Shown: piece after piece, positions 1-64,000 of the stretch | How the letters are laid out: each line of letters starts with the position of its first letter | Numbering within the stretch: the stretch's first letter is position 1 | Sequence record: MT764208.1 | Direction: 5' to 3' (one strand) | Length of the DNA stretch: 64,000 bases | Source of the DNA: Escherichia phage JEP8 | Position numbers and translations under genes: made by a program | The notes under the pieces: generated by a model | Databases searched by the model: none | Told to the model about the DNA's origin: nothing | What the model saw: the letters and a program-made list of their open reading frames with translations, nothing else

Positions 1-657
1 CGCGATCATATAAGATACGGTTTCACTTGCCAGCCATACAGCCTTACGGCGAGTGAAGCTCAGTTTGTAATCACCGAAGTCAGTAGCAACCAGTTTCATG
101 TTGTCTTTACGAATAAAGAAATGGAAGTCGGCGGTTCCGGTATATTCGCCCATGTCAAGACAAAACATCTCATTAGGATTGTTTTTGTCAATCTCTTCCC
201 AGCCTTTGATCATCAGACGACCATCAATCGGTAGAAATTCAAGGCGGTCCACTTTAAGCTGATTGCTCATTTTCATAAGCTGTTTCAGATCGTCGTTGCT
301 CAATTCGTAATCTACATCGCTTGCAGGTGGAGTAACTCGGCCTTTCGGTGATACGATAGCGGCAGCACTAGCACCAGGATAGTTAATTTTCAGTCGATCG
401 TTAGACACACGAATGTTTCCAGTGCGGTTATCAACCGTAATATCTGCTTCATCGCCTACCAGATTCAGAATACCCAAGAAAGAGTTAAGATCGTAAATCC
501 CAATTTCGTGTTCCAGTTCTTGATTCAGAGTCGCTTCACCATATACAACGTTTGTCATGTTTTTGGTGATCAGCACATTTCCTTTTTTCAGGATGATACC
601 TGGGTTAATAGCGGAAAAGTTTTTCAGGGTAGCAATGGTTTCTTTAGTCAGTTTCAT
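1..657 (-). CDS. 45: Sliding clamp gp45, C-terminal end cut by window edge
   Basis: Not in ORF track (no stop in window). Minus-strand translation from ATG at 655-657 reads MKLTKETIATLKNFSAINPGIILKKG...IYDLNSFLGILNLV, matching T4 gp45 as recalled; lies next to gp46 as in T4. Confidence 0.8.
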   Translation of the reverse strand, partial: MKLTKETIATLKNFSAINPGIILKKGNVLITKNMTNVVYGEATLNQELEHEIGIYDLNSFLGILNLVGDEADITVDNRTGNIRVSNDRLKINYPGASAAAIVSPKGRVTPPASDVDYELSNDDLKQLMKMSNQLKVDRLEFLPIDGRLMIKGWEEIDKNNPNEMFCLDMGEYTGTADFHFFIRKDNMKLVATDFGDYKLSFTRRKAVWLASETVSYMIA

Positions 658-687
658 CAAATCACCTTTATCATGTTAATCAATTAA

Positions 688-1065
688 TTACGGGTTCACT
701 TCGTGCTCATTTTGAATCTTTAGCATTCTTTCGATAAATTTTTTCTCGGCTTCCTTATCGGATGAGTGAGTATACTTCAATCCAATGTAAGCTGTCAAGT
801 ATTGTTGCAGAGCATAGACAGTAACAGGATTCTTTGCGGTCTTTTTTCCGTCGAGATATACCAGATCACCACGAACATCAAACGCAAGTTTACGACGAAT
901 CACATCATCAACAAATTTATCTAGGACAAAATACCACTCAATACACTCTATCCCGTGACGGTAGTTCATTACATCATTATCTTTGATATAATCAAACGGA
1001 ATATGACATAATTTACTATTTTGTAGGATGAATAGCATTTGTTCTTTTAAGCTCATACGTTTCAT
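688..1065 (-). CDS. Hypothetical protein (rpbA/45.2 position)
   Basis: ORF track 688-1086; start moved to ATG after SD GGGAAG (MKRMSLKEQ...). No recognisable motif. Confidence 0.45.
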   Translation of the reverse strand: MKRMSLKEQMLFILQNSKLCHIPFDYIKDNDVMNYRHGIECIEWYFVLDKFVDDVIRRKLAFDVRGDLVYLDGKKTAKNPVTVYALQQYLTAYIGLKYTHSSDKEAEKKFIERMLKIQNEHEVNP

Positions 1066-1069
1066 TCTA

Positions 1070-1447
1070 TCACTTCCCATCAGCAATTGCGATCAGACGA
1101 GTTACTACTACGCTAGCGGCTTCAATCAGCAGTTCATCAGTGTCAATCTGATAACTTTTTTCGAGAATATCTTTACCTCGAATAGTTTTAGCGCCTTTAG
1201 CAATTGAATCATCGTAATACTTGCGCATTGCAGCGATCCATTCTTTTTGCACCATATCATCAATATGCGCGTACAGTTCAAAGCGTGCTTGCTGCGGGAT
1301 AACCTTCATTTTAGCTTTCTCGCTTTCTGGCATTTGTAGTACCCACGCTTTACGGATCTTGTTCATTGCTCGGTCAAATTCGAGACTGGTTTTCTTGTTC
1401 TGAATGTCTGCTACAGTAATTTTAGCCAGGTTTGCGGAAGTAGTCAT
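1070..1447 (-). CDS. Hypothetical protein
   Basis: ORF track 1070-1462; start moved to ATG 9 nt after GGAG (MTTSANLAK...). Confidence 0.45.
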   Translation of the reverse strand: MTTSANLAKITVADIQNKKTSLEFDRAMNKIRKAWVLQMPESEKAKMKVIPQQARFELYAHIDDMVQKEWIAAMRKYYDDSIAKGAKTIRGKDILEKSYQIDTDELLIEAASVVVTRLIAIADGK

Positions 1448-1477
1448 AATATTAATCTCCAAAATAAAATCAGTATA

Positions 1478-1708
1478 TCACGTTCTAAAGTTTGTTGCAA
1501 CCCCAGCATCAGGGTAATCAAGTTTATCAAATTTGGGGACCAGCATAAACTCATGATGACGACAAGACAACATTTTTGTTATGTCTTCATCGCTGTATAT
1601 GCTGTTTTTCATATCCCCCATACTAACTACATATTCTTCACCGGAATATAGATTGATTAATGTATACAATTCTAACTCCGGCTGCGTTACTCTGTCAAAT
1701 GTTAACAT
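1478..1708 (-). CDS. Hypothetical small protein
   Basis: 76-aa ORF whose ATG overlaps the gp46 stop; possible translational coupling. Confidence 0.35.
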   Translation of the reverse strand: MLTFDRVTQPELELYTLINLYSGEEYVVSMGDMKNSIYSDEDITKMLSCRHHEFMLVPKFDKLDYPDAGVATNFRT

Positions 1709-3392
1709 TCATTTCAGTGAATCGCCCACGTTTAACCATCTTGAGATGACGGCTAAAATCATCAGGGTTATGGTCACGATGGCTGATAATATACACGTTA
1801 TCATCTAACTTGTCAATGATGGAATCAAGTGCTTTTACGCCTTGAACGTCAGTAGCCCCATCATAGATTTCATCGAGTACCAACAAAGAAATATTAGTAC
1901 CAGATACTTTACCAGCAACATCACGCCATGTAAAGAGCATCGCAAGATCAATACGTGCTTTTTCGCCTTGACTGAATGATGTATACGAAAACGATTCACG
2001 CCCCCGTGATTTGATTGTTTCGTTAAACTCTTCATCTAACGTAAAGATATAATCCGCTTCCATGATCTCCAGATAATAAGCAATTCGATCATTGAAATAT
2101 GGAATATATTTCTTGACGATAGACGCCTTAACACCGGAATCCTTCAACATTTCTGTTACAAATCCGCGATGATATTTTTCAAGAACTAGTTTTGATTTTT
2201 CATTGGTAATCTCTACCAGTTCGTGTTCCAGTTTAGCAAGTTCTTCGGAATTGTCAACCCTTTCTTTTTGTAATTCCTGAATTGCTTTCTGGATCTGTTT
2301 AGCCCGACCTACAGATGCCGTTAAATTAGCTCTCTGTGACTCTATAGCGCGTTTAATTTCCAAGACCTTAGTTTGTGCTGTCTGGAAAGAATTGGCTTTC
2401 TCTGCGTATTCTACGCGCTTCTCGTCAATCAGAGACAGCTTATGTTCTGCTTGTGCTTTTTGCTCGCGCACCGCTTGATCATTACCCTGAATGATCGGTT
2501 GTGTACACGTAGGACAGACACCGCCTTTCTCGTGCATATGGATAACACGATCAAAGTTCTGGATCTGTGCCCCAATCTGTGCGATAGCCGTATTAATTTT
2601 AGCCAATGCCGCGCTGGGATCTTCCGGCATAACAACAGCCAATAGCTCATCGGTCAAGCGAGTTTCTTCGGCTTTAAATGCTTTAGCCGATTCCACCTCT
2701 TTATCATACATATTCTGTAAACGCTGGAGATTCTCGGCACTCGCCTTGCTAGCGTCTTCTATGTACTTTTTATGAGTGTTGATTTGTTGCTGAACGTGAT
2801 TAGCTTTCATTTCCTGCATTTGGATATTCTGGGTAATCTCGCGCACATACGCTTTATTCAGTTTATCCATTTCGCCTAGCGTAGCAATATCAAGCAAATC
2901 CTCGACCAGCTTACGGCGACCCGCTGCCGGAAGACTCATAAACGGAACATAACCCGCAGTGCCTAAAACAACAATCTGCTTAAAGCTGGCTAGGTTCATG
3001 CCTATGATACCTTCAAAATATTCCTGAAAGTCTTTGGTGCTTGCGCTCTCATCGATCTTTTGACCGTCGCGATGCACTTCGAATACTTCCGGCTTTTGTC
3101 CACGTTTAATATAAAATTCTTTCCCGTCCAGTTCAAACCAGACTTCGACTAACAGTTTCTTTTTGTTGACGCTGTTAATCAATTGGCCTTTCTTGATACT
3201 ACGAAACGGTTTACCAAACAATACAAAGCAAAGCGCCTCGATCATTGTTGATTTACCAGCACCGTTAACACCAGTGATCAGTGTCTTTTTGAATCCGTCT
3301 AGCTGAATCTCAACAGGTTCAGCACCCACGCTCATTATATTTTGATAGCGCAAGGTTTTAAAATTTAACTTTGCCATTAAGCCACTCCGCAA
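1695..3392 (-). CDS. 46: Recombination endonuclease subunit gp46 (SbcC/Rad50-like ATPase)
   Basis: 565 aa; Walker A GVNGAGKST, long coiled-coil middle, C-terminal LVLDEIYDGATD; adjacent to gp47 as in T4. Confidence 0.9.
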   Translation of the reverse strand: MRSGLMAKLNFKTLRYQNIMSVGAEPVEIQLDGFKKTLITGVNGAGKSTMIEALCFVLFGKPFRSIKKGQLINSVNKKKLLVEVWFELDGKEFYIKRGQKPEVFEVHRDGQKIDESASTKDFQEYFEGIIGMNLASFKQIVVLGTAGYVPFMSLPAAGRRKLVEDLLDIATLGEMDKLNKAYVREITQNIQMQEMKANHVQQQINTHKKYIEDASKASAENLQRLQNMYDKEVESAKAFKAEETRLTDELLAVVMPEDPSAALAKINTAIAQIGAQIQNFDRVIHMHEKGGVCPTCTQPIIQGNDQAVREQKAQAEHKLSLIDEKRVEYAEKANSFQTAQTKVLEIKRAIESQRANLTASVGRAKQIQKAIQELQKERVDNSEELAKLEHELVEITNEKSKLVLEKYHRGFVTEMLKDSGVKASIVKKYIPYFNDRIAYYLEIMEADYIFTLDEEFNETIKSRGRESFSYTSFSQGEKARIDLAMLFTWRDVAGKVSGTNISLLVLDEIYDGATDVQGVKALDSIIDKLDDNVYIISHRDHNPDDFSRHLKMVKRGRFTEMNVNI

Positions 3393-3621
3393 TCACACAT
3401 TCCATAATATTAAATGCTAACACATCTTCATCAATGTTGTAAACACTTGCAGCCTTCACTTTAACTAGTGTGTCTCTGCGATCTGGCAACATGATCACAT
3501 AATCCAGTGTCGCCGGATCATATGTCATAAAGGGATCAATGTAAATCCCTTTATTCAATGCCAGATATTCGCGAAGACCTTCTATAACCCTGTGTCTAAG
3601 GTAGGTCATCGATAGAATCAT
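3358..3621 (-). CDS. Hypothetical protein
   Basis: 87-aa ORF between gp46 and gp47 (T4 46.1/46.2 position). Confidence 0.4.
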   Translation of the reverse strand: MILSMTYLRHRVIEGLREYLALNKGIYIDPFMTYDPATLDYVIMLPDRRDTLVKVKAASVYNIDEDVLAFNIMECVIAEWLNGKVKF

Positions 3622-4214
3622 TTTAGTTTATGTTCCTCTAAAAATTCTTCAATTTCACCTTGCAGGTCTTCCGCTTGCTGTTCCAGAATATCGCGAAATT
3701 CACCTACAGTCAAGCGGTGATCACATTTCACCAGTCTATGCGGGAGAATATACCCCTTGTACATTGTCTCTGACGCTTCCAGGAATACCCCGCTATGCAT
3801 GACAGAGATCCAACCTGTTAGAGTCAATGGAGTATTCGGAAAATAATATTTGCTGGATTGTTTCCACTGGACGAAAGCACCATATACAATCGGATTATAT
3901 TCACCAACCACACTCTTAATAATAGCTTCTACTTTGTCTTTTACAAATACGCCCATATCCATATTGATCATCAATTCTTGTGGATGTATCACTTTAAGAT
4001 AACGATGATAACCATCATCATAATACAGCTTAACCACTGGCTGACCCCACGTAGATGAAATATTCGCTTTCAGATAACCATAAATCGGATTCTTGTAATG
4101 TGATTGTTTTATCGTGTAGTTATGCAACAGCGTAATAAAATGTTGCATTACCAATTTATCTGGATCAGCCGCGACCATAGTCGTATTCATAATATGTTCC
4201 CCCTTCAATCTCAT
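3618..4214 (-). CDS. Hypothetical protein
   Basis: 198-aa ORF; start uncertain (overlaps upstream ORF by 50 nt). Confidence 0.45.
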   Translation of the reverse strand: MRLKGEHIMNTTMVAADPDKLVMQHFITLLHNYTIKQSHYKNPIYGYLKANISSTWGQPVVKLYYDDGYHRYLKVIHPQELMINMDMGVFVKDKVEAIIKSVVGEYNPIVYGAFVQWKQSSKYYFPNTPLTLTGWISVMHSGVFLEASETMYKGYILPHRLVKCDHRLTVGEFRDILEQQAEDLQGEIEEFLEEHKLK

Positions 4215-4482
4215 ATTGTTTCAGGTCTTCTAAAAGTTCATCCATTGCTTGTTTCAGCACATGACGCAGCGTAAAGTAATAGCTTTCATCAAATTCTATT
4301 TCATCGCGAGGAATAGAGCGAAACTTACACTTAACGGTAGTGTCAGTGAGTCGCTTTTCGAGCATCATCCGAACTTCTTCATGCTCTTTGGAATACCATA
4401 CATCAACGGAGATCCCCTTACGGCGAGCAAACATAGGCAACGCTGCATTAAATTCCATTACTTTTTGTGCAAGTGTTTTCAT
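4165..4482 (-). CDS. Hypothetical protein
   Basis: 105-aa ORF, co-oriented and tightly packed. Confidence 0.4.
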   Translation of the reverse strand: MKTLAQKVMEFNAALPMFARRKGISVDVWYSKEHEEVRMMLEKRLTDTTVKCKFRSIPRDEIEFDESYYFTLRHVLKQAMDELLEDLKQYEIEGGTYYEYDYGRG

Positions 4483-4730
4483 CGTACAGACTCCATAGAC
4501 CCACGAGCAATAACATTCTGGGTAATATCAGCAACCTTACGGGATACGATGGTTGCTAGTTCCAGTCTAGTGATATTGTCTCGGTCGAAAGGAATTTCAT
4601 CATGTGTCCACATCCCGTAATTAGAACGGAAGGATAGCATATGTTGACCATTCCGAACAACCTCAAAAACTCGGATCTTAGTAAACTTCTCTAAACTTGC
4701 GTTAAATTCTTTCAGTGTGTCGGTAATCAT
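4479..4730 (-). CDS. Hypothetical protein
   Basis: 83-aa ORF with SD GGGAGG before ATG. Confidence 0.5.
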   Translation of the reverse strand: MITDTLKEFNASLEKFTKIRVFEVVRNGQHMLSFRSNYGMWTHDEIPFDRDNITRLELATIVSRKVADITQNVIARGSMESVR

Positions 4731-4756
4731 AATAACCTCCCATCAATTTTTTAGAG

Positions 4757-4785
4757 AGTATAACGGGGATTTCTCCCCGCGTCAA
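4757..4785 (-). promoter_or_regulatory. PeSL-like early promoter (TTGACG - GGGG..CCCC hairpin spacer - TATACT)
   Basis: Minus strand reads TTGACG cggggagaaatccccgt TATACT; 17-nt spacer forms a hairpin. Confidence 0.55.
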
Positions 4786-5811
4786 CTAACTTTTTGCGCT
4801 ATTTACTTCGGCTAAAAGCTCATCGGAGATACGCTTAACTGCCGCAAGTTCTTCCGGTTCTAGGTTTTGTTCTTCCAGATATTCATAGACCATCTGAATA
4901 GTGCTTTTAACTTCAATAACACCTGTTTCCTGTGATGCGCTACTCTCCAGCTTATGGACCACTTTTAGCTTGTGTACAACGGCCTCTAACGCGCTTTCTA
5001 ACTTAGTTAACCCATTATCAGCGACCGTTGCAATTAGGCGCACACTAAGCCCTTTAAAGCGTTCTACATCGATTTTATCATCTGACGGGTAAGTGATACG
5101 CACATGATAAGTTTTGTCATTCTGGATAAACTCCTTTTTGTGTGTATCTGTATCGAATACCCAAAAACCACGCGGATCATTTTCGTCGCCAGCCGTTAGT
5201 GTGTATGGTGTACCGATATACGTTACGTTACCGCCATCACTGATAGTATGAAAGTGACCGGAAAACACTTCACGGTATTTCTTGAGGAAGTCCGCGCTAT
5301 AACCTTCGGATTTTAACCCTTTATAGAAATAGTAGCCGGACAATTCCCAATGGCCTACACAATATTCGCTGAATGAATTTTGAATAAACTCTAAAACCTC
5401 GGATTTATTGTCATCACAAAACCACGGGAACAGGTCGAATGATACCCCATCAAAGGTAACTGTTTCCGGCTTATCAATAACCTTAATGCAATCATACTGG
5501 CTTAACACTTCGCGCGGTGCGTTAGGCTGGATCTTATTGCGTTTAAACATATCATGATTCCCGACCGTGATATAACAGGTGATTCCTGCCTCTTCCAGTA
5601 ATGGGATGACCTTAGTACGGTTAAATTTCATGGTTTCATGTGTGATAGCCTTGCGACAATCAAACCAATCCCCTGTTTGAATCCATATCTTAATACCATT
5701 TTCTTTAGAATAATCAACAGCTTTCTTGATCGTGTCTAAAATATACTCATGCACCCACGGATCATCGCCACCGATACCAGTATGCAGATCACCCAAAAGC
5801 AAAATTTTCAT
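4786..5811 (-). CDS. 47: Recombination endonuclease subunit gp47 (SbcD/Mre11-like nuclease)
   Basis: 341 aa; calcineurin-like phosphoesterase motifs GDLH, GDWFD, GNHD, GHFH; SD GAGGAAGAG; pairs with gp46. Confidence 0.9.
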   Translation of the reverse strand: MKILLLGDLHTGIGGDDPWVHEYILDTIKKAVDYSKENGIKIWIQTGDWFDCRKAITHETMKFNRTKVIPLLEEAGITCYITVGNHDMFKRNKIQPNAPREVLSQYDCIKVIDKPETVTFDGVSFDLFPWFCDDNKSEVLEFIQNSFSEYCVGHWELSGYYFYKGLKSEGYSADFLKKYREVFSGHFHTISDGGNVTYIGTPYTLTAGDENDPRGFWVFDTDTHKKEFIQNDKTYHVRITYPSDDKIDVERFKGLSVRLIATVADNGLTKLESALEAVVHKLKVVHKLESSASQETGVIEVKSTIQMVYEYLEEQNLEPEELAAVKRISDELLAEVNSAKS

Positions 5812-5855
5812 AGTCTCTTCCTCTCTTCGTTTTCGATGCTCTCACTATATCATAG

Positions 5856-5890
5856 AAAAATAAAAAGGGAAACCCCTTTCGGAGTCTCCC
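5856..5890 (-). terminator. Rho-independent terminator (minus strand)
   Basis: Minus-strand hairpin gggagactcc-GAAA-ggggtttccc followed by TTTTTATTTTT, just after ORF 5902-6189. Confidence 0.55.
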
Positions 5891-5901
5891 TTATAAAGCC
5901 A

Positions 5902-6189
5902 TTACAGCATACTTAATACCGTTTGCCGTGTACTAATCCACATAGCAGAAAGCAGTTCTGGCGTGTGTGGCTGTTTGTAGATATCACGTAACTTTCCGAT
6001 AGCGTAGATATACGCATCACGGTTATCATCGATGATAGCTTGTTCAGCCCACCGCTTAAGGCGTGCAATCTCTCGCGAGTTCTTACGCAAGATCTTTTCC
6101 GCTTTCTTAGCGGCTTTAGCCTCTAGTTCTGCTTGTACTTTGTCTACTTCATTCACTGCAATCTTGTCATGCTGTTCATCGTAAGTCAT
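5902..6189 (-). CDS. Hypothetical protein
   Basis: 95 aa, charged/coiled-coil-like; SD GAGG before ATG. Confidence 0.5.
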   Translation of the reverse strand: MTYDEQHDKIAVNEVDKVQAELEAKAAKKAEKILRKNSREIARLKRWAEQAIIDDNRDAYIYAIGKLRDIYKQPHTPELLSAMWISTRQTVLSML

Positions 6190-6190
6190 G

Positions 6191-6424
6191 TTATTTTACC
6201 TCTGGGATATAATCAATTATTAAAGAAAATTCATCTTCTGATACATTATAGCTATGTGAGATTGTACCCGTCAAGACCTCAAGATCCGGTGATTTGATAT
6301 TGCACGGATCGATAATCACCGGAACGCCGCAATCTCTCAAAAATAATTTGGCGAAATACGGCACGAGGTCAGTTTCAAACTCTGCTTCTTCCAGCAAACG
6401 GGAAATGTTAATTTTCAATCTCAT
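6191..6424 (-). CDS. Hypothetical protein
   Basis: 77-aa ORF overlapping the 3' end of gene 55 by 17 nt. Confidence 0.4.
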
Positions 6425-6941
6425 AAAATTGGTCCAGGCTAGGCAATTCCTCAGTCAATACATCTTCAACCTTTGGCGCTTTCGGTTTATTGACCGATTC
6501 CTCGTAGTTGTTGATTTTATCGTAAATGTCCTGTATGAATGCCTCATCAGCAATCTGGCACATATCAGCGTCGCGTTCGTCATATACATGATGCACAAAA
6601 TATTTGTATTTTGCGGCTGTCGCTGTTCTCTCTTTTTTAATGCGCTGTACAAAAGCATTAAAGCACGCTTGCGTGATGTAAGCATGAGGATTTTTATACT
6701 TTGTCTCGTCAAAATTAATCAAACCCTTGACCGCCGCTTCGATTCCGTCGTCGATCATTTCTTCGCGCCATGTTTGACTATAACCAGAAAAGTTAAAACG
6801 ACGTGATAGATTTTTAGAGATTTGCATAATTGCTAGGCCGATTTGATCGCTCATTGGAACTTGCCGACCTTCTGCTGCAATTTGTTGTTTCCAACGGCAA
6901 ATTTCTTCGTAAAGCTCTTTATTGTTTACATAATCAGACAC
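6408..6941 (-). CDS. 55: Late-transcription sigma factor gp55
   Basis: 177 aa; long stretch FNFSGY...[28 protein letters not shown] matches T4 gp55 as recalled. Apparent GTG start after SD GAGGG (no in-frame ATG upstream). Confidence 0.9.
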
Positions 6942-6981
6942 TTCGCACCCTCGCTATTATTTAGGAAATAACCCTTTCGGG

Positions 6982-8451
6982 CTATTCCCCATTACCATTA
7001 TACTTTCTTTGCTTAGTTATCCACACTCTAACCATCTCTACTGATTCACCGTCAGACGGATCAAGAGTTTTTCCTTTTTTCTTCATGCGATACTTAAATC
7101 CGTTAAATCTTGCATTCTCTTGCTCGTTAAAGTCGAACATCTTTTTAAATGATTTTCTCCCTTTACGCTCACCACATTCTAGCGGAATCATTCGGTCTGT
7201 TATTACATTGGCATTAGGTAGAAACGTTTTTAGATAATCCACCAACGCCCAATCAGGAACATATAGATTAACATTCTCCTTGCTCTCGTTGTCTCTCAGG
7301 TTACAACGCAAACATAATTGAAATGCTGGTTCCAGATAATCAGACACATGACGCGCTTTCAAAAACTCGTTTGTCGGGAGATCACAACTATTAGCAAGAC
7401 CTTTTAAAATATCAATCTCCCATCGTTGAGGGTTAAAGCTGAACATCACAGCAACATTTTTATGATGAATGTAAGAGTTAAGACCATAAGATCCGTAAGG
7501 TATCCGCTCACCAATACCATTTGTGCACGCTTCACGGTCCCGATTCACGGTATAAATGAAGTCATCGCCACATTCATTTTTAACCATATCAACAAGACGT
7601 TCAAAGGTATTGTTTGTTTCTGACTGGTGACGCGACCAGCGTTCGGAGTCAGTCATAAGGATGATGTTAACTCTATCTGTATTTTTATACTCTTTGAAAT
7701 ATAGTCTGGATTCTAGCGCACTCGGAACAAAATCGCAATTTGCATAGTATCGTAGATACTTCCCACTATATGTATCAAAGAGATTTGCACATGCTATCGT
7801 AACCTTTTTAAAGTCTCCCCACGTACCGTGTTTGTTATCGTTCAAGAAAACAATTTTCGACCCATTCTTCCGGTGTCCTTCGTTATGTTTTACCATAACG
7901 TTGATTTTCTTCTCTAATAACGCCTCATAAAGCCCTCTAAGAGAAGAATCGATCATATCAGTACCATCCTTTGCACTTTCTATCTTTTCTTTGATAGCGG
8001 CCTTCTCAGAGTCTTTTAGAACTAAGTTCTGTAGGCATTCCGATTCGTCGGCGATTGGTTCGCAATGCTTCGTGATAAGTTCAAGATTAGACTTAAACGG
8101 ATACTCATTAAATTCAACCAGTTGAGGAACTTCATCAATGTAAAGAGCATATTCACCAAACATTTTTGAACGTTCCATATTAGATAACGCTGTATGTGTA
8201 ATGAATATCACATCAGCACCGTCTTTAACTGATTGCATTATCGACGCTTGCACTGTCTTAAGGCTTCTTAGTCTTGTGCTATCGATCAAGACAGCACGAC
8301 CGCCCATTCTTTTAAACTTATTGTAAGATTGTTCACTTAAAACACGAGATGGCGAAGCAATAACCGCTTTTTCTTTTGTCTCTAGGACGTGGGAAAGTAT
8401 AGCATCAGTTTTCCCCGCCGCTGGCAATGCGATTAATGTTTCAATCTTCAT
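6982..8451 (-). CDS. P-loop NTPase of unknown function (helicase-like N-terminal motifs)
   Basis: 489 aa; Walker A-like ALPAAGKT, then IASPSR, Walker B-like ALYIDEV. Occupies the position immediately upstream of gene 55; no alpha-glucosyltransferase-like gene present. Confidence 0.6.
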   Translation of the reverse strand: MKIETLIALPAAGKTDAILSHVLETKEKAVIASPSRVLSEQSYNKFKRMGGRAVLIDSTRLRSLKTVQASIMQSVKDGADVIFITHTALSNMERSKMFGEYALYIDEVPQLVEFNEYPFKSNLELITKHCEPIADESECLQNLVLKDSEKAAIKEKIESAKDGTDMIDSSLRGLYEALLEKKINVMVKHNEGHRKNGSKIVFLNDNKHGTWGDFKKVTIACANLFDTYSGKYLRYYANCDFVPSALESRLYFKEYKNTDRVNIILMTDSERWSRHQSETNNTFERLVDMVKNECGDDFIYTVNRDREACTNGIGERIPYGSYGLNSYIHHKNVAVMFSFNPQRWEIDILKGLANSCDLPTNEFLKARHVSDYLEPAFQLCLRCNLRDNESKENVNLYVPDWALVDYLKTFLPNANVITDRMIPLECGERKGRKSFKKMFDFNEQENARFNGFKYRMKKKGKTLDPSDGESVEMVRVWITKQRKYNGNGE

Positions 8452-8738
8452 TAGAAACCCTTACGTCGTGCTTTCTGGCATTTCTTGATCATTTTATCAG
8501 AAATTTCGCGCTTAGGTGCAAGCTCTTTCACACCGAAAGCACTAATGCCAAATTCAGAGAGAATATATTCAACCAACAATTCACGCACACGCGCTTTACC
8601 GATATTCACGCCGTTATTTTTCAGATATGTCTGGCCTTCGACTTGCATCAGATCTAAATCAGCGTCGGTAATATTGATTTCTTCCATGCGCCCAAATCGA
8701 GAGTAAACCATGTGTGCGATTGCATTGTGTACTAACAT
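8451..8738 (-). CDS. Hypothetical protein
   Basis: ORF track 8451-8756 starts at TTG; moved to ATG after SD GAGGAA (MLVHNAIAHM...). Confidence 0.45.
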   Translation of the reverse strand: MLVHNAIAHMVYSRFGRMEEINITDADLDLMQVEGQTYLKNNGVNIGKARVRELLVEYILSEFGISAFGVKELAPKREISDKMIKKCQKARRKGF

Positions 8739-8759
8739 AATATATTCCTCACTCAAGAA

Positions 8760-8867
8760 TTACTTAATGATACTTACTTTACCAGATCCATGACAATGAG
8801 CGCAACACCCATCACCACGTAATCCTGTTCCGTTACAGTGTTTACACTTCTTCAACGGTAAAGTCAT
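8760..8867 (-). CDS. Mini-protein with two DnaJ-type CxxCxGxG zinc-finger repeats (35 aa)
   Basis: Below ORF-track cutoff. Translation MTLPLKKCKHCNGTGLRGDGCCAHCHGSGKVSIIK; repeats CKHCNGTG and CAHCHGSG. No clear SD. Confidence 0.35.
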   Translation of the reverse strand: MTLPLKKCKHCNGTGLRGDGCCAHCHGSGKVSIIK

Positions 8868-8907
8868 TATAGCAAATAAAGCAATAATGAACACCGAAAC
8901 TAAATTC

Positions 8908-9177
8908 TCAATAATCATAAATCGCCCTCAGTTCTTTATAGCCTCCAATGTGCTCGTTGTCAATGAATATCTGGGGGTATACAAACCGGAGGCTCTTTGA
9001 GTTCAGCCTCCCCGCCAGTTCTTCAATCATATCACGGTCGGGAATAATGTCAACCCCGACCTGCTTGAATACTGGTTTAAGTGTATACGGAATACCCAGA
9101 TCATCCAGTAGCTTCATTGCACTAATACAACCATAACAATGATAAGCCTCTTTAGGTATACCGTATATCTCGATCAT
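8908..9177 (-). CDS. nrdH: Glutaredoxin-like protein (NrdH-like)
   Basis: 89 aa; CxxC active site (CYGC) near N-terminus; located next to the nrdG/nrdD cluster. Confidence 0.7.
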   Translation of the reverse strand: MIEIYGIPKEAYHCYGCISAMKLLDDLGIPYTLKPVFKQVGVDIIPDRDMIEELAGRLNSKSLRFVYPQIFIDNEHIGGYKELRAIYDY

Positions 9178-9650
9178 TTCTCAGCCTTTAATCTTTCTAG
9201 TTCTTCTTCCAGTTCCTTGATCCGTTGGTCACGTTCAAAGTCACGCTGTAACTTAGTGGCGAATACTCGTTTAAACTGATTGTAATCATCGATTTTAAAC
9301 ACTTCTTCTTCGCCATAGCGACGCACAGAAACTTCGTAGTTATTGAAGAATTGTTGCATCATTGCTTCGGATGATAGTTCTGCTGATACTACTTTAAAAT
9401 ATTGATCTTCGGTAGGTGAAAACCAATTACAAGCATAAAGATAAACCTTTTCATTGTCTGGACACTGATAAGCCTTACCATCGATTTCAATCACAGAAAC
9501 ATATTCAGGTATACTGGATGAATCAATAGCTAAGACTTTAAACGCACGGTCCCCGATAAACTCGGAGATCACACGATTCGCATCACTGGTTGCAAATGCT
9601 TTACGCGCTTGTTCGTTTTTCCACTGATAGGTCATACCAACAACAAACAT
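9174..9650 (-). CDS. Paralogous family member A (GKTY/DGK/ERK-F-F module)
   Basis: 158 aa; GMTYQW, IEIDGKAY, EDQYFKVV; charged C-terminal tail (ELEEELERLKAEK). Confidence 0.55.
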   Translation of the reverse strand: MFVVGMTYQWKNEQARKAFATSDANRVISEFIGDRAFKVLAIDSSSIPEYVSVIEIDGKAYQCPDNEKVYLYACNWFSPTEDQYFKVVSAELSSEAMMQQFFNNYEVSVRRYGEEEVFKIDDYNQFKRVFATKLQRDFERDQRIKELEEELERLKAEK

Positions 9651-9651
9651 A

Positions 9652-10476
9652 TTACCAACCTCGCTCTTTACCGATCAAAAATTCAACTTCACGACGTTTA
9701 ATATCTTCTTGAAGGTCTTTAATCTTCTGGCGATCTTGCATGATTTCGTCCATCTTGTCAAGTGCTGTAATGAAATCATCGAAACGTTCAAAGGTTTTAC
9801 CTTCATTTGCTTCGCCAAATTTAACCATTGTCAGGCCGTAACGACTACTAAACAGACGTTTCAACTGTCCAACGATCTTAGAATCAGTAGTGACGACTTC
9901 CAATTCTTCTACTTCTTGAAAGAATTTTCTATCAGAATCAATAAACCAGCTAATTCCTTTATGGTCTTTATCTTCGGTTGCACTCATTAGAGTATGGTCT
10001 TTACCATCAATTTCAATTACATCAATTTGCCCACATGGACTAACCTTTTTAACAGTAAAAGGTCTATAATTTATTGCTCGTGCAATAACATAATTAAGGT
10101 TTGATACGTTTTCAGCATAATGGCAGAAGTCGGTCATAGCATTCGCATCTTTCCAAGTATAAGTTTTACCAACTTCCCATTTCTGGGGAACTTCTTCGAC
10201 TTCACGAAAGAATTTTCTATCGAATGGACTAAAGAAATATGTTGCAGTCCAAATGTCTTTTCCTGTAGCAGTTTTCGCCGTATGATAAACACCGTCTAGC
10301 TCTATTGCATCAATCCAACCGTTACCCTCGATCTCGATGATGGTAAATGGCTTGTCACCAATAGCTGCACTAATATCGCTGTTAAGTGGAGAAAGAACAC
10401 CTTCTCCGTTAGTAATAAACTCAGTTTTAGCGTTTTCGTCTTTCCAAGTGTAAGTTTTACCAATTTCCCATTTCAT
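9652..10476 (-). CDS. Paralogous family member B (two tandem modules)
   Basis: 274 aa; MKWEIGKTYTWKD...IELDGVYH...DRKFFREV then KWEVGKTYTWKD...IEIDGKDH...DRKFFQEV. Confidence 0.6.
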   Translation of the reverse strand: MKWEIGKTYTWKDENAKTEFITNGEGVLSPLNSDISAAIGDKPFTIIEIEGNGWIDAIELDGVYHTAKTATGKDIWTATYFFSPFDRKFFREVEEVPQKWEVGKTYTWKDANAMTDFCHYAENVSNLNYVIARAINYRPFTVKKVSPCGQIDVIEIDGKDHTLMSATEDKDHKGISWFIDSDRKFFQEVEELEVVTTDSKIVGQLKRLFSSRYGLTMVKFGEANEGKTFERFDDFITALDKMDEIMQDRQKIKDLQEDIKRREVEFLIGKERGW

Positions 10477-10488
10477 AATATATTCCCC

Positions 10489-10974
10489 TTAACCGATTTT
10501 ATCAAGTTCGTTTAATGCTTTCTCTGCTTCCTGTATAGCTTGCACTCTTTCCGGCATTTTGTCAAGAAAATCTTTCAACTCTTCAAAACTGGAGATATGA
10601 CGCAAGGCATTAGCACCGATAGCCGCATGTGATTTGCATTCAAAGCGGATTTTATAATTATCCATAGCCAATTTGAGAAGATCAATTAGATCATGTTCAT
10701 GACCAGGCAATAAAACTTCTTTGAAGCACGCTCGGTCGTCATCGGAAAACCATATATTATCACCAACATCGATAGAACTAATATAATCCCCTTCGTGATT
10801 ATAGATTGAACGTACATTACCCCAACGGTCTACCGTAGCGACAGTAAATGGTTTATCTAGATATGTAAACACACCATCAATATTAGGTTTTTGTTCGTAA
10901 CGCCAACAATCACGCAAAATACGCTTTTCGTCCTCACCAACCAACTTATATGTCTTCCCTTCTTCCCATTTCAT
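10489..10974 (-). CDS. Paralogous family member C
   Basis: Start moved to MKWEEGKTYKL (SD GAGAGATGA); DRACFKEV motif; coiled-coil tail. Confidence 0.6.
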   Translation of the reverse strand: MKWEEGKTYKLVGEDEKRILRDCWRYEQKPNIDGVFTYLDKPFTVATVDRWGNVRSIYNHEGDYISSIDVGDNIWFSDDDRACFKEVLLPGHEHDLIDLLKLAMDNYKIRFECKSHAAIGANALRHISSFEELKDFLDKMPERVQAIQEAEKALNELDKIG

Positions 10975-10978
10975 AATA

Positions 10979-11506
10979 TCATCTCTCATTTTTGATACGT
11001 GATTCTAATTGGATCATACGGTCGCGCGTTTGCTTATATTCGCGGATAGCACCGATTCGGCTAGGCATACCATCCAGTACGCTCTTAATACCTTCTAGGG
11101 TAGTGATTTTAGCAATGCTATTATGCAATCCTGTCTTATCGATCAACTGAATGTCGTAGGCTTCCATAAGCAGACCCAGACGTTCTAAAGTTAGGTCTTC
11201 TTCTTTTTCTTCCGATTCTGGAATCTTAGGTTCAATAGTAACTTCGGTAAAGAAACGACGCTCACCAGCCCAAAACCACACACCGGAACAGCCAATAGGG
11301 GATTCTTTTAACGTCATAGAGTCGAAATCACTACCAATAATAGTAATTTCTCTAACATCACCATCATCGTCAATGTCTTCTACCATAAACGGGCGACCAG
11401 CCAACAAGTCCACAATACATCTGTTAATAGACGACGAAAATTTAGTCAGTTCGGCTTTCGACGCTTCGCATTCAATCTTGTAAGTTTTACCAACTTCCCA
11501 TTCCAT
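10979..11506 (-). CDS. Paralogous family member D
   Basis: Start moved to MEWEVGKTYKI (SD GAGGTGA); ERRFFTEV motif; charged tail. Confidence 0.6.
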   Translation of the reverse strand: MEWEVGKTYKIECEASKAELTKFSSSINRCIVDLLAGRPFMVEDIDDDGDVREITIIGSDFDSMTLKESPIGCSGVWFWAGERRFFTEVTIEPKIPESEEKEEDLTLERLGLLMEAYDIQLIDKTGLHNSIAKITTLEGIKSVLDGMPSRIGAIREYKQTRDRMIQLESRIKNER

Positions 11507-11516
11507 AATAATCACC

Positions 11517-12020
11517 TCAAATAATTTTCACTGGAATACTATTAACAATCTTGTATTGTACTTGATTGTCAGACCCCCGCCACGGCTTCTTCGTTGGCAT
11601 ATCTTTAATATAACGCCCATCGATGAACATGTCAACTGATTCTACAATTTTTCTTTGCTCATCATTCAATTGGTCAAGGGTATAACCGGACCATAGCCAA
11701 ATATCTTTATTTGGCATCCATGATTTTACTTCATCGATGATCCGCTGTACACCCTTTAAATTGCGTTTATACAGTGGATCGCCACCTAAGAATGTTAGCC
11801 CCTGAATAAAATCAGGACTAAGCAGATCCAGAATCAATCCCATTGTATCATCGGTGAATGGTTCCCCGTTCTTAGGATTGAGTATACTGGAATTAAAACA
11901 ACCATCACATGCGTGTGAACATCCGGTAACGTAAAGGGAGACTCTCACTCCCTCACCGTTAACCATATCACAATCTTTAATATCGGCATAGCGTAGTTTG
12001 CCGTATGTATCAGAACTCAT
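11517..12020 (-). CDS. nrdG: Anaerobic ribonucleotide reductase activating protein (radical SAM)
   Basis: ORF track starts at TTG; ATG at 12018-12020. Radical-SAM cluster motif CSHACDGC (Cx3Cx2C); adjacent to nrdD. Confidence 0.85.
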   Translation of the reverse strand: MSSDTYGKLRYADIKDCDMVNGEGVRVSLYVTGCSHACDGCFNSSILNPKNGEPFTDDTMGLILDLLSPDFIQGLTFLGGDPLYKRNLKGVQRIIDEVKSWMPNKDIWLWSGYTLDQLNDEQRKIVESVDMFIDGRYIKDMPTKKPWRGSDNQVQYKIVNSIPVKII

Positions 12021-12162
12021 ATTCAATTACCCCGAACTCGTTTACAATCTGCGCTTTATAGTAACCACCGCGAGATGCCAATAGATAAGCTGGTCTTAGG
12101 TATTCGTATTCACGGATTTCTACTTGTGCGTTTTCAGTTTCCCAAATCAGTAAAGTCCACAT
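12010..12162 (-). CDS. Small hypothetical protein (50 aa) overlapping nrdG start
   Basis: Below ORF-track cutoff; ATG preceded by the cassette RBS GGAGAATCAAAT; translation MWTLLIWETENAQVEIREYEYL... Confidence 0.3.
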   Translation of the reverse strand: MWTLLIWETENAQVEIREYEYLRPAYLLASRGGYYKAQIVNEFGVIEYEF

Positions 12163-12204
12163 ATTTGATTCTCCTGTAAAGTTGTATCTCGTCTTGATGA
12201 ATAT

Positions 12205-12233
12205 AGTATAGGGGATCTCGCGATCCCCGTCAA
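12205..12233 (-). promoter_or_regulatory. PeSL-like early promoter
   Basis: Minus strand TTGACG ggggatcgcgagatcccc TATACT (hairpin spacer). Confidence 0.55.
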
Positions 12234-12237
12234 GAAT

Positions 12238-12765
12238 TTATTTTAAATTTTTTCGAATGTATTCAGACCATTCCTTCCCTGTCATTTCGGACCCGTTCTG
12301 GAAACTGAAATATTCATAAGGCATCGAGTCAAGATAAAACAGGATCATACATCGCGCCATATAATACCAATCACGATTAAAGTAAACTACGTTATCACCA
12401 GTGCCATCAACCCCTTTATCATAACCATCGCGGGTACGGGCTACCCATTGAATAGTATCAGTTTTCTCACGGATAGTAACAGGTTCCCAATATCCAGCAC
12501 ATCCAGCATGACCACACGAACAAGTAAGGAAGTATTGGCCTTTTGCTTTGTTGTCATCCCATTCACGATGGATTGGTTCGACCTCGTGAAACAGTACCAA
12601 ACAATCATGATTATGCAACACTGGCTTACCATCAATCAATGCATGGAATGTATACAAACGACCAGTAGACAAATAGCTATCCTCACGCTCAACCAGTTCA
12701 ATAGCAATCTTTTTAGCTCGTTCTTTGTGTCGTTGTGCTTTACGCTTACGGTTTAATGATTTCAT
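12238..12765 (-). CDS. Hypothetical protein
   Basis: Start moved to MKSLNRKRK (SD GAGGTGAAT); basic N-terminus, Cys/His-rich middle (CSCGHAGCAGYW). Confidence 0.5.
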   Translation of the reverse strand: MKSLNRKRKAQRHKERAKKIAIELVEREDSYLSTGRLYTFHALIDGKPVLHNHDCLVLFHEVEPIHREWDDNKAKGQYFLTCSCGHAGCAGYWEPVTIREKTDTIQWVARTRDGYDKGVDGTGDNVVYFNRDWYYMARCMILFYLDSMPYEYFSFQNGSEMTGKEWSEYIRKNLK

Positions 12766-12782
12766 ATTCACCTCACACATTA

Positions 12783-13325
12783 TCAAAGGTCGCGATATAG
12801 TACATTATGAAAATGAGAACTTGCATTACCAATATTGTAGATAATAAATTCTTCATCCGGCGCTTGCGCTACAAATTGAGTATGAGCAACCGCCACAACC
12901 TTAAAAATACGATCCGTGATCTTGTGTTTAATTTCTGCCCCTACTTCCATAGGAACATATTCATTTGTTTCTGTTTCAGTCGCAAAACAGCCATCTTCTT
13001 CATAAGCACGAACAAATCGGTCGCAATCAGTACGCTTAACAAATTCAAGAGTATATAATTCTCGTGAATTGTCGGTATAGACCAATACAGAATTATTATG
13101 ATAGCGAATCACATACAGGTTATTATCATCGTCAATTACGCAAAAGCTACGGATTCCTTCGCCTTGACTCCAGCAGATATTAACCACCGTTCCTCTAATA
13201 AAAAAACTTTCCTTTAAATTAAAACTAGTCAATGTGCTAGCGTGCATTTTAACAACAACACCATCGCCAATTTCCAGTTTACGAAGTTTAACTTCTTTGC
13301 TCAGTACACAAAACATCATCATCAT
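12783..13325 (-). CDS. Hypothetical protein
   Basis: 180 aa; SD GAGAGGA before ATG. Confidence 0.5.
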   Translation of the reverse strand: MMMMFCVLSKEVKLRKLEIGDGVVVKMHASTLTSFNLKESFFIRGTVVNICWSQGEGIRSFCVIDDDNNLYVIRYHNNSVLVYTDNSRELYTLEFVKRTDCDRFVRAYEEDGCFATETETNEYVPMEVGAEIKHKITDRIFKVVAVAHTQFVAQAPDEEFIIYNIGNASSHFHNVLYRDL

Positions 13326-13354
13326 GTTGTCCTCTCGTTGTTTTCGATGTGAGC

Positions 13355-13382
13355 ATTATACATTAGCTAATCAAGTTGTCAA
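13355..13382 (-). promoter_or_regulatory. Early promoter (TTGACA-16-TATAAT) with conserved leader
   Basis: Minus strand TTGACA acttgattagctaatg TATAAT, then leader CACATCGAAAACAACGAGAGGA. Confidence 0.5.
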
Positions 13383-13392
13383 CACCCCAAAA

Positions 13393-13420
13393 CGAAAAAG
13401 CCGACCCTTTCGGATCGGCT
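13393..13420 (-). terminator. Rho-independent terminator downstream of nrdD
   Basis: Hairpin agccgatccgaaagggtcggct followed by TTTTTCGTTTT on the minus strand. Confidence 0.6.
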
Positions 13421-13425
13421 GAAAA

Positions 13426-15288
13426 TTACATGTGCTTAACGCGGTTTACCATCTCGGAGTGTTTCCCGTGGTTAAATGGACGCAGATCAACAGATCCAAG
13501 ATATCCACTAACGCGACGGATAACATTCATCTTTTCCAGATTGTCATTGCCGCAATCAGGGCAAACAAAACCAGACTCGGTCGCTCTCATTTCCTTATTA
13601 GATCCACATACATGACATACATCAGAAGGAGTATTAACACCGAAGTAGTGCAATTTATCCATTGCATAGTCTACTACAGTTTCAAGACCTTTCAGGTTGT
13701 TTTTCATGTCTGGGAACTCAACATAAGAGATCATGCCACCGGACGCCAGCCAGTGATAATCTTTCTCAAAGTCGATTTTCTCAAATGGTGTGACTTTCCG
13801 GTCTACGTCAAGGTGGAATGAGTTGGTGTACCAGTCTTTATCGGTAGCACCCTTAACAATACCAAATTGCTCTCTGTCCAGTCGATTAAATCGATAGCAA
13901 AGGCTCTCGGCTGGCGTACCGTAAAGACTAAACCCAAGTCCGGTTTCATCCTTCCATTTTTCAGTATAATGACGCAAGATCTTAAGAATATGTTTACCGT
14001 ATCGCTGCGCATCTTCCGAATCAAACGGATGAACACCAAACAGGACGCTCAATACCTCATGTAAACCAATATATCCAAGAGAGATACTAGCGCGACCATC
14101 TTTCAACACTTCCAAAATTTCATCGTTTTGATGAATACGGAAAAATGCACCTTCTGTATACAGCACCGGAGCAACATTGGCTTTAGCGCCTTTTAAAGCG
14201 TCTACGCGACTCATGAGCGCATCAAAGCAAATAGGCATACGATTGGCTAGCTCTTGTTCGAATAGCTCAATTCTGCGCATTACAGACGCTTTACCAGCAC
14301 GACGCGCGGCAATAAGGGCAATACGCGGAAGATTCAGAGTCACAACACCTAAGTTATTACGTCCGTCTAATACTTCTTCTCCTTTCTCATTATGCCACAC
14401 ACCCAGGAAGCTACGACAACCCATCGGGCTAACCGGAACACTAGATCCGGTGATACTACGGTTATTCTTCGCAGAGATATAATCAGGGTAAAGACGCTTA
14501 CTAGAACATTCCAATGCAAGTTGCTTAATGTCGTAGTTCGGATCTTCCGGTTTAAGGTTTAATCCTTCTTCTAAGAACATCACCAGCTTAGGAAACACCG
14601 GAGTGATACCATCTTTACCTAAACCTTTAGTTCGAACGTTCAGGATCGCTTTCTGAATCAGTTTTTCTTCCCAGCTAGTACCCATACCAAAGGTTAAAGT
14701 CACAAAAGGCGTTTGACCGTTGGTGGAGAACAAAGTGTTGATTTCATATTCCAACGCTTGATACCCGTCTAAAGTTTCTTTTTCTGTCTTCTCTTGTGCA
14801 TAGAGAGTATCAGCTTTGATTCCGTAGGTTTCGGCATCAGCAAGGTGTTTATGATATGTTTTCTCAACATACGGTGCTAACACCTGATCGATGTTTGCGA
14901 TTGTGGTCCCTCCATATTGATGACTTGCCACCTGTGCGATAATTTGAGCGGTCACAGCACATGCAACACCGATCGATTTAGGACTTTCGATTTGTGCGCT
15001 ACCCAATTTAAAACCATTCTCTAACATGTCTTTGAGATTAACAAGACAGCAGTTAGTAAACGGCATAGCGGGTGCATAATCCATATCATGATAATGAATA
15101 TCACCGTCTACATGCGCTTTATAGATGTGCTCAGGTAACACGGTTTTAGCAATCTGTTTAGACACAGCACCAGCAATCAGATCTCGACGTGTCGGGAATG
15201 TTCGCGCGTCTTTGTTCGCGTTCTCTTTACTTACTTCGTTTTCTTTACCCGTTGCGATCTCTGTAATGTCTTTGATTAGTTTTTCCAT
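13426..15288 (-). CDS. nrdD: Anaerobic ribonucleoside-triphosphate reductase
   Basis: 620 aa; C-terminal glycyl-radical motif RVSGYLG and Zn-ribbon cysteines (CHVCGS...CPDCG); uninterrupted ORF. Confidence 0.92.
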   Translation of the reverse strand: MEKLIKDITEIATGKENEVSKENANKDARTFPTRRDLIAGAVSKQIAKTVLPEHIYKAHVDGDIHYHDMDYAPAMPFTNCCLVNLKDMLENGFKLGSAQIESPKSIGVACAVTAQIIAQVASHQYGGTTIANIDQVLAPYVEKTYHKHLADAETYGIKADTLYAQEKTEKETLDGYQALEYEINTLFSTNGQTPFVTLTFGMGTSWEEKLIQKAILNVRTKGLGKDGITPVFPKLVMFLEEGLNLKPEDPNYDIKQLALECSSKRLYPDYISAKNNRSITGSSVPVSPMGCRSFLGVWHNEKGEEVLDGRNNLGVVTLNLPRIALIAARRAGKASVMRRIELFEQELANRMPICFDALMSRVDALKGAKANVAPVLYTEGAFFRIHQNDEILEVLKDGRASISLGYIGLHEVLSVLFGVHPFDSEDAQRYGKHILKILRHYTEKWKDETGLGFSLYGTPAESLCYRFNRLDREQFGIVKGATDKDWYTNSFHLDVDRKVTPFEKIDFEKDYHWLASGGMISYVEFPDMKNNLKGLETVVDYAMDKLHYFGVNTPSDVCHVCGSNKEMRATESGFVCPDCGNDNLEKMNVIRRVSGYLGSVDLRPFNHGKHSEMVNRVKHM

Positions 15289-15334
15289 TGTATCACCTAT
15301 GAAAAAGCGGGATTTTCTCCCGCTCGTTGATAGT

Positions 15335-15829
15335 TTATTTTACCAGTTCTGCTAATTCTTTTTCTTTAGCTTCCAGTTCAGCTTTAAGCTGTTTAATCTC
15401 TTGTCGCTTCTTATTAGCGGCTTCCTGCTTACTATTGCGGATAATCTGATCTAGATACAACTCCCAATCCTGAATATTTTTGATAATATAACCGTCAACA
15501 TTAATTGGTCGGATATTTAGTACAGCTTCCAGTTTAGTCGCAAAAACTTTAATTGCTGGTGTGAAGTATTCATATTCGTTATCTTCAAACCAATAACCTA
15601 GACTTGCATTCTCAATACGAAGACGAAGTTCAAGATCAAGGTCTTTATCTTCGGTGTAAAGATCTTGCACATGCCCCATCGAACTAACAACAACTTTAAA
15701 ACGAATTTTATCAACACCACCAAACACATCAGTAAGGATACCAGCAATTGAGCTATTAGCGCAAGATTGGTCGCTGAATGCGTCAAGGTTTTCTTTAGTT
15801 ACAGTATACCAAACATCTTGTACCCACAT
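15335..15829 (-). CDS. Paralogous family member E (divergent)
   Basis: 164 aa; NEYEYFTPAI motif and coiled-coil tail (KQLKAELEAKEKELAELVK); SD GAGAGGA. Confidence 0.5.
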   Translation of the reverse strand: MWVQDVWYTVTKENLDAFSDQSCANSSIAGILTDVFGGVDKIRFKVVVSSMGHVQDLYTEDKDLDLELRLRIENASLGYWFEDNEYEYFTPAIKVFATKLEAVLNIRPINVDGYIIKNIQDWELYLDQIIRNSKQEAANKKRQEIKQLKAELEAKEKELAELVK

Positions 15830-15859
15830 AATATAATCCTCTCGTTGTTAAGTGGGAGT

Positions 15860-15887
15860 ATTATAGCATACTCCCTTCGCATGTCAA
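15860..15887 (-). promoter_or_regulatory. PeSL-like early promoter
   Basis: Minus strand TTGACA ...gggagtatgc TATAAT actccc; hairpin spans the -10. Confidence 0.5.
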
Positions 15888-17062
15888 GCACTAACTTTTT
15901 TCTTTACTGCTTTCACCTTCTGGCGAATTGCTCGAATCTCTTCGATCTCTTTTTCAGTCTCTTTAACAATTTCTTTGCGATTCTGAATATCTGTATCGAG
16001 ATTATCATCAAGTTTAGGCAGCATGTCAATCAAGAACTTTTTAAAGTCTTTCAGGTTTCGGATAACAGCACCTTCACCCATTACCGCCACCCCTACACCA
16101 TCCGGCAGATCACCAAACAGCTTAACCAGTTCAGACAGATGATCATGATCTTCTAGTGCTTCTTCCGGTTCAGATGGCAGTTCAACAAAGTTATAACGTT
16201 CATCATTGCTGATCAAGTGATACCAGCAAAGCCCAAAAGATTTAGGAGTATATTCTACACCATCAACTTCAACCGCGTCAACACTTCCGAAAGAATCTAC
16301 TTTAGTTGCCTTAAATCCGTGTTCCAGCTTTTGAACAATTTCAATAACATGACTGGATACGGTTTCCGTATTAAACCAATGAGGCAAATTATGTGGATTT
16401 GGCTTGTAGCGTTCGCCTACTTTAAATCTCTGACCACGCTCTTGCATACGGACATATTCAACTCGCGTGATTTCCGCGAAGTATTCAAATTCGCCACCGT
16501 CAAACACACAAGCCCATTGATCACAAAAACGATCTGCCTTAACAGTTTCACCTTTCGCGGTGATCATGGTAGCTGATCCGTGCAATTCTTCTTCAACTAA
16601 AAAGCCATATTCGACAAAATCAACAAGTTTCATAGCTTCTTTGTGATCTGGATCATGCTCTCCCCAGAATCGCTTAAATTCTTGCAAACCTTCTGGGGTA
16701 AACGAATAACATTTACCTTTTTCAAAGTAAGTCGGCATTGCATCCTCTTTCTTGTTCATCGCTTCGTATGCCTCTTTTGAGATGCGTTTAAAGTATTTAC
16801 GCTCATTGTGCATAATCATAGTAGCCCAATAATCAACAATATCATTAGCGGAATAAACTACATCTCCAGCTTCAATAGTAATAACATGACCGTGGTCATC
16901 TTTTTCTAATACTTTAAAGCCCTTTTCTACGATTTCAGCAACCCGAATATGACCACGGCGCGAAGCATCGGTCAGAATAATTGAATAGCGAGAAAAGTCT
17001 AGAAACTCATCTTTACCACCTTCACGGAATGCATAGTAATGACCTTCAAAGAATTTAGCCAT
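15884..17062 (-). CDS. Paralogous family member F (multi-module, 392 aa)
   Basis: ERKYFKRI and ERYNFVEL motifs, VDAVEVDGVEY; C-terminal coiled-coil. Confidence 0.6.
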   Translation of the reverse strand: MAKFFEGHYYAFREGGKDEFLDFSRYSIILTDASRRGHIRVAEIVEKGFKVLEKDDHGHVITIEAGDVVYSANDIVDYWATMIMHNERKYFKRISKEAYEAMNKKEDAMPTYFEKGKCYSFTPEGLQEFKRFWGEHDPDHKEAMKLVDFVEYGFLVEEELHGSATMITAKGETVKADRFCDQWACVFDGGEFEYFAEITRVEYVRMQERGQRFKVGERYKPNPHNLPHWFNTETVSSHVIEIVQKLEHGFKATKVDSFGSVDAVEVDGVEYTPKSFGLCWYHLISNDERYNFVELPSEPEEALEDHDHLSELVKLFGDLPDGVGVAVMGEGAVIRNLKDFKKFLIDMLPKLDDNLDTDIQNRKEIVKETEKEIEEIRAIRQKVKAVKKKVSA

Positions 17063-17093
17063 AATATAATCCTCTCGTTGTTTAGATGTGAGT

Positions 17094-17122
17094 ATCTTAC
17101 TACTCCCGTTTCATCATGTCAA
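17094..17122 (-). promoter_or_regulatory. PeSL-like early promoter
   Basis: Minus strand TTGACA tgatgaaacgggagtag TAAGAT actccc. Confidence 0.55.
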
Positions 17123-17685
17123 GCGTTAAATGACTTTTGGATCTCTTTCAGTTCAGCTACTTTATCGGCGCTGAATTTAGCGTAGGTATCATGTCGAATA
17201 ATTTCACTTTCAAGAAAGGTTTCCAGCCGAGATCTATTTTCAATAAGGAACTCTTTCAGGTCTTCCGCGTTCTTGATAAAGATTTTATTGTCAGTAATGT
17301 CATCTTCAATCGCAAAGGAGATAGAGCGAACTTTACCAAACAAGTTAATCAGATCTTCCAGAGATTCTTCTTTCTTAACTGGTTTCATTTCTTCAAACTG
17401 CTTTTTAGTGATGCGTTTAAAGTATTTGCGCTCGCTTGCATCAATCATGATTGACGCACCCTCATAATCATGAGTTTCTACCAAATACACTTTACCCATA
17501 ACATTAACCGTAAGAACTTTAAAGCCCCTGTGAAGCACACCATACAGGAACTTGTTATGTTGTGGATAGCGTTTAACAAATTCCTCTGCGGACTCAGCAT
17601 TACGGAAAGTGTAATAACGACCTCGTTCAAAAACAGCATCATTTGAAGACTTAGCTGGATACAATTTATACGTTTTCTGTACCAT
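17119..17685 (-). CDS. Paralogous family member G
   Basis: Start moved to MVQKTYKLY (SD GAGGA); ERKYFKRI motif; coiled-coil tail. Confidence 0.6.
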   Translation of the reverse strand: MVQKTYKLYPAKSSNDAVFERGRYYTFRNAESAEEFVKRYPQHNKFLYGVLHRGFKVLTVNVMGKVYLVETHDYEGASIMIDASERKYFKRITKKQFEEMKPVKKEESLEDLINLFGKVRSISFAIEDDITDNKIFIKNAEDLKEFLIENRSRLETFLESEIIRHDTYAKFSADKVAELKEIQKSFNA

Positions 17686-17699
17686 AATATAATCCTCTA

Positions 17700-17972
17700 T
17701 CATTTCACTAATTGAACAGCACGGAACAGAATGCGCTCACACGGAAGCAGCATAAATTCCCAACGCGGATCAAAGTCTTTAGCGGTGTATGTTTTCCCAT
17801 CAACCGAGATTTCACTTACATAACCAACAGGTGACACTTTAAGAACAGTAAATCCATTCTTGATGACTTCGTAGGTATCTTTCACTCCTTCGTATTCATC
17901 ATCTAAGAAGTCTTTACGTGCTTGCTCAGATTTAAAAACATAGGCAACACCGGATTTAAACATCTTACGCAT
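17700..17972 (-). CDS. Paralogous family member H (single module, 90 aa)
   Basis: Start moved to MRKMFKSGVAYVFK after RBS GGAGAATCAAC; ISVDGKTYTAKDF motif. Confidence 0.5.
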   Translation of the reverse strand: MRKMFKSGVAYVFKSEQARKDFLDDEYEGVKDTYEVIKNGFTVLKVSPVGYVSEISVDGKTYTAKDFDPRWEFMLLPCERILFRAVQLVK

Positions 17973-18003
17973 TGTTGATTCTCCTTCTTGATTAGATGGG
18001 AGC

Positions 18004-18032
18004 ATTTTACTACTCCCATTTCTTATTGTCAA
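18004..18032 (-). promoter_or_regulatory. PeSL-like early promoter
   Basis: Minus strand TTGACA ataagaaatgggagtag TAAAAT; lies inside the TTG-extended ORF-track ORF, supporting the shorter CDS. Confidence 0.55.
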
Positions 18033-18035
18033 CTA

Positions 18036-18509
18036 CTATCTTAAACTTTTTATGAATTGTTTCTTATACTTCTTCGTGATCTCTTCTCTTGTATCAGCGT
18101 CGCAGTAATCGAAACCTTCTGCGTCCATAATAGCAACCATCTCCGCGCGGGTCAAGCGTGAAAATAGTTTTACTTTATCAACGGCATATTGAGGATGTAA
18201 ATGATTGTTGGTGTAGTCTCCTTTGATGTAATTAACATAGTTTGTAGCCCAAACAACGAAATCAGCACCTAAAGCACCAACACCAAACCGCTTAAAGTCT
18301 CCGGTCAACGATCCTTCTAGGCGGTTGCAACACGAATGAAGCAATCCCCTTACGCGGCCTTGCCCTTTCCCATCTAGATCATGATCATGGTCAAGATGGT
18401 TTTTGCTCATATCCTCAAAAAGTGGCAATTGACAAAGGGGGCAAATGCCCCCCTGTTTTTCGAATAGTTCTTGTTTGTACTCTTTAGCACTCTTAGCAGT
18501 CAGTAACAT
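18036..18509 (-). CDS. 49: Endonuclease VII (Holliday junction resolvase) gp49
   Basis: 157 aa from ATG (MLLTAKSAKEY) after SD GGAGGGTGA; Zn-binding CPLC...HLDHDHDLDG...GLLHSCCN resembles T4 endo VII. Confidence 0.85.
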   Translation of the reverse strand: MLLTAKSAKEYKQELFEKQGGICPLCQLPLFEDMSKNHLDHDHDLDGKGQGRVRGLLHSCCNRLEGSLTGDFKRFGVGALGADFVVWATNYVNYIKGDYTNNHLHPQYAVDKVKLFSRLTRAEMVAIMDAEGFDYCDADTREEITKKYKKQFIKSLR

Positions 18510-18533
18510 AAATTCACCCTCCAAAGAAGGTAT

Positions 18534-18815
18534 TTAACCATTAATCTTGTTTTTGACTACAAAGGATCTGAACTCATCAAAACCACCTATATAATCACCA
18601 TTATAGAAAATCTGCGGCATGGTGGCAATAACTTCTACCCCTGAGCGATCCTGAATGTCGGCAATGATAGAATCAATCTTTACCGGACGACCGTTTTCGT
18701 CTACACCATCATTAACCGGAATGTAGATGTAAGGGATCTTACGCGATTCACAAAGGCGCTTTGCATTCTGGCAATACTTACAGTTGTAACCTTCAAAACC
18801 AAAAATTTCTACCAT
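18534..18815 (-). CDS. nrdC: Glutaredoxin/thioredoxin NrdC
   Basis: 93 aa from ATG (MVEIFGFEGYNCKYCQNAKRL...TMPQIF...IGGFDEF); CxxC redox motif; resembles T4 NrdC. Confidence 0.8.
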   Translation of the reverse strand: MVEIFGFEGYNCKYCQNAKRLCESRKIPYIYIPVNDGVDENGRPVKIDSIIADIQDRSGVEVIATMPQIFYNGDYIGGFDEFRSFVVKNKING

Positions 18816-18823
18816 GTTATACC

Positions 18824-19636
18824 TCAATCTACGTTAGTTACATAAACTTCTTGCGTATCAGAAGACTTACCACCTGAACGATCTAGGCAATAGGTCTTAT
18901 TCAACAGGACGCAGTTTAAATCATTCCGCTTGATAAAGTCAAGGAGATGATCATTTACCTTTCCCTTATGATGTGTGACATTACTGATACCAAACTGAAA
19001 ACCACGCGCCATAATAGATTCTACCCACTGATAGAATTTAATCTCTTCCTCGTTACTCCAGAACTTATTGTATTCCGCAGAAGTGATAAGGTACGGCGGG
19101 TCCAAATAAACGAAATCACCTGGCAAGATCTCGATCTCGTCATAGCGACCAGACGTAAAACTGATTCGACCGTCTTTGTTTTCTTCCTTAAAATTCAGGA
19201 CACGCTCTACCGCGTTTTCGTTAAAAGTCCGGCGACCAAAATTAGCATTAAATTCTCCCTTTCGGTTATGGCGGTTAATGTTGCTAAAACTGTGCTGAAT
19301 CAACACAAACAGAGATAGCGGATCTGGATTCTCGTTATACTTCTTACGGAATATCATGTAAGCGTCTTTATCATCACGAGACAAATCATTTTCGGCAATA
19401 ATACGCTTGATCGTAGAAACCGGATCAGGACACTCGTCAATCGCTTTGTACGCGTCAATTAAGCGGTGATCATAGTCATTAGCCAGCACATCACCTTCGA
19501 CGTACAGAGACACGCTCAAGCCGCCACAGAAGGCATCAACAAAGCGGTTATAGCGCTTAGGGAAATACTTACTAACACCGGGCAATAGCTTTTCCTTATT
19601 GCCAGTATAGGGAATTAAACCTAATGCTTTCTTCAT
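18824..19636 (-). CDS. dam: DNA N6-adenine methyltransferase Dam
   Basis: 270 aa; PYTGNKEKLLP...FVDAFCGGLSVS...DFVYLDPPYLIT...YNKFW match T4 Dam as recalled; DPPY catalytic motif. Confidence 0.88.
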   Translation of the reverse strand: MKKALGLIPYTGNKEKLLPGVSKYFPKRYNRFVDAFCGGLSVSLYVEGDVLANDYDHRLIDAYKAIDECPDPVSTIKRIIAENDLSRDDKDAYMIFRKKYNENPDPLSLFVLIQHSFSNINRHNRKGEFNANFGRRTFNENAVERVLNFKEENKDGRISFTSGRYDEIEILPGDFVYLDPPYLITSAEYNKFWSNEEEIKFYQWVESIMARGFQFGISNVTHHKGKVNDHLLDFIKRNDLNCVLLNKTYCLDRSGGKSSDTQEVYVTNVD

Positions 19637-20067
19637 TATCCCTTCCTCAAATAAGTTCGCTCAATCTCTACCAGTTCGAAAAAATCTTGCCAGTCGCAAG
19701 GAAAATTGCAGTTTCCGAAATGATCCTCTTTGTAAAGTTCTTTACCGGATGGCAGCTTAATATCTGTTACGCTGTAGTATCCGCAACAATCGCAATCACC
19801 ATCTGTATATTCTGTTTTGGTAGGAATATCCATCATTGCCAGATACAAAGGTACATCGTCTTGCTCAAAGTTCATGTAACCTTCATGGTCGAATGAAACA
19901 AAGTTATCATCGCCACCGAAAGGGATATAATGGTCATAATCGGTTACAGGTTGACCGTGCAATTCCCATTCTACAATTTTAACATTACCGCTAAACTTGA
20001 TGCCCATAATTTCAACAAGAAAATGAGTATCGTCAATGTAAATCTTACTAGGAGTTGGATAACCCAT
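19636..20067 (-). CDS. Hypothetical Cys-rich protein
   Basis: 143 aa; DGDCDCCGYY...GNCNFPCDW. Confidence 0.5.
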   Translation of the reverse strand: MGYPTPSKIYIDDTHFLVEIMGIKFSGNVKIVEWELHGQPVTDYDHYIPFGGDDNFVSFDHEGYMNFEQDDVPLYLAMMDIPTKTEYTDGDCDCCGYYSVTDIKLPSGKELYKEDHFGNCNFPCDWQDFFELVEIERTYLRKG

Positions 20068-20077
20068 TATATAATCC

Positions 20078-20374
20078 TCATATCTCAGAGAATAGAATCT
20101 CTGTTAGCTTCACTGACTGCTCTCTGAATGTTAGCGTATACTCGAAAGGAAAGTCAACACCCAACTTCAAAAGAGAATAGCCTACCGCCTCTTTATGCTT
20201 ATCGGTTAGGGCGATCCTAACCAATTCCCGTTGAATCTCTTTAGGCGGTGAATGGATAGTAACACGGGTATCATGTAATGTCCAGTCACCATTTCGAATT
20301 AAGATTAACGGTTTATCATCATTGAAGATCACCGACCCCTTTCCGGTCGGTGAATGTTTTATATTAATCATCAA
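20078..20374 (-). CDS. Hypothetical protein
   Basis: 98-aa ORF, co-oriented. Confidence 0.45.
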   Translation of the reverse strand: MMINIKHSPTGKGSVIFNDDKPLILIRNGDWTLHDTRVTIHSPPKEIQRELVRIALTDKHKEAVGYSLLKLGVDFPFEYTLTFREQSVKLTEILFSEI

Positions 20375-20585
20375 ATTCTAAGAAATATTCTGGAACGATA
20401 TAACCGTTAAAGTCATTGCACTTATAAAAATGTGGTGCATTCAATGCTGGATGAGCATTAGTAAAGAGTTTACCCTCTAGAAACAGAATGTAATTAATCG
20501 GTCTAATACCGACAGAATCAGGATCTAAACCTTTTTCTTTCAGTTCAGCCAGCGTTAAAACTCGTCCAGATCGTAACTTAGCCAT
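20364..20585 (-). CDS. Hypothetical protein
   Basis: 73-aa ORF. Confidence 0.4.
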   Translation of the reverse strand: MAKLRSGRVLTLAELKEKGLDPDSVGIRPINYILFLEGKLFTNAHPALNAPHFYKCNDFNGYIVPEYFLEFDD

Positions 20586-20871
20586 GATTTACCCCCAATT
20601 CATCAAGATTATGTCGCAGCATTTCAGAGTATTTTTCTACTTCCTTGATCTTAGTGTGGATCTCCACGATCTCATCTTCACTATCAGATAGTTTAATGGC
20701 AATCGCGAGCGTGCTTTTACCAGCTTTCATAGTCTCTTTCCGTTCAACCAATAGATCCGCGTGTTTCAATAGCAATTCTTCACGTCGAACATAAGCGACG
20801 GTCAAAGCCTCATCAGCGATTTCTAAAGCATTTTCAGCGACACCAACAACCATTTTACGAGTAGACAGCAT
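20578..20871 (-). CDS. Hypothetical protein
   Basis: 97-aa ORF, helical/charged. Confidence 0.45.
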   Translation of the reverse strand: MLSTRKMVVGVAENALEIADEALTVAYVRREELLLKHADLLVERKETMKAGKSTLAIAIKLSDSEDEIVEIHTKIKEVEKYSEMLRHNLDELGVNHG

Positions 20872-20885
20872 AAATTCACCTCACA

Positions 20886-21194
20886 TTATTTCACGTTAAC
20901 GCCGTCATCAATCCAGCCGACGCTATTTTGTTTAACAGTTTTACCATAGGATGCATACTTAATCAAGCATGGTTTAACATCATTATCAAATCTTCCTAAA
21001 CGTACTCCCAAATCAGGAATATCCATGTATGCGGCTTTATATCCCCATGTGCCGTATTCAGAATCAATCTCAACCGGACGGCCTTTAAAAGCATACACTA
21101 CACCGTGACGGTCAACGATAACATAGCGATAGCCAGCCGGAAGATACACAGTTTCGCCGTAAACTTTAACTGGAGTAGCAGAAGAGATAAACAT
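20886..21194 (-). CDS. Hypothetical protein
   Basis: Start moved to MFISSATPVKVYG after SD GAGGA. Confidence 0.45.
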   Translation of the reverse strand: MFISSATPVKVYGETVYLPAGYRYVIVDRHGVVYAFKGRPVEIDSEYGTWGYKAAYMDIPDLGVRLGRFDNDVKPCLIKYASYGKTVKQNSVGWIDDGVNVK

Positions 21195-21220
21195 AATATA
21201 ATCCTCACATCGTTCATTTG

Positions 21221-21257
21221 ATGCGGTCATTATATGATAACCGCATTTTCATGTCAA
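21221..21257 (-). promoter_or_regulatory. PeSL-like early promoter
   Basis: Minus strand TTGACA tgaaaatgcggttatca TATAAT; gcggt/accgc hairpin spans the -10. Confidence 0.45.
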
Positions 21258-21264
21258 CAGTTTT

Positions 21265-21603
21265 TTAAAAATCTTCTTCCGGTTTATATCGACCGTCATC
21301 GACTGGTTTTGGACTGAATCCTTTATGCGTGCGCGGCTTCGCTTCCGGTTTACCAGCAATCATCAAACCAAAACATTTCAGCCCCTTATAACACATAACA
21401 ATATCAACCACGGTCCACGTTATAGGCCATACGATTGCAGCAATACAAAATGCTCCTGTATCGACCTCTTTGGTGTCCTTGTCGAATCTGGCGTACAAGC
21501 AGAATACTAGATACGAGATCATTGCACCAGTAGTCCAGATATAAAGCACATTAACAATATCTTGTGTTGTCACATTATCCTCCTTACATGTCTTGCAGTG
21601 CAT
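21265..21603 (-). CDS. Hypothetical membrane protein (start uncertain)
   Basis: Two hydrophobic segments (LYIWTTGAMISYLVFCLYA, AFCIAAIVWPITWTVVDIV). Confidence 0.4.
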   Translation of the reverse strand: MHCKTCKEDNVTTQDIVNVLYIWTTGAMISYLVFCLYARFDKDTKEVDTGAFCIAAIVWPITWTVVDIVMCYKGLKCFGLMIAGKPEAKPRTHKGFSPKPVDDGRYKPEEDF

Positions 21604-21862
21604 AAAAGCATTTTTCTTCATAGTCATAGAAAATGTCAAAGTATGCTTTTTCCACATACTCGCCATTAATCCAAGCGGCAGTAACAATCAGAGTGGTCCA
21701 GTTAGATCCGCTCTCAACGGTAAAGGTTTTAATACCCAGCTTCGCTGCCAAGTCGAACGCAAACCGGACGCAACCACGGCAGGAAGTGATATTGGAAGTT
21801 TTGATTTTAAAGCCACCGCGAGTTTTAGAAATTTCTACTTTAGCGAAAGACAGGTTGCTCAT
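21584..21862 (-). CDS. Hypothetical protein
   Basis: 92 aa from ATG (MSNLSFAKVEI...) after cassette RBS AGGAGAATCAAA. Confidence 0.5.
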   Translation of the reverse strand: MSNLSFAKVEISKTRGGFKIKTSNITSCRGCVRFAFDLAAKLGIKTFTVESGSNWTTLIVTAAWINGEYVEKAYFDIFYDYEEKCFYALQDM

Positions 21863-21904
21863 TTTGATTCTCCTTAAGAAAGTGTGTTTCGTTTTGATGT
21901 GTGT

Positions 21905-21933
21905 AGTATAGGGGATCACCGATCCCCTGTCAA
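21905..21933 (-). promoter_or_regulatory. PeSL-like early promoter
   Basis: Minus strand TTGACA ggggatcggtgatcccc TATACT; perfect 17-nt hairpin spacer. Confidence 0.6.
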
Positions 21934-21941
21934 CAACTTTT

Positions 21942-22205
21942 TTATGATTTTAGTGAATTAACCACCACATCAAAATGATGTACAGAGTACACCTTATTAA
22001 ACACATATTCATCGTGTTTAGGAATCGCCCCTAATCGCTCTATTTCGCTCGCTAACACGATAAAACGTTTATCCGGTGCATTTACCTTATATGCTTCAAC
22101 AACGCACGGAAAACGCGTTTTAGCGAGTTCGGGATAGTTTTCTGACTCCATCAGGACAATGAATACCCTATTACATTGATTGTAGAATCCGGTTTTTGAT
22201 TTCAT
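21942..22205 (-). CDS. Hypothetical protein (start uncertain)
   Basis: ORF track 21942-22271 begins with GTG; likely ATG at MKSKTGFYNQ. Confidence 0.35.
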   Translation of the reverse strand: MKSKTGFYNQCNRVFIVLMESENYPELAKTRFPCVVEAYKVNAPDKRFIVLASEIERLGAIPKHDEYVFNKVYSVHHFDVVVNSLKS

Positions 22206-22509
22206 CAAGTTTTCTTCTCTGTGAAATTCGTGCAATCTTCCTTTCATGATTTCGTTGGTTCTTGTCTTCACAGTTTACCCACTCAACAAGGTCTTTACCT
22301 AACTCGAAAGCCCATTCTCGGTCCTGCTTTACGTTTTGTAGGTATGGACTTTCCGACACTCGAAGAAGTGATCTTGTCGTAACAAGAATGATCTCAGGAA
22401 TGTTCGGATGTTCCTTTCCATATACAATAGGACGCGAGTCACTATCAATACCCTGTAAGAAGGTGTATCCTGAATCACTTAGAATCATATACTTTTTCAT
22501 TTCACACAT
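22171..22509 (-). CDS. Hypothetical protein
   Basis: 112 aa from ATG after SD GAGGAA. Confidence 0.45.
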   Translation of the reverse strand: MCEMKKYMILSDSGYTFLQGIDSDSRPIVYGKEHPNIPEIILVTTRSLLRVSESPYLQNVKQDREWAFELGKDLVEWVNCEDKNQRNHERKIARISQRRKLDEIKNRILQSM

Positions 22510-22766
22510 CACAGTTTCCTCAACCAGTTATTAAAGCGAGCAAACCATGACGCTTTTCGTGCTTCTTTTACTTTATGTGCACGCAAACCACTGAAACACC
22601 ATTCATAATCATCACTGAAATATGATTCAACAGGAACACCCGCATTTCGTAGTTCTCTGGTCTTTATCATGAATCCTTGACATAAGGGGCGACCTTCAAC
22701 AATGATAGGAAGTTTAACTTTTTCCATGAAAGTATACCCAGCACGGTCAATAATTTCAATTTTCAT
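22509..22766 (-). CDS. Hypothetical protein
   Basis: 85 aa; SD GGAGATAA. Confidence 0.45.
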   Translation of the reverse strand: MKIEIIDRAGYTFMEKVKLPIIVEGRPLCQGFMIKTRELRNAGVPVESYFSDDYEWCFSGLRAHKVKEARKASWFARFNNWLRKL

Positions 22767-23010
22767 TTACATTATCTCCATAGATCTTTCCATCAATATC
22801 AATTTCACCAGCACGAACATCTAGGATAAGATGCGGTAGGTGAATGCAGTTTTCCCACCCTACTCGCTTCATTTCTGAAACAGTGACGTAAGCCCACCCG
22901 TTCGCTGTAATAAAGTCTACTTCAACCTTGAGAGGAAAGCAAGACTTTTCTATGTCTTCAAATCCGATAATGTGTTTTGTCGTTGAATATGGAATATATC
23001 CGGTGATCAT
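22756..23010 (-). CDS. Hypothetical protein
   Basis: 84 aa; SD AAGGAGA. Confidence 0.45.
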   Translation of the reverse strand: MITGYIPYSTTKHIIGFEDIEKSCFPLKVEVDFITANGWAYVTVSEMKRVGWENCIHLPHLILDVRAGEIDIDGKIYGDNVNEN

Positions 23011-23441
23011 TTTGTGATCTCCTTATACTCAACACACCATAAGCGGGTAGCCCATGATAAACGCTCATAACGCTGGCAGAAATCGGACCATAGATATTGT
23101 GTACCGTCTTGCATGGTTGAAATATGCGTTTTCTCACCTACTTTCACGAAAGAAGTATTCGATTTTGTGATCTCGACCGGAGTATATCCGAAAGCGGGTT
23201 CCAAGCCAACATCTGAACTAAATGCCAATTTAACAGAATTTGTTTTTCTGACCGCTGTCCGGTTTCCTTCTGGGTACAGCACAGCAGGTTTAGCGCCTAA
23301 GCGGATAAACTCAGTGTTTTTAATAAACAGAATATCATGATAACCGTCATATTCCGACACTTCCATAGTAACAGGAAAATCGACATGTTCTAAACCTGGT
23401 AGATCTCGCATATCATGAAAGGTCGCCATCAACTTTTTCAT
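23007..23441 (-). CDS. Hypothetical protein
   Basis: Start moved to MKKLMATFHDM after SD GAGGAA. Confidence 0.45.
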   Translation of the reverse strand: MKKLMATFHDMRDLPGLEHVDFPVTMEVSEYDGYHDILFIKNTEFIRLGAKPAVLYPEGNRTAVRKTNSVKLAFSSDVGLEPAFGYTPVEITKSNTSFVKVGEKTHISTMQDGTQYLWSDFCQRYERLSWATRLWCVEYKEITK

Positions 23442-23451
23442 TCTATATTCC

Positions 23452-23649
23452 TCACTCTTCTGTTTCATTTCTTTTATATGGTACTATAACAGGATTAATA
23501 CAGCAAGCACCAATTACGTTATGAGCACCACAATTTAAGCATTTATAATCATGGAACTTATTAAGGAATCGACCAAACTCATAACCGACTAGCGCCGCAT
23601 GTACTTGAGTCTCGATCTCATCCATATCAGCCAATGTTTTAACCTTCAT
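23452..23649 (-). CDS. Hypothetical small Cys-containing protein
   Basis: Start moved to MKVKTLADMDEI after SD GAGGA; contains CLNCG...CC. Confidence 0.4.
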   Translation of the reverse strand: MKVKTLADMDEIETQVHAALVGYEFGRFLNKFHDYKCLNCGAHNVIGACCINPVIVPYKRNETEE

Positions 23650-23659
23650 AATATAATCC

Positions 23660-23950
23660 TCAAATTGTAGTTTTGCGAAGATGGTCATTACATGCTTTTA
23701 ATGCATCGGTCGCGGTGTCATAGCGAGTATTATCATAGCACCAATAACCATCTGTCAACTGATAAATTAATCCATCCTTTTTAGCTTCGATGAAAGACAA
23801 TTCTTTGAAAGTTTCTACTTTCTTTGCTGATACTCCACGGTCACGTCGCTTATACAGTTTAGCTAAAATGCGTTCAGCTTGTTCCTCTTTATCTCCAGAC
23901 AGATCCCAGATGATGTTTCGGATATGCTTGATTAATTGTTCAGTGGTCAT
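23660..23950 (-). CDS. Hypothetical protein
   Basis: 96 aa after cassette RBS AGGAGAATCAAAG. Confidence 0.5.
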   Translation of the reverse strand: MTTEQLIKHIRNIIWDLSGDKEEQAERILAKLYKRRDRGVSAKKVETFKELSFIEAKKDGLIYQLTDGYWCYDNTRYDTATDALKACNDHLRKTTI

Positions 23951-23969
23951 CTTTGATTCTCCTTAGTTG

Positions 23970-23997
23970 GTATGCGTGCATTATAGCATTGTGATTA
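23970..23997 (-). promoter_or_regulatory. Early promoter (TTGACA-16/17-TATAAT) with conserved leader
   Basis: Minus strand TTGACA ...TATAAT then leader and GGAGAATCAAAG. Confidence 0.5.
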
Positions 23998-24051
23998 TCT
24001 TTGTCAACACCCAAAAACAAAAAAGGCTACCCCGAAGGATAGCCCATAAAA

Positions 24052-24831
24052 TTACACGCGAGCACCGTAGATCGTGCCTACTTTATCCCAGCGAGGGGCA
24101 TTGCCAGTAACAGCCTTACCAGCCGCTCCGCCATTATATTCCGATCCCCGTCCACGGATATTACATTTACCACCAGCGCCACCAGCATCACCACCGTTAC
24201 CGCCATTATATACACCGTTGACAGACCCTTTACCTGGCGCGGAAATAGTACCAGCAGTAGCACCCTGTTCCATTTTAGCAGACCCACCAGCAGCGCCAAA
24301 TGGACGACCGCCGCCACCTCCAAAAGTCAATTTCATTTGTGGAAAAGGAGACCAGTATCCTCCGCCACCACCACCACCGCCACCGCAAATAGCGCCGTTA
24401 TTTGTGATGCGTAAGCGTGTGCCTATACCGTTGTTAATTGCATTACCACCAGCACCACCAGCGGAGTTATTGCCACCATTACCACCACGCCCCCAAACAT
24501 GAACACCTGCATTAATGATCAATGTTACATATTCGTTTGTTAACGAGCTAGGGAAGTCAAGACAAGGAACGCCAGTAGATTGGGAAACAATATTACCCGT
24601 GATAGTAATTACTACCGGAGTAGATCCTTGTGCTTTCATCCAGTTAATAAGAGTGTCTTTATTGTAAGAGTTACTAGCACCAATGCTATAATGAATCTCT
24701 TTAGAGCGTCCGACCATTGCCGACATATACGCCGGACGACCTAAGCGTACAGCTTGCATTGCGGCGCTCATCCACCGTTGACCAGTCTCGGACACCGCAG
24801 ATGATCCTACCCATCCAGAAGATATTGCCAT
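24052..24831 (-). CDS. Glycine-rich protein resembling T2/T6-type gp38 tail-fibre adhesin
   Basis: 259 aa; N-terminus MAISSGWVGSSAVSETGQRWMSAAMQAVRLG..., then glycine-rich blocks (GRGGNGGNNSAGGAGGN, GGGGGGGGGYW, GGGGGRPFGAAGG, GGNGGDAGGAGG). Resemblance to gp38 is from memory, not a search. Confidence 0.55.
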   Translation of the reverse strand: MAISSGWVGSSAVSETGQRWMSAAMQAVRLGRPAYMSAMVGRSKEIHYSIGASNSYNKDTLINWMKAQGSTPVVITITGNIVSQSTGVPCLDFPSSLTNEYVTLIINAGVHVWGRGGNGGNNSAGGAGGNAINNGIGTRLRITNNGAICGGGGGGGGGYWSPFPQMKLTFGGGGGRPFGAAGGSAKMEQGATAGTISAPGKGSVNGVYNGGNGGDAGGAGGKCNIRGRGSEYNGGAAGKAVTGNAPRWDKVGTIYGARV

Positions 24832-24845
24832 AAAATTTCCTCACA

Positions 24846-24868
24846 AGAAAAGCCCCAATTAAGGGGCA
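24846..24868 (-). terminator. Rho-independent terminator (minus strand)
   Basis: Hairpin gccccttaattggggc followed by TTTTCTTGT, directly upstream of the gp38-like gene. Confidence 0.5.
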
Positions 24869-24885
24869 TTGATTGATAATATTAC

Positions 24886-25107
24886 TTAGATGACCTCTGC
24901 TTCACCATCCAGGAAGAAAGACCATGTTTTGTTAGGATAGCGAAGCGCCCATGATTCAGCAGTTTTAACACCAGCTTCGAACAATTGACGGCTGGTTACT
25001 TTAGCCATACCATCTTCGATGGCAACGTTTTCAATAATCATCGGGTACTTAGCGCCACGCATGAAACCGAAACCAGCGGAAGATTTGATAATTTTAACAG
25101 TTGCCAT
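24886..25107 (-). CDS. Hypothetical protein
   Basis: 73 aa after cassette RBS AGGAGAATCAAAA. Confidence 0.5.
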   Translation of the reverse strand: MATVKIIKSSAGFGFMRGAKYPMIIENVAIEDGMAKVTSRQLFEAGVKTAESWALRYPNKTWSFFLDGEAEVI

Positions 25108-25148
25108 TTTTGATTCTCCTAGAAAGTGTATCTCGTTTCGATGTGTGT

Positions 25149-25177
25149 ATTATGCAATAACACCGGAACGCTGTCAA
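25149..25177 (-). promoter_or_regulatory. Early promoter (TTGACA-17-CATAAT) with conserved leader
   Basis: Minus strand TTGACA gcgttccggtgttattg CATAAT then CACACATCGAAACGAGATACAC leader. Confidence 0.5.
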
Positions 25178-25195
25178 CACTTTCTAAGAAAAATT

Positions 25196-25480
25196 TTAAA
25201 CTAATCGAATGTAGCCCAAAATTTCAGCACTTTTAGCCAGATCTAAAATTTCCCATTCAAGATCGCCGTAGTCATAATTTGCAACCATCAACTGACCATT
25301 TTTCATGCAGCAATCATGAGAGAAAATTTGCCCCGCATAAACTACGATAGTGATAAACTTTCCTGATTCTGGCGGTGTGGAAGACAAAGCGACCATATGA
25401 CCATTCAGCTTAGTCACCAGTGATGGAACAATAAAATTCGGGCTTACCTTAATACCGTTAAATTCGTTTGTGTCTTTCAT
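25196..25480 (-). CDS. Hypothetical protein
   Basis: 94-aa ORF. Confidence 0.45.
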   Translation of the reverse strand: MKDTNEFNGIKVSPNFIVPSLVTKLNGHMVALSSTPPESGKFITIVVYAGQIFSHDCCMKNGQLMVANYDYGDLEWEILDLAKSAEILGYIRLV

Positions 25481-25827
25481 GCCAGACCTCGCAAAACACT
25501 AATAGCATAATCATGCTGGTTATTCATAATATCAATTGCATTGTGATAACGAGCTAAACCATCAAGGATAAATTCTTGTTTATCCTGTTTCAGTTTGGTA
25601 TCACGCGCAGCCATAAGAGCATCGAGAACAGGTCCAAAGTGATTATCTAATTCATCTTCGGTTGCAATGTTTCCTATTGCCTCGTCGATCCGTGATTCTA
25701 ATGCTTGCTTTTCGTTGATCACTTGCTGGGTATATTCCAACACATCAAGAATATCGCGGGTAACGTCGCCGTGATAAGGTATTCCCGCATGAAGATGATC
25801 AATTAATCGCTGAATATCGATGTTCAT
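25477..25827 (-). CDS. Hypothetical protein
   Basis: 116-aa ORF, helical. Confidence 0.45.
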   Translation of the reverse strand: MNIDIQRLIDHLHAGIPYHGDVTRDILDVLEYTQQVINEKQALESRIDEAIGNIATEDELDNHFGPVLDALMAARDTKLKQDKQEFILDGLARYHNAIDIMNNQHDYAISVLRGLA

Positions 25828-26162
25828 TTGTAACCCTCCTCTGAAAGCACATCCCAGATCGTTGAGTCAAGGTGCATTAAATTCCACATAATAGAGTCAT
25901 AACTACCGAAGCCAGAAGTAAAAATTACATCACACTGGCGATAGGTCTTATGAAAATCGGTGGCTGTCTCTGCATCAATCGGCATATCGTCACCAGAAAG
26001 CACCAGACATTTAAGAATCATAACTCTGTTAGCCGTTGGCGCTTGCTTAGTCTTTTCAGCATATTTTTCGATGATCCGTTTTGCCTTTTCTTCTTTGATA
26101 CGTCCAGACCAAATCCGGTTTCGGTATTGATTCATAATAATTTCAATCACATCATTTTGCAT
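25824..26162 (-). CDS. Hypothetical protein
   Basis: 112-aa ORF. Confidence 0.45.
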   Translation of the reverse strand: MQNDVIEIIMNQYRNRIWSGRIKEEKAKRIIEKYAEKTKQAPTANRVMILKCLVLSGDDMPIDAETATDFHKTYRQCDVIFTSGFGSYDSIMWNLMHLDSTIWDVLSEEGYK

Positions 26163-26361
26163 TCTTCACGGTCTCCATAATTGTTTTGTAAGCCAGTTTA
26201 AGATGATCACCGAAAAACTTTGCAGTGTTACCCTTCGGATCGCGGAGCATGGTTTCTACGATCTCATCGGCAGTAACAATTTCTCCTTTCTTTGCTGCAT
26301 GTTCTACCATATACTTCAAAGTTTCTTCGGAAGCAAGTGCTGCGGCTACTGGATTAATCAT
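26152..26361 (-). CDS. Hypothetical protein
   Basis: 69 aa after cassette RBS AAGGAGAATCAAA. Confidence 0.45.
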   Translation of the reverse strand: MINPVAAALASEETLKYMVEHAAKKGEIVTADEIVETMLRDPKGNTAKFFGDHLKLAYKTIMETVKNAK

Positions 26362-26390
26362 TTTGATTCTCCTTTGTTGTCGATGTATGC

Positions 26391-26419
26391 ATTATGCTAT
26401 ACCCTATTCCGGTTGTCAA
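26391..26419 (-). promoter_or_regulatory. Early promoter (TTGACA-17-CATAAT)
   Basis: Minus strand TTGACA accggaatagggtatag CATAAT. Confidence 0.5.
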
Positions 26420-26430
26420 CACCTAAAAAC

Positions 26431-26460
26431 GAAAAAGCCACCCTTTCGGATGGCTTTTGA
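26431..26460 (-). terminator. Rho-independent terminator (possibly bidirectional)
   Basis: Hairpin agccatccgaaagggtggct flanked by A-run and T-run. Confidence 0.55.
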
Positions 26461-26688
26461 TTATATTTTATTCTAATCCATTTGTATAGTAGTGTTTGAA
26501 TCGACCTTTGCTAAACTCGTTAAACATAGTAACCAATTTACCACCACTTTCCAATGATAGCACTTCCTCGTCTTAGACGGGTCTTCCGATTCGGCAGTAA
26601 TTGAACACGCGAAAGTATGAGGAAGCCAAATAGTTGTGTTAATGCTAGTATTCTTTTACTTCTGGTATGCATCCCACAGTGACTAACA

Positions 26689-27087
26689 TTAAGCCAGTCG
26701 AGTGAGTTTATAAATTGTTTTAAAGCATAGAGCTTTGATATCGTCTAAAACGCTCTGTAACGAGCTATCAACATCATTATAAATCTCACTAGCCATTTGC
26801 GTTAACTCTTGCAAATAGGCAATTTCGCTCATCTCCTTGCGGACGACCAACGTTGGCTGATAACGACCAGTGATCCCAATATTGGTTTCAGTGAAATCAT
26901 CAACCAATTCTTGCATTTCAAGATAGAACTCTTCTAGAGCCTTATGTTTTGCATAAGATCCAGGACCAGTTACTCCAAAATGCGCAGAATGCATATAAGT
27001 AACACTCATCAGACATTCACCGATAAAGCGGTCAACTTTATTAGCTTTCCCCTCTTCGGACGTCTTTAGAAAATCAATGAATTTCAT
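26689..27087 (-). CDS. Hypothetical protein
   Basis: Start moved to MKFIDFLKTSEEG after SD GGAGAA. Confidence 0.45.
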   Translation of the reverse strand: MKFIDFLKTSEEGKANKVDRFIGECLMSVTYMHSAHFGVTGPGSYAKHKALEEFYLEMQELVDDFTETNIGITGRYQPTLVVRKEMSEIAYLQELTQMASEIYNDVDSSLQSVLDDIKALCFKTIYKLTRLA

Positions 27088-27376
27088 GTTCTTTATTCTC
27101 CATATTATGCAACATAACAAACTGTTGTGCGGCATATTCCCCCATAATAAAACACTGCTTAGAATCCATACATTTACTACGAGCATACATCTTCATAATA
27201 TGGGCATGAAATTTCTGGCTGGTTTCAATGGAAGGAGATATTTTGTTTACATATACTATCATTGCACCGTCGAAATAATCAGTAAAGTCACCAGTTGGAT
27301 CATATTGATCAGCACTGACGCTTCCGACCGCAGTAAAGCATATTGCCGCTGTTAGAGTTTTACGAATAAATGACAT
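27074..27376 (-). CDS. Secreted/periplasmic protein with signal peptide
   Basis: 100 aa; N-terminal MSFIRKTLTAAICFTAVGSVSA looks like a cleavable signal peptide. Confidence 0.5.
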   Translation of the reverse strand: MSFIRKTLTAAICFTAVGSVSADQYDPTGDFTDYFDGAMIVYVNKISPSIETSQKFHAHIMKMYARSKCMDSKQCFIMGEYAAQQFVMLHNMENKEHEIH

Positions 27377-27445
27377 AAGTCATTCCCCCAGATTTAAAAA
27401 TATTCAGTTATATTTATAATCTGGGGCTTTATTTATGATTAACTC

Positions 27446-28042
27446 TTAGTTGGTAGTACCATCAATAAAATGTTTACGGCACACAGAAACATATTTATCC
27501 TCTGCACCAACTTCGATTTGAGCACCATCGCGAATAACATTACCCTCTTTATCTACACGAAGGACCATTGTTGCTTTCTTGCCACAATGACAAATACCCT
27601 TCATTTCGACCAGTTTATCAGCAAATGCCATTAATGCCGCAGATCCTTCAAATAGATTGCCCTGAAAGTCAGTGCGAAGGCCATAGCACAGTACAGGGAT
27701 ATTTGCATCATCAACAAGCGCACACAAGCCTAAAACATGCTCTTTAGTCATAAATTGGGCTTCATCTACAAAAACTGCATCTGGACGCCATCGATCCGGT
27801 CTACGCTTACCTAACGATTCACGATAAACCAAGTCGAAAAGATCATCCGATTTAGTGAAGGTGATCGCTGGAGCACTTAGGCCAATTCGGGAAACAACTT
27901 CACTTTCTGAATCTCGATTATCAATCGCTGGCTTAAGAATTAATACTCGCATATCACGTTCGGTATAGTTATAAGCACTTTGTAACAGGGAAGTTGATTT
28001 GCCAGCGTTCATAGATGCATAGTAGAAATATAATTGCGCCAT
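27446..28042 (-). CDS. tk: Thymidine kinase
   Basis: 198 aa; Walker A MNAGKST, FVDEAQF, C-terminal Zn cysteines (CHCGKKA...VCRKHF); typical TK1-family layout. Confidence 0.9.
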   Translation of the reverse strand: MAQLYFYYASMNAGKSTSLLQSAYNYTERDMRVLILKPAIDNRDSESEVVSRIGLSAPAITFTKSDDLFDLVYRESLGKRRPDRWRPDAVFVDEAQFMTKEHVLGLCALVDDANIPVLCYGLRTDFQGNLFEGSAALMAFADKLVEMKGICHCGKKATMVLRVDKEGNVIRDGAQIEVGAEDKYVSVCRKHFIDGTTN

Positions 28043-28335
28043 TAATTAATCTCCAAAAATCCAGCAAGACCTAAACCGATATAAACCCAGATACAAAGGA
28101 AAAAGAAGCAAACACCCATAGCAAAGATAAATCCGCGTAGTGTCTTTGGATAACCTACCCAATATTCCCGACCATCTTCTAACCGGATCAGCTTATTTCC
28201 TTGAGAGTCCATATCAATTACAACATGTTTATTTCTGGATTGTAACAGATACTGCTTGACAATCTCAATACCCGCCATAATAACAATAACGAAAATAAAA
28301 GTCCACACAACAAGATTAATGATAGTCTCAAGCAT
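28042..28335 (-). CDS. Membrane protein (two TM segments)
   Basis: 97 aa; hydrophobic N- and C-terminal helices. Confidence 0.5.
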   Translation of the reverse strand: MLETIINLVVWTFIFVIVIMAGIEIVKQYLLQSRNKHVVIDMDSQGNKLIRLEDGREYWVGYPKTLRGFIFAMGVCFFFLCIWVYIGLGLAGFLEIN

Positions 28336-28570
28336 TTTCTATCACCTCCACCCAATCAGGTGTTTCCTGAAAGACTCCTTCGCCTTCATGATGGTCGCAA
28401 CCTTTATTGCTGCAATACATCCACCAATCCCACATTCCCCACGGTAAACGATGCATATCGTCGTTACAGCAAGTGAAGATGATAGGCCAACCACATCTAC
28501 CACAACGGCAGTTTTCCTTCATGTGAGCGGTATTAGGCTTCTTCATAGATGACTCCAATATAATCGACAT
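28328..28570 (-). CDS. Cys-rich small protein
   Basis: 80 aa; CRCGRCG...CCNDD...CSNKGCDHHEG. Confidence 0.4.
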   Translation of the reverse strand: MSIILESSMKKPNTAHMKENCRCGRCGWPIIFTCCNDDMHRLPWGMWDWWMYCSNKGCDHHEGEGVFQETPDWVEVIENA

Positions 28571-28737
28571 TTACATTTAGGGCAATGCGGTTCTTTAATA
28601 TAATACCCGTCTGTCTTCGGAACACTAACAGGAGCGGTTTTTATATTGTATTCAGTGAAACAACGAAAACAAGTTACGTTTTCTACAGACTGACGTTTCA
28701 CCCAATCACCGGAATATAGATCATTTTTATTTGTCAT
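28543..28737 (-). CDS. Zinc-ribbon small protein
   Basis: Start moved to MTNKNDLYSG after SD GGTGG; CFRCF...CPKCKC. Confidence 0.4.
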   Translation of the reverse strand: MTNKNDLYSGDWVKRQSVENVTCFRCFTEYNIKTAPVSVPKTDGYYIKEPHCPKCKCRLYWSHL

Positions 28738-29182
28738 ATTCAACCACCACAATGTTAATGTCTGGAGTAGCAATATTAATGATCTCTTCTACACATTCCC
28801 ACTCAAGGCCACCGATACCGCAACCGATTTTAGGAATATAGAAAGGCTGTATAGCACCCTCAAAAACATCATTGAGAGACTCAAATCCTTTCAGGATAGC
28901 ACCATATTCAGCATTTGGACCCGGTCGGAATTGGGTATAGAGATTCACCCCGCACCAGTTATAACCATTAACTTGATGCGTCCAGATACTAAACCCACCC
29001 AACTTTTCTACCTTACCGCGAGAAGTTTGCTTGTCAATCTCTAACGCTTGCGGGAACTCTTTCGCGATCTTCGCAGCAATACCAGCGCCCATAGTATGAA
29101 AACAATTACAACCATGAATTAAATGACCGTTTCCTTGTTTAAACAGGGCGATGAGATCGCCCTTTACAGTATCAATAATCAT
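28727..29182 (-). CDS. Macro-domain protein (ADP-ribose binding/processing)
   Basis: 151 aa; HGCNCFHTMGAGIAAKIAKEF and IGCGIGGLEW are typical macro-domain signatures. Confidence 0.65.
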   Translation of the reverse strand: MIIDTVKGDLIALFKQGNGHLIHGCNCFHTMGAGIAAKIAKEFPQALEIDKQTSRGKVEKLGGFSIWTHQVNGYNWCGVNLYTQFRPGPNAEYGAILKGFESLNDVFEGAIQPFYIPKIGCGIGGLEWECVEEIINIATPDINIVVVEYDK

Positions 29183-29197
29183 AATATAAACCTCTCA

Positions 29198-29557
29198 TTA
29201 GTCACGGGAAGACAACCCAGCCATAAAACGGCTTAACAGTGTGTCGCGATAAGCAAAGCATAATTGCTTATCAGGGGCAGTATCACACAGGTTGCGTTTT
29301 GTTTTAGCAAAGCTGGCAATACTCAGATCCCATGCTCGATTTTTTCGTTTTTCGTCTCGACCTTGTTTATATGCTTCATCAAGTTCGAGCGCGATAAAAT
29401 CACTACACATGTTATCATCATCACAGAAAGTTTTAATGATCTTTTTGTTGATCTCAAATCCTTTGTATTCGAACTTTGGATAAGGGCGCTCATTACTAGC
29501 AAGCGCACCAGCCGAGAACATCATAACAATCATAGCAATTATTGTCAACTTTTTCAT
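29198..29557 (-). CDS. Secreted Cys-containing protein (signal peptide)
   Basis: 119 aa; N-terminal MKKLTIIAMIVMMFSAGALA; four cysteines in the mature part. Confidence 0.5.
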   Translation of the reverse strand: MKKLTIIAMIVMMFSAGALASNERPYPKFEYKGFEINKKIIKTFCDDDNMCSDFIALELDEAYKQGRDEKRKNRAWDLSIASFAKTKRNLCDTAPDKQLCFAYRDTLLSRFMAGLSSRD

Positions 29558-29564
29558 ATATTCC

Positions 29565-30155
29565 TCAATAGCGTTTAGTCTTAAGAATGCCTTTACTCTT
29601 TAGATGGTTAGCCTTTTTTAGTACGTCATCAGCATAACCTAATCCGGCTTTATAGTTCCATCCAGCATTGTAAGAAGCTAGCGCGAGTCTGATATTACCG
29701 TTTCGAATATCCAGCCAGTATGCTAACTCATCCATCGCGTAGAATGCAGAAACCTCGCGATTCATGATAAAGTTGATAGTCTGGCGATCACTCATTTTAA
29801 CACCGCGCTTTGCATTTTTCGCTTTCACCGTTTTAAGGTAATTTTGAAATAATCCATAAGCATGATGATTTTTCTTTGGTGCTAAGTTTGCACCCGCGCT
29901 TGATTCTTGCCATGCGATACCCGCCAGGATGTGACCTAAACCCTTTCCGTTATAGCGAATATTCGGATGGTACTTTTTCAACTTACCGCTTTTCTCGAAT
30001 TGCTCGCCGTATTGATAGGCGAAATGTAAATTATCTAGTTGGTGTGCTGTAAAGTTGTCTATCGGCGCTTTTTTGATCGGTGCGCTAGTCGATGCGTGTG
30101 TAGCACCAACGGCTAGTGACAGACTCAATACTATCGCTTTTAGAACTTTTAACAT
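29565..30155 (-). CDS. Secreted lytic transglycosylase-like protein (SLT domain)
   Basis: 196 aa; signal peptide MLKVLKAIVLSLSLAVGATHA; SLT motifs AWQESS, YGLFQ, ASYNAG. Confidence 0.6.
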   Translation of the reverse strand: MLKVLKAIVLSLSLAVGATHASTSAPIKKAPIDNFTAHQLDNLHFAYQYGEQFEKSGKLKKYHPNIRYNGKGLGHILAGIAWQESSAGANLAPKKNHHAYGLFQNYLKTVKAKNAKRGVKMSDRQTINFIMNREVSAFYAMDELAYWLDIRNGNIRLALASYNAGWNYKAGLGYADDVLKKANHLKSKGILKTKRY

Positions 30156-30240
30156 TAATTTCTCCTGTTTGGCTTAACTTTCTGATTTCATAATATAGCC
30201 CTATCACCAGAAAGTCAAGCATTAACTCAACCAATTTCCA

Positions 30241-30663
30241 TTATTGGTCTACCTTCAAAACAACCGCCGACATTTTACCCGCCAGTCGTTTTGGATTCTC
30301 TATAATCATTCGGCAGCATAGACCGTGATATGGCTTACCCTCTTCGATTAGATCTACTGTCATCCCGATCCACATGTTACCGTCAGTAATTTCTAATCGA
30401 TTAGGTCGGTCTTCCATTTTCAGGAAGTCGAAGATCTCCGGCAAACGAGTTTCTATCTTATTGAATAGTTCCATTGTCTTATGTTCATCGATATGACGAT
30501 CGGTTAGACGGTCGATCATATGCGGACTAAAGCGAATGAAAATATACTCGCCGTAACCATCATTCAAGCACTTTTCTTTGATCTGCGCATTGGTTTTGCG
30601 CATTTCGGTTTCGAAGAATCTACGCAGCTTACTACGGCGAACATGTACGTTAATTGTTTCCAT
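30241..30663 (-). CDS. Hypothetical protein
   Basis: Start moved to METINVHVRR after SD AAGGA. Confidence 0.45.
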   Translation of the reverse strand: METINVHVRRSKLRRFFETEMRKTNAQIKEKCLNDGYGEYIFIRFSPHMIDRLTDRHIDEHKTMELFNKIETRLPEIFDFLKMEDRPNRLEITDGNMWIGMTVDLIEEGKPYHGLCCRMIIENPKRLAGKMSAVVLKVDQ

Positions 30664-30667
30664 TTTA

Positions 30668-31003
30668 TTATCCTTTCTTAAACAAATTGCGAAGCCAGTA
30701 TACAAACGGGATTTCTTTAAACTTGAACTTGTCAATAGTTAATTCTTTAGTAGCAAGATGAATACCATAAGCATCATGTGTAACTATATGCCATTTTCTA
30801 TAGTCCAAATGTGAACAACCGTCTGGATCTAGGTTAATAAGAGTTTCTCGCTCACTAGGATTATTTTTCCACAATTTTGTAATAGGATCGCACATAATTC
30901 GACCTAGCGTACCATGAATAATCTCACAACGGTAAAGTTTTCCAGCAGTGAGATAGGCGCACCCGTCATAGTCGGTATAAACAAACACTTCTTTAACACT
31001 CAT
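30668..31003 (-). CDS. Small paralog 3 (C[SA]HL motif family)
   Basis: Start moved to MSVKEVFVYTDYDG after SD AAGGAG; DGCSHLDYRKWHIV. Confidence 0.45.
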   Translation of the reverse strand: MSVKEVFVYTDYDGCAYLTAGKLYRCEIIHGTLGRIMCDPITKLWKNNPSERETLINLDPDGCSHLDYRKWHIVTHDAYGIHLATKELTIDKFKFKEIPFVYWLRNLFKKG

Positions 31004-31031
31004 TTTAATACTCCTTTGTTTCGATGGGGGT

Positions 31032-31060
31032 ATATTACTACCCCCGATCATGTGTGTCAA
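31032..31060 (-). promoter_or_regulatory. PeSL-like early promoter
   Basis: Minus strand TTGACA cacatgatcgggggtag TAATAT; gggggta..taccccc hairpin. Confidence 0.5.
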
Positions 31061-31306
31061 CTACTTTTTCAAGATTTTTTTGATCACATTCCAAAGACCT
31101 TTATTCTCAGGTTGTTTTGGTTCTTCGATCAGTGTCCATGTTCGACCGTCTAAGTGTGCACAATTTTTAAGACAAATAAAAATCTGGTGTCCCTTATCAT
31201 CACGGATATAACCACTATTCGCAAATCTTTCATGTGGTGTATATTCATACAGTGTATTTGGTGTAATATACTTGCGGTTACTATAAGGTGTCATCACATA
31301 CATCAT
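31061..31306 (-). CDS. Small paralog 2 (C[SA]HL motif family)
   Basis: Start moved to MMYVMTPYSN after SD GGGAG; CAHLDGRTWTLI. Confidence 0.45.
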   Translation of the reverse strand: MMYVMTPYSNRKYITPNTLYEYTPHERFANSGYIRDDKGHQIFICLKNCAHLDGRTWTLIEEPKQPENKGLWNVIKKILKK

Positions 31307-31497
31307 GGTACTAACTCCCATTTATCACCGCGAAGATGAGAACATCCACCATCAAGAAGGATCGTAATACGAAACCCCGCATCATCTTCAATATACCCGA
31401 TAGTCGGTGGATGTTCGTCGTCTCGTGCCGGGGTAAAATCATACATCTTCCCCGGTGTGATATCATTGCCTTTATTGCTATTGGTATAAACTTGCAT
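31303..31497 (-). CDS. Small paralog 1 (C[SA]HL motif family)
   Basis: 64 aa; GGCSHLRGDKWELV. Confidence 0.45.
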   Translation of the reverse strand: MQVYTNSNKGNDITPGKMYDFTPARDDEHPPTIGYIEDDAGFRITILLDGGCSHLRGDKWELVP

Positions 31498-31518
31498 TTT
31501 CTTAATCTCCTATATTAA

Positions 31519-32217
31519 CTAACCACGGGTATAGTGTTCCAGAACAACTGTCAGATGAATATATTCTAATAGATCTTTCCAAAAGTCAACATCTGGTTCT
31601 TCCGGCATACCGTTTTTCTTTGCCTCTTCACGAGCGAGTTTAACACGCTCGTAGAGATCTTTCAATTCTTCCCGCACATTATCAAAGGTTCTTTCTCCTA
31701 ACTTACACGCTAAAATCGAAGAACGTCTCGCGAGCGGGAATTGTATATCACCTGTCTGATAGATTTCAAGTAGCTGATAACCAACACGCAGAGCATGAGA
31801 AAGATCTTTCCAGTTACTGAAATACTTTTCAGATTTGGCTACCTGTTTCTTGAGATAACCAGACAAACCCCACATACCAACATGATAGAATTTATCGCGA
31901 TGTGTTCGGATGTATTCCCATTCTCTGGAGGATTCAACCAACATGTTACTAGGCGCGTGCACCATGTCAATAGCACCGATATCGCCTTTACATGCCAGAT
32001 TGATAAACCGTTTTAGACTGAACATATTAACGTCAATATCGTCTTTGGTGTTCTTGATACCTTGACCGCTAGTGCTTTGGTCATAGTGTTCTTTCATCGA
32101 TCCTAAGATAATTTCTTTCGCAGTCGGAACAAAGATACCACGATAATCTTTATCGGAATTTTCAGTATCAAGGCCGTATAAGTGAGACCCGAAGACCATT
32201 TTAACCATTGTATGCAT
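31519..32217 (-). CDS. Predicted nucleotidyltransferase (Pol-beta-like fold)
   Basis: 232 aa; N-terminal VFGSHLYGLDTENSDKDYRGIF fits the G[GS]x9-13 D-x-[DE] signature; SD GAGGG. Confidence 0.55.
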   Translation of the reverse strand: MHTMVKMVFGSHLYGLDTENSDKDYRGIFVPTAKEIILGSMKEHYDQSTSGQGIKNTKDDIDVNMFSLKRFINLACKGDIGAIDMVHAPSNMLVESSREWEYIRTHRDKFYHVGMWGLSGYLKKQVAKSEKYFSNWKDLSHALRVGYQLLEIYQTGDIQFPLARRSSILACKLGERTFDNVREELKDLYERVKLAREEAKKNGMPEEPDVDFWKDLLEYIHLTVVLEHYTRG

Positions 32218-32303
32218 AATTAAACCCTCAGTTGATTAAGAGATTGCATCATACCATCATAAAAATAAAAAGCCAACCCTTTTCGGATTGGCTTGATGAA
32301 AAA

Positions 32304-32720
32304 TTAGAGAGATTCGGTAAAGGTACGAGCGATAACATCACGTTGCTGGTCTGGAGTCAGACTATTGAAGCGCACTGCGTAACCAGAAACGCGAATTGTA
32401 AGCTGCGGGTACTTCTCAGGATGTTCAACAGCGTCCAGCAACATTTCTCGTAACAATACATTAACATTCAAATGCTGACCACCTTCGACAACCGGAGCAC
32501 CATTATCTACAATGACAGGACGGAAGCTAGTTGTGTGCAGTGCCAGCGAATCGACGTCTTCTGCGGTGATCACATGGTCTTCTGCGAAAGTTTTACTAAC
32601 AATTACTTTAGCACCGATCAGTGCTTTCGGTTCGGATACCAGAATCATAGGCGCGAAGTGTCCACCAATAATAGTACCTTTATGCTCACCTTTCATGATT
32701 TGAATTGCTTTAAATTCCAT
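32304..32720 (-). CDS. grcA: Autonomous glycyl-radical cofactor (GrcA/YfiD-like)
   Basis: 138 aa; C-terminus [11 protein letters not shown]...[39 protein letters not shown] nearly identical to E. coli GrcA as recalled; glycyl-radical motif RVSGYAV. Confidence 0.85.
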
Positions 32721-32855
32721 AATTCACCTCTTATAGATCAGGACGTTCGTCATTAACTTTTCCAACCAAAACACCATAGAGTTTATCAGGTTGGACTTTA
32801 CGATTCTTTTTAATTGTAGCACGAAATCGACGAGCTACGCTATCTTTATTTTTCA

Positions 32856-33341
32856 TTAGTTGATACCTAAGCCAATGAAAATAGGTTGGTCTTCTACATT
32901 ACCCATCCCAACACTAAGTCGATTCACTTCTAAAAACTGCAATACGCTGTCAGTAAATCCGCGCATGGTAGTATCTAGGATAAAAATTGTTTTGTCAAGA
33001 CTACGACCTCGCCATGTGATCGGATTCAGGAAAGTTCGGATCGACGTACAATCTACATTTGAAATATTTACATTTTCACCGCGACCGCGATCTCGGATCG
33101 TTTTGGCATGTTCCCGCGTCGTTGAAACGATAAAGACACTATAGCCTTTTCTAGTATAATGGTCATATAACTTGATTGTAGCGTCTGTATGCCCTGTCTG
33201 ACGTCCTAAATTGATTGAGACGATGGAATCTAGGTCATCAGCAAAATTGCGTCGCTTACGACGTTCTATGATGCCATTTACGGCAGATACACACGCAGCA
33301 TAAATCAAATCTTTACTTTCTAATTTTACATCAATATTCAT
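32856..33341 (-). CDS. Hypothetical protein
   Basis: 161 aa; SD GGAG. Confidence 0.5.
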   Translation of the reverse strand: MNIDVKLESKDLIYAACVSAVNGIIERRKRRNFADDLDSIVSINLGRQTGHTDATIKLYDHYTRKGYSVFIVSTTREHAKTIRDRGRGENVNISNVDCTSIRTFLNPITWRGRSLDKTIFILDTTMRGFTDSVLQFLEVNRLSVGMGNVEDQPIFIGLGIN

Positions 33342-33403
33342 GGTAAAGTCTCCAGTGAACGGGGAGAGATCCTTAGATTGTCTCCCCGTTGATGGTTAAT
33401 ATT

Positions 33404-33793
33404 TTATTTTGGATCTGGGTATTTGCTGTGTGGTAATTGTAGATGAGGACCATCTTTAAAACTAGTCCAATCCCCACCCCATTCAACAGGAACACCCAAT
33501 TCTCGACCAGCTTGTTTAAATGCATCAGCGATCATGCGGTAATATTTCATGTTCCATGTATCTTTATCTTTCGGATACGCTACAACGTCAACCGCGAAAC
33601 CGTGAAGATGACGAGATTTCATAGTCTTAGATTTACCTTCCGCAACATATTTCTTTTGCGTTTCTAGACTACGCACACCTTCCGTAATACCAAAATCGAC
33701 CGGAGTCAGTTCTAATGCACGATGAACGACTTTTACCAGGTCTGGATGTACACCAACAAGCCGATCTTTGCTTCTTTGAGATAATCTAAACAT
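33404..33793 (-). CDS. Endolysin, L-alanyl-D-glutamate peptidase (peptidase M15, T5-like)
   Basis: 129 aa; VHPDLVKVVHRALELTPVDFGITEGVRS...SRHLHGFAVDV...WGGDW resembles T5-type endolysin; HxxxxxxD and H motifs for Zn binding. Confidence 0.75.
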   Translation of the reverse strand: MFRLSQRSKDRLVGVHPDLVKVVHRALELTPVDFGITEGVRSLETQKKYVAEGKSKTMKSRHLHGFAVDVVAYPKDKDTWNMKYYRMIADAFKQAGRELGVPVEWGGDWTSFKDGPHLQLPHSKYPDPK

Positions 33794-33821
33794 TATTCAC
33801 CCCCTTTGTGAGTGATAATAT

Positions 33822-34013
33822 TTAGATTCCTGCAATCCTGCATAGAGTTCTTGTATTAGCACCAATCAGGATAGCATTGACTACAACCATTCCCCAATCA
33901 ACCCACGGATTATTATAAATGCTAAATCCGTTTGTTATGCCAAATACAAGCATTCCGGTACACATACTCAGAGCAATAATCAACATCACGGTAAAACCAA
34001 ATGCAAATTTCAT
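33822..34013 (-). CDS. Small membrane protein
   Basis: 63 aa, two hydrophobic helices. Confidence 0.45.
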   Translation of the reverse strand: MKFAFGFTVMLIIALSMCTGMLVFGITNGFSIYNNPWVDWGMVVVNAILIGANTRTLCRIAGI

Positions 34014-34014
34014 A

Positions 34015-34281
34015 TTATTTTCCTTTTCTCTGTTTACGTTTATAAAAGTAATACATTACCTCATCGCGTCCGGTGATCCAACATGCTAGGGCAGTAAACA
34101 GGTTTACAATTCCCAACACACCTACTGACGCGGCGCTGTCAACAGACATAGGAACAGTAAAGGCCATAGCTAACATAGCAATGCCACAAATGACATTAAG
34201 CACCATTATAATAAGACCGAAGAAAACCATTGTCAATCCTCCCAAATAAGAAAACCAACAATCACGCCAGTGATAAGACAT
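34015..34281 (-). CDS. Small membrane protein
   Basis: 88 aa, hydrophobic, basic C-terminus. Confidence 0.45.
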   Translation of the reverse strand: MSYHWRDCWFSYLGGLTMVFFGLIIMVLNVICGIAMLAMAFTVPMSVDSAASVGVLGIVNLFTALACWITGRDEVMYYFYKRKQRKGK

Positions 34282-34412
34282 GATGCGCCGCTAATAAGAC
34301 AACCAGCACCAAGTGATTCCCACCAGATCAGAGAAGCGACAATAACGCAAATTCCCCAGACTACCGCAATCACAACATAGGCAAGGGTCGCCCAAAACAT
34401 ATATTTGTTCAT
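34233..34412 (-). CDS. Small membrane protein (59 aa)
   Basis: Below ORF-track cutoff; ATG overlaps the upstream stop in ATGA; MNKYMFWATLAYVVIAVVWGICVIVASLIWW... Confidence 0.4.
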   Translation of the reverse strand: MNKYMFWATLAYVVIAVVWGICVIVASLIWWESLGAGCLISGASCLITGVIVGFLIWED

Positions 34413-34597
34413 AATAAACCCAACTCACCAAACAAATAAGAAAAAAGCCATATCAACAGAAACGAGGCAATTGATCCGACAAGCAAAATGATATTAGAGA
34501 ATCCACCGTCTACCCAGGCAACAAAACAGAATACGCTAGTATAGAAGCATAAACCCATTACAAAGCATACTATAAGCAACCATAGATAAAACGTCAT
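34409..34597 (-). CDS. Small membrane protein
   Basis: 62 aa, hydrophobic. Confidence 0.45.
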   Translation of the reverse strand: MTFYLWLLIVCFVMGLCFYTSVFCFVAWVDGGFSNIILLVGSIASFLLIWLFSYLFGELGLL

Positions 34598-34658
34598 AGA
34601 AAGTCCTCCAGCGAGATAAATTAGTGCGGGTAGTGGAATGTACTACCCGCTTTGTTAA

Positions 34659-34817
34659 TCAACGCAGAGCTTCTTCTAGCGCGATCCCAAACCATCCACA
34701 AACAACGCCCATACAGACAGCTACAAGAAGATTCATTCTCTCTTTAGGGATCATTGCAATCATAACAACAACCATACAGAAAGCCATTACCATTGATGTT
34801 AACATTTGTTCAACCAT
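34659..34817 (-). CDS. Small membrane protein (52 aa)
   Basis: Below ORF-track cutoff; SD AAGGTG; MVEQMLTSMVMAFCMVVVMIAMIPKE... Confidence 0.4.
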   Translation of the reverse strand: MVEQMLTSMVMAFCMVVVMIAMIPKERMNLLVAVCMGVVCGWFGIALEEALR

Positions 34818-34819
34818 TA

Positions 34820-35152
34820 TCACACCTTTAAAGTCATAGACGCATAAACATTAATGCCAGGCCAGTTAGGATCGCAATTATACTCAACATCCCACAAATA
34901 AAGCGGTTTAGATGTATCAGCCAAGTTTTTAAAATCTTCTACCCACATTTCAAGGCTATATGATGGATAAACTAGGCTATCATATCCGCCGTAACGTTGG
35001 CCTACTGGTCGGTCAGTAAAAACTACCTCAAGATCCGGTAATTCTTTTTCAAGGATAACCGCCAGCGCATAAATCAGACGGTCTTCCTTGTTACGCTGCC
35101 GAAGGACCGTTGTCAGTTGGTTTTTCTGGTTCACTAGCAAGCACCTCCACAT
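34820..35152 (-). CDS. Hypothetical protein (start uncertain)
   Basis: ORF track 34820-35158 begins with GTG; overlaps the upstream ORF. Confidence 0.35.
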   Translation of the reverse strand: MWRCLLVNQKNQLTTVLRQRNKEDRLIYALAVILEKELPDLEVVFTDRPVGQRYGGYDSLVYPSYSLEMWVEDFKNLADTSKPLYLWDVEYNCDPNWPGINVYASMTLKV

Positions 35153-35411
35153 TTTCACAGAATGAAATTTTCACAGACACAATTTTACCATAAGTGAAGA
35201 ATGAATATACATTATCGATATATTCAACGTCACCTACAATCACATCAAACTGCGGATCAGCAACCGCCGCAACATATTCTACCAGTTCATCAAGAGAATG
35301 CAACTTAATTTCATCAATTCGGCTGTATTTGGTTGCATCTTTGATTTTAAAACCACGTTCTTTCAGCTTATCAATTAGAATTTCACGCGGAGTTTCAAAC
35401 AGTTTGCTCAT
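35091..35411 (-). CDS. Hypothetical protein
   Basis: 106 aa; SD GAGGA. Confidence 0.45.
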   Translation of the reverse strand: MSKLFETPREILIDKLKERGFKIKDATKYSRIDEIKLHSLDELVEYVAAVADPQFDVIVGDVEYIDNVYSFFTYGKIVSVKISFCENVEVLASEPEKPTDNGPSAA

Positions 35412-35432
35412 AATATAATCCTCACATTAAAT

Positions 35433-35633
35433 CTAAAATTTGTTAACGACGAATTGCATAATTAGACTAATCATAAACATTGCAAACCAAGTATAAATGC
35501 AACAGATAAAAGCTACATACAATTCAATCTGGTCAGAGAATACACCGGGTAAAAGCATTAGCAAAATAACAACAGTAAAGACGCTAGCGATACCCGCAAC
35601 AAAACCAATATCATTTTTACTAATCGTCATCAA
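35433..35633 (-). CDS. Small membrane protein
   Basis: 66 aa, two hydrophobic helices. Confidence 0.45.
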   Translation of the reverse strand: MMTISKNDIGFVAGIASVFTVVILLMLLPGVFSDQIELYVAFICCIYTWFAMFMISLIMQFVVNKF

Positions 35634-35827
35634 GTCACCGTTTTGTAAAGAAACACAATAAAATCCAAGACAAGAAAGACAGTGTAAATGATCATCGTCA
35701 AGACAGTAAACACTGTCAAATTTTCATCGTTAGTTAATTCATAGTCGCCCATCCATACAATAACAAGATATAGCATTGAAAGAATGGAAGCACCTACTAA
35801 GTTAAAAAACATATTCTTTAGCGTCAT
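35630..35827 (-). CDS. Small membrane protein
   Basis: 65 aa; ATGA overlap with upstream gene. Confidence 0.45.
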   Translation of the reverse strand: MTLKNMFFNLVGASILSMLYLVIVWMGDYELTNDENLTVFTVLTMIIYTVFLVLDFIVFLYKTVT

Positions 35828-35828
35828 G

Positions 35829-36011
35829 TTAACAATCCTCGCGGCTTAAGTCAACAGCAATTGCATACAGAATAATGAATATACTAGCAGATCCGAGAAT
35901 CAATGCACCGTCACATTTTGAAACTCGCTCATCAAAATGCAACATTATCCATCCGAGGATGTTAAAGGCGCACACCGCGCCTATGTTATCTAACCAATTA
36001 ATCTTTTTCAT
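35829..36011 (-). CDS. Small membrane protein
   Basis: 60 aa, hydrophobic. Confidence 0.4.
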   Translation of the reverse strand: MKKINWLDNIGAVCAFNILGWIMLHFDERVSKCDGALILGSASIFIILYAIAVDLSREDC

Positions 36012-36019
36012 AATATACC

Positions 36020-36346
36020 TTAGAAAGAAACAGTTTTCAAGAAATCCAGATTTTCAGTACCGAATACAGAAAAGTAGTGTTTTCCTTTTTCGGTTTTAGA
36101 GAAAGCGATTGTCTTCTCTACATGGTGACGGAAGCCAGACAGACGATCACCCAGGTCAAGGCGGCAAGCGTAAGTAGTGCCGTTTTCGAAAGTAACCTCG
36201 ATTTGAGTTTTGTCGTATTCGCTTTCATAGGCTTTTGCTGCCGCTTCCAGTGCTTTACGCTCGAAGTCTTCGAAGTGGAATACTTCGTTTGCGTTAGCGA
36301 ATACAGAAGATTCAGAGAAGATAACTTTAACAGATACTGGTTTCAT
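36020..36346 (-). CDS. Hypothetical protein
   Basis: 108 aa, soluble. Confidence 0.5.
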   Translation of the reverse strand: MKPVSVKVIFSESSVFANANEVFHFEDFERKALEAAAKAYESEYDKTQIEVTFENGTTYACRLDLGDRLSGFRHHVEKTIAFSKTEKGKHYFSVFGTENLDFLKTVSF

Positions 36347-36387
36347 TTGATACTCCTTAGTAGTTCGTGTTTCGTTTCGATGGGTGT

Positions 36388-36416
36388 ATTATGCTATACA
36401 CCCTCTCGTGTGTCAA
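36388..36416 (-). promoter_or_regulatory. PeSL-like early promoter
   Basis: Minus strand TTGACA cacgagagggtgtatag CATAAT; gggtgta..tacaccc hairpin spans the -10. Confidence 0.5.
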
Positions 36417-36424
36417 CAACTTTT

Positions 36425-36613
36425 TTAGTCTTTTTTCATAATTTCTAGAGCAGTTTCTACAGCACCTTTCCAACCCTCCCACATAATGGACATAGTAATG
36501 AAGTTAAAGCACCCGCAGGAATCAGCCTTTTTAGAAATAAACCATTCTGCAAACTCTTCGCTCATACCATGCTCTTTAGCGGATTCGCGTAATTGTTCAA
36601 TTTGGTCTTCCAT
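36425..36613 (-). CDS. Hypothetical protein
   Basis: 62-aa ORF. Confidence 0.4.
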   Translation of the reverse strand: MEDQIEQLRESAKEHGMSEEFAEWFISKKADSCGCFNFITMSIMWEGWKGAVETALEIMKKD

Positions 36614-36622
36614 AGTATCACC

Positions 36623-36823
36623 TCAACACTTAACGTTATTCAAACGATTTTGAAAGTACATATAGCAAGCATAATTTTGTTTTGGCTGTACCGTATCAGA
36701 TAAGCACGCTTTTACAGCCTCGCGGTCCGATGGGTCTACGCCCTCAGCGTTAAGCAATGCTAAGATCTGATAATAGCGTACTCTCAGTTGCGTTAATGGT
36801 TTCTCTCCCATAAAACCCTCCAA
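36623..36823 (-). CDS. Hypothetical protein
   Basis: 66-aa ORF. Confidence 0.4.
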   Translation of the reverse strand: MEGFMGEKPLTQLRVRYYQILALLNAEGVDPSDREAVKACLSDTVQPKQNYACYMYFQNRLNNVKC

Positions 36824-37051
36824 TTAAAGTTGTTCTGCAATGTATGCGGTGCATTTACGGAGTTTAGCCATCGCACCACCTTTCATGTCGCTTGCACCTA
36901 CAAGGTTCATAATCTCTAAGCGGTCAGCCGGATTCAGTCTAGTAGCCCAGATCTGGTTAGCCAGTTCCATTTTACCCATCTGCGGTTCCATCTCTAACAG
37001 TTCGCGCTCAAATTCGATAATTTCTTTTGCTGCGTCTTTAAAGTTAATCAT
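36824..37051 (-). CDS. Hypothetical protein
   Basis: 75-aa ORF. Confidence 0.45.
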   Translation of the reverse strand: MINFKDAAKEIIEFERELLEMEPQMGKMELANQIWATRLNPADRLEIMNLVGASDMKGGAMAKLRKCTAYIAEQL

Positions 37052-37080
37052 TTTGGTCCTCCCGTTTCGTTGATGGTTAT

Positions 37081-37109
37081 ATTGTAGGGGAGTTATCCTC
37101 CCCTGTCAA
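37081..37109 (-). promoter_or_regulatory. PeSL-like early promoter
   Basis: Minus strand TTGACA ggggaggataactcccc TACAAT; perfect hairpin spacer. Confidence 0.55.
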
Positions 37110-37117
37110 CACTTTTA

Positions 37118-37303
37118 TCAGAAATATGCAATATAGTTTGCCAGTCCTACAGAGTCATCATTCGGCATTGCTTTTACTGCCAGTTCAAACCCTGCTTCAA
37201 CTTTCTGTTTAGCGGATTCTTCGTTATAACCCCAGATTACCAGAATAGCTACTACGTTTTCTTTGCTTACTGCTTTAAGTGCTTTAGTGATGCGACGTGC
37301 CAT
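37118..37303 (-). CDS. Hypothetical protein
   Basis: 61 aa after cassette RBS GGAGAATCAAATT. Confidence 0.45.
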   Translation of the reverse strand: MARRITKALKAVSKENVVAILVIWGYNEESAKQKVEAGFELAVKAMPNDDSVGLANYIAYF

Positions 37304-37349
37304 AATTTGATTCTCCGTTTAAGAAAGTGTGTTTCGTTTCGATGGGTGT

Positions 37350-37378
37350 ATTATGCTATAGGCCGGATCTGGTGTCAA
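37350..37378 (-). promoter_or_regulatory. Early promoter (TTGACA-17-CATAAT)
   Basis: Minus strand TTGACA ccagatccggcctatag CATAAT then conserved leader. Confidence 0.5.
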
Positions 37379-37403
37379 CAACTTTTTTAAAAAAATTTTA
37401 GGC

Positions 37404-37431
37404 AATAAAAAAGCCACTCCGAAGAGTGGCT
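37404..37431 (-). terminator. Rho-independent terminator
   Basis: Hairpin agccactcttcggagtggct followed by TTTTTTATT on the minus strand. Confidence 0.55.
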
Positions 37432-37576
37432 TATAGGGAAGGTAGCGAATCTTCCTTGTCTCCAACCTGCTAGCGGACTAGCAAGTGAATGCTTTAGCGT
37501 ACCGGATCGCCCACATACGCTGTAATAAATGCGGCTAGGTGACGTCCAAATCATTCTAACCGCGCTGTCTTTAGTT
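37432..37576 (-). ncRNA. Candidate small structured RNA (late-promoter to terminator, no ORF)
   Basis: About 150-190 nt without an ORF of 12 aa or more; bounded upstream by minus-strand TATAAATA (37583-37590) and downstream by the terminator; four or five predicted hairpins; GC-richer than flanks. Confidence 0.25.
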
Positions 37577-37581
37577 CACTA

Positions 37582-37800
37582 TTATTTATATCGCTTTCTC
37601 TCGCGACGTTTTTGATCTTCTTCCTTGATAGAGTTAAATGCATCAAAAAGACACATGACACTGATAATGAACATAACCGTATTTTCTACGATATCCCACG
37701 GCTTCGCATCAGTACAGATCCCCCAAACGGTAAGAAATGCAAATAAGGCAGAAGAGATCACAAGCATGATACTTGCTAAGATATAAAAAGTCATTTTCAT
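37582..37800 (-). CDS. Small membrane protein
   Basis: 72 aa; hydrophobic with basic C-terminus (KRRERKRYK). Confidence 0.45.
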   Translation of the reverse strand: MKMTFYILASIMLVISSALFAFLTVWGICTDAKPWDIVENTVMFIISVMCLFDAFNSIKEEDQKRRERKRYK

Positions 37801-37991
37801 GGTTTTACCTCAATTCTTCGATATTCATCACACATCCACGCAGTAAGCAAGAATCCCAACACATAAGCAACAAAATACGTTAATGCTTCTTCTGGTTCGG
37901 TGCTATGCGCCATCATCAGACCAGCGAGAAAGGTCTTAACAATTACATTTAAAATAATTAGCCACGCAAATAATTTCATCGTTTGCCCCAT
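37797..37991 (-). CDS. Small membrane protein
   Basis: 64 aa; ATGA overlap with upstream gene. Confidence 0.45.
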   Translation of the reverse strand: MGQTMKLFAWLIILNVIVKTFLAGLMMAHSTEPEEALTYFVAYVLGFLLTAWMCDEYRRIEVKP

Positions 37992-38200
37992 TTCGGACGA
38001 GTCTGTTCAAACTTATACATTACGTAACAATCTCGAATCATCCACGTAACAAGAGCACCAGTCAACACAGACAACACACAGAAGAAGTAAAACGGTCCGG
38101 TTGCATTATCAACATGAGCAAGCCATGTAAAGAAAACACATGCAAGGAATGTAAAGAACATCATAAAGCACAAAAAAGCGAAATATTTTATACTACTCAT
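37976..38200 (-). CDS. Small membrane protein
   Basis: ORF track starts at TTG; ATG at MSSIKYFAFLCFMMFF... Confidence 0.45.
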   Translation of the reverse strand: MSSIKYFAFLCFMMFFTFLACVFFTWLAHVDNATGPFYFFCVLSVLTGALVTWMIRDCYVMYKFEQTRPKWGKR

Positions 38201-38307
38201 ATCGCCACCATACAACAGATCATAAGAAAACCCAACGCAATAAGAATTGCATCAAATTTAGTGAACTCCGGTCCACCTATCAACATCATTCGTTCCTGTT
38301 CAGTCAT
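38197..38307 (-). CDS. Small membrane protein (36 aa)
   Basis: Below ORF-track cutoff; ATGA overlaps at both ends; MTEQERMMLIGGPEFTKFDAILIALGFLMICCMVAI. Confidence 0.3.
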   Translation of the reverse strand: MTEQERMMLIGGPEFTKFDAILIALGFLMICCMVAI

Positions 38308-38546
38308 AGATCACAGATCCATCTAAAAGCACCACATACAGCGATCAGGAGTGTAGGAACACTTGAGAAGAAAACCAACGTACAAAAATCATCTAGTGTA
38401 ATACCGGAATAACTACCGACTGCAATCACACCGATGATCAGACACAGAAAGAAAACAAATGCAATCAGAAACAAAGTATTGCTAAACAGTTTAGTGATCA
38501 TTAGACACCCCACGACGATCAATTTCAAAAACTTTTTTATCATCAA
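38304..38546 (-). CDS. Small membrane protein
   Basis: 80 aa, three hydrophobic segments. Confidence 0.45.
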   Translation of the reverse strand: MMIKKFLKLIVVGCLMITKLFSNTLFLIAFVFFLCLIIGVIAVGSYSGITLDDFCTLVFFSSVPTLLIAVCGAFRWICDL

Positions 38547-38694
38547 CGAAGCATGTCACAACTGCCTCGTTGACTTCCGCAAATTGTTGTGTTACCCACT
38601 TAAGGTCAGATCGAAACAATGTTCTATTAATAACAAATGTTTTACCGCTCTTATCCTTACCCATAAATTTTGCTTTAACCATATCCAATTCCAT
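38491..38694 (-). CDS. Hypothetical protein
   Basis: 67 aa; SD AAGGTGA. Confidence 0.45.
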   Translation of the reverse strand: MELDMVKAKFMGKDKSGKTFVINRTLFRSDLKWVTQQFAEVNEAVVTCFVDDKKVFEIDRRGVSNDH

Positions 38695-38703
38695 ATTATC
38701 ACC

Positions 38704-38862
38704 TTATTTGCTAATCGCTAAACCTAATCCGAAGAGAGCACCCGAGGCTACAGTATACCCGAAAGTTTCAAAGGCAGTAAAGACATCTAAGCCACCAGCT
38801 AACAGAGTTGCAGTAAACAGAGTACCAGCTACGAACATAAAAGTTTTACCGATAAATTTCAT
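38704..38862 (-). CDS. Small membrane/secreted protein (52 aa)
   Basis: Below ORF-track cutoff; cassette RBS GGAGAATCAAAAA; MKFIGKTFMFVAGTLFTATLLAGG... Confidence 0.4.
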   Translation of the reverse strand: MKFIGKTFMFVAGTLFTATLLAGGLDVFTAFETFGYTVASGALFGLGLAISK

Positions 38863-38898
38863 TTTTTGATTCTCCTTTCGTTTCGTTTCGATGGGAGT

Positions 38899-38927
38899 AT
38901 CTTACTACCCCCGTTTCATGTTGTCAA
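38899..38927 (-). promoter_or_regulatory. PeSL-like early promoter
   Basis: Minus strand TTGACA acatgaaacgggggtag TAAGAT then conserved CGAAACGAAACGAAAGGAG leader. Confidence 0.5.
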
Positions 38928-38933
38928 CTATTT

Positions 38934-39308
38934 TTAAGAATATTTTACTTCGTCTACAATGTCTTTCATGACATTGATTTCCATTCCGGTCAGAACACGT
39001 TGGAACATGTGCTGCACATACGCTTTCAGATATTCATTTGATGGCTTGCTATCGAAAGTCTTTTTAGTGTAGTAGTCATCACCGAAAGCTACTGTAATTA
39101 CATTTTCGTCGTCGTTCCAAGCGATATAAGCAAATTTGCCGTTATCCCAGAAGCGAGCACTAATTGCTACTTTTGTTGAATCGAATCCTACTTCGCTGTG
39201 AGATTCAAGAACTACTTGCGTGCCAGTTTCTTTATGAATGTAGTAGCGGGATACTAAGTCAAAGTTACGGGTGTAGTGACATTCGAATTTATCTTTAAAC
39301 ATCATCAT
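38934..39308 (-). CDS. Hypothetical protein
   Basis: 124 aa; cassette RBS GGAGAATCAAAAA. Confidence 0.5.
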   Translation of the reverse strand: MMMFKDKFECHYTRNFDLVSRYYIHKETGTQVVLESHSEVGFDSTKVAISARFWDNGKFAYIAWNDDENVITVAFGDDYYTKKTFDSKPSNEYLKAYVQHMFQRVLTGMEINVMKDIVDEVKYS

Positions 39309-39342
39309 TTTTTGATTCTCCTAAGTGTGTTTCGATGTGTGC

Positions 39343-39371
39343 ATTATGCTATAGTCGTTTATGGTTGTCAA
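39343..39371 (-). promoter_or_regulatory. Early promoter (TTGACA-17-CATAAT)
   Basis: Minus strand TTGACA accataaacgactatag CATAAT. Confidence 0.5.
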
Positions 39372-39381
39372 CACATAAAAA

Positions 39382-39407
39382 CAAAAAACCCCGAAAAATT
39401 TTCGGGG
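39382..39407 (-). terminator. Rho-independent terminator downstream of gp57B
   Basis: Hairpin ccccgaaaatttttcgggg followed by TTTTTTGTTTTT on the minus strand. Confidence 0.6.
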
Positions 39408-39414
39408 TATAAAA

Positions 39415-39879
39415 TTACAGTTTGGTCGTCCACTCCAGGTCTAGATCTTCGACATACTCATGAGATCGGACAATCTCTAAATCGAACTCTAGGTCAGTGC
39501 CAAATTTACGCGCACCAACATCATAAGAAAGCGTGATATGCGGTACATATTCAGGATAATCCCACGTCGCACCTAAAGCAGTTCCGATATCGTGTCTGAA
39601 TTGCATGTAGTCGCTTTCAAATGCCAGCACAAGTGCATTAGTACCGGATTGAGTTTCAAACACTTTAAGATGACACAGAGAGCCTAAGAACTTTTCCCCT
39701 TCTTCTGGGATAAACGGAACATAGACACGAGAATATAAGATAGTGCTATGCAGTTTATCACGAGGAACGGCATTAGGCAGATCGTAGAACTCCTGCAATT
39801 TTTCAATGCGGTCTAGTGTATCCTCAGTGAATTTAACAGCCGCATATGTACCTTTAACGGATTCTCGAAACGGGGTCAT
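39415..39879 (-). CDS. 57B: gp57B-like protein
   Basis: 154 aa from ATG after SD GGAGG; size and position relative to 57A/gene 1 match T4 57B. Confidence 0.6.
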   Translation of the reverse strand: MTPFRESVKGTYAAVKFTEDTLDRIEKLQEFYDLPNAVPRDKLHSTILYSRVYVPFIPEEGEKFLGSLCHLKVFETQSGTNALVLAFESDYMQFRHDIGTALGATWDYPEYVPHITLSYDVGARKFGTDLEFDLEIVRSHEYVEDLDLEWTTKL

Positions 39880-39881
39880 AA

Positions 39882-40142
39882 TCAAGCCTCCGTGATCAGT
39901 TCTACTTCCTCTTTATCGTCTTCCGCTGCTTCGTCTTTAGGGAGAAGTGCTTTCACTTCTTCGACAATAGCATCAAGGGAAACAGTGCCGTTTTCGTCTG
40001 GCTGAATACCCAGAATGCGTACCAGTTCCATCAATACACGCTCACGATCTTTCAGTTGGCCTTCTAAGAATGCGGCCTTTTCTTGAGTGTCAAACAGACG
40101 TACTTTCAGGACATTAATCATTTGTTCATGCTGATTGGACAT
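39882..40142 (-). CDS. 57A: Tail-fibre assembly chaperone gp57A
   Basis: 86 aa from ATG after SD AGGAGATG; small acidic coiled-coil protein; position before gene 1 as in T4. Confidence 0.7.
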   Translation of the reverse strand: MSNQHEQMINVLKVRLFDTQEKAAFLEGQLKDRERVLMELVRILGIQPDENGTVSLDAIVEEVKALLPKDEAAEDDKEEVELITEA

Positions 40143-40174
40143 ATTCACATCTCCTACTTGTTGATAACTTTTTA

Positions 40175-40831
40175 TTAAATGTTCGCGAGAATCGCGCTTT
40201 CAAATTCTTCTAATGTGCCATTATTTATAATGATGGTTTCACCGTCAATAGGCAAAATTCCTTTTTCGGTGGAGTGAGTCGATACAATACCAGTATCACG
40301 CTGAATATGCAACACCTTAGCACCCATAGCACGCATGAGAGCAATTTCAATAGGCTGACGCACATCAACCACTACAAAATACCCTTCTTCATTTTTGCGC
40401 TTCATAAACTCATCCACAAAGAGATTACACCAATAAAGCGGATTGATCAAGTTAACCATTATATCAGTACCGAGAGTGGTTAACATGAGACGAATAGACC
40501 AGACGTTATTATGTTTTTCGCCGATCTCATTAACAACCTTGTAAATCTCAGCCAGACGATCACAAGTAAAGGAGCTACCGCCATACTTCGAATCTAGCAT
40601 AAGCAGACACTGAATAAACCACTTATGCGCGGTATAGGTATCAATACCTAGATCGGCTTCTCTGTCACGCCCTAACCCGTCAAAGTCAAGATAAGTCAGA
40701 CCTAAGTCTGGTTGACATTCGCATAAGATTTCTTTGATCGGTGCTGCCAGTTGATAACTGTGTCCATCAATGATTAACGCGGCAGTGTCTTTTCCTACTC
40801 GCTTTTTACCACAAAGTGCAATCAATTTCAT
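40175..40831 (-). CDS. 1: Deoxynucleoside monophosphate kinase (gene 1)
   Basis: 218 aa; P-loop CGKKRVGKDT; LTTLGTDIMVN and VDVRQP resemble T4 dNMP kinase as recalled. Confidence 0.85.
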   Translation of the reverse strand: MKLIALCGKKRVGKDTAALIIDGHSYQLAAPIKEILCECQPDLGLTYLDFDGLGRDREADLGIDTYTAHKWFIQCLLMLDSKYGGSSFTCDRLAEIYKVVNEIGEKHNNVWSIRLMLTTLGTDIMVNLINPLYWCNLFVDEFMKRKNEEGYFVVVDVRQPIEIALMRAMGAKVLHIQRDTGIVSTHSTEKGILPIDGETIIINNGTLEEFESAILANI

Positions 40832-40846
40832 TATATAAGCCTCTTA

Positions 40847-41437
40847 TTATTTTCTAAAAACAGGGTGCATAGCTTTAATACCTTCCACCCGCTGACGATC
40901 CGCCGCCTGAATTGCTGGGCGAGGAACGATCAGTTGACCATCACGTTCAATGCTCATTGTTTTAAAGGGAAGAATTGCAGTACACACCAGAGATTCATGC
41001 ATATCATCGGTGTATGTTAACTCAAGTTCCCCCAATTGTGAACACCAACAACCATAAAAGTTAAAGGTGCAAACAATGTTACGGCGTTCATTGTCCATCA
41101 TGTGGACTTGAACGGCTTCCGGCATTGAATCCTTCCACGCTGTGGAGTTACCGTTATTGTAGTCTACTATAGAAAGCATCCATGTGTAAAGGTTTAGATA
41201 GCTTTCCAAATGCTCATCGACAATAAACCGGACTACCAACGGGTCAAACTCCACATGACTAGACGGATAATCAGCAACCGCCAAACCATATTGACCAGCA
41301 ACTTGCTTAGTCGGTGGAATGGTTATAGCAGGAAGTGTAACACCTTGAGCATTTAAAGTAAAGCCTTTTGTTAGCTGTCCATCTGGAATATTGATCTGCC
41401 AGTTACTAGGGTTAGCATAGTTAAAGAGATTAGACAT
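40847..41437 (-). CDS. 3: Tail completion/sheath stabiliser protein gp3 (by synteny)
   Basis: 196 aa between gene 1 and gp2, the T4 gp3 position. Confidence 0.55.
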   Translation of the reverse strand: MSNLFNYANPSNWQINIPDGQLTKGFTLNAQGVTLPAITIPPTKQVAGQYGLAVADYPSSHVEFDPLVVRFIVDEHLESYLNLYTWMLSIVDYNNGNSTAWKDSMPEAVQVHMMDNERRNIVCTFNFYGCWCSQLGELELTYTDDMHESLVCTAILPFKTMSIERDGQLIVPRPAIQAADRQRVEGIKAMHPVFRK

Positions 41438-41626
41438 TACTGATTCCTCAAATGAAAATATTTATTAACAATTGTCGCTTTGCGACGTGCCGTAGGCACT
41501 GACTAATTTTTAACCGAAACAAATTTTTATTATTCTAAAGATCTTTCTTCGTTTTGGTTATGTTTTAACCAATAACTATATTTTTATACAGTAATAAATA
41601 AAACGGGTACTATACGAGGACTTCTT

Positions 41627-41881
41627 ATGACAGAAGACATTTTGTTAAAACTCTATGATCGTTTGGATAACGAATTAGCAACATTGCGGGGTGAAGTTCT
41701 CTATTTGTCTAAATGCAATACAGATCTGCTTAAGCAGATTGCAGAAAGGGATGATCAAATAAAATCCCTTTCAGGTGCATTACGTGATCGCGACAAGGCA
41801 TTAGAGATTTTACAGCGTGTTACCAATAAGGAAGAATTAAAAGACTTCTTACATGGTTATGCTCATGCCATCGATCTATAA
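41627..41881 (+). CDS. Small coiled-coil protein on the opposite strand between gp3 and gp2
   Basis: 84 aa; SD GAGGA 6 nt before ATG; near-late-promoter AATAAATA about 30 nt upstream; ends at a bidirectional terminator. Confidence 0.5.
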   Translation: MTEDILLKLYDRLDNELATLRGEVLYLSKCNTDLLKQIAERDDQIKSLSGALRDRDKALEILQRVTNKEELKDFLHGYAHAIDL

Positions 41882-41907
41882 TAAAAAAGCCCGTCATTGA
41901 CGGGCTT
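41882..41907. terminator. Bidirectional terminator between convergent ORF 41627-41881 and gp2
   Basis: Palindrome gcccgtca-t-tgacgggc flanked by A-run (plus) and T-rich sequence. Confidence 0.55.
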
Positions 41908-41911
41908 AATC

Positions 41912-42733
41912 TTATGCATCCTTCCAAACTTTCCTTGCGTCGTATTTCTTGCCTTTTGACATAAACTGATATGTAGGCATATAGATAATATTGCTCCAGT
42001 CTTTCGGGCTAATCTCAACAAGTTTTGTTTTAATGTGTCCCGGTAGATATGCTTTGATCATATGGTCACTACCACGCATACCTTTTACATCGCTCCATTT
42101 GATTTTTAAGCGTGTTTTATTGCTCAAGGTAGGAGTAGATGCATATTGCTTTAAAAGTGCCTCTAAAAACTGCTGACGGGCTTTAGGAGTTACATAGTGT
42201 AAGTTAAGACCCAACATTACAGTATTACCCGCCTTTGTCTTAGAATCACCCAGACAAATGATCAGCGGGAAAACATCCCAATATGGCAAAGTGTCTTTAT
42301 ACTTCGCATCATACATAAAGGTATAGATTCGCCCTACTTGCGGTTTTACAATCTGGTGTCCCTTTATTCCCGCTTTTATTGTTTTAGTAAACCACTCCTG
42401 TGATTTTTCTTTAGGGCGACTCTTTGATACAGCACGCATAGACGCACGAAAATCATTAATCATCATCATTGCGCGTTGCTGCTTATTGAGACCCTTTGCG
42501 CCTTTCCCTTTTAGTTTTTCAACTTCTATTGCTGTTTTAATTTCGCTGGCATAACGAGACATACTTTTAGTGAAAGTCGCATAGGCTATTCCCTTAGAAT
42601 CTGCAAATGCTTTAGCTGTCATGCCTTTGGCTTTTGCTTTCGCAAATTCTACACCCAATTCGACCCACTGTTTAGACTTTCGTTTTTGGGGAGACGGCTT
42701 TTCGTCTTCGGTGATTATTTCAAATACGCTCAT
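41912..42733 (-). CDS. 2: DNA end protector protein gp2
   Basis: 273 aa (T4 gp2 about 274 aa), basic; position between gp3 and gp4. Confidence 0.7.
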   Translation of the reverse strand: MSVFEIITEDEKPSPQKRKSKQWVELGVEFAKAKAKGMTAKAFADSKGIAYATFTKSMSRYASEIKTAIEVEKLKGKGAKGLNKQQRAMMMINDFRASMRAVSKSRPKEKSQEWFTKTIKAGIKGHQIVKPQVGRIYTFMYDAKYKDTLPYWDVFPLIICLGDSKTKAGNTVMLGLNLHYVTPKARQQFLEALLKQYASTPTLSNKTRLKIKWSDVKGMRGSDHMIKAYLPGHIKTKLVEISPKDWSNIIYMPTYQFMSKGKKYDARKVWKDA

Positions 42734-42744
42734 AATATTATCCT

Positions 42745-43221
42745 CTATTTGTTAAGCCCTTTAAAGCCAAACACTTTCTTTAATGCATGTTCGGTTATGA
42801 TCTTAAACTCCATGTTATGCTTTTGGCACAAATCAACCGCAGCTTTCCACTTTTCCGTGTTTACAGTATATGTGTAACACTCTTGCATGTATCTTTGCTT
42901 AGTCTTAGTGGTTATTCTTTTTGGCCTTTCCGGTGGCCGTGTCTCTTTTGCCGGTTTAACTTCCCACAAGAACTCTTTACCATCTACAAATTTCACCCAA
43001 AAATCCATATGATACTTTCTGGATCGTTTATCTGCGCTAGACCAGTAAGGTATAATCACACACTCAGAGTTCCATTTAGACACGCTAGGACTACGGTCCA
43101 AAAATTTCATTATGTGCAATTCCCAGCTTGATCTATAAGTGATTTTATGCAAGTTGTTTCCTTTGTACTTCTCAGGATTTTCTGGCTTGAACTTGCCCTT
43201 ATAAGTGTTAGATCCTCCCAT
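42745..43221 (-). CDS. 4: Head completion protein gp4
   Basis: 158 aa; MGGSNTYKGKFKPENPEKYKGNN...ITYRSSWEL...KPAKETRPPE resembles T4 gp4 as recalled. Confidence 0.8.
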   Translation of the reverse strand: MGGSNTYKGKFKPENPEKYKGNNLHKITYRSSWELHIMKFLDRSPSVSKWNSECVIIPYWSSADKRSRKYHMDFWVKFVDGKEFLWEVKPAKETRPPERPKRITTKTKQRYMQECYTYTVNTEKWKAAVDLCQKHNMEFKIITEHALKKVFGFKGLNK

Positions 43222-43236
43222 TTTAGCACCCTTTAT

Positions 43237-43244
43237 TATAAATA
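43237..43244 (+). promoter_or_regulatory. T4-type late promoter TATAAATA upstream of gp53
   Basis: Exact TATAAATA about 33 nt upstream of the gp53 ATG, followed by CATAATACTATT. Confidence 0.6.
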
Positions 43245-43276
43245 CATAATACTATTTATCAATTGAGGGTGCTAAA

Positions 43277-43831
43277 ATGCTCTTTTCTTTCTTCCCTGCC
43301 ATTGAATACAACGGCAAGATGATTACTGACATTGTGCGCAATTACCGCGCATATTTCAACGCAATAATTTCTGATTATAACATACAAACATATTACATTC
43401 AAGGTAGTCCACGACCGGAACAAGTTGCATATGAAGTATACGGAAACCAACAACTTTATTGGATCTTGCTGATGCTTAATGACGTATACGATCCGTTCCA
43501 TGACTGGATCACCGATCAAGAGACAGCATATGAATCAGCCGAACAACGATATGCAAACGTAGGAGGAAATCAAGTATTATACCACGTTGATATTGACGGA
43601 AACAAGTATTGGAATCTTACCGAATATCCGAAAGGATCAAGCAATTGGTATGATAAAGGGGATATTCATCATCGTCATTTGCAGTTTCAAGGTGCATTAT
43701 CGGCGGTAGACACACTGGAAGATGCGATCCTCCGCAATGAGGAACGACGCAAGATCAAGATCATAGATCCTACACAAATTAAACAATTTATTAACGCATT
43801 CATTCGAGAAATGGAAAAGGCTGATGTGTAA
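43277..43831 (+). CDS. 53: Baseplate wedge protein gp53
   Basis: 184 aa; MLFSFFPAIEY...YYIQGSPRPEQVAYEVYGNQQLYWILLM resembles T4 gp53 as recalled; precedes gp5. Confidence 0.85.
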   Translation: MLFSFFPAIEYNGKMITDIVRNYRAYFNAIISDYNIQTYYIQGSPRPEQVAYEVYGNQQLYWILLMLNDVYDPFHDWITDQETAYESAEQRYANVGGNQVLYHVDIDGNKYWNLTEYPKGSSNWYDKGDIHHRHLQFQGALSAVDTLEDAILRNEERRKIKIIDPTQIKQFINAFIREMEKADV

Positions 43832-43842
43832 GGTGATTAATT

Positions 43843-45642
43843 ATGCTAATGTTTAATAACTCCGTTAAATGGTTTACCGGAATTGTAGAAAACAGGGAAG
43901 ACCCATTAATGCTGGGGCGTGTTCAGGTTAGGATTCATGGTATACATCCCTCGCTATCCGCGCACGGTGACATTCAAGGTCTTCCAACCGAAGATCTATT
44001 ATGGATTACGCCAGTACAAGATATTACAAGCGCGGCGATCTCCGGTATAGGTCAAAGCCCTACTGGTATTGTTGAAGGTTCAATGGTATTTGGTTTGGCT
44101 TTAGATGAACGTTATTTAAACTGCGTTATTCTTGGTACTATTGCCGGACAATATACAGAGAAACCACTCACTACAGAAGGTTTTTGCGACCCTTCTGGTG
44201 CATATCCTCGTTATATTGGTAATGATGTTAATATTCTTGCTCGTGGCGGTATTAACCCAGAAACCGGGCAAACAACAAAACCTGATAGTGTCTATATTCG
44301 AGATGAAAACACTGGAGTTGCAGTAAATCCAGACGACGAGCCATTAGACCAAATTCCGGTTGATGATAATCCTGATTTTACAATAGAAAAAATGCTGCGG
44401 GGCGATGAGGGATATCGCGAGAAATGGTATCTTGATTCAGAAGGATATCCGACAATAGGCATCGGGCATTTGATCATTTATAAGAAAACCAGTGATCTTG
44501 ATATTATCAATAATGAACTTTCTAAGCTGGTAGGGCGTGAAGTTACAAACGGAAGACTTACCGCCGAAGAAGTTAGTAAAGTATTTGCCGACGATATAGA
44601 AAAGACTCGTCGTGATATGCGCAAACATCCACGAATTGCACCTGTCTATAATAAATGTAATGCCTCACGTCGTATGGCATTAGAAAATATGGCGTTTCAA
44701 ATGGGTGTTGGTGGATTGGGTAAATTTAAGAATAGTCTTGCTGCGATGTTAGCGGAAGAATGGAAACAAGCCTATGATGGATTACGTCAATCGGTATGGG
44801 CTAACCAAACTCCAGGACGATCCAGCCGTGTTTCTAAAATTATTCTTACTGGCAACTTAGAATCATATGGCGTAATTGCTCCAAAGAAAGAGGAATCAAT
44901 TTCTGATGATCCGCGAGCACGTTTGAGAAATGCCCGTATTGCTGCCTATAAGACGCAGAGAGCAGAAGAAGACCCAGAAGCACCGTTTACCCCACAAGAC
45001 ACACGAATCATGTTTAAAGAGCCTAAGAGTTCGTATTCTGCAAGGTATCCTTATAACCATGTGTACGAGTCAGAGAGCGGTCATATTATCGAGATTGATG
45101 ATACTCCTTCTCATGAGCGATATCATCGTAAACATCCTTCGGGTACATTTGAAGAAACCAGACCGGACGGAACGAGGGTAGAAAAGATTGAAGGCGATGA
45201 TTATCTGATCGTTAAACAAGGCCGGAAAGTAAACGTTAAGGGTAATTTGCAAGTTGTTGTTGAAGGTGACGCGCAAGTTTATTATATGGGTAATGTGATG
45301 CAAACCGTTGATGGTAACGTCACTGAATTTATTCGTGGTAATGTTAATCAGACCGTTGAAGGTACTGCTAACATGCATGTTGTAGGTGATGTTACCGCTC
45401 AGCTTGACGCTAATTTGACGGCTAACGTCAAGGGTAATGCTGAATTAATGATCGAGGGTAACACTACCGAAACAATTAAAGGTAACTATGATTTAACCGT
45501 TGAGGGTAATTTTAATATGACCGTCAATGGCACTAAATCAGATCAGGTTAATGGTGACTGGTCCCGTAATTGTGGTGCAAGCGTTAAAGATATTGCATCT
45601 GGTACAGTTAAAATTGATGGTAGCCGTATTGATCTTGGGTGA
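43843..45642 (+). CDS. 5: Baseplate hub/central spike protein with lysozyme domain gp5
   Basis: 599 aa; N-terminal OB-like part, T4-lysozyme-like segment (YLDSEGYPTIGIGHLI), C-terminal VxGxxxxxV beta-helix repeats. Confidence 0.9.
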   Translation: MLMFNNSVKWFTGIVENREDPLMLGRVQVRIHGIHPSLSAHGDIQGLPTEDLLWITPVQDITSAAISGIGQSPTGIVEGSMVFGLALDERYLNCVILGTIAGQYTEKPLTTEGFCDPSGAYPRYIGNDVNILARGGINPETGQTTKPDSVYIRDENTGVAVNPDDEPLDQIPVDDNPDFTIEKMLRGDEGYREKWYLDSEGYPTIGIGHLIIYKKTSDLDIINNELSKLVGREVTNGRLTAEEVSKVFADDIEKTRRDMRKHPRIAPVYNKCNASRRMALENMAFQMGVGGLGKFKNSLAAMLAEEWKQAYDGLRQSVWANQTPGRSSRVSKIILTGNLESYGVIAPKKEESISDDPRARLRNARIAAYKTQRAEEDPEAPFTPQDTRIMFKEPKSSYSARYPYNHVYESESGHIIEIDDTPSHERYHRKHPSGTFEETRPDGTRVEKIEGDDYLIVKQGRKVNVKGNLQVVVEGDAQVYYMGNVMQTVDGNVTEFIRGNVNQTVEGTANMHVVGDVTAQLDANLTANVKGNAELMIEGNTTETIKGNYDLTVEGNFNMTVNGTKSDQVNGDWSRNCGASVKDIASGTVKIDGSRIDLG

Positions 45643-45650
45643 GGTAACTA

Positions 45651-46217
45651 ATGGTTGAAATTCTTCCGATGAGTTCAAAATTGGAGGATATCAGCGAGCG
45701 AGAAATCTTTGAGGTGGTGTTCTCTTATAAAGCAACGCCACCGGATGCAAATACCACATACACGATTAAAGAGTTTAAGATCAGCGAGTATCGCCCTAAT
45801 AAGGGCGTTACCGTTGAAGAAACTAAAATATCTGGTGAGTATCGGGATAGTTTTTCGCTTGGCACGGATTCTCTTAAATATATAACGAAAGATAGAATTA
45901 AAAAATCTGCCGGAAGTTTTGATGATTTACCAGATCCAACTACCGCAGATCTATATTATTTTAACGCTCCTACACGTCTACAGGAGGTTTATACTTATAA
46001 AGTCACCCTAACCTATATCCAATCTGTTTCAGAGTCTTCTGGTGGTTCTGGTGAAGGAAATAGTGGTGGTTCCAATAGCCGAGAGGGTGCTGGTGAAACT
46101 AATCCGCCTCCGGTAGTAACCGAACACACAATAGAGAAAGTTTATACTCAAACCGTTTTTGGAAATTGGGATGTGTGGTCGCAGCAACTAAGAGATTATG
46201 TACATAGGGGTGTTTAA
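45651..46217 (+). CDS. Hypothetical protein (gp5.1 position)
   Basis: 188 aa directly after gp5; Gly/Ser-rich linker SSGGSGEGNSGGSNS. Confidence 0.5.
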   Translation: MVEILPMSSKLEDISEREIFEVVFSYKATPPDANTTYTIKEFKISEYRPNKGVTVEETKISGEYRDSFSLGTDSLKYITKDRIKKSAGSFDDLPDPTTADLYYFNAPTRLQEVYTYKVTLTYIQSVSESSGGSGEGNSGGSNSREGAGETNPPPVVTEHTIEKVYTQTVFGNWDVWSQQLRDYVHRGV

Positions 46218-46283
46218 TGGCTGGCGGGTGTCGATGCCCCGCCGTCATAAATAGTTATATAATGATTTAATATGAGGTGTTTT

Positions 46284-47024
46284 ATGATTAAAGTGCATGA
46301 CGATTTCAAAGAACTTTATAATGTATGCTCTGAACGTTTTTATTATGATGAAACGAGCGGAACAATTAGACGAAAATATGATTGTAAGAGCAATCATTAT
46401 AAAGCGGGTGATGTAGTAGGATATAAAAGAAAACAAAAAAGAACAAATAGTGAAGATGATGTGTGCTATCTGTTTACTAAGATTGATGGAGTTTCTTATT
46501 CAATTCAACAAATTGTCTTCTTGCTTACCGACGGATATATACCAAATTGCATCGATCATATTAACAGAGACACACTAGATAATCACCGTGAAAATCTTCG
46601 TGATGCATCGCGAAGCGGAAATGCTCGCAATAAGTGCAAAGTATATAAAAATGGTTTCGCCTCTTCCGATTACATTGGTGTGTCTAAGCGGGGTTCTGGA
46701 TTTAGGTGTCGTATTAGAATAAACCATGTTATTGCATATGATGAAACGTTCGAAAATGAAACATCTGCTGCATATGCATATAACGTAGAATGTATAAAAT
46801 TAGGTGTCAGTGAGTATACCAACTTTAATAAATTTGAAGACGAAGAATCTGTTAGGAAACTTTACGAAAAAGAGAAAGAAAATAAAGAGTTTCAAGAATA
46901 TTGGAAGGGAACACATAAACAGGGTAAAAGATGGGGTGCTAAAGTTAAGAGTGTGCGTTTGGGTACATTCGAAACAAGGGAAGAAGCTAGACTAGCTATA
47001 ATTCGCTACAAAGAGGGGTTTTGA
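46284..47024 (+). CDS. Free-standing HNH homing endonuclease with AP2-like DNA-binding domains
   Basis: Start moved to ATG 46284 after SD GAGGTG; HNH motif [26 protein letters not shown]; two AP2-like segments ([19 protein letters not shown]; [22 protein letters not shown]). Inserted between gp5.1 and gp5.4. Confidence 0.75.
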
Positions 47025-47317
47025 TGGCTGGTTTATCATATGACAAAGCAAAAACTACTGGACATGGTAATTACGGTCCGACAATAATTAATGCAACTCA
47101 ATCTAAGGTATTTGTTGAGGGTATCCCTGTATTAGTCGAAGGAGACCCAATTACACCACACACAAAAACAACAAAGCCTTATGATACACACGGGGGAACT
47201 ACGGTCGCCAGTACCCCGAAAGTATTTGTTACCGGAAAGAAAGCAATTCAAATGGCAGATCGTATTAGCTGTGGCGATACCGTCGCTATGGCATCACCGA
47301 AGGTATTCATAAAATGA
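47021..47317 (+). CDS. 5.4: PAAR-repeat spike tip protein gp5.4
   Basis: 98 aa; size, position before gp6 and repeated G..V..G.P segments fit gp5.4/PAAR. Confidence 0.7.
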
Positions 47318-49218
47318 CAAAGCAAAAGATTACACAAATTCCTGATATTTTTAATGCTGCTACATTCGATGAAATTAAAAGCGCATTAACAGACTGGATG
47401 AGAAACCAGGAAGAATTTAAAGATTTTGATTTTAATGGTGCTGGTATTAACGTATTGATGGACTTGCTCGCATATAACACTCTGTATATTCAGCAATTCG
47501 CTAACGCCGCGCTATATGAATCTTTTATCAGAACTGCAATTAAGCGTAGTTCAGTTGTTCAAGCCGCGCAAGATTTAGGATATTTGCCAGCAAGTAAAAC
47601 TAGTGCATCGACTACAATTATGTTGCACGTAACACATCCTCGAAATCCGGCAAGTATTCGAATCCCACGAGGAACTAAATTTATTGCAAGTGTGGACCGC
47701 CAGACGTCTTATACGTTTGTTACTACAGAAGACGTTGTGAGCGTTTTAGGTTCAAATGGTTTATATACGCCTATGCTTAAAGTCGCGCAAGGTCGTATTG
47801 TTCGTACAGAAATGTTATTTGATCCGAAGAAACAAATTCTGATCCGCGATCCAGATATTGACCGCGCTCAGGTTAAGTTGTGGGTAGACGGTGCTGAATG
47901 GAAAGACTGGACGCGAGAAAGTATTGTTAATGCAACTGGCGCTAGTAATATTTTCTATATGCGTGAAACCGTAGACGGTCATACCGAAATCTTCTTTGGT
48001 GAAGGTGAATCAACTTTATCTGCTGCTGGCGGTGCACTGGAAGCAAATTATATTGGTGGACTTAAGCCGTCAACTGGTGCTAATATCGTAATTGAATATA
48101 TTAGCACTAAAGGCGCGGAAGCAAACGGATCTGTCAATTTCACATACGCGGATACCCTTGCATCTATCTCTATTGTTAAAATTATTGAGAATCCGACAAA
48201 TGATCGTGATTATGTCGGTGCAGATGGTGGTGGTGATCCTGAATCAATCGAACGTATTCGTGAACTTGCTCCGGTAATGCGTGAATCTCAGCGTCGTTGT
48301 GTTACTGCTTCCGACTATGAGGCTTTTGTGTCTAGCCGTTTTGGTAGTATTGTTCAGGCGGTACAATGTTTCACCGACCGAGAAAAACCGGGTTATGCTT
48401 TTGTTGCGGTTAAGCCTAAATCTGGCTTGCGCTTGACAACTGTTCAAAAAGAAGATATGCGGGATTATCTGGCAAAATATAATCTTGCCCCTATCACGCC
48501 GAGCATCATTGACCCTAACTATCTGTATATTAAACAGAATATTAAAGTTTCCTATTCAATCAATGACTTGTCAGAATCAGAGCAGTGGTTGCGCGGTGCG
48601 GTTATTGATCAGATTGATGCATATTATACCGACGAAGTGGAAATTTTTAACCAGACCTTTAGTAAGTCTAAAATGCTTGCGCGTATTGACAAAGCTGATG
48701 TATCTGTGATAGGTTCTAGTGCAGAAATCGAGATGGTGCGAGAGATCGACAACTTCTATAAAGCACCGATGGCTGGAATCAAGTTTTTAAACCAGTATAA
48801 GAGCGGAATCAAGTCTAGTTCATTCAACTTCGAAAAGGACGACAAGCAATATCCGATCCATTATGTAAGTACAGAAATGAACAAAGAATCCGGTTTAGCT
48901 AAATTGCTGGTTGGACCTTTCCCTGTTGGTTCTGCAATCGCTTTACCGCACTATTCCGGCACTGATTTTGATAAAGAGGTTATCGACGGTGCAGACCTAT
49001 ACTTTGAGGTTGGAGAGGTTCAGCATTATGAAGACCTTATTTCATGGGATCTGGGTAAACTGAATATCAATAGCGATCGCTTTACGGGTTCATATATTGA
49101 GTTGACAGCTAAACCGATTGCTGATAACATCTTTACTAAAGACGGTTCTTTGATCGTGTTTGAAAACGATCTCCGTCCTCAGTACACAACTATTAGTCTG
49201 GAGGCAATTGCTCAATGA
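47314..49218 (+). CDS. 6: Baseplate wedge protein gp6
   Basis: 634 aa; N-terminus [54 protein letters not shown] resembles T4 gp6 as recalled. Confidence 0.88.
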
Positions 49219-52200
49219 TTAAAGCGCCTAGTGTAACTAGCTTGACAATAGAAAAATTGTCTGCTAATCAGGCGTATATCACATGGGATGACGTAGGCGA
49301 AAACTTCTTTTATTTTGTGGAGTTAGCCGAAACCAGAACACGAGACGGGGAGATCATCCCCGTCGATGAGTTAAGCTGGGTAAACCTGGGATATACTGCC
49401 GAACAAAACTGGTTTGAGGATAAAAACCTTTTTCCAGAATATTATTACAAATTTCGTGTAGCAGTAGCCGCAGAAGGATTTGAACAAAGTAAATGGATTG
49501 AAACCGAAGAGTTTCAGACATTTAAAACAAACGCATATAATTTTTCTATGATGCGAGAGTTCAACCTTGCAAACGAGTTTGTTAAGCAAAAGTTTACATA
49601 TGATAATCGTGATTATATTAAATTCAATACTGATTTAATTCAAGCATCATTGATGAAGGAAGATTTTGTCTTTAGTCCTGAATATGCAAACATGACAAAT
49701 ATCTCAAACTACATTGTAGTTGATGAGAACTTTCATGAAATACAGGATCACATAGAAAAAGTTTGTATTGATATAAACCGCACTATGTTAGCGGAAATGA
49801 ACGGTGTTTTGTACCTTTTCGAACGGTTCCAGCCGATCGTGAAAGTGTCAAATGATAAAGGTCAATCATGGAAAGCATACAAGGCTTTTAATGACCGTGT
49901 AGGAAATCCGGTTTCCCGCACATGCGTTTATCAGTCTAAAACCACTACTTACGTTTTAGGATATGACCGAATCTTTTACGGACGACAAGCTAGAGATACT
50001 CGATGGAGCGCGGACGATGTTCGATTTAGTGATGATACGATCACTTTTGCAAAGGTTGGTGACGAGAACGATTTAGGCTTTGACGTTGAGGTCTTTGGTG
50101 TGTTTTCCAGATTAACAGGGGACACCACAAAATACGCCGAAGCTATGGCGTGCAGTGATGACTATTTGTGGGTTGGTGCTAAAGATGTTATTCGCCGGAT
50201 TCGTCTTAAGAATACTCCAGTTGATACCGTACAGGGTTCGCCTACGTTTGGCGAAAAAATATTCGACCCTGATGTTATCCGAGTAACAGGAAATGATAAA
50301 GCTGTCATTCAGAAAATGGATGTGATCGACGGTAAATTGCTTGTGTTTGTTACTGGTGAAGTTAAACAGCGTTATCAAGATCCAACTAAACCAGAAAACG
50401 TTGTTCCGTCAGATGATGCGGGTGTATACTTAATCGAGAGTGATGGTCTGTCTTTTCAGAGAGTATTTGGCAACACTCCGCAGGAAAGGGAATATATTCA
50501 GCATGGGTTCAGTAATATGTCAACCAATGGTGATGAGGTGTTCATAAGCCATTATAATCATCACTTCGAAAGCATTTTACCTGATCCAGAAACTGCCGCG
50601 AAATATGAATTAAGCGAAGCCGTAAAATATTCTCAGGAGCCAACTTATCTAACTGATAAGAAAATACATCAAACTACTTTCAGAGCAAGTTATGATGATT
50701 TGCGTATCTGGGAGTTAGGACCGCAAGCGTATTATAATGAGGCTGATTATACATGGATGCGTCGAAACGGTGTTCGTGTGTGGATCACAAATGATAATCG
50801 CCCGTTGGTTGTTTATCCAGAGGTTATCTATACTCAAGAAGTTGATACGTCTGGCATTCTTGACCAAAATAGGGTTAACCGAGAAGTTTATGATAAGGGG
50901 ACCGTGACCTGTTATCTGAACAATGTTAAATTTGAAGGATTCAAACAATATGCATCCGGTGTAATGTTCCATAAAAACACGGGAGAGATCATAGGATTCT
51001 ATCAATTTAATTACCGTGTTCGTGATCAAGTTGGTGTATACTGGAAGCCAACAAATGTAGCATTTGTTGCTGAATTGCAAAATCAGGTTCGAGAGGTTCC
51101 CTGGGTTCCGGTTCACTACGATCGAGAGCAAGATCCAGATTTGCGACCTTTACTGAATAAGATGACACCGGATAGCTTTTTACTTGAGAACGAAAATTTC
51201 AGAAAATTCTCTGAATATTATCTGCAATTCTTAAGTGATGGTTCAGGAACATATTATAATAAACTAAAAAATCTGATTAAAAACAAATATCCACGCGAGC
51301 AAGATGCATATGAGTATCTTTGGTCAGAAATGAACAAACGAAACATCTATGCAGACAAAAACAAGCGAGATGCGGTAGTAAGATTCTTTGAATCCCGCAA
51401 ATCAGATTTTTATTCCACTAAGGGCGTGGAGGCTTCTTATAAGTTCCTGTTTAAGTTACTGTATAATGAAGATGTGGAAATTGAGGTTGAATCGCAAGCC
51501 GGACTAGAGTATGATATTGTCGTTAGTTCAACGAACATTGACGAGGATATCGTAGGTCGCACGATCTATACTCAAACCGGACGGGCTAACGTGACGTATC
51601 TTGAAAGGGAATATGAAGGTGGTCGCCTACGCTGGCGAGTAACCATTCATAACCTGATCGGGCGGTTCGAAGAAGGTCAAGTGATCAAATCAGAGAAAAC
51701 AGCGTTTGAAGGGATGATCCTTGTTGGTGTACGTGGTAAAGAGTTGTTGAGTAGTTCAATCGACTATATCAACCGCTCACGAAGCCAATACACCATGAAG
51801 ATTAAAAGTGCATTGCCAGTTTCTCGCTATGCAAATGATGTAATGCGATTCGTTCATCCTGTCGGCTTTGGGTTTATCGGTGTTACCCTGCTTACGATGT
51901 TCATTAACAGCGGGTTAAGCATGAAACACACAGAGACGATAATTCAATCTCTAAAAAATTATAAGTTTGACAGCGGATTGCCTAGCGTGTATCCTGATCG
52001 GGTGGCAGACCTTGACGTTGACGGAAACATTAAGAAAGACCCGCTTACCGGAAAAGCATTATACTTAACGTCACCGACAATGGGCGAAGAGTTCCCCGTT
52101 CCTCCTGAATATGATCAGGAGAACAGCGAATTGTTCCACGGACTTAAAGCAAGCGAACGAAGATTTGCAATGAGTCCACTGTTTGACCAGTCGGCGGTAA

Positions 52201-52301
52201 CATTCTCTATGTTCCGTGAACTTGTAGATAAACGGTTGAAGGATAATATAGGGAATCCACGAGATCCGAAGAATCCGACACAGAGGAAAATTAATGGCTA
52301 A
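49215..52301 (+). CDS. 7: Baseplate wedge protein gp7
   Basis: 1028 aa; N-terminus [39 protein letters not shown] resembles T4 gp7; size matches. Confidence 0.88.
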   Translation: MIKAPSVTSLTIEKLSANQAYITWDDVGENFFYFVELAETRTRDGEIIPVDELSWVNLGYTAEQNWFEDKNLFPEYYYKFRVAVAAEGFEQSKWIETEEFQTFKTNAYNFSMMREFNLANEFVKQKFTYDNRDYIKFNTDLIQASLMKEDFVFSPEYANMTNISNYIVVDENFHEIQDHIEKVCIDINRTMLAEMNGVLYLFERFQPIVKVSNDKGQSWKAYKAFNDRVGNPVSRTCVYQSKTTTYVLGYDRIFYGRQARDTRWSADDVRFSDDTITFAKVGDENDLGFDVEVFGVFSRLTGDTTKYAEAMACSDDYLWVGAKDVIRRIRLKNTPVDTVQGSPTFGEKIFDPDVIRVTGNDKAVIQKMDVIDGKLLVFVTGEVKQRYQDPTKPENVVPSDDAGVYLIESDGLSFQRVFGNTPQEREYIQHGFSNMSTNGDEVFISHYNHHFESILPDPETAAKYELSEAVKYSQEPTYLTDKKIHQTTFRASYDDLRIWELGPQAYYNEADYTWMRRNGVRVWITNDNRPLVVYPEVIYTQEVDTSGILDQNRVNREVYDKGTVTCYLNNVKFEGFKQYASGVMFHKNTGEIIGFYQFNYRVRDQVGVYWKPTNVAFVAELQNQVREVPWVPVHYDREQDPDLRPLLNKMTPDSFLLENENFRKFSEYYLQFLSDGSGTYYNKLKNLIKNKYPREQDAYEYLWSEMNKRNIYADKNKRDAVVRFFESRKSDFYSTKGVEASYKFLFKLLYNEDVEIEVESQAGLEYDIVVSSTNIDEDIVGRTIYTQTGRANVTYLEREYEGGRLRWRVTIHNLIGRFEEGQVIKSEKTAFEGMILVGVRGKELLSSSIDYINRSRSQYTMKIKSALPVSRYANDVMRFVHPVGFGFIGVTLLTMFINSGLSMKHTETIIQSLKNYKFDSGLPSVYPDRVADLDVDGNIKKDPLTGKALYLTSPTMGEEFPVPPEYDQENSELFHGLKASERRFAMSPLFDQSAVTFSMFRELVDKRLKDNIGNPRDPKNPTQRKING

Positions 52302-53289
52302 TGAAAATAGTGTGATCTATCGCTCAATAATTACTAGTAAATTTAGAACGGAAAAACTTCTGAATTTCTATAATTCTGTAGGCGATGAGGCAAATCAAAT
52401 TACAATTTATGGAACGTTTGGACGTTCGGAGCCGTGGTCAGAAAACGAAAAAGAGGTGGGCTTTGCCCCACCTTATCCGACCGATTCAACGGCTGGCGTT
52501 GTTGATATGTGGACCCATATGATGGGGGCGGTTAAGATTAACAAATCACTTCTTGATGCGGTTATCCCTCGTAAAGATTGGGGTGATACCGGACAGGATA
52601 ACCCGCGCACGTTCTTTATCAATGACGTTGTTGTTGTAAACTCAGCACCATATAACCGTACAGATGTTGGTAGCGGTTGGATGGTGTATCGAGTGACAGA
52701 TGTTCCTGATCGCGGTTATTGTTCTATTTCAAGCATTGACGCAAAAGTAGAGTGTTTGAAATTGGGTGGAAAATGGACCCCTACGCATGAATCAATCGCG
52801 CCACCAGTAGGGAAAGGCGATTCTATTGATATGGGTGACGGATATCGTTGGGAATATTTGTACACAATTCCACCTGATGCGGCGATCAACCGTTGCACCA
52901 ATGAACATATTGTTGTACCGTTCCCCGATGAACTGCGACAAGATCCGGCGCGTTGGGGCTATGACAATGTGATCACCTGGTATAATGACTATAATCTGCT
53001 TTATCGGCTGAAAGTAGTAACTTTGCGTTTTCAGGCTTATATGGACTCTGCGCAATTCCCAACTACCGCGTTAGTGGGTAATACTGGTTTCCGTCAGTTA
53101 AGCATTATCCTTAACCCATTGGAAAAGAAAGCACGCCCTAGCGATCCAGACGTTAAAGCGGTTAAAGATCAGTACCGTCCGCAAGACTTAGAGCCACACT
53201 CAGGAGAAATGATCTACATGGAAAACCGACAACCTATCGTTCGGTCATTAGATCAAACAGAACTTGTTTCTGTATTGTTTGAGTTCTAA
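52294..53289 (+). CDS. 8: Baseplate wedge protein gp8
   Basis: 331 aa; SVIYRSIITSKFRTEKLLNFYNS...FGRSEPWSENEKEVGFAPPYPTDS resembles T4 gp8. Confidence 0.88.
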   Translation: MANENSVIYRSIITSKFRTEKLLNFYNSVGDEANQITIYGTFGRSEPWSENEKEVGFAPPYPTDSTAGVVDMWTHMMGAVKINKSLLDAVIPRKDWGDTGQDNPRTFFINDVVVVNSAPYNRTDVGSGWMVYRVTDVPDRGYCSISSIDAKVECLKLGGKWTPTHESIAPPVGKGDSIDMGDGYRWEYLYTIPPDAAINRCTNEHIVVPFPDELRQDPARWGYDNVITWYNDYNLLYRLKVVTLRFQAYMDSAQFPTTALVGNTGFRQLSIILNPLEKKARPSDPDVKAVKDQYRPQDLEPHSGEMIYMENRQPIVRSLDQTELVSVLFEF

Positions 53290-53303
53290 GTGTATGATTT
53301 AAA

Positions 53304-53336
53304 AGCCAATTCGAGAGAGTTGGCTTTTCTGTTTTT
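53304..53336 (+). terminator. Rho-independent terminator after gp8
   Basis: Hairpin agccaattcgagagagttggct followed by TTTTCTGTTTTT. Confidence 0.6.
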
Positions 53337-53340
53337 GGTG

Positions 53341-53369
53341 TTGACAATCTTGTCTGGTAAAGGTATAAT
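53341..53369 (+). promoter_or_regulatory. Consensus sigma70 promoter (TTGACA-17-TATAAT) inside the late module
   Basis: TTGACA atcttgtctggtaaagg TATAAT, then leader GCTCACATCTAAACAACGGAGGATAAATT-ATG (same leader family as the minus-strand cassettes). Confidence 0.7.
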
Positions 53370-53398
53370 GCTCACATCTAAACAACGGAGGATAAATT

Positions 53399-53632
53399 AT
53401 GGCACGTCGTAAATTTACAGATAATTGTGAAGCAATTCAGGTATCCCCTTGCGGTTGGGATGTGATCGCGAACGGTGAAAAGATCGGAGAGATCATCGAT
53501 CATACTCATTCATCATTAGCCGATTACACCGATGAACTATGGGAGGGTATCAACTTCATGAATGACACTAAACGATTCAAGACTATCGACGAAGCTATCT
53601 ATTTTGTGTATAATCCAACTTTCGGTATGTGA
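53399..53632 (+). CDS. Hypothetical protein, cassette ORF 1
   Basis: 77 aa (MARRKF...); SD GGAGGA. Confidence 0.55.
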   Translation: MARRKFTDNCEAIQVSPCGWDVIANGEKIGEIIDHTHSSLADYTDELWEGINFMNDTKRFKTIDEAIYFVYNPTFGM

Positions 53633-53643
53633 GGAACTAGAAA

Positions 53644-53976
53644 ATGGCACGCGTAAATATTAAATTGCATTACACAATGAATAAAGCTAAGTTCCCAATG
53701 CAAAAGCATTACTATGGTCTACGTGCACAAGATCCTAAACTCTATGGTACTCATTGGTTTTGTAAACATGATAACCAATGGCACACATACGAAGAAATGC
53801 ACGAGATGATGAAACAGGGTATTGAATTTAGTTATTCTAATTATGACCATCGTATAACTTGCATTCGAAAATTGAAACGATGGATTCGTAAGAATCCGCA
53901 ATTTAAAAACTTTGTGTTCTTTATGTCTCATGTTTATTTGGGGCATAGCGTTACCGTCACAGCAAAGGTTAAATAA
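53644..53976 (+). CDS. Hypothetical protein, cassette ORF 2
   Basis: 110 aa (MARVNI...), His/Tyr/Trp-rich; SD GAGGAA. Confidence 0.55.
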   Translation: MARVNIKLHYTMNKAKFPMQKHYYGLRAQDPKLYGTHWFCKHDNQWHTYEEMHEMMKQGIEFSYSNYDHRITCIRKLKRWIRKNPQFKNFVFFMSHVYLGHSVTVTAKVK

Positions 53977-54815
53977 TGGCACGACTTTCTAAACAAGAAC
54001 AAAAATTACACGACCGAGCAATGGAGTTGATTAATTCAGATCGCCCATTGACATATGAAGAAAAAGAATTTTGCTATAATAACTATCATGGCGATGGGCT
54101 AGGTGGTTCCGGTGCATTCTTTACCCCAGAAGGGCTTGCATGGGATTTTACCATCGATGCACATTGCACAGGAAAAGTATTGGATCTTTGTGCTGGGATC
54201 GGTCGCTTATCTTTTTGTATGTTACATCGTTGTAAGCCAGAAAAGATCGTATGCGTCGAACTCAATCCAGAATTTGCGCGGATTGGCAAGCGACTATTAC
54301 CGGAAGCAGAATGGATCACCAGCGATGTATTCGAATTTGAGTCAAACGAAAAATTCGATGTTGTAATTAGCAATCCACCTTTCGGGAAAATCAATACAAC
54401 CGACACAAAGGATGTATTTGAGTACACTGGCGGCGAATTTGAATTTAAGGTTATGACGCTAGGGCAAAAGTTTGCCGATGTTGGCTATTTTATTGTTCCT
54501 GTGGGTTCCGCTGGTTTTGCTTATTCCGGCAGACCTTATTATGACGGGACCATGAAGTCTAATAAATATCTAAAATGGAGCAAACAAACTGGTTTGGTGA
54601 CTTATGCCGGATGTGGGATCGATACATCAATCTATCGCGATGAATGGCACAGTACCAACGTTTTAACAGAAGTGGTTGAGGTTCGGTATTACGAGAAAGA
54701 AGCCGTAGAAGCGCCTAAATCGCGTCCTAACGAACAAATAGAAGAAAGTAAGGAGATTACCTTACCGAAACAGGAAAGCGAGTCTGGGACGCTCTCAGAT
54801 TTGTTTGACATTTAA
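53976..54815 (+). CDS. SAM-dependent amino-methyltransferase (putative DNA N6-adenine/N4-cytosine MTase), cassette ORF 3
   Basis: 279 aa (MARLSK...); motif I VLDLCAGIGRLS then motif IV NPPFG (gamma-class order); target cannot be resolved from sequence. Confidence 0.6.
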   Translation: MARLSKQEQKLHDRAMELINSDRPLTYEEKEFCYNNYHGDGLGGSGAFFTPEGLAWDFTIDAHCTGKVLDLCAGIGRLSFCMLHRCKPEKIVCVELNPEFARIGKRLLPEAEWITSDVFEFESNEKFDVVISNPPFGKINTTDTKDVFEYTGGEFEFKVMTLGQKFADVGYFIVPVGSAGFAYSGRPYYDGTMKSNKYLKWSKQTGLVTYAGCGIDTSIYRDEWHSTNVLTEVVEVRYYEKEAVEAPKSRPNEQIEESKEITLPKQESESGTLSDLFDI

Positions 54816-54819
54816 TTAT

Positions 54820-54846
54820 AAGCCGTCCTTGTGGGCGGCTTTTTTG
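54820..54846 (+). terminator. Rho-independent terminator after the MTase cassette
   Basis: Hairpin aagccgtccttgtgggcggctt followed by TTTTTTG. Confidence 0.55.
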
Positions 54847-54855
54847 TATGTATTT

Positions 54856-54863
54856 TATAAATA
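54856..54863 (+). promoter_or_regulatory. T4-type late promoter TATAAATA upstream of gp9
   Basis: Exact TATAAATA 28 nt upstream of the gp9 ATG. Confidence 0.6.
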
Positions 54864-54890
54864 ATACATCATAACATGAGGAATTAAACA

Positions 54891-55745
54891 ATGGCACAAG
54901 TTCCAAAGAAAAGAATAGACACAGGTACTGTCGGCAATCCATCGACTGGCGATATCTTATATGATGGCGGCAATAAAATTAACGATAACTTTGATTCAAT
55001 ATATGACGCATTTGCTGATCAGCGGTTTAAAGACGTAGACCACGGTGTGGGAAGAATGGTTATTCATGCAACCGGATACTATCAGAAGCATCCACGTCAA
55101 AGCTACGCTGGTTCCGCTGTTGAGATTGGGAGTCTACACGATATCGATACAACTCAAGGCGCACTTATTGCTATTCTACCTAAAGCAAAGGTCGGCGAGG
55201 GTGTTGTATTCATAAATAGTAACGGTAGCCTTTCAACGACGACACCGCTCAATATTCGAACTCAAGCAGGTGATTCTATTAGCGGTTATTCCGGTGATGC
55301 TACAATAACACAACCATTTTCAAAAGTCACTGTTTGGTGTACTGCCGTTGAAGGTAGTCGCGTAACGTGGCGATTGGGTATCGAAAGTATGTTTACCGAT
55401 ACAACAACGCCATTAGATAAAACAGTTAACGTAACTGGAGTAGCAACAAACGTTGCTATTGCCGCAAAAACAGAATACGTTTCCATCAAATTATTAACTA
55501 CCGCTAGCAATACATCCGGTTCAAAAATGCGTTCAAGTGAAACGCTACTGATGATTGATTCTAAAGCCGGAAAAGTTTATGCGACGGAATATGCAGTTTT
55601 GCAGAAGACAGAAGATGAACTATACACGGTTCGTTATTTCATCGGTTCCGGCGATAAAGTATATGCAGAGTATAAGGCTACTGGCGAAAATATTCGTTTA
55701 GCAGTTAAAGCCGTAGACACTATTAAAATCGGGGTTGCTACATGA
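54891..55745 (+). CDS. 9: Baseplate wedge / long-tail-fibre attachment protein gp9
   Basis: 284 aa; IDTGTVGNPSTGDILYDGGNKINDNFDSIYDAF resembles T4 gp9. Confidence 0.88.
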   Translation: MAQVPKKRIDTGTVGNPSTGDILYDGGNKINDNFDSIYDAFADQRFKDVDHGVGRMVIHATGYYQKHPRQSYAGSAVEIGSLHDIDTTQGALIAILPKAKVGEGVVFINSNGSLSTTTPLNIRTQAGDSISGYSGDATITQPFSKVTVWCTAVEGSRVTWRLGIESMFTDTTTPLDKTVNVTGVATNVAIAAKTEYVSIKLLTTASNTSGSKMRSSETLLMIDSKAGKVYATEYAVLQKTEDELYTVRYFIGSGDKVYAEYKATGENIRLAVKAVDTIKIGVAT

Positions 55746-57544
55746 AACAATTAATTAATATCGGTAACGTTGTTGATGACGGTACAGGTGATTATCTAAG
55801 AAAAGGTGGTCAAAAGATTAATGACAACTTTTCTGAACTTTATAATAAGCTGGGGGATGGTGATATCCCTCATGCATCCGGCGCATGGAAAACTCACACA
55901 CAACCAGTATTAAAACCAAATTTTGGTGATGCATGGGCGATTAATACAACGAACAACGCTGTTTCTGTTGAATTGCCTAAAGGAAGCGCGAGTGATTATA
56001 ATAAAACAATTAAACTTCGTGATGTTTGGCGCTCATGGGCTGCACATAACGTAACGTTGAAGCCAGCACAAGGTGATACCATTAAGGGATCTCCAATCGA
56101 CCGTGAGTTGTATAAAGATTTCATGGATGTTGAATTGGTTTATTGTGCGCCTGGACGTTGGGAATATGTCGAAAATAAACGAGTAGATACTATCACCACT
56201 TCCGATTTAAGCACAGTCGCCAAAGAAGTTTATATTGCAACCGAAGGACAAACAGACTTCCCCAATGTGTTTGGTTCCAATACTTACAATATTCGAAATG
56301 TTGAAGTGTATTATCGCGGTAACTTGCTTTATTATGGCAAGGATTTAACCGATGATTCTAACTATGGTTCAATCGGTGAAAACGGTGATATTGTTCCGCT
56401 GGACGGTAAAAGCATTAAATTACGCTTCCCTTGTTCGGCTGGTGATACCATTCAAATCATCACTTATATGGACGGTATCGCATCTTTCCGGTCAAGCTAT
56501 ATTACTCATACAATCCGCGTTTATGAAACAGGAATGACCACTTTGGAATCCATCCCTGGTGAAGTTTGGGTTGGTGAACTGGCTAATAAGAAAGAATTTA
56601 CTAATGCGGAATTAGGCGTAAGTAAGAGAGATCTTATTAATCCAAATTCATTTGAATTGCTGATCAACGGCACACAAATGATTAAAGCGGGTGATGCTGA
56701 TTTACCTTCCTTTATTTGTGAAGGCGCTGACGGTGAAACGGAAGAAACCTGCGTACTTGCTGGCGGTCAATGGGTGGAATCTGGGGAAGATTATTCATTG
56801 ATGTTCGACGAAAACAGCGTGGTGACTGGTATTAAATTATCTAAAGCACTAGATAACCGAGATACTATCACAATTCGCTGGTTTAATAATGATATCGGAA
56901 CATTAATGGAATGGGACGGTGTAGGCGGTATTAAAGAAAAAGCAGATAAAATCTATCTTAATAACGAAGATGAAGTTACTCTGACAAATCGAATTGAATA
57001 TACCGATTTCCAGAATCCAAGCCAAGCAACTAAACGCCCAATGGAAGATTATACAGGTCGTGTGATGGATATCTATTCCATATTCGATATTTTCTATCCT
57101 ATAGGCACAATTTATGAAAATGCGCATAACCCAGCTAACCCAGCGACATATATGGGATTTGGTACATGGGTACGTTATGCAGAAAAAGAATTTTTAGTTG
57201 GTTGGTCTTCTGACGCAAGCGATCAAAACTTCGCACTAAACAACAACGATCTTGATACACATGGTCAACCTACACACACCGCAGGTGGTAACGGTGGTGA
57301 TGTTGCATACCAGATCAAGAAAAATATGATTCCTGAATTACAGAGCGACGTTCGAGTTCTTGTAAAAGATGATAACGGAAATATTATCATTGGTGGTTGT
57401 CAGGTAGACCCTGATGCAGTAGGTCCAGCGTTTACCAAATATCGCGAAGATAATGTTAAAGTTAATCAGGGAAATACCGACCCATCAATGATTGGTATTC
57501 TTCCTCCATACAGAACTGTCTATCGTTGGCTAAGGGTAGGTTAA
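55742..57544 (+). CDS. 10: Baseplate wedge / short-tail-fibre attachment protein gp10
   Basis: 600 aa; MKQLINIGNVVDDGTGDYLRKGGQKINDNF and C-terminal YTKYRED...YRWLRVG resemble T4 gp10. Confidence 0.88.
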   Translation: MKQLINIGNVVDDGTGDYLRKGGQKINDNFSELYNKLGDGDIPHASGAWKTHTQPVLKPNFGDAWAINTTNNAVSVELPKGSASDYNKTIKLRDVWRSWAAHNVTLKPAQGDTIKGSPIDRELYKDFMDVELVYCAPGRWEYVENKRVDTITTSDLSTVAKEVYIATEGQTDFPNVFGSNTYNIRNVEVYYRGNLLYYGKDLTDDSNYGSIGENGDIVPLDGKSIKLRFPCSAGDTIQIITYMDGIASFRSSYITHTIRVYETGMTTLESIPGEVWVGELANKKEFTNAELGVSKRDLINPNSFELLINGTQMIKAGDADLPSFICEGADGETEETCVLAGGQWVESGEDYSLMFDENSVVTGIKLSKALDNRDTITIRWFNNDIGTLMEWDGVGGIKEKADKIYLNNEDEVTLTNRIEYTDFQNPSQATKRPMEDYTGRVMDIYSIFDIFYPIGTIYENAHNPANPATYMGFGTWVRYAEKEFLVGWSSDASDQNFALNNNDLDTHGQPTHTAGGNGGDVAYQIKKNMIPELQSDVRVLVKDDNGNIIIGGCQVDPDAVGPAFTKYREDNVKVNQGNTDPSMIGILPPYRTVYRWLRVG

Positions 57545-57545
57545 T

Positions 57546-58190
57546 ATGATTTCGAAAACACGTTCAAAAGCTAGTGTATTTTCCAGCGATGCGGCGTTTA
57601 TTTCATACGATCCAGGATCGAAAGATCCTGTTATCGGTGGTTCTCGTCCTATTGGTGGTGTTAATGTCGATCAATCAAGAAAAGGTTCCTATGTAAGCAA
57701 CGTTCAATCTGCAATTGATGACCTTTATTCATTGTCAATGATCCGAATTGGTGATGTGTTGGTTACAACCAACTCAACTCCACCACAAGCCGCAGGACAG
57801 ATTGAAACTCTGTCATTTTCTGGTTCTGTTAACAATCAGCATAATCCAGACGCAAACAAAGTATTAATTGATGTTTTGGGTTATCCATTTATTGTTGATG
57901 TTGGGTCTTCCGGTGTTTCTCTATGTGAAAAAGTAACGGAAAAATTTACCGAACTAATGAATAAAAACATTATGTTCAAAGAAGTAAAAAGAAAAGGAAG
58001 TAGCAACGACCAATTAGAAATTCATTATATCGATTCTCTTGAACATCCACCAACCGATATTAACAAGTACGGAATTACAATTACAGGAAATGTTGATTCT
58101 CCTGCTCGTGTTGGTTATGGTTCATGGTCTCGAATGGGTACAGAAGAGAAATTTGGAACTACCCTATATTATTTCAAACGTATTGCATAA
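57546..58190 (+). CDS. 11: Baseplate wedge protein gp11
   Basis: 214 aa (T4 gp11 219 aa); position between gp10 and gp12. Confidence 0.8.
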   Translation: MISKTRSKASVFSSDAAFISYDPGSKDPVIGGSRPIGGVNVDQSRKGSYVSNVQSAIDDLYSLSMIRIGDVLVTTNSTPPQAAGQIETLSFSGSVNNQHNPDANKVLIDVLGYPFIVDVGSSGVSLCEKVTEKFTELMNKNIMFKEVKRKGSSNDQLEIHYIDSLEHPPTDINKYGITITGNVDSPARVGYGSWSRMGTEEKFGTTLYYFKRIA

Positions 58191-58201
58191 GGTGATGTAT
58201 A

Positions 58202-59602
58202 ATGGCAAACAATACTATTAACCATGTAAAAGACGATGCTCAATACGTCAAGTTTAACCCTGTAAATGATTGGCCTCAAAGCATTACCAACGTACAAGCG
58301 GCTTTAGCCGCTATTAATGGCTTTGCCGTAAATGGATTACCAGACGCTACGGAAGATACAGCCGGGATCGCTGCAATCGCAACTCAGGAAGAAGTAAACG
58401 ACGGGACAGTAGACAATAAGATCGTGACTCCAAAAACACTGGCTGTTAAAATGTCACGTCCAGATGCCACAAAAGAAGTAAAAGGCATTACCCGATTTGC
58501 CACGATGGAAGAATCGCTGCAAGAGAGCAACGAGAACATGGCAATCGGTCCAGACACACTAAACCATTACTTCACCACTAAAAAGGCGTCAGAGAGCGTT
58601 CAGGGGACTATTAAGATATGTTCTCTTGAGGCGGCAAAGATTGGCAGTGATGACACAATGGCAGTAACACCGAAAAAGATGCACACTGCCATTGCACAGA
58701 TTGTACCTGGATTAATTCCAGATCAAAACACAGCAACCGAAAGCGCACAGGGTTTAGTTCAGTTAGCAACCAATGCGCAAGTTTTACAAGGCCAGATTCG
58801 AGAAGGTTTTGCAATTAGTCCTTATGCATTTGCAAATGCTCGCGCCAATGAGAATCAGGCGGGTACTGTTAAGATCGCCAGTCAGTCACAGATGAATGCT
58901 GGTTCAGATGATACTGTAGTTGTTTCTGCTAAGAAGTTTGCAAGCACTAAGGCAACAACGTCTCAATACGGTATTGTTAAACTACGAGACACCGTAGGAA
59001 GTGAGGCTAACGCTGCACTATCAGCAAATGCTAAGGTTCTTCCTAGCACTGGCGGTACGGTAAGCGGAAACGTCTATAAAGGTTCAAACTCAGACGGCAA
59101 CCAGTTTGTTACTAAAAATGAATTAGCAAATCACGCAATGCCAATTGGTGGTATTATCCTTTCTGGATTCAATGCCGATCGAGGTGACTTTCTGATCTGT
59201 AATGGTCGTTCACTGAATAAAAATCAATATCCGCAATTATTTTCTGCGATTGGTTATACATTTGGTGGTTCAGGTGACAATTTTAACATTCCTGATATGC
59301 GCGGTTTAGTTGCTCGTGGTTGCGATCATGGAAGAAACCTTGATCCAGGTCGTCGATTTGGTTCTTATCAAGAAGATGCAATGCAGAGAATTACTGGTAA
59401 ATTCCCTGTAGCTGACCGCTGGCGCGGTTGGTATGGTGGCGCATTTACTGCCCAGCGCGGTCAATGGAGCACGAACTATAAAAACGGTGGTGGTGATGAT
59501 TGGGGTACTACTGTTAACTTTGACTCAGGAAGATCCGTAAGAACGGCTAACGAGACTCGCGTCAAGAGTCTGGCATTAAACTATATCATAAGGGTGCGCT
59601 AA
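58202..59602 (+). CDS. 12: Short tail fibre protein gp12
   Basis: 466 aa; N-terminus and C-terminal LNYIIRV resemble T4 gp12; shorter than T4 (527 aa). Confidence 0.85.
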   Translation: MANNTINHVKDDAQYVKFNPVNDWPQSITNVQAALAAINGFAVNGLPDATEDTAGIAAIATQEEVNDGTVDNKIVTPKTLAVKMSRPDATKEVKGITRFATMEESLQESNENMAIGPDTLNHYFTTKKASESVQGTIKICSLEAAKIGSDDTMAVTPKKMHTAIAQIVPGLIPDQNTATESAQGLVQLATNAQVLQGQIREGFAISPYAFANARANENQAGTVKIASQSQMNAGSDDTVVVSAKKFASTKATTSQYGIVKLRDTVGSEANAALSANAKVLPSTGGTVSGNVYKGSNSDGNQFVTKNELANHAMPIGGIILSGFNADRGDFLICNGRSLNKNQYPQLFSAIGYTFGGSGDNFNIPDMRGLVARGCDHGRNLDPGRRFGSYQEDAMQRITGKFPVADRWRGWYGGAFTAQRGQWSTNYKNGGGDDWGTTVNFDSGRSVRTANETRVKSLALNYIIRVR

Positions 59603-61371
59603 TGATTGAACAATTAAACATCCACGAGATCCCACATGTTGACGGTGTACCAAGCGAAGGACAGCACCGTATTAACTGGATCAAGAATGGCGAATGTTTA
59701 AGCGCAGCAACGACACAGACTGGCAATGACGGGACGCTTAACCGCGCCCCGGTTGCAATTCAAGAAAACGTTGCACGCGTAAACGAAAACGCAAAATCAA
59801 CCGTTGCTAAAGTTAACGAGGTTGTAACGGCGGTTAACGATATTAAAACAACTTTAGGGGTAATTTCTGACGGAAGTATCATTGATGTGGTTAACCAGAC
59901 TGTCGCAAAAGTTGAATCCGTCGAAGAGAACTTAGGAGAAACAGCAAGAACTCTACAAACAACGGTAGACGCTGTATCAGAACTTAACATCAAGATTGGT
60001 GATCGCCCCGCTGCCGATCCGAGCACAAGAACAATCTATGATGACATTTCTTTCATCAAACAAGAAATGGGTTCTTATCCTAACTTTAATATCAATGGTT
60101 CCCCTGATGCTGGCAGTTCCGGTTCTGGCATCAAATACCGAGTTATTCAGAATACCGCAGCATTAAATGACCACGGTCGCCGAATCATTCAGCTTGAAAA
60201 CGACTGGCAAGATTCTGACGTAGGCGAGTTAACAAGACAAGTTAACAAAATGCGCAGTGAGATCGGCGACACGTCTCTTGCAACACAAGAAAATGTGTAT
60301 GTTCGTCTCCGCACCAACGCAAGAAACATTGCTAACTTATCAAACGAAGTTCTAGAAGTCAAGAAAGCAATTTTGTTTGATTCAATCCCTGATATCGGGA
60401 CTAAAGTCACTACGCTGGGAACTAATTATGAACGTCTAAACAATGATGTTAATGGTGTAGATTCCGGTATTCGTCCTCGTCTTCTGGCTGTCGAGAATAA
60501 GATCGGAACGCCTCAATCGGCTGGAAGCATTGACTATCGATTAACCAACACAGAGCGAGAATTTTTAGATCTTAAACAGGTTGTTGGTGTAAGCGGTGCT
60601 GACGGTTTGCGCGGTGAAGTTGTTCGACTTTCCAATGAGATTGGCACTGACAGCGATCGACATACTCTAGCCGGACGTATTAAAGTTGTAGAAAACACTC
60701 AGGGTCGGTTAGAAGCAAGCGTACAGGACATGGAACAGCTTGTAGGTGATCGCGAATCAGGTTTGACCGCTGGCGTTATTAAACTATCAAGTGATATCTA
60801 TGGCGATGATGGTTCAGAAGATCCATTTACTCAGAAAGGCGTGATTAAAATCGTCAAAGAGCTACAAACATCTAACGGAAACAAAGTAGATGATGTACCT
60901 GATGACGGTTTCCATTATCTGCGTAAGCGCGGAGAATGGGTGCAAGTTGCATATGCTGCTGGAGCATTTAAAAATACCGCAGATATTACGGTTGAACTTG
61001 ACGAACAGGATGTTTATAAACCGATTCCGCTAAACGATATGACCGAAGAAGTTCCTGCGCGTGGAATGGTTAAGAGCGAATCTCTTGTTACGGTTAACGA
61101 CAAAGGCTTATTCCGTTGTGATTTCCGTTGTTCTGTAAATGCGGCACATAACGCTACTTTCGTAGTCGGTATTGCTAAAAATGGTCTGATTGTACATGAG
61201 GTACGAAATGGTCATTATGGAGCTGATGATTTAATTAGCTATTCTACCAGTGCTTTCCTAAATATTGAAAAGGGCGACCGGATCGATATTCGCATTAAGG
61301 GCGTATCCGAAGAAGCATTAGCGCAACAGCTACAAATTAAAGAGTTCCTCTTTGGGATTTCTCCGGTATAA
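59602..61371 (+). CDS. wac: Fibritin (whisker/neck fibre, wac) with extra C-terminal domain
   Basis: 589 aa; N-terminus IPHVDGVPSEGQHRINWIKNGE resembles T4 fibritin; coiled-coil middle; foldon-like DDGFHYLRKRGEWVQV followed by about 130 more residues. Confidence 0.8.
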   Translation: MIEQLNIHEIPHVDGVPSEGQHRINWIKNGECLSAATTQTGNDGTLNRAPVAIQENVARVNENAKSTVAKVNEVVTAVNDIKTTLGVISDGSIIDVVNQTVAKVESVEENLGETARTLQTTVDAVSELNIKIGDRPAADPSTRTIYDDISFIKQEMGSYPNFNINGSPDAGSSGSGIKYRVIQNTAALNDHGRRIIQLENDWQDSDVGELTRQVNKMRSEIGDTSLATQENVYVRLRTNARNIANLSNEVLEVKKAILFDSIPDIGTKVTTLGTNYERLNNDVNGVDSGIRPRLLAVENKIGTPQSAGSIDYRLTNTEREFLDLKQVVGVSGADGLRGEVVRLSNEIGTDSDRHTLAGRIKVVENTQGRLEASVQDMEQLVGDRESGLTAGVIKLSSDIYGDDGSEDPFTQKGVIKIVKELQTSNGNKVDDVPDDGFHYLRKRGEWVQVAYAAGAFKNTADITVELDEQDVYKPIPLNDMTEEVPARGMVKSESLVTVNDKGLFRCDFRCSVNAAHNATFVVGIAKNGLIVHEVRNGHYGADDLISYSTSAFLNIEKGDRIDIRIKGVSEEALAQQLQIKEFLFGISPV

Positions 61372-61380
61372 GAAATTAAA

Positions 61381-61403
61381 GGGGCGTTAAGCCCCTTTTT
61401 CGT
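61381..61403 (+). terminator. Rho-independent terminator after wac
   Basis: Hairpin ggggcgttaagcccc followed by TTTTTCGTTT. Confidence 0.6.
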
Positions 61404-61417
61404 TTATAGGTGATATT

Positions 61418-62350
61418 ATGTCAGGATATGTAACAAATAACCCAAGAGAATTAAAAGACGCTATTCTGCGTCGTTTAGGCGCACCAGTAATTAACGTAGA
61501 AGTAACAGAAGACCAGATTTACGATTGTATTCAGAGAGCACTAGAACTCTATGGGGAATATCATTTCGATGGTGTGAATAAAGGATATAAAGTATTTCGT
61601 GTTAGTGCAGAGCAAGCGCAACACGGGGTATTTGATTTAAGCGATTCTGGGGTATTCGCAGTAACTAAAATAATTAGAACAAACGTAGGTAGCGCGGCTA
61701 CGATGGATGGCACTGCCGTTTATCCGTGGTTTACTGACTTTCTGTTGGGTTTAGCTGGTGTAAATGGCGGTTTAGGATCTGGATGTAGTAAATTTTATGG
61801 TCCAAATGCAATGGGCGGTGATCTAGGATATTTCGAACAGCTTATGAGCTATCGAGCCACTATGCAAAATATGCTTAATCCACTGCCAGACTATTGGTAT
61901 AATAGCGCAAACGGACAACTTAAGATTACAGGAAACTTCCGAGAAGGTGATCTCATTGTTGTTGAATTATATGTTAAAAGCTATGTAGACGTTCCTGATA
62001 TGATCGGCGCGGTTGCTGGTTATGCTCATGCTGGAGGATGTTCTACCGCTGGCGGGATTAGCGCCGTTTATGATAATCCAACTGCTGGTTTAAGCGGGAT
62101 TGTTGCTGGCATGGGACCGATCAGTGAGAACAAGCAGGGCGCATATAATAACCGTTGGGTTAAAGACATGGCAACCGCTTTCACTAAGGAGGTGTGGGGG
62201 TCCATCATGGCTAAACATCAAGGTCTGCAATTACCAGGTGGTGTCACTGTTGATGGTATCCGAATCATTGAAGAAGCACGCGCCGACATTGAGAAATTGC
62301 GACAAGAACTAGAATTATTAGATCCTCCGTTCGGCATCCTCATGATTTGA
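61418..62350 (+). CDS. 13: Neck protein gp13
   Basis: 310 aa (T4 gp13 309 aa); SD GGTGA; position before gp14. Confidence 0.8.
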
Positions 62351-62356
62351 TTTATT

Positions 62357-62372
62357 GGGGGAGTATTCCCCC
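62357..62372 (+). promoter_or_regulatory. Intercistronic stem-loop between gp13 and gp14
   Basis: GGGGG-agtatt-CCCCC hairpin immediately upstream of the gp14 SD (GGAG); no strong U-tract. Confidence 0.35.
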
Positions 62373-62386
62373 ATTTGGAGTAACAT

Positions 62387-63127
62387 ATGTTTAACAACAC
62401 TCTTTTTGCTCGCCTTGAATCGCAAAAGGATTATGAGAATACACGACAAACAGAGATTCTTAATCCTTATGTGAACTTTCACAAATATACAAATACTCAG
62501 ACGTTAGCCGACGTTATGGTCGCCGAAGCTATACAGATGCGAGGTGTAGAATTATATTACATCCCTCGTGAATTTGTCAAGCCAGATATGATCTTTGGTG
62601 AGGATGTTCAAAGCAAATTTACTAAAGCATGGAAATTTGCGGCTTATATTAACTCATTTGATGGGTATGAAGGAGCGGGTAATTTCTTCTCTAGTTTCGG
62701 GTATCAAGCTAATGACGAACTAACTTTTACGGTTAACCCCAACCTATTCAAACATCAAGTAGATGATCAAGAGCCAAAATCAGGTGACTTGATTTATATT
62801 CCAATGAGTAATGATCTATTTGAAATTAATTACGTCGAGCCATATCAGCCGTTTTTTCAGGCTGGCAAAAATGCCATGCGTAAAATTATTGCAGAGAAAT
62901 TCGTGTATAGCGGCGAGGAATTGCGACCAGAATTACAACGCAATGAGGGCATTAATGTTGATGAGTTCGCAGATCTGGATCTTGCACCGATCACTAATCT
63001 GGACGGGTTAACAGATATCAACTTAGATCAGTACAAAGAAGATAAGCAATTCAGAAGCGAAGGACAAGATTTTATTGATCCGTTTGATCCTATTAATGGC
63101 ACTGGTTCACCTTTGGCTAATTTTTGA
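62387..63127 (+). CDS. 14: Neck protein gp14
   Basis: 246 aa (T4 gp14 256 aa); position between gp13 and gp15. Confidence 0.8.
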
Positions 63128-63987
63128 TAAATACTCATAAACAAGGGGGTCAAATGTTTGGATGGCACTACAATTCGTCACTACGAAGATATATTGTATT
63201 GCTGGGTAATTTATTCTCCGGCGTACAAATTAAAAGGGTGCGTAGCGACGGTGAGCGTTTTATTAAAGTTCCTATCACCTACGCAAAGAAAGAAAAATTC
63301 ATGATGAGTCTGGACAAATATAACAATATCTCAAGTGAGGAAGACGTAGCAAAGGTAGAAACTATTTTACCACGTATGTGTCTTTCTTTGATTGATATGA
63401 CATACGCCCAGAACTTTAAAACCAATATTGCAAATAAGACAGTACCAAAATATACAGCGGATGGAATCAGGAGCGTAACACAATATAATCCTGTACCATA
63501 TAAGTTTACTTTCGAGTTAGGGATTTATACGCGTAACGAAGATGATATGTTTCAGATAATTGAACAGATTCTTCCTTACTTCCAGCCTCATTTTAACTGT
63601 AAGATTAAAGAACTACACGGTAATGATGTATGGATTGATCGAGATATTCAGGTCACAATTAGTTCTATTACTCCAGATGAACAGGTAGGCGAAGATAAGT
63701 TTTCTCGTCGTCGTCTTGAGTGGACCATTATGTTTGAGTTCATCGGGTTTATCTATCCTCCAGCTACCGACGTTAAGGGGGAAATTAGAACGATTTATCT
63801 TGATTTTCATGCCAATTCTCGTGAATTGAATCCTAGCGGTAATTTTGAATCAGTGGATCACGAGGTCGTTAAACGTGATGTTGAGCAAGAAGAATGGGAC
63901 GGAACTATCAAAGAATCATATTCTAGTGATATTCCAATACCAGTTGCGCCGACTCCACCGGGTCCACGTATTGTAAGAGAATTTTAA
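63124..63987 (+). CDS. 15: Tail sheath stabiliser / tail completion protein gp15
   Basis: 287 aa; [27 protein letters not shown]...[16 protein letters not shown]...[19 protein letters not shown] resembles T4 gp15. Confidence 0.88.
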
Positions 63988-64000
63988 GAGGTATTTTATT

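What the first reader, a model, noticed from the sequence alone, without database searches (positions are those of the whole stretch)
37391..37600. ORF-free, hairpin-rich segment between a late-type promoter and a terminator: candidate small RNA
About 190 nt in an otherwise gene-dense region has no ORF longer than about 11 codons. On the minus strand it runs from TATAAATA (37583-37590, overlapping the stop of the upstream gene) to a strong terminator (37404-37431) and is predicted to form four or five hairpins. It is GC-richer than its flanks. T4 encodes small stable RNAs near its tRNA cluster; no tRNA fold is evident here.
Basis: seen in the sequence. Interest (0 to 1): 0.55.

Follow-up and report, generated by a model that had tools for sequence, protein, structure and literature searches.

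The report
Conserved non-coding RNA in RB49-like phages
A roughly 170-base stretch at the end of an anti-defence gene cluster in RB49-type (T4-related) E. coli phages encodes no protein, yet changes far more slowly than the silent sites of its neighbouring genes and keeps its hairpins, so it is most likely an undescribed small phage RNA whose function is still unknown.

Summary
The window is a Krischvirus (RB49/Phi1/GEC-3S-like) genome.

**What is confirmed**
- The claim "no ORF above 11 codons" is wrong. A 55-aa ATG ORF and a 48-aa TTG ORF exist. The 55-aa ORF is not conserved (15-65 aa in relatives) and has no Shine-Dalgarno; neither has a family hit.

**Evidence for function**
- All 58 Krischvirus genomes and 10 metagenomic relatives carry the element as a single copy. 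Nothing similar was found in other phages, E. coli genomes, plasmids, Rfam or T4 rnaC/rnaD.
- Outside hairpin 2 it shows 1-4 differences in 119 nt. Synonymous divergence in the same genomes is 7-45% in the flanking genes.
- Hairpin 2 diverges up to 31% but keeps pairing (GC/GU/AU). The G·U intermediates only work for the minus-strand RNA.
- Covariation is modest (4 of 500 shuffles reach it). Folding z is -1.9 for the core and -3.2 with the terminator.

**Reading**
- It is a real, unannotated, genus-specific structured RNA element.
- It ends the early operon that contains dmd, downstream of Acb1.
- It probably also has its own TATAAATA late promoter, giving an sRNA of about 170 nt.
- Expression and function are untested. 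One 21-nt antisense lead was not conserved.

It is a new member of a known kind, of moderate interest.

The parts
37583..37590 (-). TATAAATA, a T4-type late promoter motif that overlaps the last two codons and the stop of the upstream ORF. The predicted late transcript would start near 37575-37578.
   Evidence: It is identical in 22 of 23 copies, including the synonymous positions of Tyr-Lys-stop, while codons just upstream vary. It is absent from L025 through a 14-nt deletion. The other four TATAAATA in the window precede an SD plus ATG. The start site is inferred from T4 late-promoter geometry (general knowledge), not measured.
37564..37577 (-). 5' single-stranded leader, GAACUAAAGACAGC.
   Evidence: Unpaired in the folds. 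The only variation is G/A or a 1-nt deletion at one position.
37531..37563 (-). Hairpin 1: 8 bp, an internal loop, 4 bp, and the loop UUGGAC. It contains the non-functional ATG at 37552-37554.
   Evidence: All 12 pairs are invariant in 19 sequences. The only change seen is C to U in the loop, in L033.
37522..37530 (-). Linker AUUUAUUAC.
   Evidence: Unpaired. One position varies A/G/U.
37496..37521 (-). Hairpin 2, the variable hairpin: 7-bp lower stem, 2-3-bp apical stem, and a loop that varies in sequence and length.
   Evidence: Up to 8 of 26 differences, with indels of 1-2 nt. Pairing is nevertheless kept. Pair 68-91 is GC 16 / AU 2 / GU 1. Pair 67-92 is AU 16 / GU 3. Pair 70-89 is GC 18 / GU 1. 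The apical pair 77-82 is GU 10 / AU 5 / GC 2.
37461..37489 (-). Hairpin 3. The upper stem GCUAG/CUAGC carries a 4-nt loop (UCCG in this window, GCCG in almost all relatives). A weaker lower stem follows, and its 3' side contains GGAG (37460-37463).
   Evidence: The upper stem is invariant. Loop changes are seen in the window itself and in L045. A C-to-A change breaks one pair of the lower stem in kaaroe and AV108.
37437..37455 (-). Hairpin 4: GGAAG/CUUCC with the 9-nt loop AUUCGCUAC, followed by the single-stranded CCUAUAA.
   Evidence: One A-U to G·U change in L033 keeps the pair. RNAalifold instead pairs AGAUUCGCUA with UAGUGAACU (37573-37581) to close a three-hairpin junction. All pairs of that helix are invariant, so it is untested.
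37405..37432 (-). Intrinsic terminator: AAGCCACUC-UUCG-GAGUGGCUU followed by U-rich sequence. It is the stem-loop part of a PeSL cassette.
   Evidence: All 9 pairs are invariant. One loop change, C to A, occurs in L046. PeSL stem-loops were shown to terminate transcription for another cassette (PMC2839356).
37350..37378 (-). Early sigma-70-type promoter of the same PeSL cassette (TTGACA, 17 nt, CATAAT). It drives the next gene and is not part of the RNA element.
   Evidence: The cassette is repeated about 9-11 times per genome, whereas the element body is single-copy.
37582..37800 (-). Upstream 72-aa membrane-type ORF (phrog_15168), the last gene of the operon that contains dmd. Its mRNA would carry the element as its 3' untranslated region.
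   Evidence: No terminator lies between the promoter at 38927-38899 and 37432 on this strand.

Best explanation
The interval 37405-37590 (minus strand) is a Krischvirus-specific, structured, non-coding RNA element of about 170 nt.

**Anatomy.** A short leader is followed by four hairpins and a strong intrinsic terminator.

**How it is probably made (inferred).**
- Early in infection it is the 3' end of the polycistronic mRNA that starts at the promoter near 38900 and carries dmd and six small ORFs (one upstream of dmd, five downstream).
- Late in infection it is probably also made on its own. The TATAAATA late promoter overlapping the stop codon of the last ORF would give an RNA of about 170 nt that shares the same terminator.
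- This layout matches enterobacterial sRNAs that have a promoter at the end of the upstream gene and reuse its terminator.

**Shown here.**
- It is not coding.
- Its sequence is under strong purifying selection, except in hairpin 2.
- Hairpin 2 evolves fast but keeps its pairing in a way that only fits the minus-strand RNA.

**Inferred.**
- The invariant stems, loops and linkers are contact surfaces for a protein or RNA partner, and hairpin 2 is a spacer or scaffold.
- The RNA acts in trans as a regulator or decoy rather than only stabilising its own mRNA.
- Its partner and function are unknown.
For: **Distribution**
- The body is present once in each of 58 Krischvirus genomes at 95% identity or more, and nowhere else among 50,697 phage records.
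- It was also found in 10 metagenomic or Logan contigs of relatives.

**Sequence constraint**
- Against the most divergent relatives the upstream ORF is 79-84% identical. The element outside hairpin 2 is 97-99% identical and the terminator 100%.
- There are 1-4 differences in 119 nt. Synonymous divergence in the same genomes is 7-14% in the downstream ORF and 24-45% in the upstream ORF.
- The binomial P is 7e-5 for L033 using the lower rate, and 1e-13 to 1e-26 using the upper rate.

**Structure**
- Hairpin 2 differs at up to 8 of 26 positions yet 98% of its cells stay paired. It shows GC/GU/AU and GU/AU/GC series.
- The G·U states would be C·A mismatches on the other strand.
- Elsewhere, changes fall in loops or linkers, or keep pairing.
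- For the whole structure, 99.4% of cells are paired and the covariation score is 0.031; 4 of 500 shuffles reach each, and slid registers give 27-46% paired.
- Folding z is -3.15 with the terminator and -1.93 for the core, against -1.16 for the opposite strand.

**Not coding**
- The ORF is 15-65 aa across copies, has no SD and has no family match.

**Promoter and terminator**
- TATAAATA is invariant at synonymous sites in 22 of 23 copies.
- The four other occurrences in the window all look functional.
- The terminator is strong and invariant.
Against: - No expression data exist for any Krischvirus in the searched literature.
- Covariation rests on one hairpin and few independent events. The tool's own caveat is that 5-25% of unconstrained alignments reach 5 of 500 shuffles or fewer.
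- Hairpins 1, 3 and 4 never vary, so their structure is untested.
- The thermodynamic signal of the core is modest.
- The highly conserved block continues through the promoter cassette and the next ORF. Part of the low divergence could therefore reflect recombination history, although the synonymous-site comparison argues against that.
- One metagenomic copy (L025) lacks TATAAATA. Another (L026) differs after GGAGAC, at a contig end.
- No conserved target was found.
Confidence: 0.6

Rival explanations
1. It is a purely cis-acting 3' untranslated region. The hairpins only protect the dmd-operon mRNA against 3' exonucleases or RNase E, or improve termination and insulation in front of the next early promoter. 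No independent or trans-acting RNA exists.
For: By position it is the 3' end of that operon, with no terminator in between. One copy lacks the late promoter motif. TATAAATA is not enriched in the window overall.
Against: - Other cassette-containing gaps in the same genome make do with 66-110 nt and a single hairpin.
- About 119 nt, including loops and single-stranded linkers, are nearly invariant. That is more sequence specificity than a generic stabiliser needs.
- TATAAATA is kept at synonymous positions in 22 of 23 copies.
Confidence: 0.2
2. It is a DNA-level element, such as a protein-binding, recombination or replication site. The conservation is real but acts on the duplex, not on an RNA.
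For: It lies next to a PeSL cassette, which is proposed to mediate recombination (PMC2839356). Stems and loops are equally invariant in hairpins 1 and 3.
Against: Hairpin 2 keeps its pairing through G·U intermediates that exist only in the minus-strand RNA. The element is single-copy, unlike the cassettes. No repeats or iterons were seen, and the GC-skew profile shows no feature there.
Confidence: 0.07
3. It is a non-functional spacer that looks conserved only because the block from the element through the cassette to the next ORF spread recently by recombination among these phages.
For: The conserved block is mosaic. The next ORF (37118-37303) is also 97-98% identical, while the ORFs on either side are about 80%.
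Against: In the same block the synonymous sites of that ORF differ by 7-14%, against 1-3% for the element outside hairpin 2. Hairpin 2, in the middle of the block, has accumulated up to 31% differences and indels, so the block is not uniformly young.
Confidence: 0.08
4. It encodes a small protein: the 55-aa ATG ORF, a 15-aa micropeptide, or the 48-aa TTG ORF. Alternatively it is a decaying gene.
For: The ATG at 37554 lies 28 nt after TATAAATA, a spacing like that of real late genes. Its first 10 codons are identical in all copies. Some records annotate an ORF here.
Against: - ORF length is 15-65 aa with three different reading frames after codon 13.
- There is no SD, and the AUG lies inside hairpin 1.
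- The ORFs run through the terminator and the next promoter.
- Neither ORF has a family match.
- A decaying gene would diverge at the neutral rate, which is not seen.
Confidence: 0.05

Closest known systems
T4 stable RNAs rnaC and rnaD (species 1 and 2 RNAs, function unknown)
   Same: They are small non-coding RNAs of a T4-type phage. They lie on the early-gene strand, a few kb downstream of genes 1, 57A and 57B/Acb1, in the same direction of transcription. Their function is unknown (PMC3014915).
   Different: - There is no sequence similarity, and no hit of the covariance model in the T4 region.
- The T4 RNAs sit inside a tRNA cluster, and rnaC ends in a tRNA-like T-arm (seen in the sequence).
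- This window has no tRNA genes.
- This element has its own intrinsic terminator and a late promoter motif.
Enterobacterial sRNAs that overlap the 3' end of a gene and share its terminator (DapZ/MicL type with an internal promoter; CpxQ/SroC type made by processing)
   Same: The architecture matches: a promoter motif at the very end of the upstream coding sequence, a non-coding body, and a terminator shared with the mRNA. The comparison class is cited from general knowledge.
   Different: The promoter is a phage late (gp55-type) motif rather than a host sigma-factor site. No Hfq or ProQ binding, seed or target is known. The RNA would be longer and more structured than most such sRNAs.
PeSL cassettes of RB49/Phi1 (early promoter plus stem-loop terminator; Arbiol et al. 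2010, PMC2839356)
   Same: The terminator at 37405-37432 and the promoter at 37350-37378 form such a cassette.
   Different: The 145-nt body upstream of the stem-loop is not part of the repeated cassette. It occurs once per genome, against 6-11 cassette matches per genome.
Phage-encoded regulatory sRNAs and anti-sRNA sponges of temperate phages (for example StxS and the sRNAs reviewed in PMC12197685)
   Same: They are the same general kind: a short phage-encoded transcript with a terminator, acting as RNA.
   Different: Those RNAs come from prophages and have known host targets. This element is in a strictly virulent T4-type phage, shows no homology to them, and has no known target.

Membership tests
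tRNA / tmRNA / tRNA-like RNA | A cloverleaf or tRNA-like domain detectable by ARAGORN or by the Rfam tRNA models | tested here: not met
   ARAGORN finds no gene in the whole window. There is no tRNA or tmRNA hit even at E up to 10.
Any Rfam 15 family (riboswitches, ribozymes, known sRNAs, CRISPR repeats) | A covariance-model match at the gathering score | tested here: not met
   No matches at gathering score in the window. The relaxed search gives only scores of 16-24 bits against cut-offs of 41-100, to unrelated sRNA and antisense models; the printed alignments rest mainly on the terminator hairpin.
T4 rnaC/rnaD homologue | Sequence or profile similarity to T4 rnaC or rnaD | tested here: not met
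   blastn-short and nhmmer against the T4 tRNA region find nothing in rnaC or rnaD. Model R1 has no hit in L005.
T4 rnaC/rnaD homologue | Embedded in a tRNA gene cluster | tested here: not met
   The window has no tRNA genes. The neighbours are small ORFs. Only the broad position downstream of genes 1, 57A and Acb1 is shared.
Independent small RNA gene | A promoter directly upstream | tested here: inconclusive
   The TATAAATA motif is present and conserved in 22 of 23 copies. It is a motif only, it is missing in L025, and no transcription start data exist.
Independent small RNA gene | An intrinsic terminator at the 3' end | tested here: met
   A 9-bp G+C-rich stem, UUCG loop and U-run. It is invariant in relatives.
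Independent small RNA gene | No conserved reading frame | tested here: met
   The ORF is 15-65 aa with frameshifts, has no SD and has no family match.
Independent small RNA gene | Sequence and structure conserved beyond the neutral expectation | tested here: met
   Sequence. Structure: only hairpin 2 is informative, and support is modest.
Independent small RNA gene | A discrete stable transcript in infected cells | not testable with these tools
   No Krischvirus transcriptome was found in the paper library.
Hfq- or ProQ-dependent base-pairing sRNA | A conserved seed with conserved complementary target sites, plus chaperone binding | tested here: inconclusive
   Within the window the only outlier is a 21-pair match at 28487-28507 (3 of 200 shuffles reach it). 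It is broken in 5 of 6 other isolates. The host transcriptome could not be scanned, and chaperone binding is not testable here.
PeSL cassette | A repeated unit consisting of a stem-loop, an AT-rich tract and a strong sigma-70-like promoter | tested here: met
   This is met for 37350-37432 only. The body at 37433-37577 is single-copy and lies outside the repeat.
Transcription-attenuating riboswitch or leader | A known aptamer, plus an antiterminator alternative to the terminator | tested here: not met
   No Rfam aptamer was found. By inspection, no conserved sequence complementary to the terminator's 5' arm was seen; this check is weak. The downstream gene has its own strong promoter.

The most novel reading that the evidence does not exclude
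The RNA may be an RNA-based counter-defence factor, that is, a decoy or inhibitor for a host nuclease or sensor. It closes the operon that carries Dmd (antitoxin against RnlA/LsoA) and lies 1.8 kb downstream of Acb1 (anti-CBASS). This is a region where T4-type phages collect anti-defence genes; for example tifA next to dmd is described in the abstract of PMC10853763. Its invariant hairpins and loops would then be the surface recognised by the host protein. Nothing tested here excludes this reading, and nothing tested supports it beyond the location.
Probability: 0.1. Interest if true: 0.8.

Novelty: new member of a known kind. Interest (0 to 1): 0.45.

Why it matters
- Virulent T4-type phages are a classic model system. 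[quoted passage not shown] Reviews of phage sRNAs deal almost entirely with prophages.
- This element is a well-defined candidate. It is about 170 nt long, is present in every sequenced Krischvirus (a genus used in phage-therapy cocktails), is unannotated in all 58 records, and has clear boundaries.
- Its pattern of constraint tells an experimenter which parts to mutate: the invariant hairpins 1, 3 and 4 and the linkers, versus the free-to-vary hairpin 2.
- Its place at the end of an anti-defence operon makes a role in host takeover or counter-defence directly testable.
- If it proves to be only a 3' UTR stabiliser, the finding is a useful annotation and little more.

Tried and rejected
1. **Known RNA families and tRNA.** None found.
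2. **Homology to T4 rnaC/rnaD or the T4 tRNA region.** None by blastn-short, nhmmer or covariance model R1. In the window R1 finds only itself, plus an 11.7-bit hit at 41672-41771 that I regard as noise.
3. **Origin from the host or from plasmids.** No blastn match in 5,426 E. coli genomes or 72,556 plasmids.
4. **More distant homologues.**
   - blastn of the body against all phage records finds only Krischvirus.
   - A 20-mer scan of IMG/VR gave four unrelated high-GC phage genes.
   - My first gapped pattern had the wrong spacing and gave one chance hit.
   - The 18-mer metagenome scan gave 3 true and 6 chance hits.
5. **Protein-coding readings.** Rejected.
6. **Antisense targets inside the window.**
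   - Exact 11-mers are at the chance level and lie on the non-coding strand.
   - A first duplexfold scan of the whole window timed out. A second one, restricted to translation-start regions, gave uninterpretable long-loop duplexes.
   - A run-based scan found a 21-pair match (14 Watson-Crick and 7 G·U) to 28487-28507, inside a Cys-rich 72-aa ORF. 3 of 200 shuffles reach that score.
   - Five of six other isolates carry two changes there that break pairs, with no matching change in the element. I treat it as chance.
7. **Mimic of a type I-F CRISPR repeat (UUCACU plus hairpin).** This was a resemblance recalled from memory. No Rfam CRISPR-DR hit appears even at E up to 10, and the stem and loop sizes differ. 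Dropped.
8. **Long-range helix closing a three-hairpin junction.** All its pairs are invariant, and it would be absent from a late-promoter transcript. It is neither supported nor refuted.
9. **The divergent 3' tail of L026.** It has no match in phage records and lies at a contig end. Uninterpretable.
10. **Literature on Krischvirus or RB49 transcripts or sRNAs.** Nothing relevant is held. The RB49 genome paper is not in the library.
Full report
**Where we are.** The 401 bases around the finding match 58 genomes of the genus Krischvirus (RB49, Phi1, JSE, GEC-3S and others; T4-type "pseudo-T-even" coliphages) at 95-99.5% identity. Genes here run on the minus strand. The order, from the GEC-3S annotation and Pfam, is:
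- dNMP kinase (gene 1), then the 57A chaperone
- a 156-aa Acb1 anti-CBASS protein (174 bits)
- one ORF, then an early promoter
- a 52-aa ORF, then Dmd (58.6 bits)
- five small, mostly membrane-type ORFs
- the interval under study
- a terminator and early promoter, then a 61-aa ORF

The terminator-plus-promoter unit is one of the PeSL cassettes described for RB49 and Phi1. These combine a strong sigma-70-like promoter with a stem-loop that terminates transcription (PMC2839356).

**The observation.**
- TATAAATA (37583-37590), the terminator (stem 37411-37432, UUCG loop, T-run) and a chain of hairpins are all present.
- G+C is moderately raised, 0.49 against about 0.36-0.42.
- The gap between annotated genes is 277 nt. 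Neighbouring cassette-containing gaps measure 66-110 nt.
- There is no tRNA and no Rfam family.
- The statement that no ORF exceeds about 11 codons is wrong. A 55-aa ATG ORF (37387-37554) and a 48-aa TTG ORF (37319-37465) exist on the minus strand, and a few database records annotate one.
- Folding energy alone is only moderately unusual. z is -3.15 including the terminator, -1.93 for the 145-nt core, and -1.16 for the opposite strand.

**It is not a gene and not a decaying gene.**
- I collected 23 copies, 21 of them distinct. They come from this window, from 13 GenBank isolates, and from IMG/VR, JGI, ENA and Logan contigs found by DNA pattern or through relatives of the upstream protein.
- Across 18 of these copies the ATG ORF is 15, 19, 22, 24, 55 or 65 aa long. 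One- and two-base indels and stops in hairpin 2 change the frame.
- The four other TATAAATA motifs in the window are each followed by a clear Shine-Dalgarno and ATG. This one is followed by GCGCGGUUAGA-AUG, and the AUG lies inside hairpin 1.
- The ORFs run through the terminator and into the next promoter, and they match no PHROG or Pfam family.
- A decaying ORF would drift at the neutral rate. The opposite is seen.

**Sequence constraint.**
- In the most divergent relatives the upstream 72-aa ORF is only 79-84% identical at the DNA level. The element outside hairpin 2 is 97-99% identical and the terminator 100%.
- The conserved block continues through the promoter cassette and the next ORF (97-98%), so a recent recombinational sweep had to be considered.
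- That ORF differs at 3-6 of about 42 synonymous sites (7-14%), and the upstream ORF at 24-45%. The element outside hairpin 2 shows 1-4 differences in 119 nt.
- The binomial P is 7e-5 for L033 with the lower rate, and 1e-13 to 1e-26 with the upper rate. These pairwise tests share phylogeny and are not independent.
- Hairpin 2, in the middle of the block, differs at up to 8 of 26 positions and carries indels. The block is therefore old enough to have diverged, and the rest of the element has been held constant.

**Structure.**
- Single-sequence and alignment folds agree on hairpins 1-3 and the terminator; hairpin 4 appears only in the single-sequence folds.
- Only hairpin 2 varies enough to test:
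  - One pair runs GC (16), GU (1), AU (2).
  - Its neighbour is AU (16) or GU (3).
  - Another is GC (18) or GU (1).
  - The apical pair is GU (10), AU (5) or GC (2).
- Hairpin 4 has one A-U to G·U change.
- The remaining changes fall in loops (hairpin 1, hairpin 3, terminator) or in linkers.
- The one disrupting change is C to A in the lower stem of hairpin 3, in the kaaroe copy (identical in L016) and in AV108.
- Overall 99.4% of cells are paired, against 27-46% when the partner is slid by 1-3 columns. The covariation score is reached by 4 of 500 shuffles. By the tool's own caveat this is suggestive, not proof.
- The G·U intermediates would be C·A mismatches in an RNA from the plus strand. 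The constrained molecule is therefore the minus-strand transcript, the same sense as the genes.
- RNAalifold also proposes a 9-bp long-range helix (UAGUGAACU with AGAUUCGCUA) that would close a three-hairpin junction instead of hairpin 4. All its pairs are invariant, and its 5' strand would be missing from a transcript that starts at the late promoter. It stays open.

**How the RNA would be made.**
- There is no terminator on the minus strand between the early promoter at 38927-38899 and 37432. Early in infection the element is therefore the 3' end of the operon that contains dmd.
- TATAAATA is the complete T4-type late promoter motif (established knowledge).
- In this window it occurs five times, no more than chance (6.4 expected). 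The other four sit 27-81 nt upstream of an SD plus ATG in the right orientation, at rI, 57A and two baseplate genes.
- The copy at 37583-37590 is unchanged at the synonymous positions of Tyr-Lys-stop in 22 of 23 sequences, while the codons just before it vary.
- A late transcript would start near 37576 and end near 37405, giving about 170 nt.
- Against an essential promoter: one metagenomic contig (L025) has lost TATAAATA through a 14-nt deletion but keeps the element.
- Both routes are inferred. No transcript data were found.

**What it might do.**
- Stems, loops and linkers are near-invariant in hairpins 1, 3 and 4, while hairpin 2 is free to vary. This points to sequence-specific contacts with a partner and a spacer role for hairpin 2 (inference).
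- I looked for a partner RNA within the 64-kb window. Exact complementary 11-mers are at chance level.
- A run-based scan gave one outlier: 21 contiguous pairs (7 of them G·U) with 28487-28507, in the mRNA of a Cys-rich 72-aa ORF. 3 of 200 dinucleotide shuffles reach that score.
- Five of six other isolates have two substitutions there that break pairs, without any matching change in the element. I discard it.
- The host transcriptome could not be scanned.
- There is no similarity to E. coli, plasmids, the T4 stable RNAs or any Rfam family.
- The location, at the end of the operon that contains Dmd and just downstream of Acb1, makes a role in host takeover or counter-defence an attractive guess, but it remains a guess.

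**Comparison with what is known.**
- The nearest relatives in kind are the T4 rnaC and rnaD stable RNAs. They share the phage type, the broad genome position and an unknown function. They share no sequence, tRNA-like domain or tRNA neighbourhood.
- The element also resembles enterobacterial sRNAs that start at the end of a gene and reuse its terminator. That is a resemblance of architecture only.
- The terminator and the downstream promoter belong to a PeSL cassette. The 145-nt body does not, being single-copy.

**Verdict.** This is a real feature: a genus-specific, unannotated, structured non-coding RNA element under strong purifying selection.
The non-coding RNA is supported; an independent late sRNA is plausible but unproven.
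- Probabilities: about 0.6 for a functional RNA that also acts beyond its own mRNA, 0.2 for a purely cis-acting 3' UTR, and the remainder for DNA-level, sweep or coding explanations.
- It is a new member of a known kind (a phage small RNA), of moderate interest.

Noticed in passing
window 26452-26688 (minus strand): A second ORF-free interval of about 235 nt has the same layout: the end of a 132-aa ORF, a long gap, then a PeSL terminator (26434-26451) and an early promoter. It is unrelated in sequence to the element. Its fold z is only -1.66, and it contains short ORFs of 24-44 aa.
   Followed up: partly
window 39415-39885 and 38491-38694 (minus strand): The ORF after 57A is an Acb1 anti-CBASS phosphodiesterase (PF23474, 174 bits). 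Dmd (PF17587, 58.6 bits) lies 0.7 kb further on. The element therefore closes a stretch rich in counter-defence genes, and the five small ORFs between dmd and the element have no assigned function.
   Followed up: partly
window 37118-37303 (minus strand): The 61-aa ORF just downstream (DUF7421, phrog_7717) is also found at about 74-80% amino-acid identity in many ~50-kb E. coli and Shigella phages (damhaus, vojen, SH6 and others). Within Krischvirus it differs almost only at synonymous sites. It looks like a horizontally shared and strongly constrained small gene.
   Followed up: no
L025 (MAVA01000028.1), about 3290-3340: This metagenomic Krischvirus copy has a 14-nt deletion that removes GATATAAATAATAG (the late promoter motif and the original stop), and two extra A in a nearby A-run. 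The upstream ORF ends differently (70 aa) while the element is intact. It could be real variation or an assembly error.
   Followed up: partly
L026 (OQVL01013596.1), 1-60: This copy matches the element up to GGUUGGAGAC and then continues with an unrelated 50-nt sequence in place of hairpin 4 and the terminator, up to the contig end. The tail has no match in phage records. It may be a module swap at that point or a chimeric contig end.
   Followed up: partly
window 28487-28507 (minus strand), inside ORF 28328-28546: A 21-nt stretch in a Cys-rich (CxCxxC) 72-aa ORF between tk and vs is fully complementary, with 7 G·U pairs, to element positions 37518-37538. It is an outlier against shuffles (3 of 200) but is not conserved in five of six other isolates.
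   Followed up: yes
window 37477: The first loop base of hairpin 3 is U in this window but G in all 20 other distinct copies examined. It is a private substitution of this isolate.
   Followed up: no
window 37466-37538: The tetranucleotide CTAG occurs three times within about 70 nt (CCTAGCC, GCTAGT, GCTAGC). The 3' arm of hairpin 1 (CUAGCCGC) resembles the 5' half of hairpin 3 (CUAGUCCGC here, CUAGGCCGC in relatives). Alternative pairings, dimerisation through the palindromic GCUAGC, or a repeated protein-binding motif are therefore conceivable. Its significance was not computed.
   Followed up: no
window 41672-41771 (plus strand): A weak hit of the element's covariance model (11.7 bits, rough E of 0.06) lies inside the 84-aa plus-strand ORF next to the gene 3 homologue. 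It is most likely noise.
   Followed up: no

What the first reader, a model, noticed from the sequence alone, without database searches (positions are those of the whole stretch)
41438..41911. Opposite-strand coiled-coil mini-gene between gp3 and gp2
An 84-aa plus-strand ORF with a good SD lies between two minus-strand late genes that are adjacent in T4. It ends at a palindromic bidirectional terminator shared with gp2 and is preceded by a 190-bp AT-rich region with short palindromes (gtcgc-tttg-cgac, gtgcc-gta-ggcac). This is a likely moron-type insertion.
Basis: seen in the sequence. Interest (0 to 1): 0.45.

Follow-up and report, generated by a model that had tools for sequence, protein, structure and literature searches.

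The report
Small late coiled-coil gene, RB49-like phages
The flagged stretch holds a real but already annotated 84-residue gene of unknown function (RB49ORF130w) that RB49-like phages keep on the opposite strand between two virion-completion genes and apparently switch on late in infection; the gene itself is ordinary, and the DNA spacer in front of it contains a repeated, hairpin-bearing element that is the more curious feature.

Summary
Window 41627-41881 (+) is an 84-aa ORF with a GAGGA ribosome-binding site. It lies between gp3 (tail completion) and gp2 (DNA end protector) of a Krischvirus (RB49/GEC-3S-like) genome and ends at a strong hairpin shared with gp2. It is RB49ORF130w (phrog_17832), annotated as hypothetical in all 58 sequenced Krischviruses.

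It is a genuine gene. dN/dS is about 0.1 against metagenomic relatives of 44-73% identity that keep the same position. All four lineages carry a T4-type late-promoter box (nTAAATA) 19-41 nt upstream, as gp3, gp4 and gp53 do. The product is an acidic 9.7-kDa leucine-zipper-like coiled coil with a conserved LRDRDKA core and a C-terminal FLxGYAHA motif. It matches no known family, gp57A included.

"Moron-type insertion" is partly right. T2 and CC31 have nothing at this junction, and RB43-like phages hold an unrelated opposite-strand late gene there. However, this gene is old, fixed, close to its neighbours in composition and wired into the late programme.

The AT-rich spacer contains a roughly 110-bp dispersed repeat (four copies per genome) and twin hairpins supported by compensatory changes. 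Its function is unknown, and an origin-like role is a low-probability speculation.

The parts
40847..41437 (-). gp3 (tail completion / tail tube terminator), the left neighbour, transcribed away from the ORF
   Evidence: PF06841 and phrog_45. Annotated as gene 3 in RB49 and GEC-3S.
41459..41466 (-). Late-promoter box AATAAATA for gp3, 22 nt before its ATG
   Evidence: The same box lies before gp3 in L007. Position -13 is A or T in RB49 late promoters (PMC1524935).
41474..41499 (.). Twin 5-bp GC-rich hairpins with 3-nt loops (GTCGC-TTT-GCGAC and GTGCC-GTA-GGCAC)
   Evidence: Read directly. They are conserved as structure, not sequence, in L007, L010 and two other RB49 copies: 96% of cells paired and 6 of 10 pairs with compensatory changes.
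41465..41578 (.). Dispersed intergenic repeat, about 110 bp with four copies per Krischvirus genome. It includes the twin hairpins, an AT-rich stretch, AAAGATCTTT and the hairpin TTGGTTA-tgttt-TAACCAA (41554-41572).
   Evidence: Four places per record. The RB49 copies lie at the gp3/ORF130w spacer, the gp35-gp36 spacer, and twice in the ORF164c-165c gap.
41593..41600 (+). Late-promoter box AATAAATA for the ORF, 27 nt before its ATG
   Evidence: The equivalent boxes are TATAAATA in L007 and L010 and GCTAAATA in L016. It is not among the 17 RB49 late promoters predicted earlier.
41616..41620 (+). Shine-Dalgarno GAGGA, 6 nt before the ATG
41627..41881 (+). The 84-aa gene (RB49ORF130w family, phrog_17832). 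The product is an acidic (pI 5.1) 9.7-kDa coiled coil with a short C-terminal helix.
   Evidence: dN/dS is 0.09-0.15. Structure. Heptads and pI.
41761..41764 (+). A-run inside the ORF where +1 and +2 A frameshift alleles occur in some metagenomic relatives
   Evidence: P0006 and P0007.
41887..41907 (.). Hairpin terminator between the convergent ORF and gp2. The canonical U-run is on the minus strand only.
   Evidence: Annotated on both strands in GEC-3S. Predicted on the minus strand in RB49 by Nolan et al..
41912..42733 (-). gp2 (DNA end protector), the right neighbour, convergent with the ORF
   Evidence: phrog_429. PF26869 on the homologs. Annotation.

Best explanation
The ORF is a genuine accessory gene specific to the RB49-like lineage. 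It forms its own small late transcription unit on the opposite strand, at the boundary between the gp4-gp2 transcript and gp3.

Inferred mechanism: late in infection, gp55-RNA polymerase starts at the AATAAATA box (41593-41600). The short mRNA is translated from the GAGGA site. Transcription is stopped, or at least limited, by the hairpin shared with the convergent gp2 transcript.

The product is a soluble, acidic protein of 9.7 kDa. Its first 64 residues have a leucine-zipper pattern: Leu at most d positions, Ile/Val/Leu at most a positions and a buried Asn at one a position. This pattern is typical of a parallel dimer. The invariant LRDRDKA(L/V)E(I/V)L core and the C-terminal FLxGYAHA motif are the likely partner-binding surfaces.

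I commit to this reading: it is a non-enzymatic late helper (adaptor or chaperone) in virion completion or assembly, and it is dispensable in the short term. What is shown is that it is a real gene, with the conservation, position, promoter-box pattern and fold class described. Late timing, dimerisation and the morphogenetic role are inferred.
For: Real gene:
- dN/dS is 0.09-0.15 against L007 and L010, with synonymous sites near saturation.
- Its identity to the L007 homolog is 67%. In the same genome pair gp3 is 74.5%, gp2 77%, gp1 54% and gp57A 38%.
- It is present in 58 of 58 Krischvirus records, and 52 are identical at protein level.
- A 44%-identical homolog (P0008) lies next to gp2 in a 168-kb contig.

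Late unit:
- WATAAATA occurs only 8 times in the 64-kb window, and 5 of these lie 22-33 nt before a start codon, including this one. ATAAATA is depleted, with 14 matches against about 24 expected.
- In the window, L007 and L016 the box precedes gp3, gp4, gp53 and the ORF homolog, but not the internal operon genes gp2, gp5 and gp1.
- RB49 late promoters have A or T at -13, and CTAAATA is a known variant (PMC1524935).
- No sigma-70-like site of at least 9/12 matches faces the ORF within the spacer downstream of the hairpins.

Protein:
- AlphaFold gives a helix over 2-64 and another over 68-83, at pLDDT 90.5.
- There is one continuous heptad register, pI 5.1, and no hydrophobic segment.
- The invariant columns are listed.

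Context:
- The gene is embedded among completion genes: 57A, 1, 3, 2, 4, 53 and 5.

Dispensability:
- Frameshift alleles exist in otherwise near-identical genomes.
Against: - No transcript, proteome or mutant data exist for this gene. I found no mention of it in the searchable literature.
- The late-promoter call rests on an 8-nt motif, and an earlier HMM-based prediction did not list it.
- There is no detectable homology to any characterised chaperone or structural protein.
- Guilt by association is weak in a genome where accessory genes land at operon boundaries. The unrelated gene at the same site in RB43-like phages suggests the site is permissive rather than functionally specific.
- The frameshift alleles may be homopolymer sequencing errors, so they say little either way.
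Confidence: 0.55

Rival explanations
1. It is a mobile moron or PeSL-type cargo gene whose product acts on the host or on competing phages (anti-defence, superinfection exclusion or similar) rather than in assembly. It was carried into the gp2/gp3 boundary by recombination between repeated intergenic cassettes.
For: - The junction is empty in T2 and CC31.
- The same junction holds an unrelated opposite-strand gene in Lw1/RB43-like phages and three plus-strand genes in L016.
- The spacer carries a dispersed repeat of the kind proposed to mediate modular shuffling in RB49/Phi1 (PMC2839356).
- A homing-endonuclease-like gene inserts next door in about a third of Krischviruses.
- The family is very narrow.
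- Frameshift alleles are tolerated.
Against: - The gene is fixed in 58 of 58 genomes and held at the same place across deep divergence.
- Its composition is not clearly foreign.
- It has a late promoter rather than an early sigma-70-type promoter, whereas host-takeover genes of T4-like phages are typically early (established knowledge).
- No PADLOC or anti-defence family matches.
- The defining PeSL features were tested and not met (see the membership test).
Confidence: 0.25
2. The spacer repeat is a replication-origin module of MotA-less T4-like phages, and the ORF is an origin-adjacent small gene comparable in placement to T4 repEA/repEB. Its transcript or product would take part in initiation.
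For: - The repeat copies lie in the gene 3/2 region, just downstream of gene 24, and between genes 35 and 36 in RB49.
- In Lw1 the analogous spacer repeat lies upstream of gp3 and directly upstream of uvsY.
- T4 oriE, oriF (uvsY) and oriG (gene 34) sit at strand switches inside late-gene regions. Their minimal origins are about 100 bp, comprising a promoter and an A+T-rich unwinding element. oriE has iterons and uses a non-middle promoter (PMC3016281).
- L016 has iteron-like repeats in the same spacer.
- RB49 lacks MotA-type middle promoters (my recollection of Desplats et al. 2002, not checked here).
Against: - The agreement is positional only, within 0-6 kb.
- No promoter of at least 9/12 sigma-70 matches lies in the repeat.
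- The ORF looks late, whereas origin transcripts are early or middle.
- The similarity between the RB49 and Lw1 elements is limited to about 20 nt and was not found by nhmmer.
- No replication data are available.
Confidence: 0.1
3. It is a diverged paralogue of the tail-fibre chaperone gp57A, which is encoded three genes away, and assists trimerisation of fibre proteins.
For: - The two are similar in size, acidity and coiled-coil character, and both are late.
- They share a short motif in their most conserved helices: LKDRExVL in Krischvirus-type gp57A and LRDRDKAL here.
Against: - The profile-profile comparison gives a probability of 2.9% over 18 columns.
- PF17594 matches gp57A but not the ORF.
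- From my memory of the T4 gp57A sequence, the motif is absent there. I did not check this.
Confidence: 0.07
4. The ORF is a chance reading frame. The segment acts only as non-coding spacer, or as an antisense RNA that regulates gp2 or gp3.
For: - The ORF is short.
- Transcription converges with gp2.
- The terminator is weak on the plus strand, so read-through would give RNA antisense to gp2.
Against: - dN/dS is about 0.1 at near-saturated dS.
- The ORF is intact, with a ribosome-binding site, in four lineages down to 44% identity.
- The heptad pattern and C-terminal motif are conserved at the protein level.
Confidence: 0.03

Closest known systems
RB49ORF130w / phi1p130 / phrog_17832 (annotated hypothetical protein of Krischvirus)
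   Same: It is the same gene. It is 100% identical at protein level to RB49, GEC-3S and 50 other records, with a full-length match to phrog_17832 at E = 2e-57.
   Different: Nothing differs. The family has no assigned function, and I found no published mention of it.
Morons of tailed phages (Hendrix/Juhala concept, as cited in PMC2839356)
   Same: It is a single extra gene with its own promoter and terminator, inserted between two genes that are adjacent in relatives, and it lies on the opposite strand.
   Different: The phage is virulent, not temperate. The promoter is the phage's own late type. The composition is not clearly foreign. The gene is old and fixed rather than patchy.
PeSL (promoter-early stem-loop) + ORFan cassettes of RB49/Phi1 (Arbiol et al. 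2010; Comeau et al. 2014)
   Same: The phage group is the same. Both are repeated intergenic composites of stem-loops, an AT-rich stretch, a promoter and a ribosome-binding site that sit in front of genes of unknown function. The authors note a few such elements in the virion module.
   Different: - PeSLs have a near-consensus TTGACA-N17-TATAAT promoter and G(n)-loop-C(n) stems.
- Here the promoter boxes are late-type.
- The stems are twin 5-bp hairpins.
- No sigma-70 site of at least 9/12 matches lies in the repeat.
- A late-promoter version is not described in either paper.
T4 gp57A tail-fibre assembly chaperone (PF17594)
   Same: Both are small, acidic, late coiled-coil proteins encoded in the same gene neighbourhood. 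This is a functional analogy only.
   Different: There is no detectable homology.
T4 oriE region with repEA/repEB (as summarised in PMC3016281)
   Same: Both involve small genes and repeats lodged in the late-gene block near gene 5, at a strand switch. L016 has iteron-like repeats in the same spacer.
   Different: No replication evidence exists here. The ORF appears late, whereas oriE depends on an early promoter. There is no sequence relationship.

Membership tests
T4-type late gene (gp55-dependent) | A TATAAATA-type box (A or T allowed at -13 in RB49) a short distance upstream of the start codon | tested here: met
   AATAAATA lies at 41593-41600, 27 nt before the ATG. Equivalent boxes are present in L007, L010 and L016. 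The consensus comes from PMC1524935.
T4-type late gene (gp55-dependent) | The transcript appears only after DNA replication starts and depends on gp55, gp33 and gp45 | not testable with these tools
   No transcriptome of an RB49-like phage was found.
Moron | An autonomous promoter-ORF-terminator unit inserted between genes that are adjacent in related phages | tested here: met
   gp2 and gp3 are adjacent in T2 and CC31. The ORF has its own late box and hairpin.
Moron | Nucleotide composition distinct from the surrounding genome | tested here: not met
   G+C is 36.9% and GC3 31.8%, against a window G+C of 40.3% and neighbouring GC3 values of 30-45%.
Moron | Patchy presence among close relatives, indicating recent gain | tested here: not met
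   It is present in 58 of 58 Krischvirus records and at the same site in diverged metagenomic relatives.
PeSL cassette (Arbiol 2010) | A near-consensus sigma-70 promoter (TTGACA-N17-TATAAT) | tested here: not met
   The scan finds no site of at least 9/12 matches in 41470-41626 facing the ORF. The best candidate read by eye, TTGGTT-N17-TATATT, matches 8/12.
PeSL cassette (Arbiol 2010) | A G(n)-loop-C(n) stem-loop adjacent to or overlapping the promoter | tested here: not met
   The stems are GTCGC/GCGAC and GTGCC/GGCAC, about 95 nt from the ORF's promoter box.
PeSL cassette (Arbiol 2010) | Repeated at several intergenic sites of the genome, upstream of ORFans | tested here: inconclusive
   There are four copies per genome, but only this copy precedes an ORF. 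The others lie between gp35 and gp36 and in an empty 413-bp gap.
PeSL cassette (Arbiol 2010) | Mediates recombination and mini-circle formation | not testable with these tools
   This needs inverse PCR on infected cells.
gp57A (PF17594) | A sequence or profile match to the family | tested here: not met
   Pfam gives no hit for the ORF, while gp57A itself matches. The hhalign probability is 2.9%.
Parallel dimeric leucine zipper | An unbroken heptad repeat with Leu at d, beta-branched or aliphatic residues at a, and a buried polar Asn at an a position | tested here: met
   The a positions are Y10, L17, V24, N31, I38, I45, L52 and L59. The d positions are L6, L13, L20, L27, L34, R41, L48, R55 and L62. 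The long helix has pLDDT of 97-98. The oligomeric state itself was not testable.
Bidirectional intrinsic terminator | A GC-rich hairpin flanked by an A-run upstream and a U-run downstream, so that both strands see hairpin plus U-tract | tested here: inconclusive
   The hairpin is strong on both strands. The U-run is present only on the minus strand in the window, on both strands in L007, and on the plus strand in L016.
T4 oriF/oriG-type origin | An element of about 100 bp comprising a promoter and a downstream A+T-rich unwinding element, active early | tested here: inconclusive
   It is A+T-rich (29% G+C) and lies at a strand switch, but no convincing early promoter is present. Activity cannot be tested. 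The definition comes from PMC3016281.

The most novel reading that the evidence does not exclude
The dispersed repeat of about 110 bp, with its covarying twin hairpins, marks the replication origins of the MotA-less 'pseudo-T-even' phages. RB49-like genomes carry it in the gp3/ORF spacer, just downstream of gene 24, and between genes 35 and 36. RB43-like genomes carry an analogous repeat, in the same orientation, upstream of gp3 and directly upstream of uvsY. These sites would be positional equivalents of T4 oriE, oriF and oriG. ORF130w would then be an origin-adjacent opposite-strand gene, comparable in placement to T4 repEA/repEB.
Probability: 0.1. Interest if true: 0.7.

Novelty: new member of a known kind. 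Interest (0 to 1): 0.3.

Why it matters
The gene adds little by itself. It is one more small accessory gene of unknown function in a T4-like phage, and it has been annotated since 2003.

What this analysis adds:
- It is clearly real and under purifying selection.
- It is older than the genus.

These points make it a tractable candidate for an unrecognised assembly or virion-completion helper in phages used for therapy (Phi1, JSE, GEC-3S).

The repeat in the spacer would matter more if it proved functional. It would either extend the "regulatory cassette" idea of Arbiol and Comeau to late genes, or point to the still unmapped origins of RB49- and RB43-like phages.

Tried and rejected
- **Family searches.** Homology searches of the protein against Pfam, PHROGs, NCBIfam, PADLOC and PDB sequences found only its own family or generic coiled-coil noise. 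The profile search of 1.84 billion representatives gave the same result.
- **Fold searches.** Searches against BFVD and PDB matched only the family's own entry. This is expected for a single long helix.
- **gp57A homology.** Rejected at hhalign probability 2.9%.
- **Neighbouring genes elsewhere.** The 261-aa gene at the same junction in Lw1 is unrelated to the ORF. The 204-aa gene beside the L016 homolog is unrelated to that Lw1 gene.
- **Rfam.** Nothing near any gathering score.
- **RNA folding of the spacer.** z is about -3 on both strands, so it does not identify a strand.
- **Within-genus conservation of the spacer.** The spacer has 0-3 differences, against 9-13% synonymous divergence in gp3. 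This looked like constraint at first. The divergence profile then showed equally uniform stretches elsewhere and strong mosaicism, so I dropped the argument.
- **Wider scans.** IMG/VR and JGI metagenome scans added only close relatives.
- **Literature.** No proteomic or transcriptomic data for RB49-like phages and no mention of the gene. The repEA/repEB paper could not be read.
- **Operon-boundary idea for T2/CC31.** I looked for a terminator plus late box in their uninterrupted gp2-gp3 gap but could not read a clear late box, so I make no claim.
- **Palindrome inside the ORF.** The 16-bp perfect palindrome at 41724-41739 is at chance frequency and is not conserved.
Full report
**What the window is.**

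The 1.9-kb segment around the finding is 99.3% identical to Enterobacteria phage GEC-3S and about 98.5% identical to RB49. All 58 matching phage records belong to Krischvirus.

The gene order on the minus strand is 57B, 57A, 1 (dNMP kinase), 3, then the plus-strand ORF, then 2 and 4. Genes 53 and 5 follow on the plus strand.

**The observation.**

- The 84-aa ORF lies at 41627-41881.
- A GAGGA ribosome-binding site sits 6 nt upstream of the ATG.
- The spacer is 189 bp at 29% G+C.
- Two adjacent 5-bp palindromes lie at 41474-41499.
- A strong hairpin at 41887-41907 lies between the ORF and the convergent gp2.

One correction applies. In this window the uninterrupted U-run follows the hairpin only on gp2's strand. 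In relatives the U-run sits on both sides (L007) or on the ORF's side (L016). The hairpin is therefore the conserved feature, and its efficiency as a terminator on the ORF's strand is uncertain.

**It is an already annotated gene, and a real one.**

The ORF is RB49ORF130w, also phi1p130 and BN201_0131, and is called "hypothetical protein" in every record. It matches phrog_17832 over its full length.

- All 58 Krischvirus records contain it, and 52 are identical at protein level.
- Outside isolates the family is very small. The 5.8-billion-protein search and the exhaustive profile search of 1.84 billion representatives found only a handful of members. The IMG/VR and JGI scans added only close relatives.
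- The informative relatives are P0004 (72-73%), P0005 (67%) and P0008 (44%).
- P0005 lies between gp3 and gp2 in a metagenomic phage whose gp3, gp2, gp4, gp53 and gp5 are 74-85% identical to the window's, while gp1 is 54% and gp57A 38%.
- P0008 lies next to gp2 in a 168-kb contig, as the last of three plus-strand genes between gp3 and gp2.
- Against L007 and L010, dN/dS is 0.09-0.15, with synonymous sites close to saturation.

The "chance ORF" reading is excluded.

**Expression class.**

According to Nolan et al., RB49-type late promoters are TATAAATA with A or T at position -13, and CTAAATA is a known variant in Aeh1 (PMC1524935).

- WATAAATA occurs only 8 times in the 64-kb window. Five of these lie 22-33 nt upstream of a start codon: gp3, gp53, two other genes and this ORF, whose box is 27 nt upstream.
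- The 7-mer ATAAATA is depleted relative to shuffles, with 14 matches against 23.6 expected.
- In the window, L007 and L016 the box precedes gp3, gp4, gp53 and the ORF homolog, but not the internal operon genes gp2, gp5 and gp1.
- L010 has TATAAATA 29 nt before the conserved start.
- In L016 the homolog follows a terminator hairpin and has its own GCTAAATA box 19 nt upstream.
- No sigma-70-like site of at least 9/12 matches faces the ORF inside the spacer.

I therefore infer a stand-alone late transcription unit. This promoter is not among the 17 RB49 late promoters predicted by Nolan et al.. That paper states that novel ORFs appear to be expressed with early genes, so a late novel ORF is mildly unusual. 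No transcriptome or proteome of an RB49-like phage was found.

**The protein.**

- AlphaFold2 predicts one long helix over residues 2-64 and a short helix over residues 68-83, at mean pLDDT 90.5.
- A single heptad register runs through the first 66 residues. Leu occupies seven of the nine d positions. Aliphatic or aromatic residues (Tyr, Leu, Val, Ile) occupy seven of the nine a positions, and Asn31 occupies another.
- By the established rules for leucine zippers, this pattern points to a parallel dimer. That step is an inference.
- The protein is acidic (pI 5.1), hydrophilic, and has no signal peptide or membrane segment.
- The invariant parts across 44-100% identity are L-Y near the N-terminus, G22, Y26, the block LRDRDKA(L/V)E(I/V)L, and the C-terminal FLxGYAHA.
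- Searches of Pfam, NCBIfam, PADLOC and PDB sequences, and fold searches of BFVD and PDB, gave only coiled-coil noise or the family itself.
- gp57A, the similar-sized coiled-coil chaperone encoded three genes away, is not a detectable homolog. The hhalign probability is 2.9%, and only the short LKDRE/LRDRD motif is shared.

**Is it a moron?**

Structurally, yes. T2 (Tequatrovirus) and CC31 (Karamvirus) have gp2 and gp3 adjacent, with gaps of 81-106 bp. The ORF is thus a lineage-specific insertion with its own promoter and terminator, on the opposite strand.

The junction is a recurrent landing site:
- RB43-like phages (Lw1) carry an unrelated 261-aa opposite-strand gene there (phrog_7322). It has its own late box and a hairpin shared with gp2.
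- L016 carries three genes there.
- About a third of Krischviruses have a homing-endonuclease-like gene (CapR, treble-clef and T5orf172 domains) inserted between gp2's stop codon and the hairpin.

However, the gene is not recent. It is fixed in the genus and older than it, its composition is not clearly foreign, and it uses the phage's own late promoter. It fits "an old, domesticated insertion" better than "moron" in the usual sense.

Three frameshift alleles exist: FL20, and the +1 and +2 A alleles at the A-run 41761-41764, one of which was seen in at least three samples. They suggest the gene can be lost without immediate lethality, unless they are homopolymer sequencing errors.

**The spacer is more than the ORF's upstream region.**

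The 189-bp spacer matches four places in every Krischvirus genome. In RB49 these are:
- the gp3/ORF130w spacer;
- the gp35-gp36 spacer, between gp35's terminator and gp36's TATAAATA box;
- two tandem partial copies in an unannotated 413-bp gap between ORF164c and ORF165c, just downstream of gene 24.

Only the first copy has an ORF attached. The unit contains the twin hairpins, an AT-rich stretch, the palindrome AAAGATCTTT and the hairpin TTGGTTA-N5-TAACCAA.

The spacers of L007 and L010 are diverged to synonymous saturation, yet they keep the same layout. Across five copies the twin hairpins keep pairing through compensatory changes: GTCGC/GCGAC, TCTGC/GCAGA and ATTGC/GCAAT for the first, and GTGCC/GGCAC, ATGCC/GGCAT and ACTCC/GGAGT for the second. 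In total, 96% of cells are paired and 6 of 10 pairs change on both sides, against 22-40% paired when the partners are slid.

Three caveats apply. There are only five sequences, they were picked by eye, and one was padded by a base.

Two mismatches become G-U pairs only on the strand of gp3 and gp36. These are the A-C pair in the gp35-36 copy and the TTGATCA/TAATCAA variant. They hint weakly that the structure matters in RNA of that strand. A possible long-range helix (AACCGAAAC with GTTTTGGTT) favours the other strand. The strand therefore remains undecided.

Read on gp3's strand, the order is AT-rich region, stem-loops, late box, ribosome-binding site, gene. This is the architecture of the PeSL cassettes described for RB49 and Phi1 (PMC2839356), with a late box in place of the sigma-70 promoter. 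The defining PeSL features are a consensus sigma-70 promoter and G(n)-loop-C(n) stems. They are not met, so I do not file it as a PeSL. Neither PeSL paper describes a late version or this locus.

My preferred reading of the hairpins is an attenuator or insulator in front of late promoters. This is unproven.

**A speculative lead.**

Lw1's gp3-upstream spacer has the same orientation and contains GTTGGTTAAAAACCATACCAAAAAC. The RB49 core is TTGGTTAAAACATAACCAAAAC. The Lw1 spacer also has GC-rich inverted repeats before gp3's late box. It is repeated once more, directly upstream of uvsY.

The RB49 and Lw1 copies thus lie near the gene 3/2/4/5 cluster, near gene 24/uvsY and beside gene 34/35. According to the T4 replication review (PMC3016281):
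- T4 oriF is ori(uvsY) and oriG is ori(34), and repEA lies near oriE.
- oriE, oriF and oriG sit at strand switches within late regions.
- The minimal oriF and oriG are about 100 bp, comprising a promoter and an A+T-rich unwinding element.
- oriE carries iterons and depends on a non-middle promoter.

L016 has about eight iteron-like repeats, (A/T)AGCGATTAC, in the same spacer, upstream of a 64-aa HTH-like gene.

This is positional resemblance only, and no convincing early promoter is present. I rate the origin reading at about 0.1.

**Verdict.**

The gene is an already annotated, narrowly distributed, conserved late accessory gene encoding a leucine-zipper-like protein. Its most likely role is as a non-enzymatic helper in virion completion.

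My probabilities are about 0.85 that it is a real late gene and about 0.3 for the morphogenetic role. Interest is low to moderate. The dispersed hairpin-bearing repeat is the part most worth an experiment.

Noticed in passing
window 41465-41578; RB49 loci L006 24997-25109 and L005 12537-12617 and 12685-12765: A dispersed intergenic repeat of about 110 bp has four copies per Krischvirus genome: the gp3/ORF spacer, the gp35-gp36 spacer, and two tandem copies downstream of gene 24. It carries twin hairpins supported by compensatory changes. It has no Rfam match and no attached ORF at three of the four copies.
   Followed up: partly
L011 1126-2157 (Phi1 ORF130.1); L012 1102-2244 (JSE 00134); L023 906-1934: In roughly a third of Krischviruses a homing-endonuclease-like gene of 342-380 aa is inserted between gp2's stop codon and the shared hairpin. 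It has CapR, treble-clef zinc-finger and T5orf172 domains. In the JSE group gp2 is only 81-88% identical, as expected if flanking sequence was co-converted.
   Followed up: partly
window 42727-43227 (gp4, head completion): gp4 differs from the RB49 allele at 26% of nucleotides (123 of 477), while the flanking genes differ by about 1-3%. It is a sharply bounded mosaic patch.
   Followed up: no
L014 2372-3427 (Lw1); L026 31685-31825: RB43-like phages hold an unrelated 261-aa opposite-strand gene (phrog_7322) at the same gp2/gp3 junction. It has its own late box and a shared hairpin. The gp3-upstream spacer is repeated between gene 24 and uvsY and contains a core resembling the RB49 repeat.
   Followed up: partly
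L016 4540-5070: In the 168-kb metagenomic relative, the 560-bp spacer next to gp3 carries about eight iteron-like direct repeats, (A/T)AGCGATTAC, and several small GC hairpins. A TTGACA-type promoter and a 64-aa HTH-like gene follow. The layout is reminiscent of an operator array or an iteron origin.
   Followed up: no
window 41761-41764; L022 (FL20); L023 and L025: Frameshift alleles of the ORF exist. FL20 has an AT-to-G change with loss of 1 nt beside a G-run. The P0007 and P0006 alleles have +1 and +2 A at an A-run, and P0006 was seen in at least three samples of one sequencing project. They are either real loss-of-function alleles or homopolymer errors.
   Followed up: partly
window 43237-43260: The divergent late-promoter boxes of gp4 (GATAAATA, minus strand) and gp53 (TATAAATA, plus strand) lie back to back within 24 bp. 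The gp3 and ORF boxes, by contrast, are separated by 127 bp filled by the repeat.
   Followed up: no
window 41724-41739: A perfect 16-bp palindrome, ATCTGCTTAAGCAGAT, lies inside the ORF and encodes DLLKQI. About one such palindrome is expected by chance in 64 kb, and it is not conserved in L007.
   Followed up: yes
L010 1-40 compared with L005 12470-12520: The left end of the short contig L010 (ATCGCGTAGCGATAAGCGAACGCAGTGAGC) resembles the sequence upstream of RB49 repeat copy c (TCCGCGTAGCGGAAGCGAGCACAGCGAGC). This suggests tandem copies of the element upstream of the ORF in that relative.
   Followed up: no

What the first reader, a model, noticed from the sequence alone, without database searches (positions are those of the whole stretch)
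46230..47024. HNH-AP2 homing endonuclease inserted in the gp5-gp6 baseplate interval
A free-standing HNH endonuclease with AP2-type DNA-binding segments sits between the gp5.1-position ORF and gp5.4. An upstream hairpin (GCGGG..CCCGC) and a near-late-promoter ATAAATAG precede it. It marks a mobile insertion that may drive marker exclusion in co-infections.
Basis: partly seen in the sequence, partly recalled or inferred. Interest (0 to 1): 0.45.

Follow-up and report, generated by a model that had tools for sequence, protein, structure and literature searches.

The report
Mobile HNH endonuclease gene in phage
A selfish "homing endonuclease" gene sits between two baseplate genes of an RB49-like (T4-type) coliphage. 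It is an ordinary, already annotated kind of phage mobile element, but comparison with relatives shows where it probably cuts and how its carrier is protected.

Summary
Window 46284-47024 (+) encodes an intact 246-aa HNH_3 endonuclease with two AP2-like DNA-binding modules. It lies between gp5.1 and the PAAR spike-tip gene gp5.4 of a Krischvirus (RB49-like) phage.

- **Upstream signals:** a G/C-tract hairpin (46217-46248) and a late-promoter-like CATAAATA (46246-46253) precede the gene.
- **Polymorphic insert:** the 807-bp insert is in only five other sequenced isolates and four metagenome contigs, always at this site. 44 database records have the empty junction, where the gp5.1 stop overlaps the gp5.4 start.
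- **Selection:** catalytic residues are intact and the copies evolve under purifying selection (pN/pS 0.14).
- **Recoded tract:** every carrier has a recoded stretch in the first 61 bp of gp5.4 (47032-47084), with 16 substitutions, 12 of them silent. These are the only fixed differences from empty-site phages within -1100 to +1250 bp. This is the pattern known for T4 mobE, so it points to the likely target and self-immunity site.
- **Other endonuclease genes nearby:** two further HNH-AP2 genes use the same or the next junction in sister phages.

The gene was already listed as a GEC-3S-specific homing endonuclease in 2012. Cleavage and marker exclusion remain untested. Overall this is ordinary and of low-to-moderate interest.

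The parts
45651..46217 (+). gp5.1-like gene (upstream neighbour). In empty-site phages its TAA stop overlaps the gp5.4 ATG (TAATG).
   Evidence: PHROG 1168, E 8e-54; annotated as 5.1 in RB49 and Phi1; junction alignment.
46179..46188 (+). Left-flank polymorphic decamer (gp5.1 nt 529-538). The window has the RB49-like TCGCAGCAAC. The variant AGTAAACAGT is in 6/10 HEG-A copies, 5/5 HEG-B loci examined and 1/15 empty sites.
   Evidence: Fisher test for HEG-B against empty sites, p 4e-4.
46207..46224 (+). Left copy of the imperfect direct repeat GGGGTGTTTAATGGCTGG. This is the native gp5.1 end plus the first 8 nt of gp5.4, and it marks the left edge of the 807-bp insert.
   Evidence: junction spacing is 868 nt in carriers against 61 nt in empty sites.
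46217..46248 (+). G-tract/C-tract stem-loop (core GGCGGG...CCCGCC, extended by AUGGC/GUCAU). It buries the leftover gp5.4 start codon. There is no T-run after it.
   Evidence: Fold (z = -2.8). P(unpaired) of the leftover AUG is 0.17. No intrinsic terminator found. The same kind of stem-loop occurs at other intergenic sites in the window. PeSL stem-loops of RB49/phi1 attenuate transcription (PMC2839356).
46217..46270 (+). Vestigial gp5.4 start now opening a 17-codon ORF (MAGGCRCPAVINSYIMI*). It ends 3 nt before the endonuclease gene's Shine-Dalgarno.
   Evidence: Read directly. Conserved in all six isolate copies apart from one silent change in Whisky.
46246..46253 (+). Late-promoter-like CATAAATA (7/8 of T4 TATAAATA; the deviation is at -13).
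   Evidence: Position and spacing compared with the two perfect sites in the window. The T at -13 is poorly conserved in RB49-type late promoters (PMC1524935). Function not tested.
46274..46279 (+). Shine-Dalgarno GAGGTG, 4 nt before the ATG at 46284.
   Evidence: Predicted accessibility is similar on read-through and late-promoter transcripts.
46284..47024 (+). HNH-AP2 homing endonuclease gene ('HEG-A'), 246 aa plus a TGA that overlaps the gp5.4 ATG.
   Evidence: 98% identical to GEC-3S ORF137 and its counterparts. pN/pS 0.14.
46506..46631 (+). HNH (beta-beta-alpha-metal) nuclease motif, aa 75-116: [28 protein letters not shown]91/H92/N104/N113 correspond to I-HmuI D74/H75/N87/N96.
   Evidence: Pfam HNH_3. 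D91, H92 and N116 are invariant and N100, N104 and N113 nearly invariant across 43 relatives. Alignment to 1u3e.
46656..46826 (+). AP2-like module 1 (aa 125-181).
   Evidence: Aligns to the family's SSxYxGVS...AAxAYN consensus. BLASTP to the TEM1 AP2 domain, E 3e-4. Predicted beta-beta-beta-alpha at aa 133-173.
46896..47021 (+). AP2-like module 2 (aa 205-246), short at its C-terminal end.
   Evidence: Pfam AP2 17 bits, sub-threshold, at aa 214-244. BLASTP to TEM1, E 2e-4. Aligns to the second AP2 of P0003. Predicted beta-beta-beta-alpha at aa 210-243 with pLDDT 80-89.
47015..47031 (+). Right copy of the direct repeat, GGGGTTTTGATGGCTGG, inside the last codons of the endonuclease gene. It supplies the Shine-Dalgarno and the stop/start overlap (TGATG) for gp5.4.
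47024..47317 (+). gp5.4 PAAR spike-tip gene (downstream neighbour and presumed target gene).
   Evidence: Pfam PAAR_motif, E 2e-10; annotated as 5.4 in RB49.
47032..47084 (+). Carrier-specific recoded tract in gp5.4 (nt 9-61). It has 16 substitutions relative to every empty-site phage: 12 silent third-position changes, one whole-codon swap (P18G) and I21V. Proposed self-immunity/target region.
   Evidence: These are the only fixed differences within -1100 to +1250 bp. Database-wide, the tract occurs only in the HEG-A records and KFS-EC, while 49 records carry the RB49-type tract. Fisher 10/10 against 0/15, p 3e-7.

Best explanation
This is a free-standing homing endonuclease gene of the HNH-AP2 class. 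It is inserted as an 807-bp cassette at the gp5.1/gp5.4 junction of a Krischvirus (RB49-like) phage.

**Shown**
- The ORF is intact, and the I-HmuI-type catalytic residues are present.
- Two AP2-like DNA-binding modules follow the nuclease motif.
- The gene evolves under purifying selection.
- It is present in a minority of otherwise collinear phages that are about 97% identical, and always at the same site.
- The cassette carries its own stem-loop, a late-promoter-like box and a Shine-Dalgarno. It ends with a copy of the Shine-Dalgarno and stop/start overlap that gp5.4 needs.
- All carriers share a 53-bp recoded stretch at the start of gp5.4. It is absent from every empty-site phage.

**Inferred (mechanism)**
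- Late in a mixed infection the enzyme is made from its own late promoter.
- Its AP2 modules and N-terminal region bind the empty-site allele around the gp5.1/gp5.4 junction and the first ~60 bp of gp5.4.
- The HNH domain nicks or cuts there.
- Recombinational repair from the carrier genome copies the cassette and the adjacent recoded tract into the recipient. This is homing with short co-conversion, that is, localised marker exclusion.
- The carrier is protected because the duplicated junction at the 3' end of the insert, which would otherwise rebuild the target, is followed by the recoded tract.
- The upstream stem-loop most likely attenuates read-through from gp5/gp5.1 and hides the leftover gp5.4 start codon. 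The late-promoter box would then restore transcription into the endonuclease gene and the downstream baseplate genes.
For: - **Domain and catalytic evidence:**
- **Polymorphic insertion at one site:**
- **Empty junction in distant relatives:** the junction is tight (TAATG or 1-4 nt) in more distant T4-like phages too, so empty is the ancestral state.
- **Foreign composition:** GC 34.8% against about 41% in the flanks.
- **Purifying selection:** 8 non-synonymous against 14 synonymous differences, pN/pS 0.14, binomial p 1e-5.
- **Recoded tract:** divergence is 25.9% between carriers and empties in gp5.4 nt 1-62, against 0.5% in the rest of the gene. There are 16 fixed sites and no others in about 2.3 kb. 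Association is perfect in the whole phage collection.
- **Mixed left flanks:** carriers have at least four different left-flank haplotypes within 40 bp of the insert, so the cassette sits in mixed backgrounds.
- **Promoter spacing:** it matches the window's bona fide late promoters, and relaxed -13 is documented for RB49 (PMC1524935).
- **Direct precedent:** T4 MobE is a free-standing HNH enzyme that nicks the 5' end of the adjacent downstream gene. mobE-carrying phages are protected by polymorphisms there (PMC2790892). General behaviour of T4 seg/mob genes: PMC2988022.
Against: - No cleavage, nicking or inheritance data exist for this enzyme or any close relative. The nearest other cluster is below 50% identity.
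- Many free-standing T4 endonucleases cut hundreds of bp from their gene (PMC2988022), so the recoded tract could be hitch-hiking donor DNA rather than the target.
- Nucleotide diversity of the cassette among carriers (1.1%) is no lower than that of the flanks (1.2-1.8%), so there is no sign of a very recent sweep.
- The third HNH-AP2 gene, in Whisky, has no recoded tract in the first 150 nt of gp6, so recoding is not universal for these elements.
- The promoter box deviates from consensus with C at -13, where A or T is usual. It is unverified.
- AP2 is below Pfam's threshold, and Foldseek E-values were not significant.
Confidence: 0.7

Rival explanations
1. The enzyme is an active homing endonuclease, but the recoded tract is not its target. 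The enzyme cuts elsewhere, possibly hundreds of bp away as SegF and SegG do. The 53-bp tract is just the stub of donor-phage DNA that came in with the cassette and stays linked because it adjoins it.
For: - Free-standing T4 endonucleases often cleave far from their gene (PMC2988022).
- The tract's divergence (16 nt and 2 aa changes in 21 codons) is about what a species-level relative shows. The metagenomic relative L007 differs from RB49 at 17 nt in the same stretch.
- KFS-EC carries the tract without HEG-A.
Against: - No other site within -1100 to +1250 bp is fixed between carriers and empties. A sequence-based self-immunity site, if there is one, must therefore lie in the tract or beyond 1 kb.
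- The left flank has recombined freely up to within 30 bp of the insert. The tract has never been separated from the cassette in 10 copies.
- No sampled lineage is the evident donor.
Confidence: 0.17
2. The gene is a no-longer-mobile relic. It is retained because deleting it would remove the Shine-Dalgarno and start context of gp5.4 and a late promoter for the downstream baseplate genes.
For: - The cassette does supply gp5.4's Shine-Dalgarno and stop/start overlap, and a promoter-like box.
- T4 offers precedents for endonuclease genes retained because they embed host promoters (PMC2988022).
- Cassette diversity is similar to flank diversity.
Against: - All ten copies are full length.
- Catalytic residues are intact.
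- pN/pS of 0.14 indicates selection on the protein itself.
- A precise deletion between the 17-bp direct repeats would restore a working junction, so retention is not forced.
Confidence: 0.08
3. The cassette was placed and spreads by ordinary or stem-loop-mediated (PeSL-type) recombination. The HNH-AP2 protein serves the phage in another role, such as a DNA-binding regulator or a nuclease used against competing phages.
For: - The stem-loop is of the G-tract/C-tract kind that Arbiol et al. link to modular shuffling in RB49 and phi1 (PMC2839356).
- Such stem-loops are common at intergenic sites in the window.
- AP2 domains can act as regulators.
Against: - There is only one stem-loop, not a flanking pair, and no sigma-70-type promoter next to it.
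- The site is in the conserved baseplate module, not a hyperplastic region.
- The carrier-specific recoding of the adjacent gene is what a site-specific nuclease predicts and what a regulator does not.
Confidence: 0.05

Closest known systems
GEC-3S ORF137 (BN201_0137, 'Putative HNH homing endonuclease') and its copies in Whisky, G2494, Skers and W115
   Same: 98% amino-acid identity, the same 246-aa length, and the same insertion site and flanks. It was listed in 2012 as one of two homing endonuclease genes unique to GEC-3S within the RB49 group (PMC3528706).
   Different: The window copy has three private substitutions (F61C, E83D, D147N) and an RB49-like left flank. No target, immunity tract or activity has been described for any copy.
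HNH-AP2 homing endonuclease class (Magnani et al. 2004; RB49 ORF040c, RB43/RB16/JSE members tabulated by Petrov et al. 2010)
   Same: An N-terminal HNH_3 nuclease followed by AP2 DNA-binding domain(s), free-standing in T4-related genomes.
   Different: It is a separate lineage: no other cluster scores below E 1e-30, and relatives are at most about 48% identical over partial stretches. Its own AP2 modules are diverged, sub-threshold in Pfam, with the second one shortened.
T4 MobE (free-standing HNH endonuclease between nrdA and nrdB)
   Same: A free-standing HNH gene lies immediately upstream of its target gene. The target is in the 5' end of that downstream gene, and carriers are protected by clustered polymorphisms there (PMC2790892). 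The window shows the same layout with gp5.4.
   Different: MobE is promoter-less, is regulated by an internal terminator and lacks AP2 domains. Its nicking was shown experimentally, whereas activity here is inferred.
I-HmuI (PDB 1u3e), the structurally characterised HNH_3-type nicking homing endonuclease
   Same: The family profile matches it at E 8e-10. D74/H75/N87/N96 have counterparts D91/H92/N104/N113.
   Different: I-HmuI is intron-encoded and uses different DNA-binding modules. Pairwise similarity to the window protein is weak (E 0.03).
PeSL cassettes of RB49/phi1 (promoter-early stem-loops)
   Same: A G-tract/C-tract stem-loop sits next to a promoter at the edge of a variable gene (PMC2839356).
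   Different: The promoter here is late-type, not sigma-70 type. The element is single and lies in the conserved baseplate module.

Membership tests
HNH / His-Me finger nucleases (Pfam HNH_3, I-HmuI type) | Sequence match above the curated threshold | tested here: met
   HNH_3 31.6 bits against a cut-off of 24.8. All 43 aligned relatives match HNH_3.
HNH / His-Me finger nucleases (Pfam HNH_3, I-HmuI type) | Catalytic Asp-His, structural Asn and metal-ligand Asn present | tested here: met
   D91, H92, N104 and N113 are conserved in the family alignment and align to I-HmuI D74/H75/N87/N96. The only change at the H92 codon among copies is silent.
HNH / His-Me finger nucleases (Pfam HNH_3, I-HmuI type) | Metal-dependent DNA nicking or cleavage | not testable with these tools
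   Needs purified protein or in vivo mapping.
AP2 DNA-binding domain | Pfam AP2 match above the gathering score for this protein | tested here: not met
   17.2-17.3 bits against 33.3.
AP2 DNA-binding domain | Homology to solved AP2 domains at profile level, and a three-strand-plus-helix fold | tested here: met
   The family profile hits 7wq5, 7et4, 5wx9 and 1gcc (E 1e-17 to 1e-7), and 30/43 relatives pass Pfam AP2 at E <= 0.01. Both modules align to TEM1 AP2. The model shows two beta-beta-beta-alpha units and its top Foldseek hits are AP2 domains. The model has moderate confidence (pLDDT 67) and the Foldseek E-values are 0.04-0.2.
Free-standing homing endonuclease genes of T4-type phages (seg/mob-like behaviour) | Intergenic ORF present in some and absent from other otherwise collinear genomes, at a fixed site | tested here: met
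   Ten carriers against 44 empty-junction records. The flanks are 97-98% identical.
Free-standing homing endonuclease genes of T4-type phages (seg/mob-like behaviour) | Carrier genomes differ from recipient genomes at the nearby target (self-immunity polymorphisms) | tested here: inconclusive
   A carrier-specific recoded tract exists next to the insert. That it is the target has not been shown.
Free-standing homing endonuclease genes of T4-type phages (seg/mob-like behaviour) | Site-specific cleavage of the endonuclease-less allele, and biased inheritance with co-conversion in mixed infection | not testable with these tools
   Requires cleavage assays and phage crosses.
I-TevI/segB/Aeh1-mobE type translational control (hairpin sequesters the RBS on early/middle transcripts) | The Shine-Dalgarno is paired in read-through transcripts and freed in late-promoter transcripts | tested here: not met
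   Mean P(unpaired) of the Shine-Dalgarno is 0.35-0.43 on read-through RNAs and 0.23-0.43 on late-promoter RNAs. The hairpin lies upstream of the Shine-Dalgarno.
PeSL (promoter-early stem-loop) cassette | Sigma-70-type early promoter joined to the stem-loop | tested here: not met
   No sigma-70-like site in 46218-46283. Only the stem-loop type matches.

The most novel reading that the evidence does not exclude
The gp5.1/gp5.4/gp6 junctions of Krischvirus phages may be a site contested by three different HNH-AP2 endonuclease genes. Two of them would have their own adjacent immunity tract and would displace one another.

- **HEG-A** (this gene) is always linked to the recoded gp5.4 nt 9-61.
- **HEG-B** (179 aa, 31% identical) is inserted 17 bp upstream of the gp5.1 stop in KFS-EC, Makalu_003, G5211, G37-3 and MIZ4/5. 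It is always linked to a gp5.1 nt 529-538 variant.
- **Mixed genotypes exist.** 6/10 HEG-A genomes also carry the left variant. KFS-EC carries HEG-B with the HEG-A-type right tract and junction. ECD7 is empty but carries the left variant.

These combinations would be footprints of reciprocal invasion and of doubly immune alleles. On this reading the window phage (HEG-A with an RB49-like left tract) is predicted to be sensitive to HEG-B.
Probability: 0.3. Interest if true: 0.5.

Novelty: already known. Interest (0 to 1): 0.27.

Why it matters
As an element it changes little. HNH-AP2 homing endonuclease genes in T4-related phages have been catalogued since 2004-2010, and this very gene was reported for GEC-3S in 2012.

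What the comparison adds is practical. It gives a precise, testable prediction of the recognition and immunity region (the RB49-type against the carrier-type first 61 bp of gp5.4), and no enzyme of this class in the T4-related phages was found to be characterised in the papers consulted. It also provides a natural set of genotypes: empty, HEG-A, HEG-B, HEG-B with the A-tract, and HEG-A with HEG-C. Competition between selfish nucleases at one locus could be measured with these in crosses.

For users of Krischvirus phages in therapy cocktails, it flags a locus where co-infecting relatives may convert each other's baseplate region.

Tried and rejected
- **Single-sequence PDB search:** only chance hits, E >= 0.28.
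- **Single-sequence AlphaFold model:** useless, pLDDT 37.5.
- **Word-indexed homologue search:** only 5 proteins. The exhaustive representative search showed a huge superfamily but no close cluster.
- **IMG/VR scan with gp5.4:** only 10 loci, none a new carrier.
- **Donor of the recoded tract:** eight more distant T4-like gp5.4 genes were compared. None is closer to the carrier type than to the RB49 type.
- **Intrinsic terminator and sigma-70 promoter scans:** nothing around the hairpin.
- **Rfam:** no match in 45600-47400 at E <= 1.
- **RBS sequestration by the hairpin:** tested and rejected.
- **Internal duplication of the two AP2 modules:** not detectable by BLASTP, E 0.22. The hhalign run against A3 only re-found the query itself, so it was uninformative.
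- **Paralogues in the window:** none.
- **Literature:** searches for a published description of this junction beyond the GEC-3S table found none.
- **Magnani et al. 2004:** could not be opened. Statements about it rest on citing papers.
- **Alignment-seeded homologue search for a deep AlphaFold alignment:** judged not worth its cost, because profile evidence already settled the domain question.
Full report
**What is there.** The window is a Krischvirus (RB49-like, T4-type) coliphage. It is about 97.4% identical to GEC-3S over 24 kb and identical to no record in the phage collection.

The gene order around the finding is:
- gp53, 43277-43831
- gp5 hub/lysozyme, 43843-45642
- gp5.1-like, 45651-46217
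- the ORF in question
- PAAR spike-tip gp5.4, 47024-47317
- gp6, 47314-49218

The ORF runs to 47024. Its likely start is the ATG at 46284 (246 aa), which has a GAGGTG Shine-Dalgarno 4 nt upstream and is the start annotated in all five deposited homologues.

**Protein.** Pfam HNH_3 passes its threshold (31.6 against 24.8 bits) and PHROG 99 'HNH endonuclease' scores E 1e-39.

An exhaustive search of 1.84 billion representatives finds 15,592 relatives at E <= 1e-3. Only the protein's own cluster scores below 1e-30, so this is an isolated lineage of a very large family.

In an alignment of 43 relatives, D91, H92 and N116 are invariant, and N100, N104, L105, R106 and N113 are nearly so. These residues align to D74/H75/N87/N96 of the solved nicking endonuclease I-HmuI.

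AP2 is below Pfam's threshold for this protein (17 bits against 33), so I tested it in other ways:
- The family profile hits solved plant AP2/ERF domains (7wq5 E 1e-17, 7et4 E 1e-12, 5wx9, 1gcc), and 30 of 43 relatives match Pfam AP2.
- Residues 125-181 and 216-243 each align to the TEM1 AP2 domain (E 3e-4 and 2e-4).
- The second module aligns to the second AP2 of a homologue with the same HNH-AP2-AP2 layout.
- A 6-sequence AlphaFold model (pLDDT 67) shows two beta-beta-beta-alpha units. Its best Foldseek matches are the double-AP2 protein WRI1 and the TEM1 AP2 domain. Probabilities are 0.89-0.99, but the E-values are not significant.

I accept 'HNH-AP2', with two diverged AP2-like modules, the second one short.

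**Signals upstream.**
- *Stem-loop.* The 66-nt spacer begins with a stable stem-loop (46217-46248; core GGCGGG/CCCGCC; z = -2.8). No T-run follows, so it is not a canonical intrinsic terminator, and it matches no Rfam family.
- *Related stem-loops.* G-tract/C-tract stem-loops of this kind sit at several other intergenic sites in the window. In RB49 and phi1 they were shown to attenuate transcription (PMC2839356).
- *Promoter box.* CATAAATA at 46246-46253 matches 7/8 of the T4 late consensus. It lies 38 nt before the ATG. The two perfect TATAAATA boxes on this strand lie 40 and 35 nt before late-gene starts. The deviating -13 position is poorly conserved in RB49-type late promoters, although A or T is usual there rather than C (PMC1524935).
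- *No RBS sequestration.* Folding of read-through and late-promoter transcripts shows no difference in Shine-Dalgarno accessibility, so this is not an I-TevI-type RBS-sequestering hairpin.
- *Leftover start codon.* The hairpin does bury a leftover gp5.4 start codon (P unpaired 0.17). That codon now opens a 17-codon ORF ending 3 nt before the Shine-Dalgarno.

**Is it a mobile insertion?** Yes.
- The same gene (98% aa identity) is in GEC-3S, Whisky, G2494, Skers and W115, and in four metagenome contigs. It is always between gp5.1 and gp5.4.
- 44 records in the phage collection have the empty junction, where the gp5.1 TAA overlaps the gp5.4 ATG.
- More distant T4-like phages also have a tight junction, so empty is the ancestral state.
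- The insert is 807 bp and is bounded by an imperfect 17-18-bp direct repeat: GGGGTGTTTAATGGCTGG at 46207-46224 and GGGGTTTTGATGGCTGG at 47015-47031. The cassette's last codons therefore recreate the Shine-Dalgarno and stop/start overlap that gp5.4 normally gets from gp5.1.
- Its GC content is 34.8% against about 41% in the flanks.
- Six isolate copies differ at 22 coding sites, 8 non-synonymous and 14 synonymous (pN/pS 0.14, binomial p 1e-5). All ten copies are full length.

**Where it probably acts.** I aligned 25, later 30, Krischvirus loci.
- *The tract.* All ten carriers share a distinct haplotype in gp5.4 nt 9-61 (47032-47084). It has 16 substitutions relative to every empty-site phage: 12 silent third-position changes in 12 codons, one whole-codon swap (CCA to GGT, P18G) and I21V.
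- *Divergence.* Divergence between carriers and empties is 25.9% in nt 1-62 and 0.5% in the rest of gp5.4.
- *Fixed differences.* Within 1100 bp to the left and 1250 bp to the right, these 16 sites are the only ones with no allele shared between the two groups.
- *Database-wide.* The carrier tract occurs only in the HEG-A records and KFS-EC. The RB49-type tract occurs in 49 records.
- *Left flank.* It is mixed right up to about 30 bp from the insert, with at least four haplotypes among carriers.

This is the pattern described for T4 MobE. That free-standing HNH enzyme nicks the 5' end of the adjacent downstream gene, and its carrier genomes are protected by clustered polymorphisms there (PMC2790892).

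My reading is as follows. The target spans the gp5.1/gp5.4 junction and the start of gp5.4. Because the cassette must duplicate the junction to keep gp5.4 expressed, a near-target is rebuilt at its 3' end. The recoded tract is what makes that copy, and hence the carrier, immune. It is also the minimal co-converted flank.

This step is inference. The alternative is that the tract is merely hitch-hiking donor DNA and the cut lies elsewhere. That cannot be excluded, because many T4 free-standing enzymes cut at a distance (PMC2988022) and no donor lineage was identified.

The interval is a hot spot for these elements.
- *HEG-B.* A different HNH-AP2 gene (179 aa, 31% identical, E 9e-15) occupies the junction in KFS-EC, Makalu_003, G5211, G37-3 and MIZ4/5. 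It is inserted 17 bp upstream of the gp5.1 stop.
- *Its linked variant.* All five HEG-B loci examined carry a variant decamer at gp5.1 nt 529-538, which is found in only 1 of 15 empties (p 4e-4).
- *Mixed genotypes.* Six of ten HEG-A genomes carry that left variant too, but the window does not. KFS-EC combines HEG-B with the HEG-A-type right junction and tract.
- *HEG-C.* Whisky carries a third HNH-AP2 gene (184 aa) between gp5.4 and gp6, with no recoding in the first 150 nt of gp6.

These combinations fit reciprocal invasion by competing endonuclease genes with separate immunity tracts. I rate that only about 0.3.

**Comparison with what is known, and verdict.** HNH-AP2 genes are a recognised class of homing endonuclease genes in T4-related phages. 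This particular gene is annotated 'putative HNH homing endonuclease' in GenBank. It was listed in 2012 as ORF137, one of two homing endonuclease genes unique to GEC-3S within the RB49 group (PMC3528706).

The finding is therefore correct but already known in kind and in instance. What is new here is comparative: the junction anatomy, the carrier-specific recoded tract as a predicted target and immunity site, and the three-gene hot spot. All of these are of the expected type for such elements. Activity, homing and marker exclusion remain untested. Interest is low to moderate.

Noticed in passing
L004 (KFS-EC) 2513-3052; also L018, L019, L020 at 2513-3052 and L037 (MIZ4) at 956-1495: A second, different HNH_3+AP2 gene (179 aa, 31% identical to the window's) occupies the same gp5.1/gp5.4 junction in six sister phages. 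It is inserted 17 bp upstream of the gp5.1 stop and rewrites the last codons of gp5.1. It is always linked to the gp5.1 nt 529-538 variant AGTAAACAGT.
   Followed up: partly
L004 (KFS-EC) 3040-3130: KFS-EC is chimeric. It has the 179-aa gene, followed by the GGGGTTTTGATGG junction and the recoded gp5.4 tract that otherwise occur only with the 246-aa gene. This suggests one element replaced the other.
   Followed up: partly
L003 (Whisky) 2823-3377: Whisky carries a third HNH_3+AP2 gene (184 aa; HNH_3 E 2e-10, AP2 E 8e-7) between gp5.4 and gp6, in addition to the 246-aa gene. The last ~10 nt of gp5.4 are altered, but the first 150 nt of gp6 are unchanged.
   Followed up: partly
L005 (IMG/VR contig of 164706 bp, the same length as phage ECD7), around 2960-2970: This is an empty gp5.1/gp5.4 junction that nevertheless carries the left-flank variant AGTAAACAGT. 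It is the only one of 15 empty sites to do so. It may be a footprint of a lost or never co-converted endonuclease gene.
   Followed up: no
window 46217-46270: The duplicated gp5.4 start codon, overlapping the gp5.1 stop, opens a 17-codon ORF that runs through the hairpin and the promoter box and stops 3 nt before the endonuclease gene's Shine-Dalgarno. It could relay translational coupling on read-through transcripts, or it could be meaningless.
   Followed up: partly
window 4765, 12211, 15307, 18437, 21911, 31026, 37087, 61381, 62357 (start positions): G-tract/C-tract inverted repeats (GGGG...CCCC type) recur in the window. The two checked against the ORF list (61381 and 62357) lie between late genes. 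They resemble the PeSL stem-loops described for RB49 and phi1.
   Followed up: no
window 43843-45642 region (gp5 3' 1100 bp) compared across loci: Nucleotide diversity among empty-site phages is much higher in the 3' 1100 bp before gp5.1 (5.8%) than in gp5.1 or gp5.4 (about 1% and 0.5%). This suggests a mosaic or divergent segment in gp5.
   Followed up: no
L020 (G37-3) 3358-5260: gp6 is annotated as two overlapping ORFs (3358-5007 and 4970-5260) in G37-3. This is either a frameshift or a sequencing error.
   Followed up: no
One search hits H47/H49 (phages E26 and 011D4) and H55/H64-H70: Other Krischvirus genomes hold about 35%-identical HNH homologues elsewhere. In E26 and 011D4 the match lies under features annotated 'Fis family transcriptional regulator | loader of DNA helicase', so it may be unannotated or mis-annotated.
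   Followed up: no
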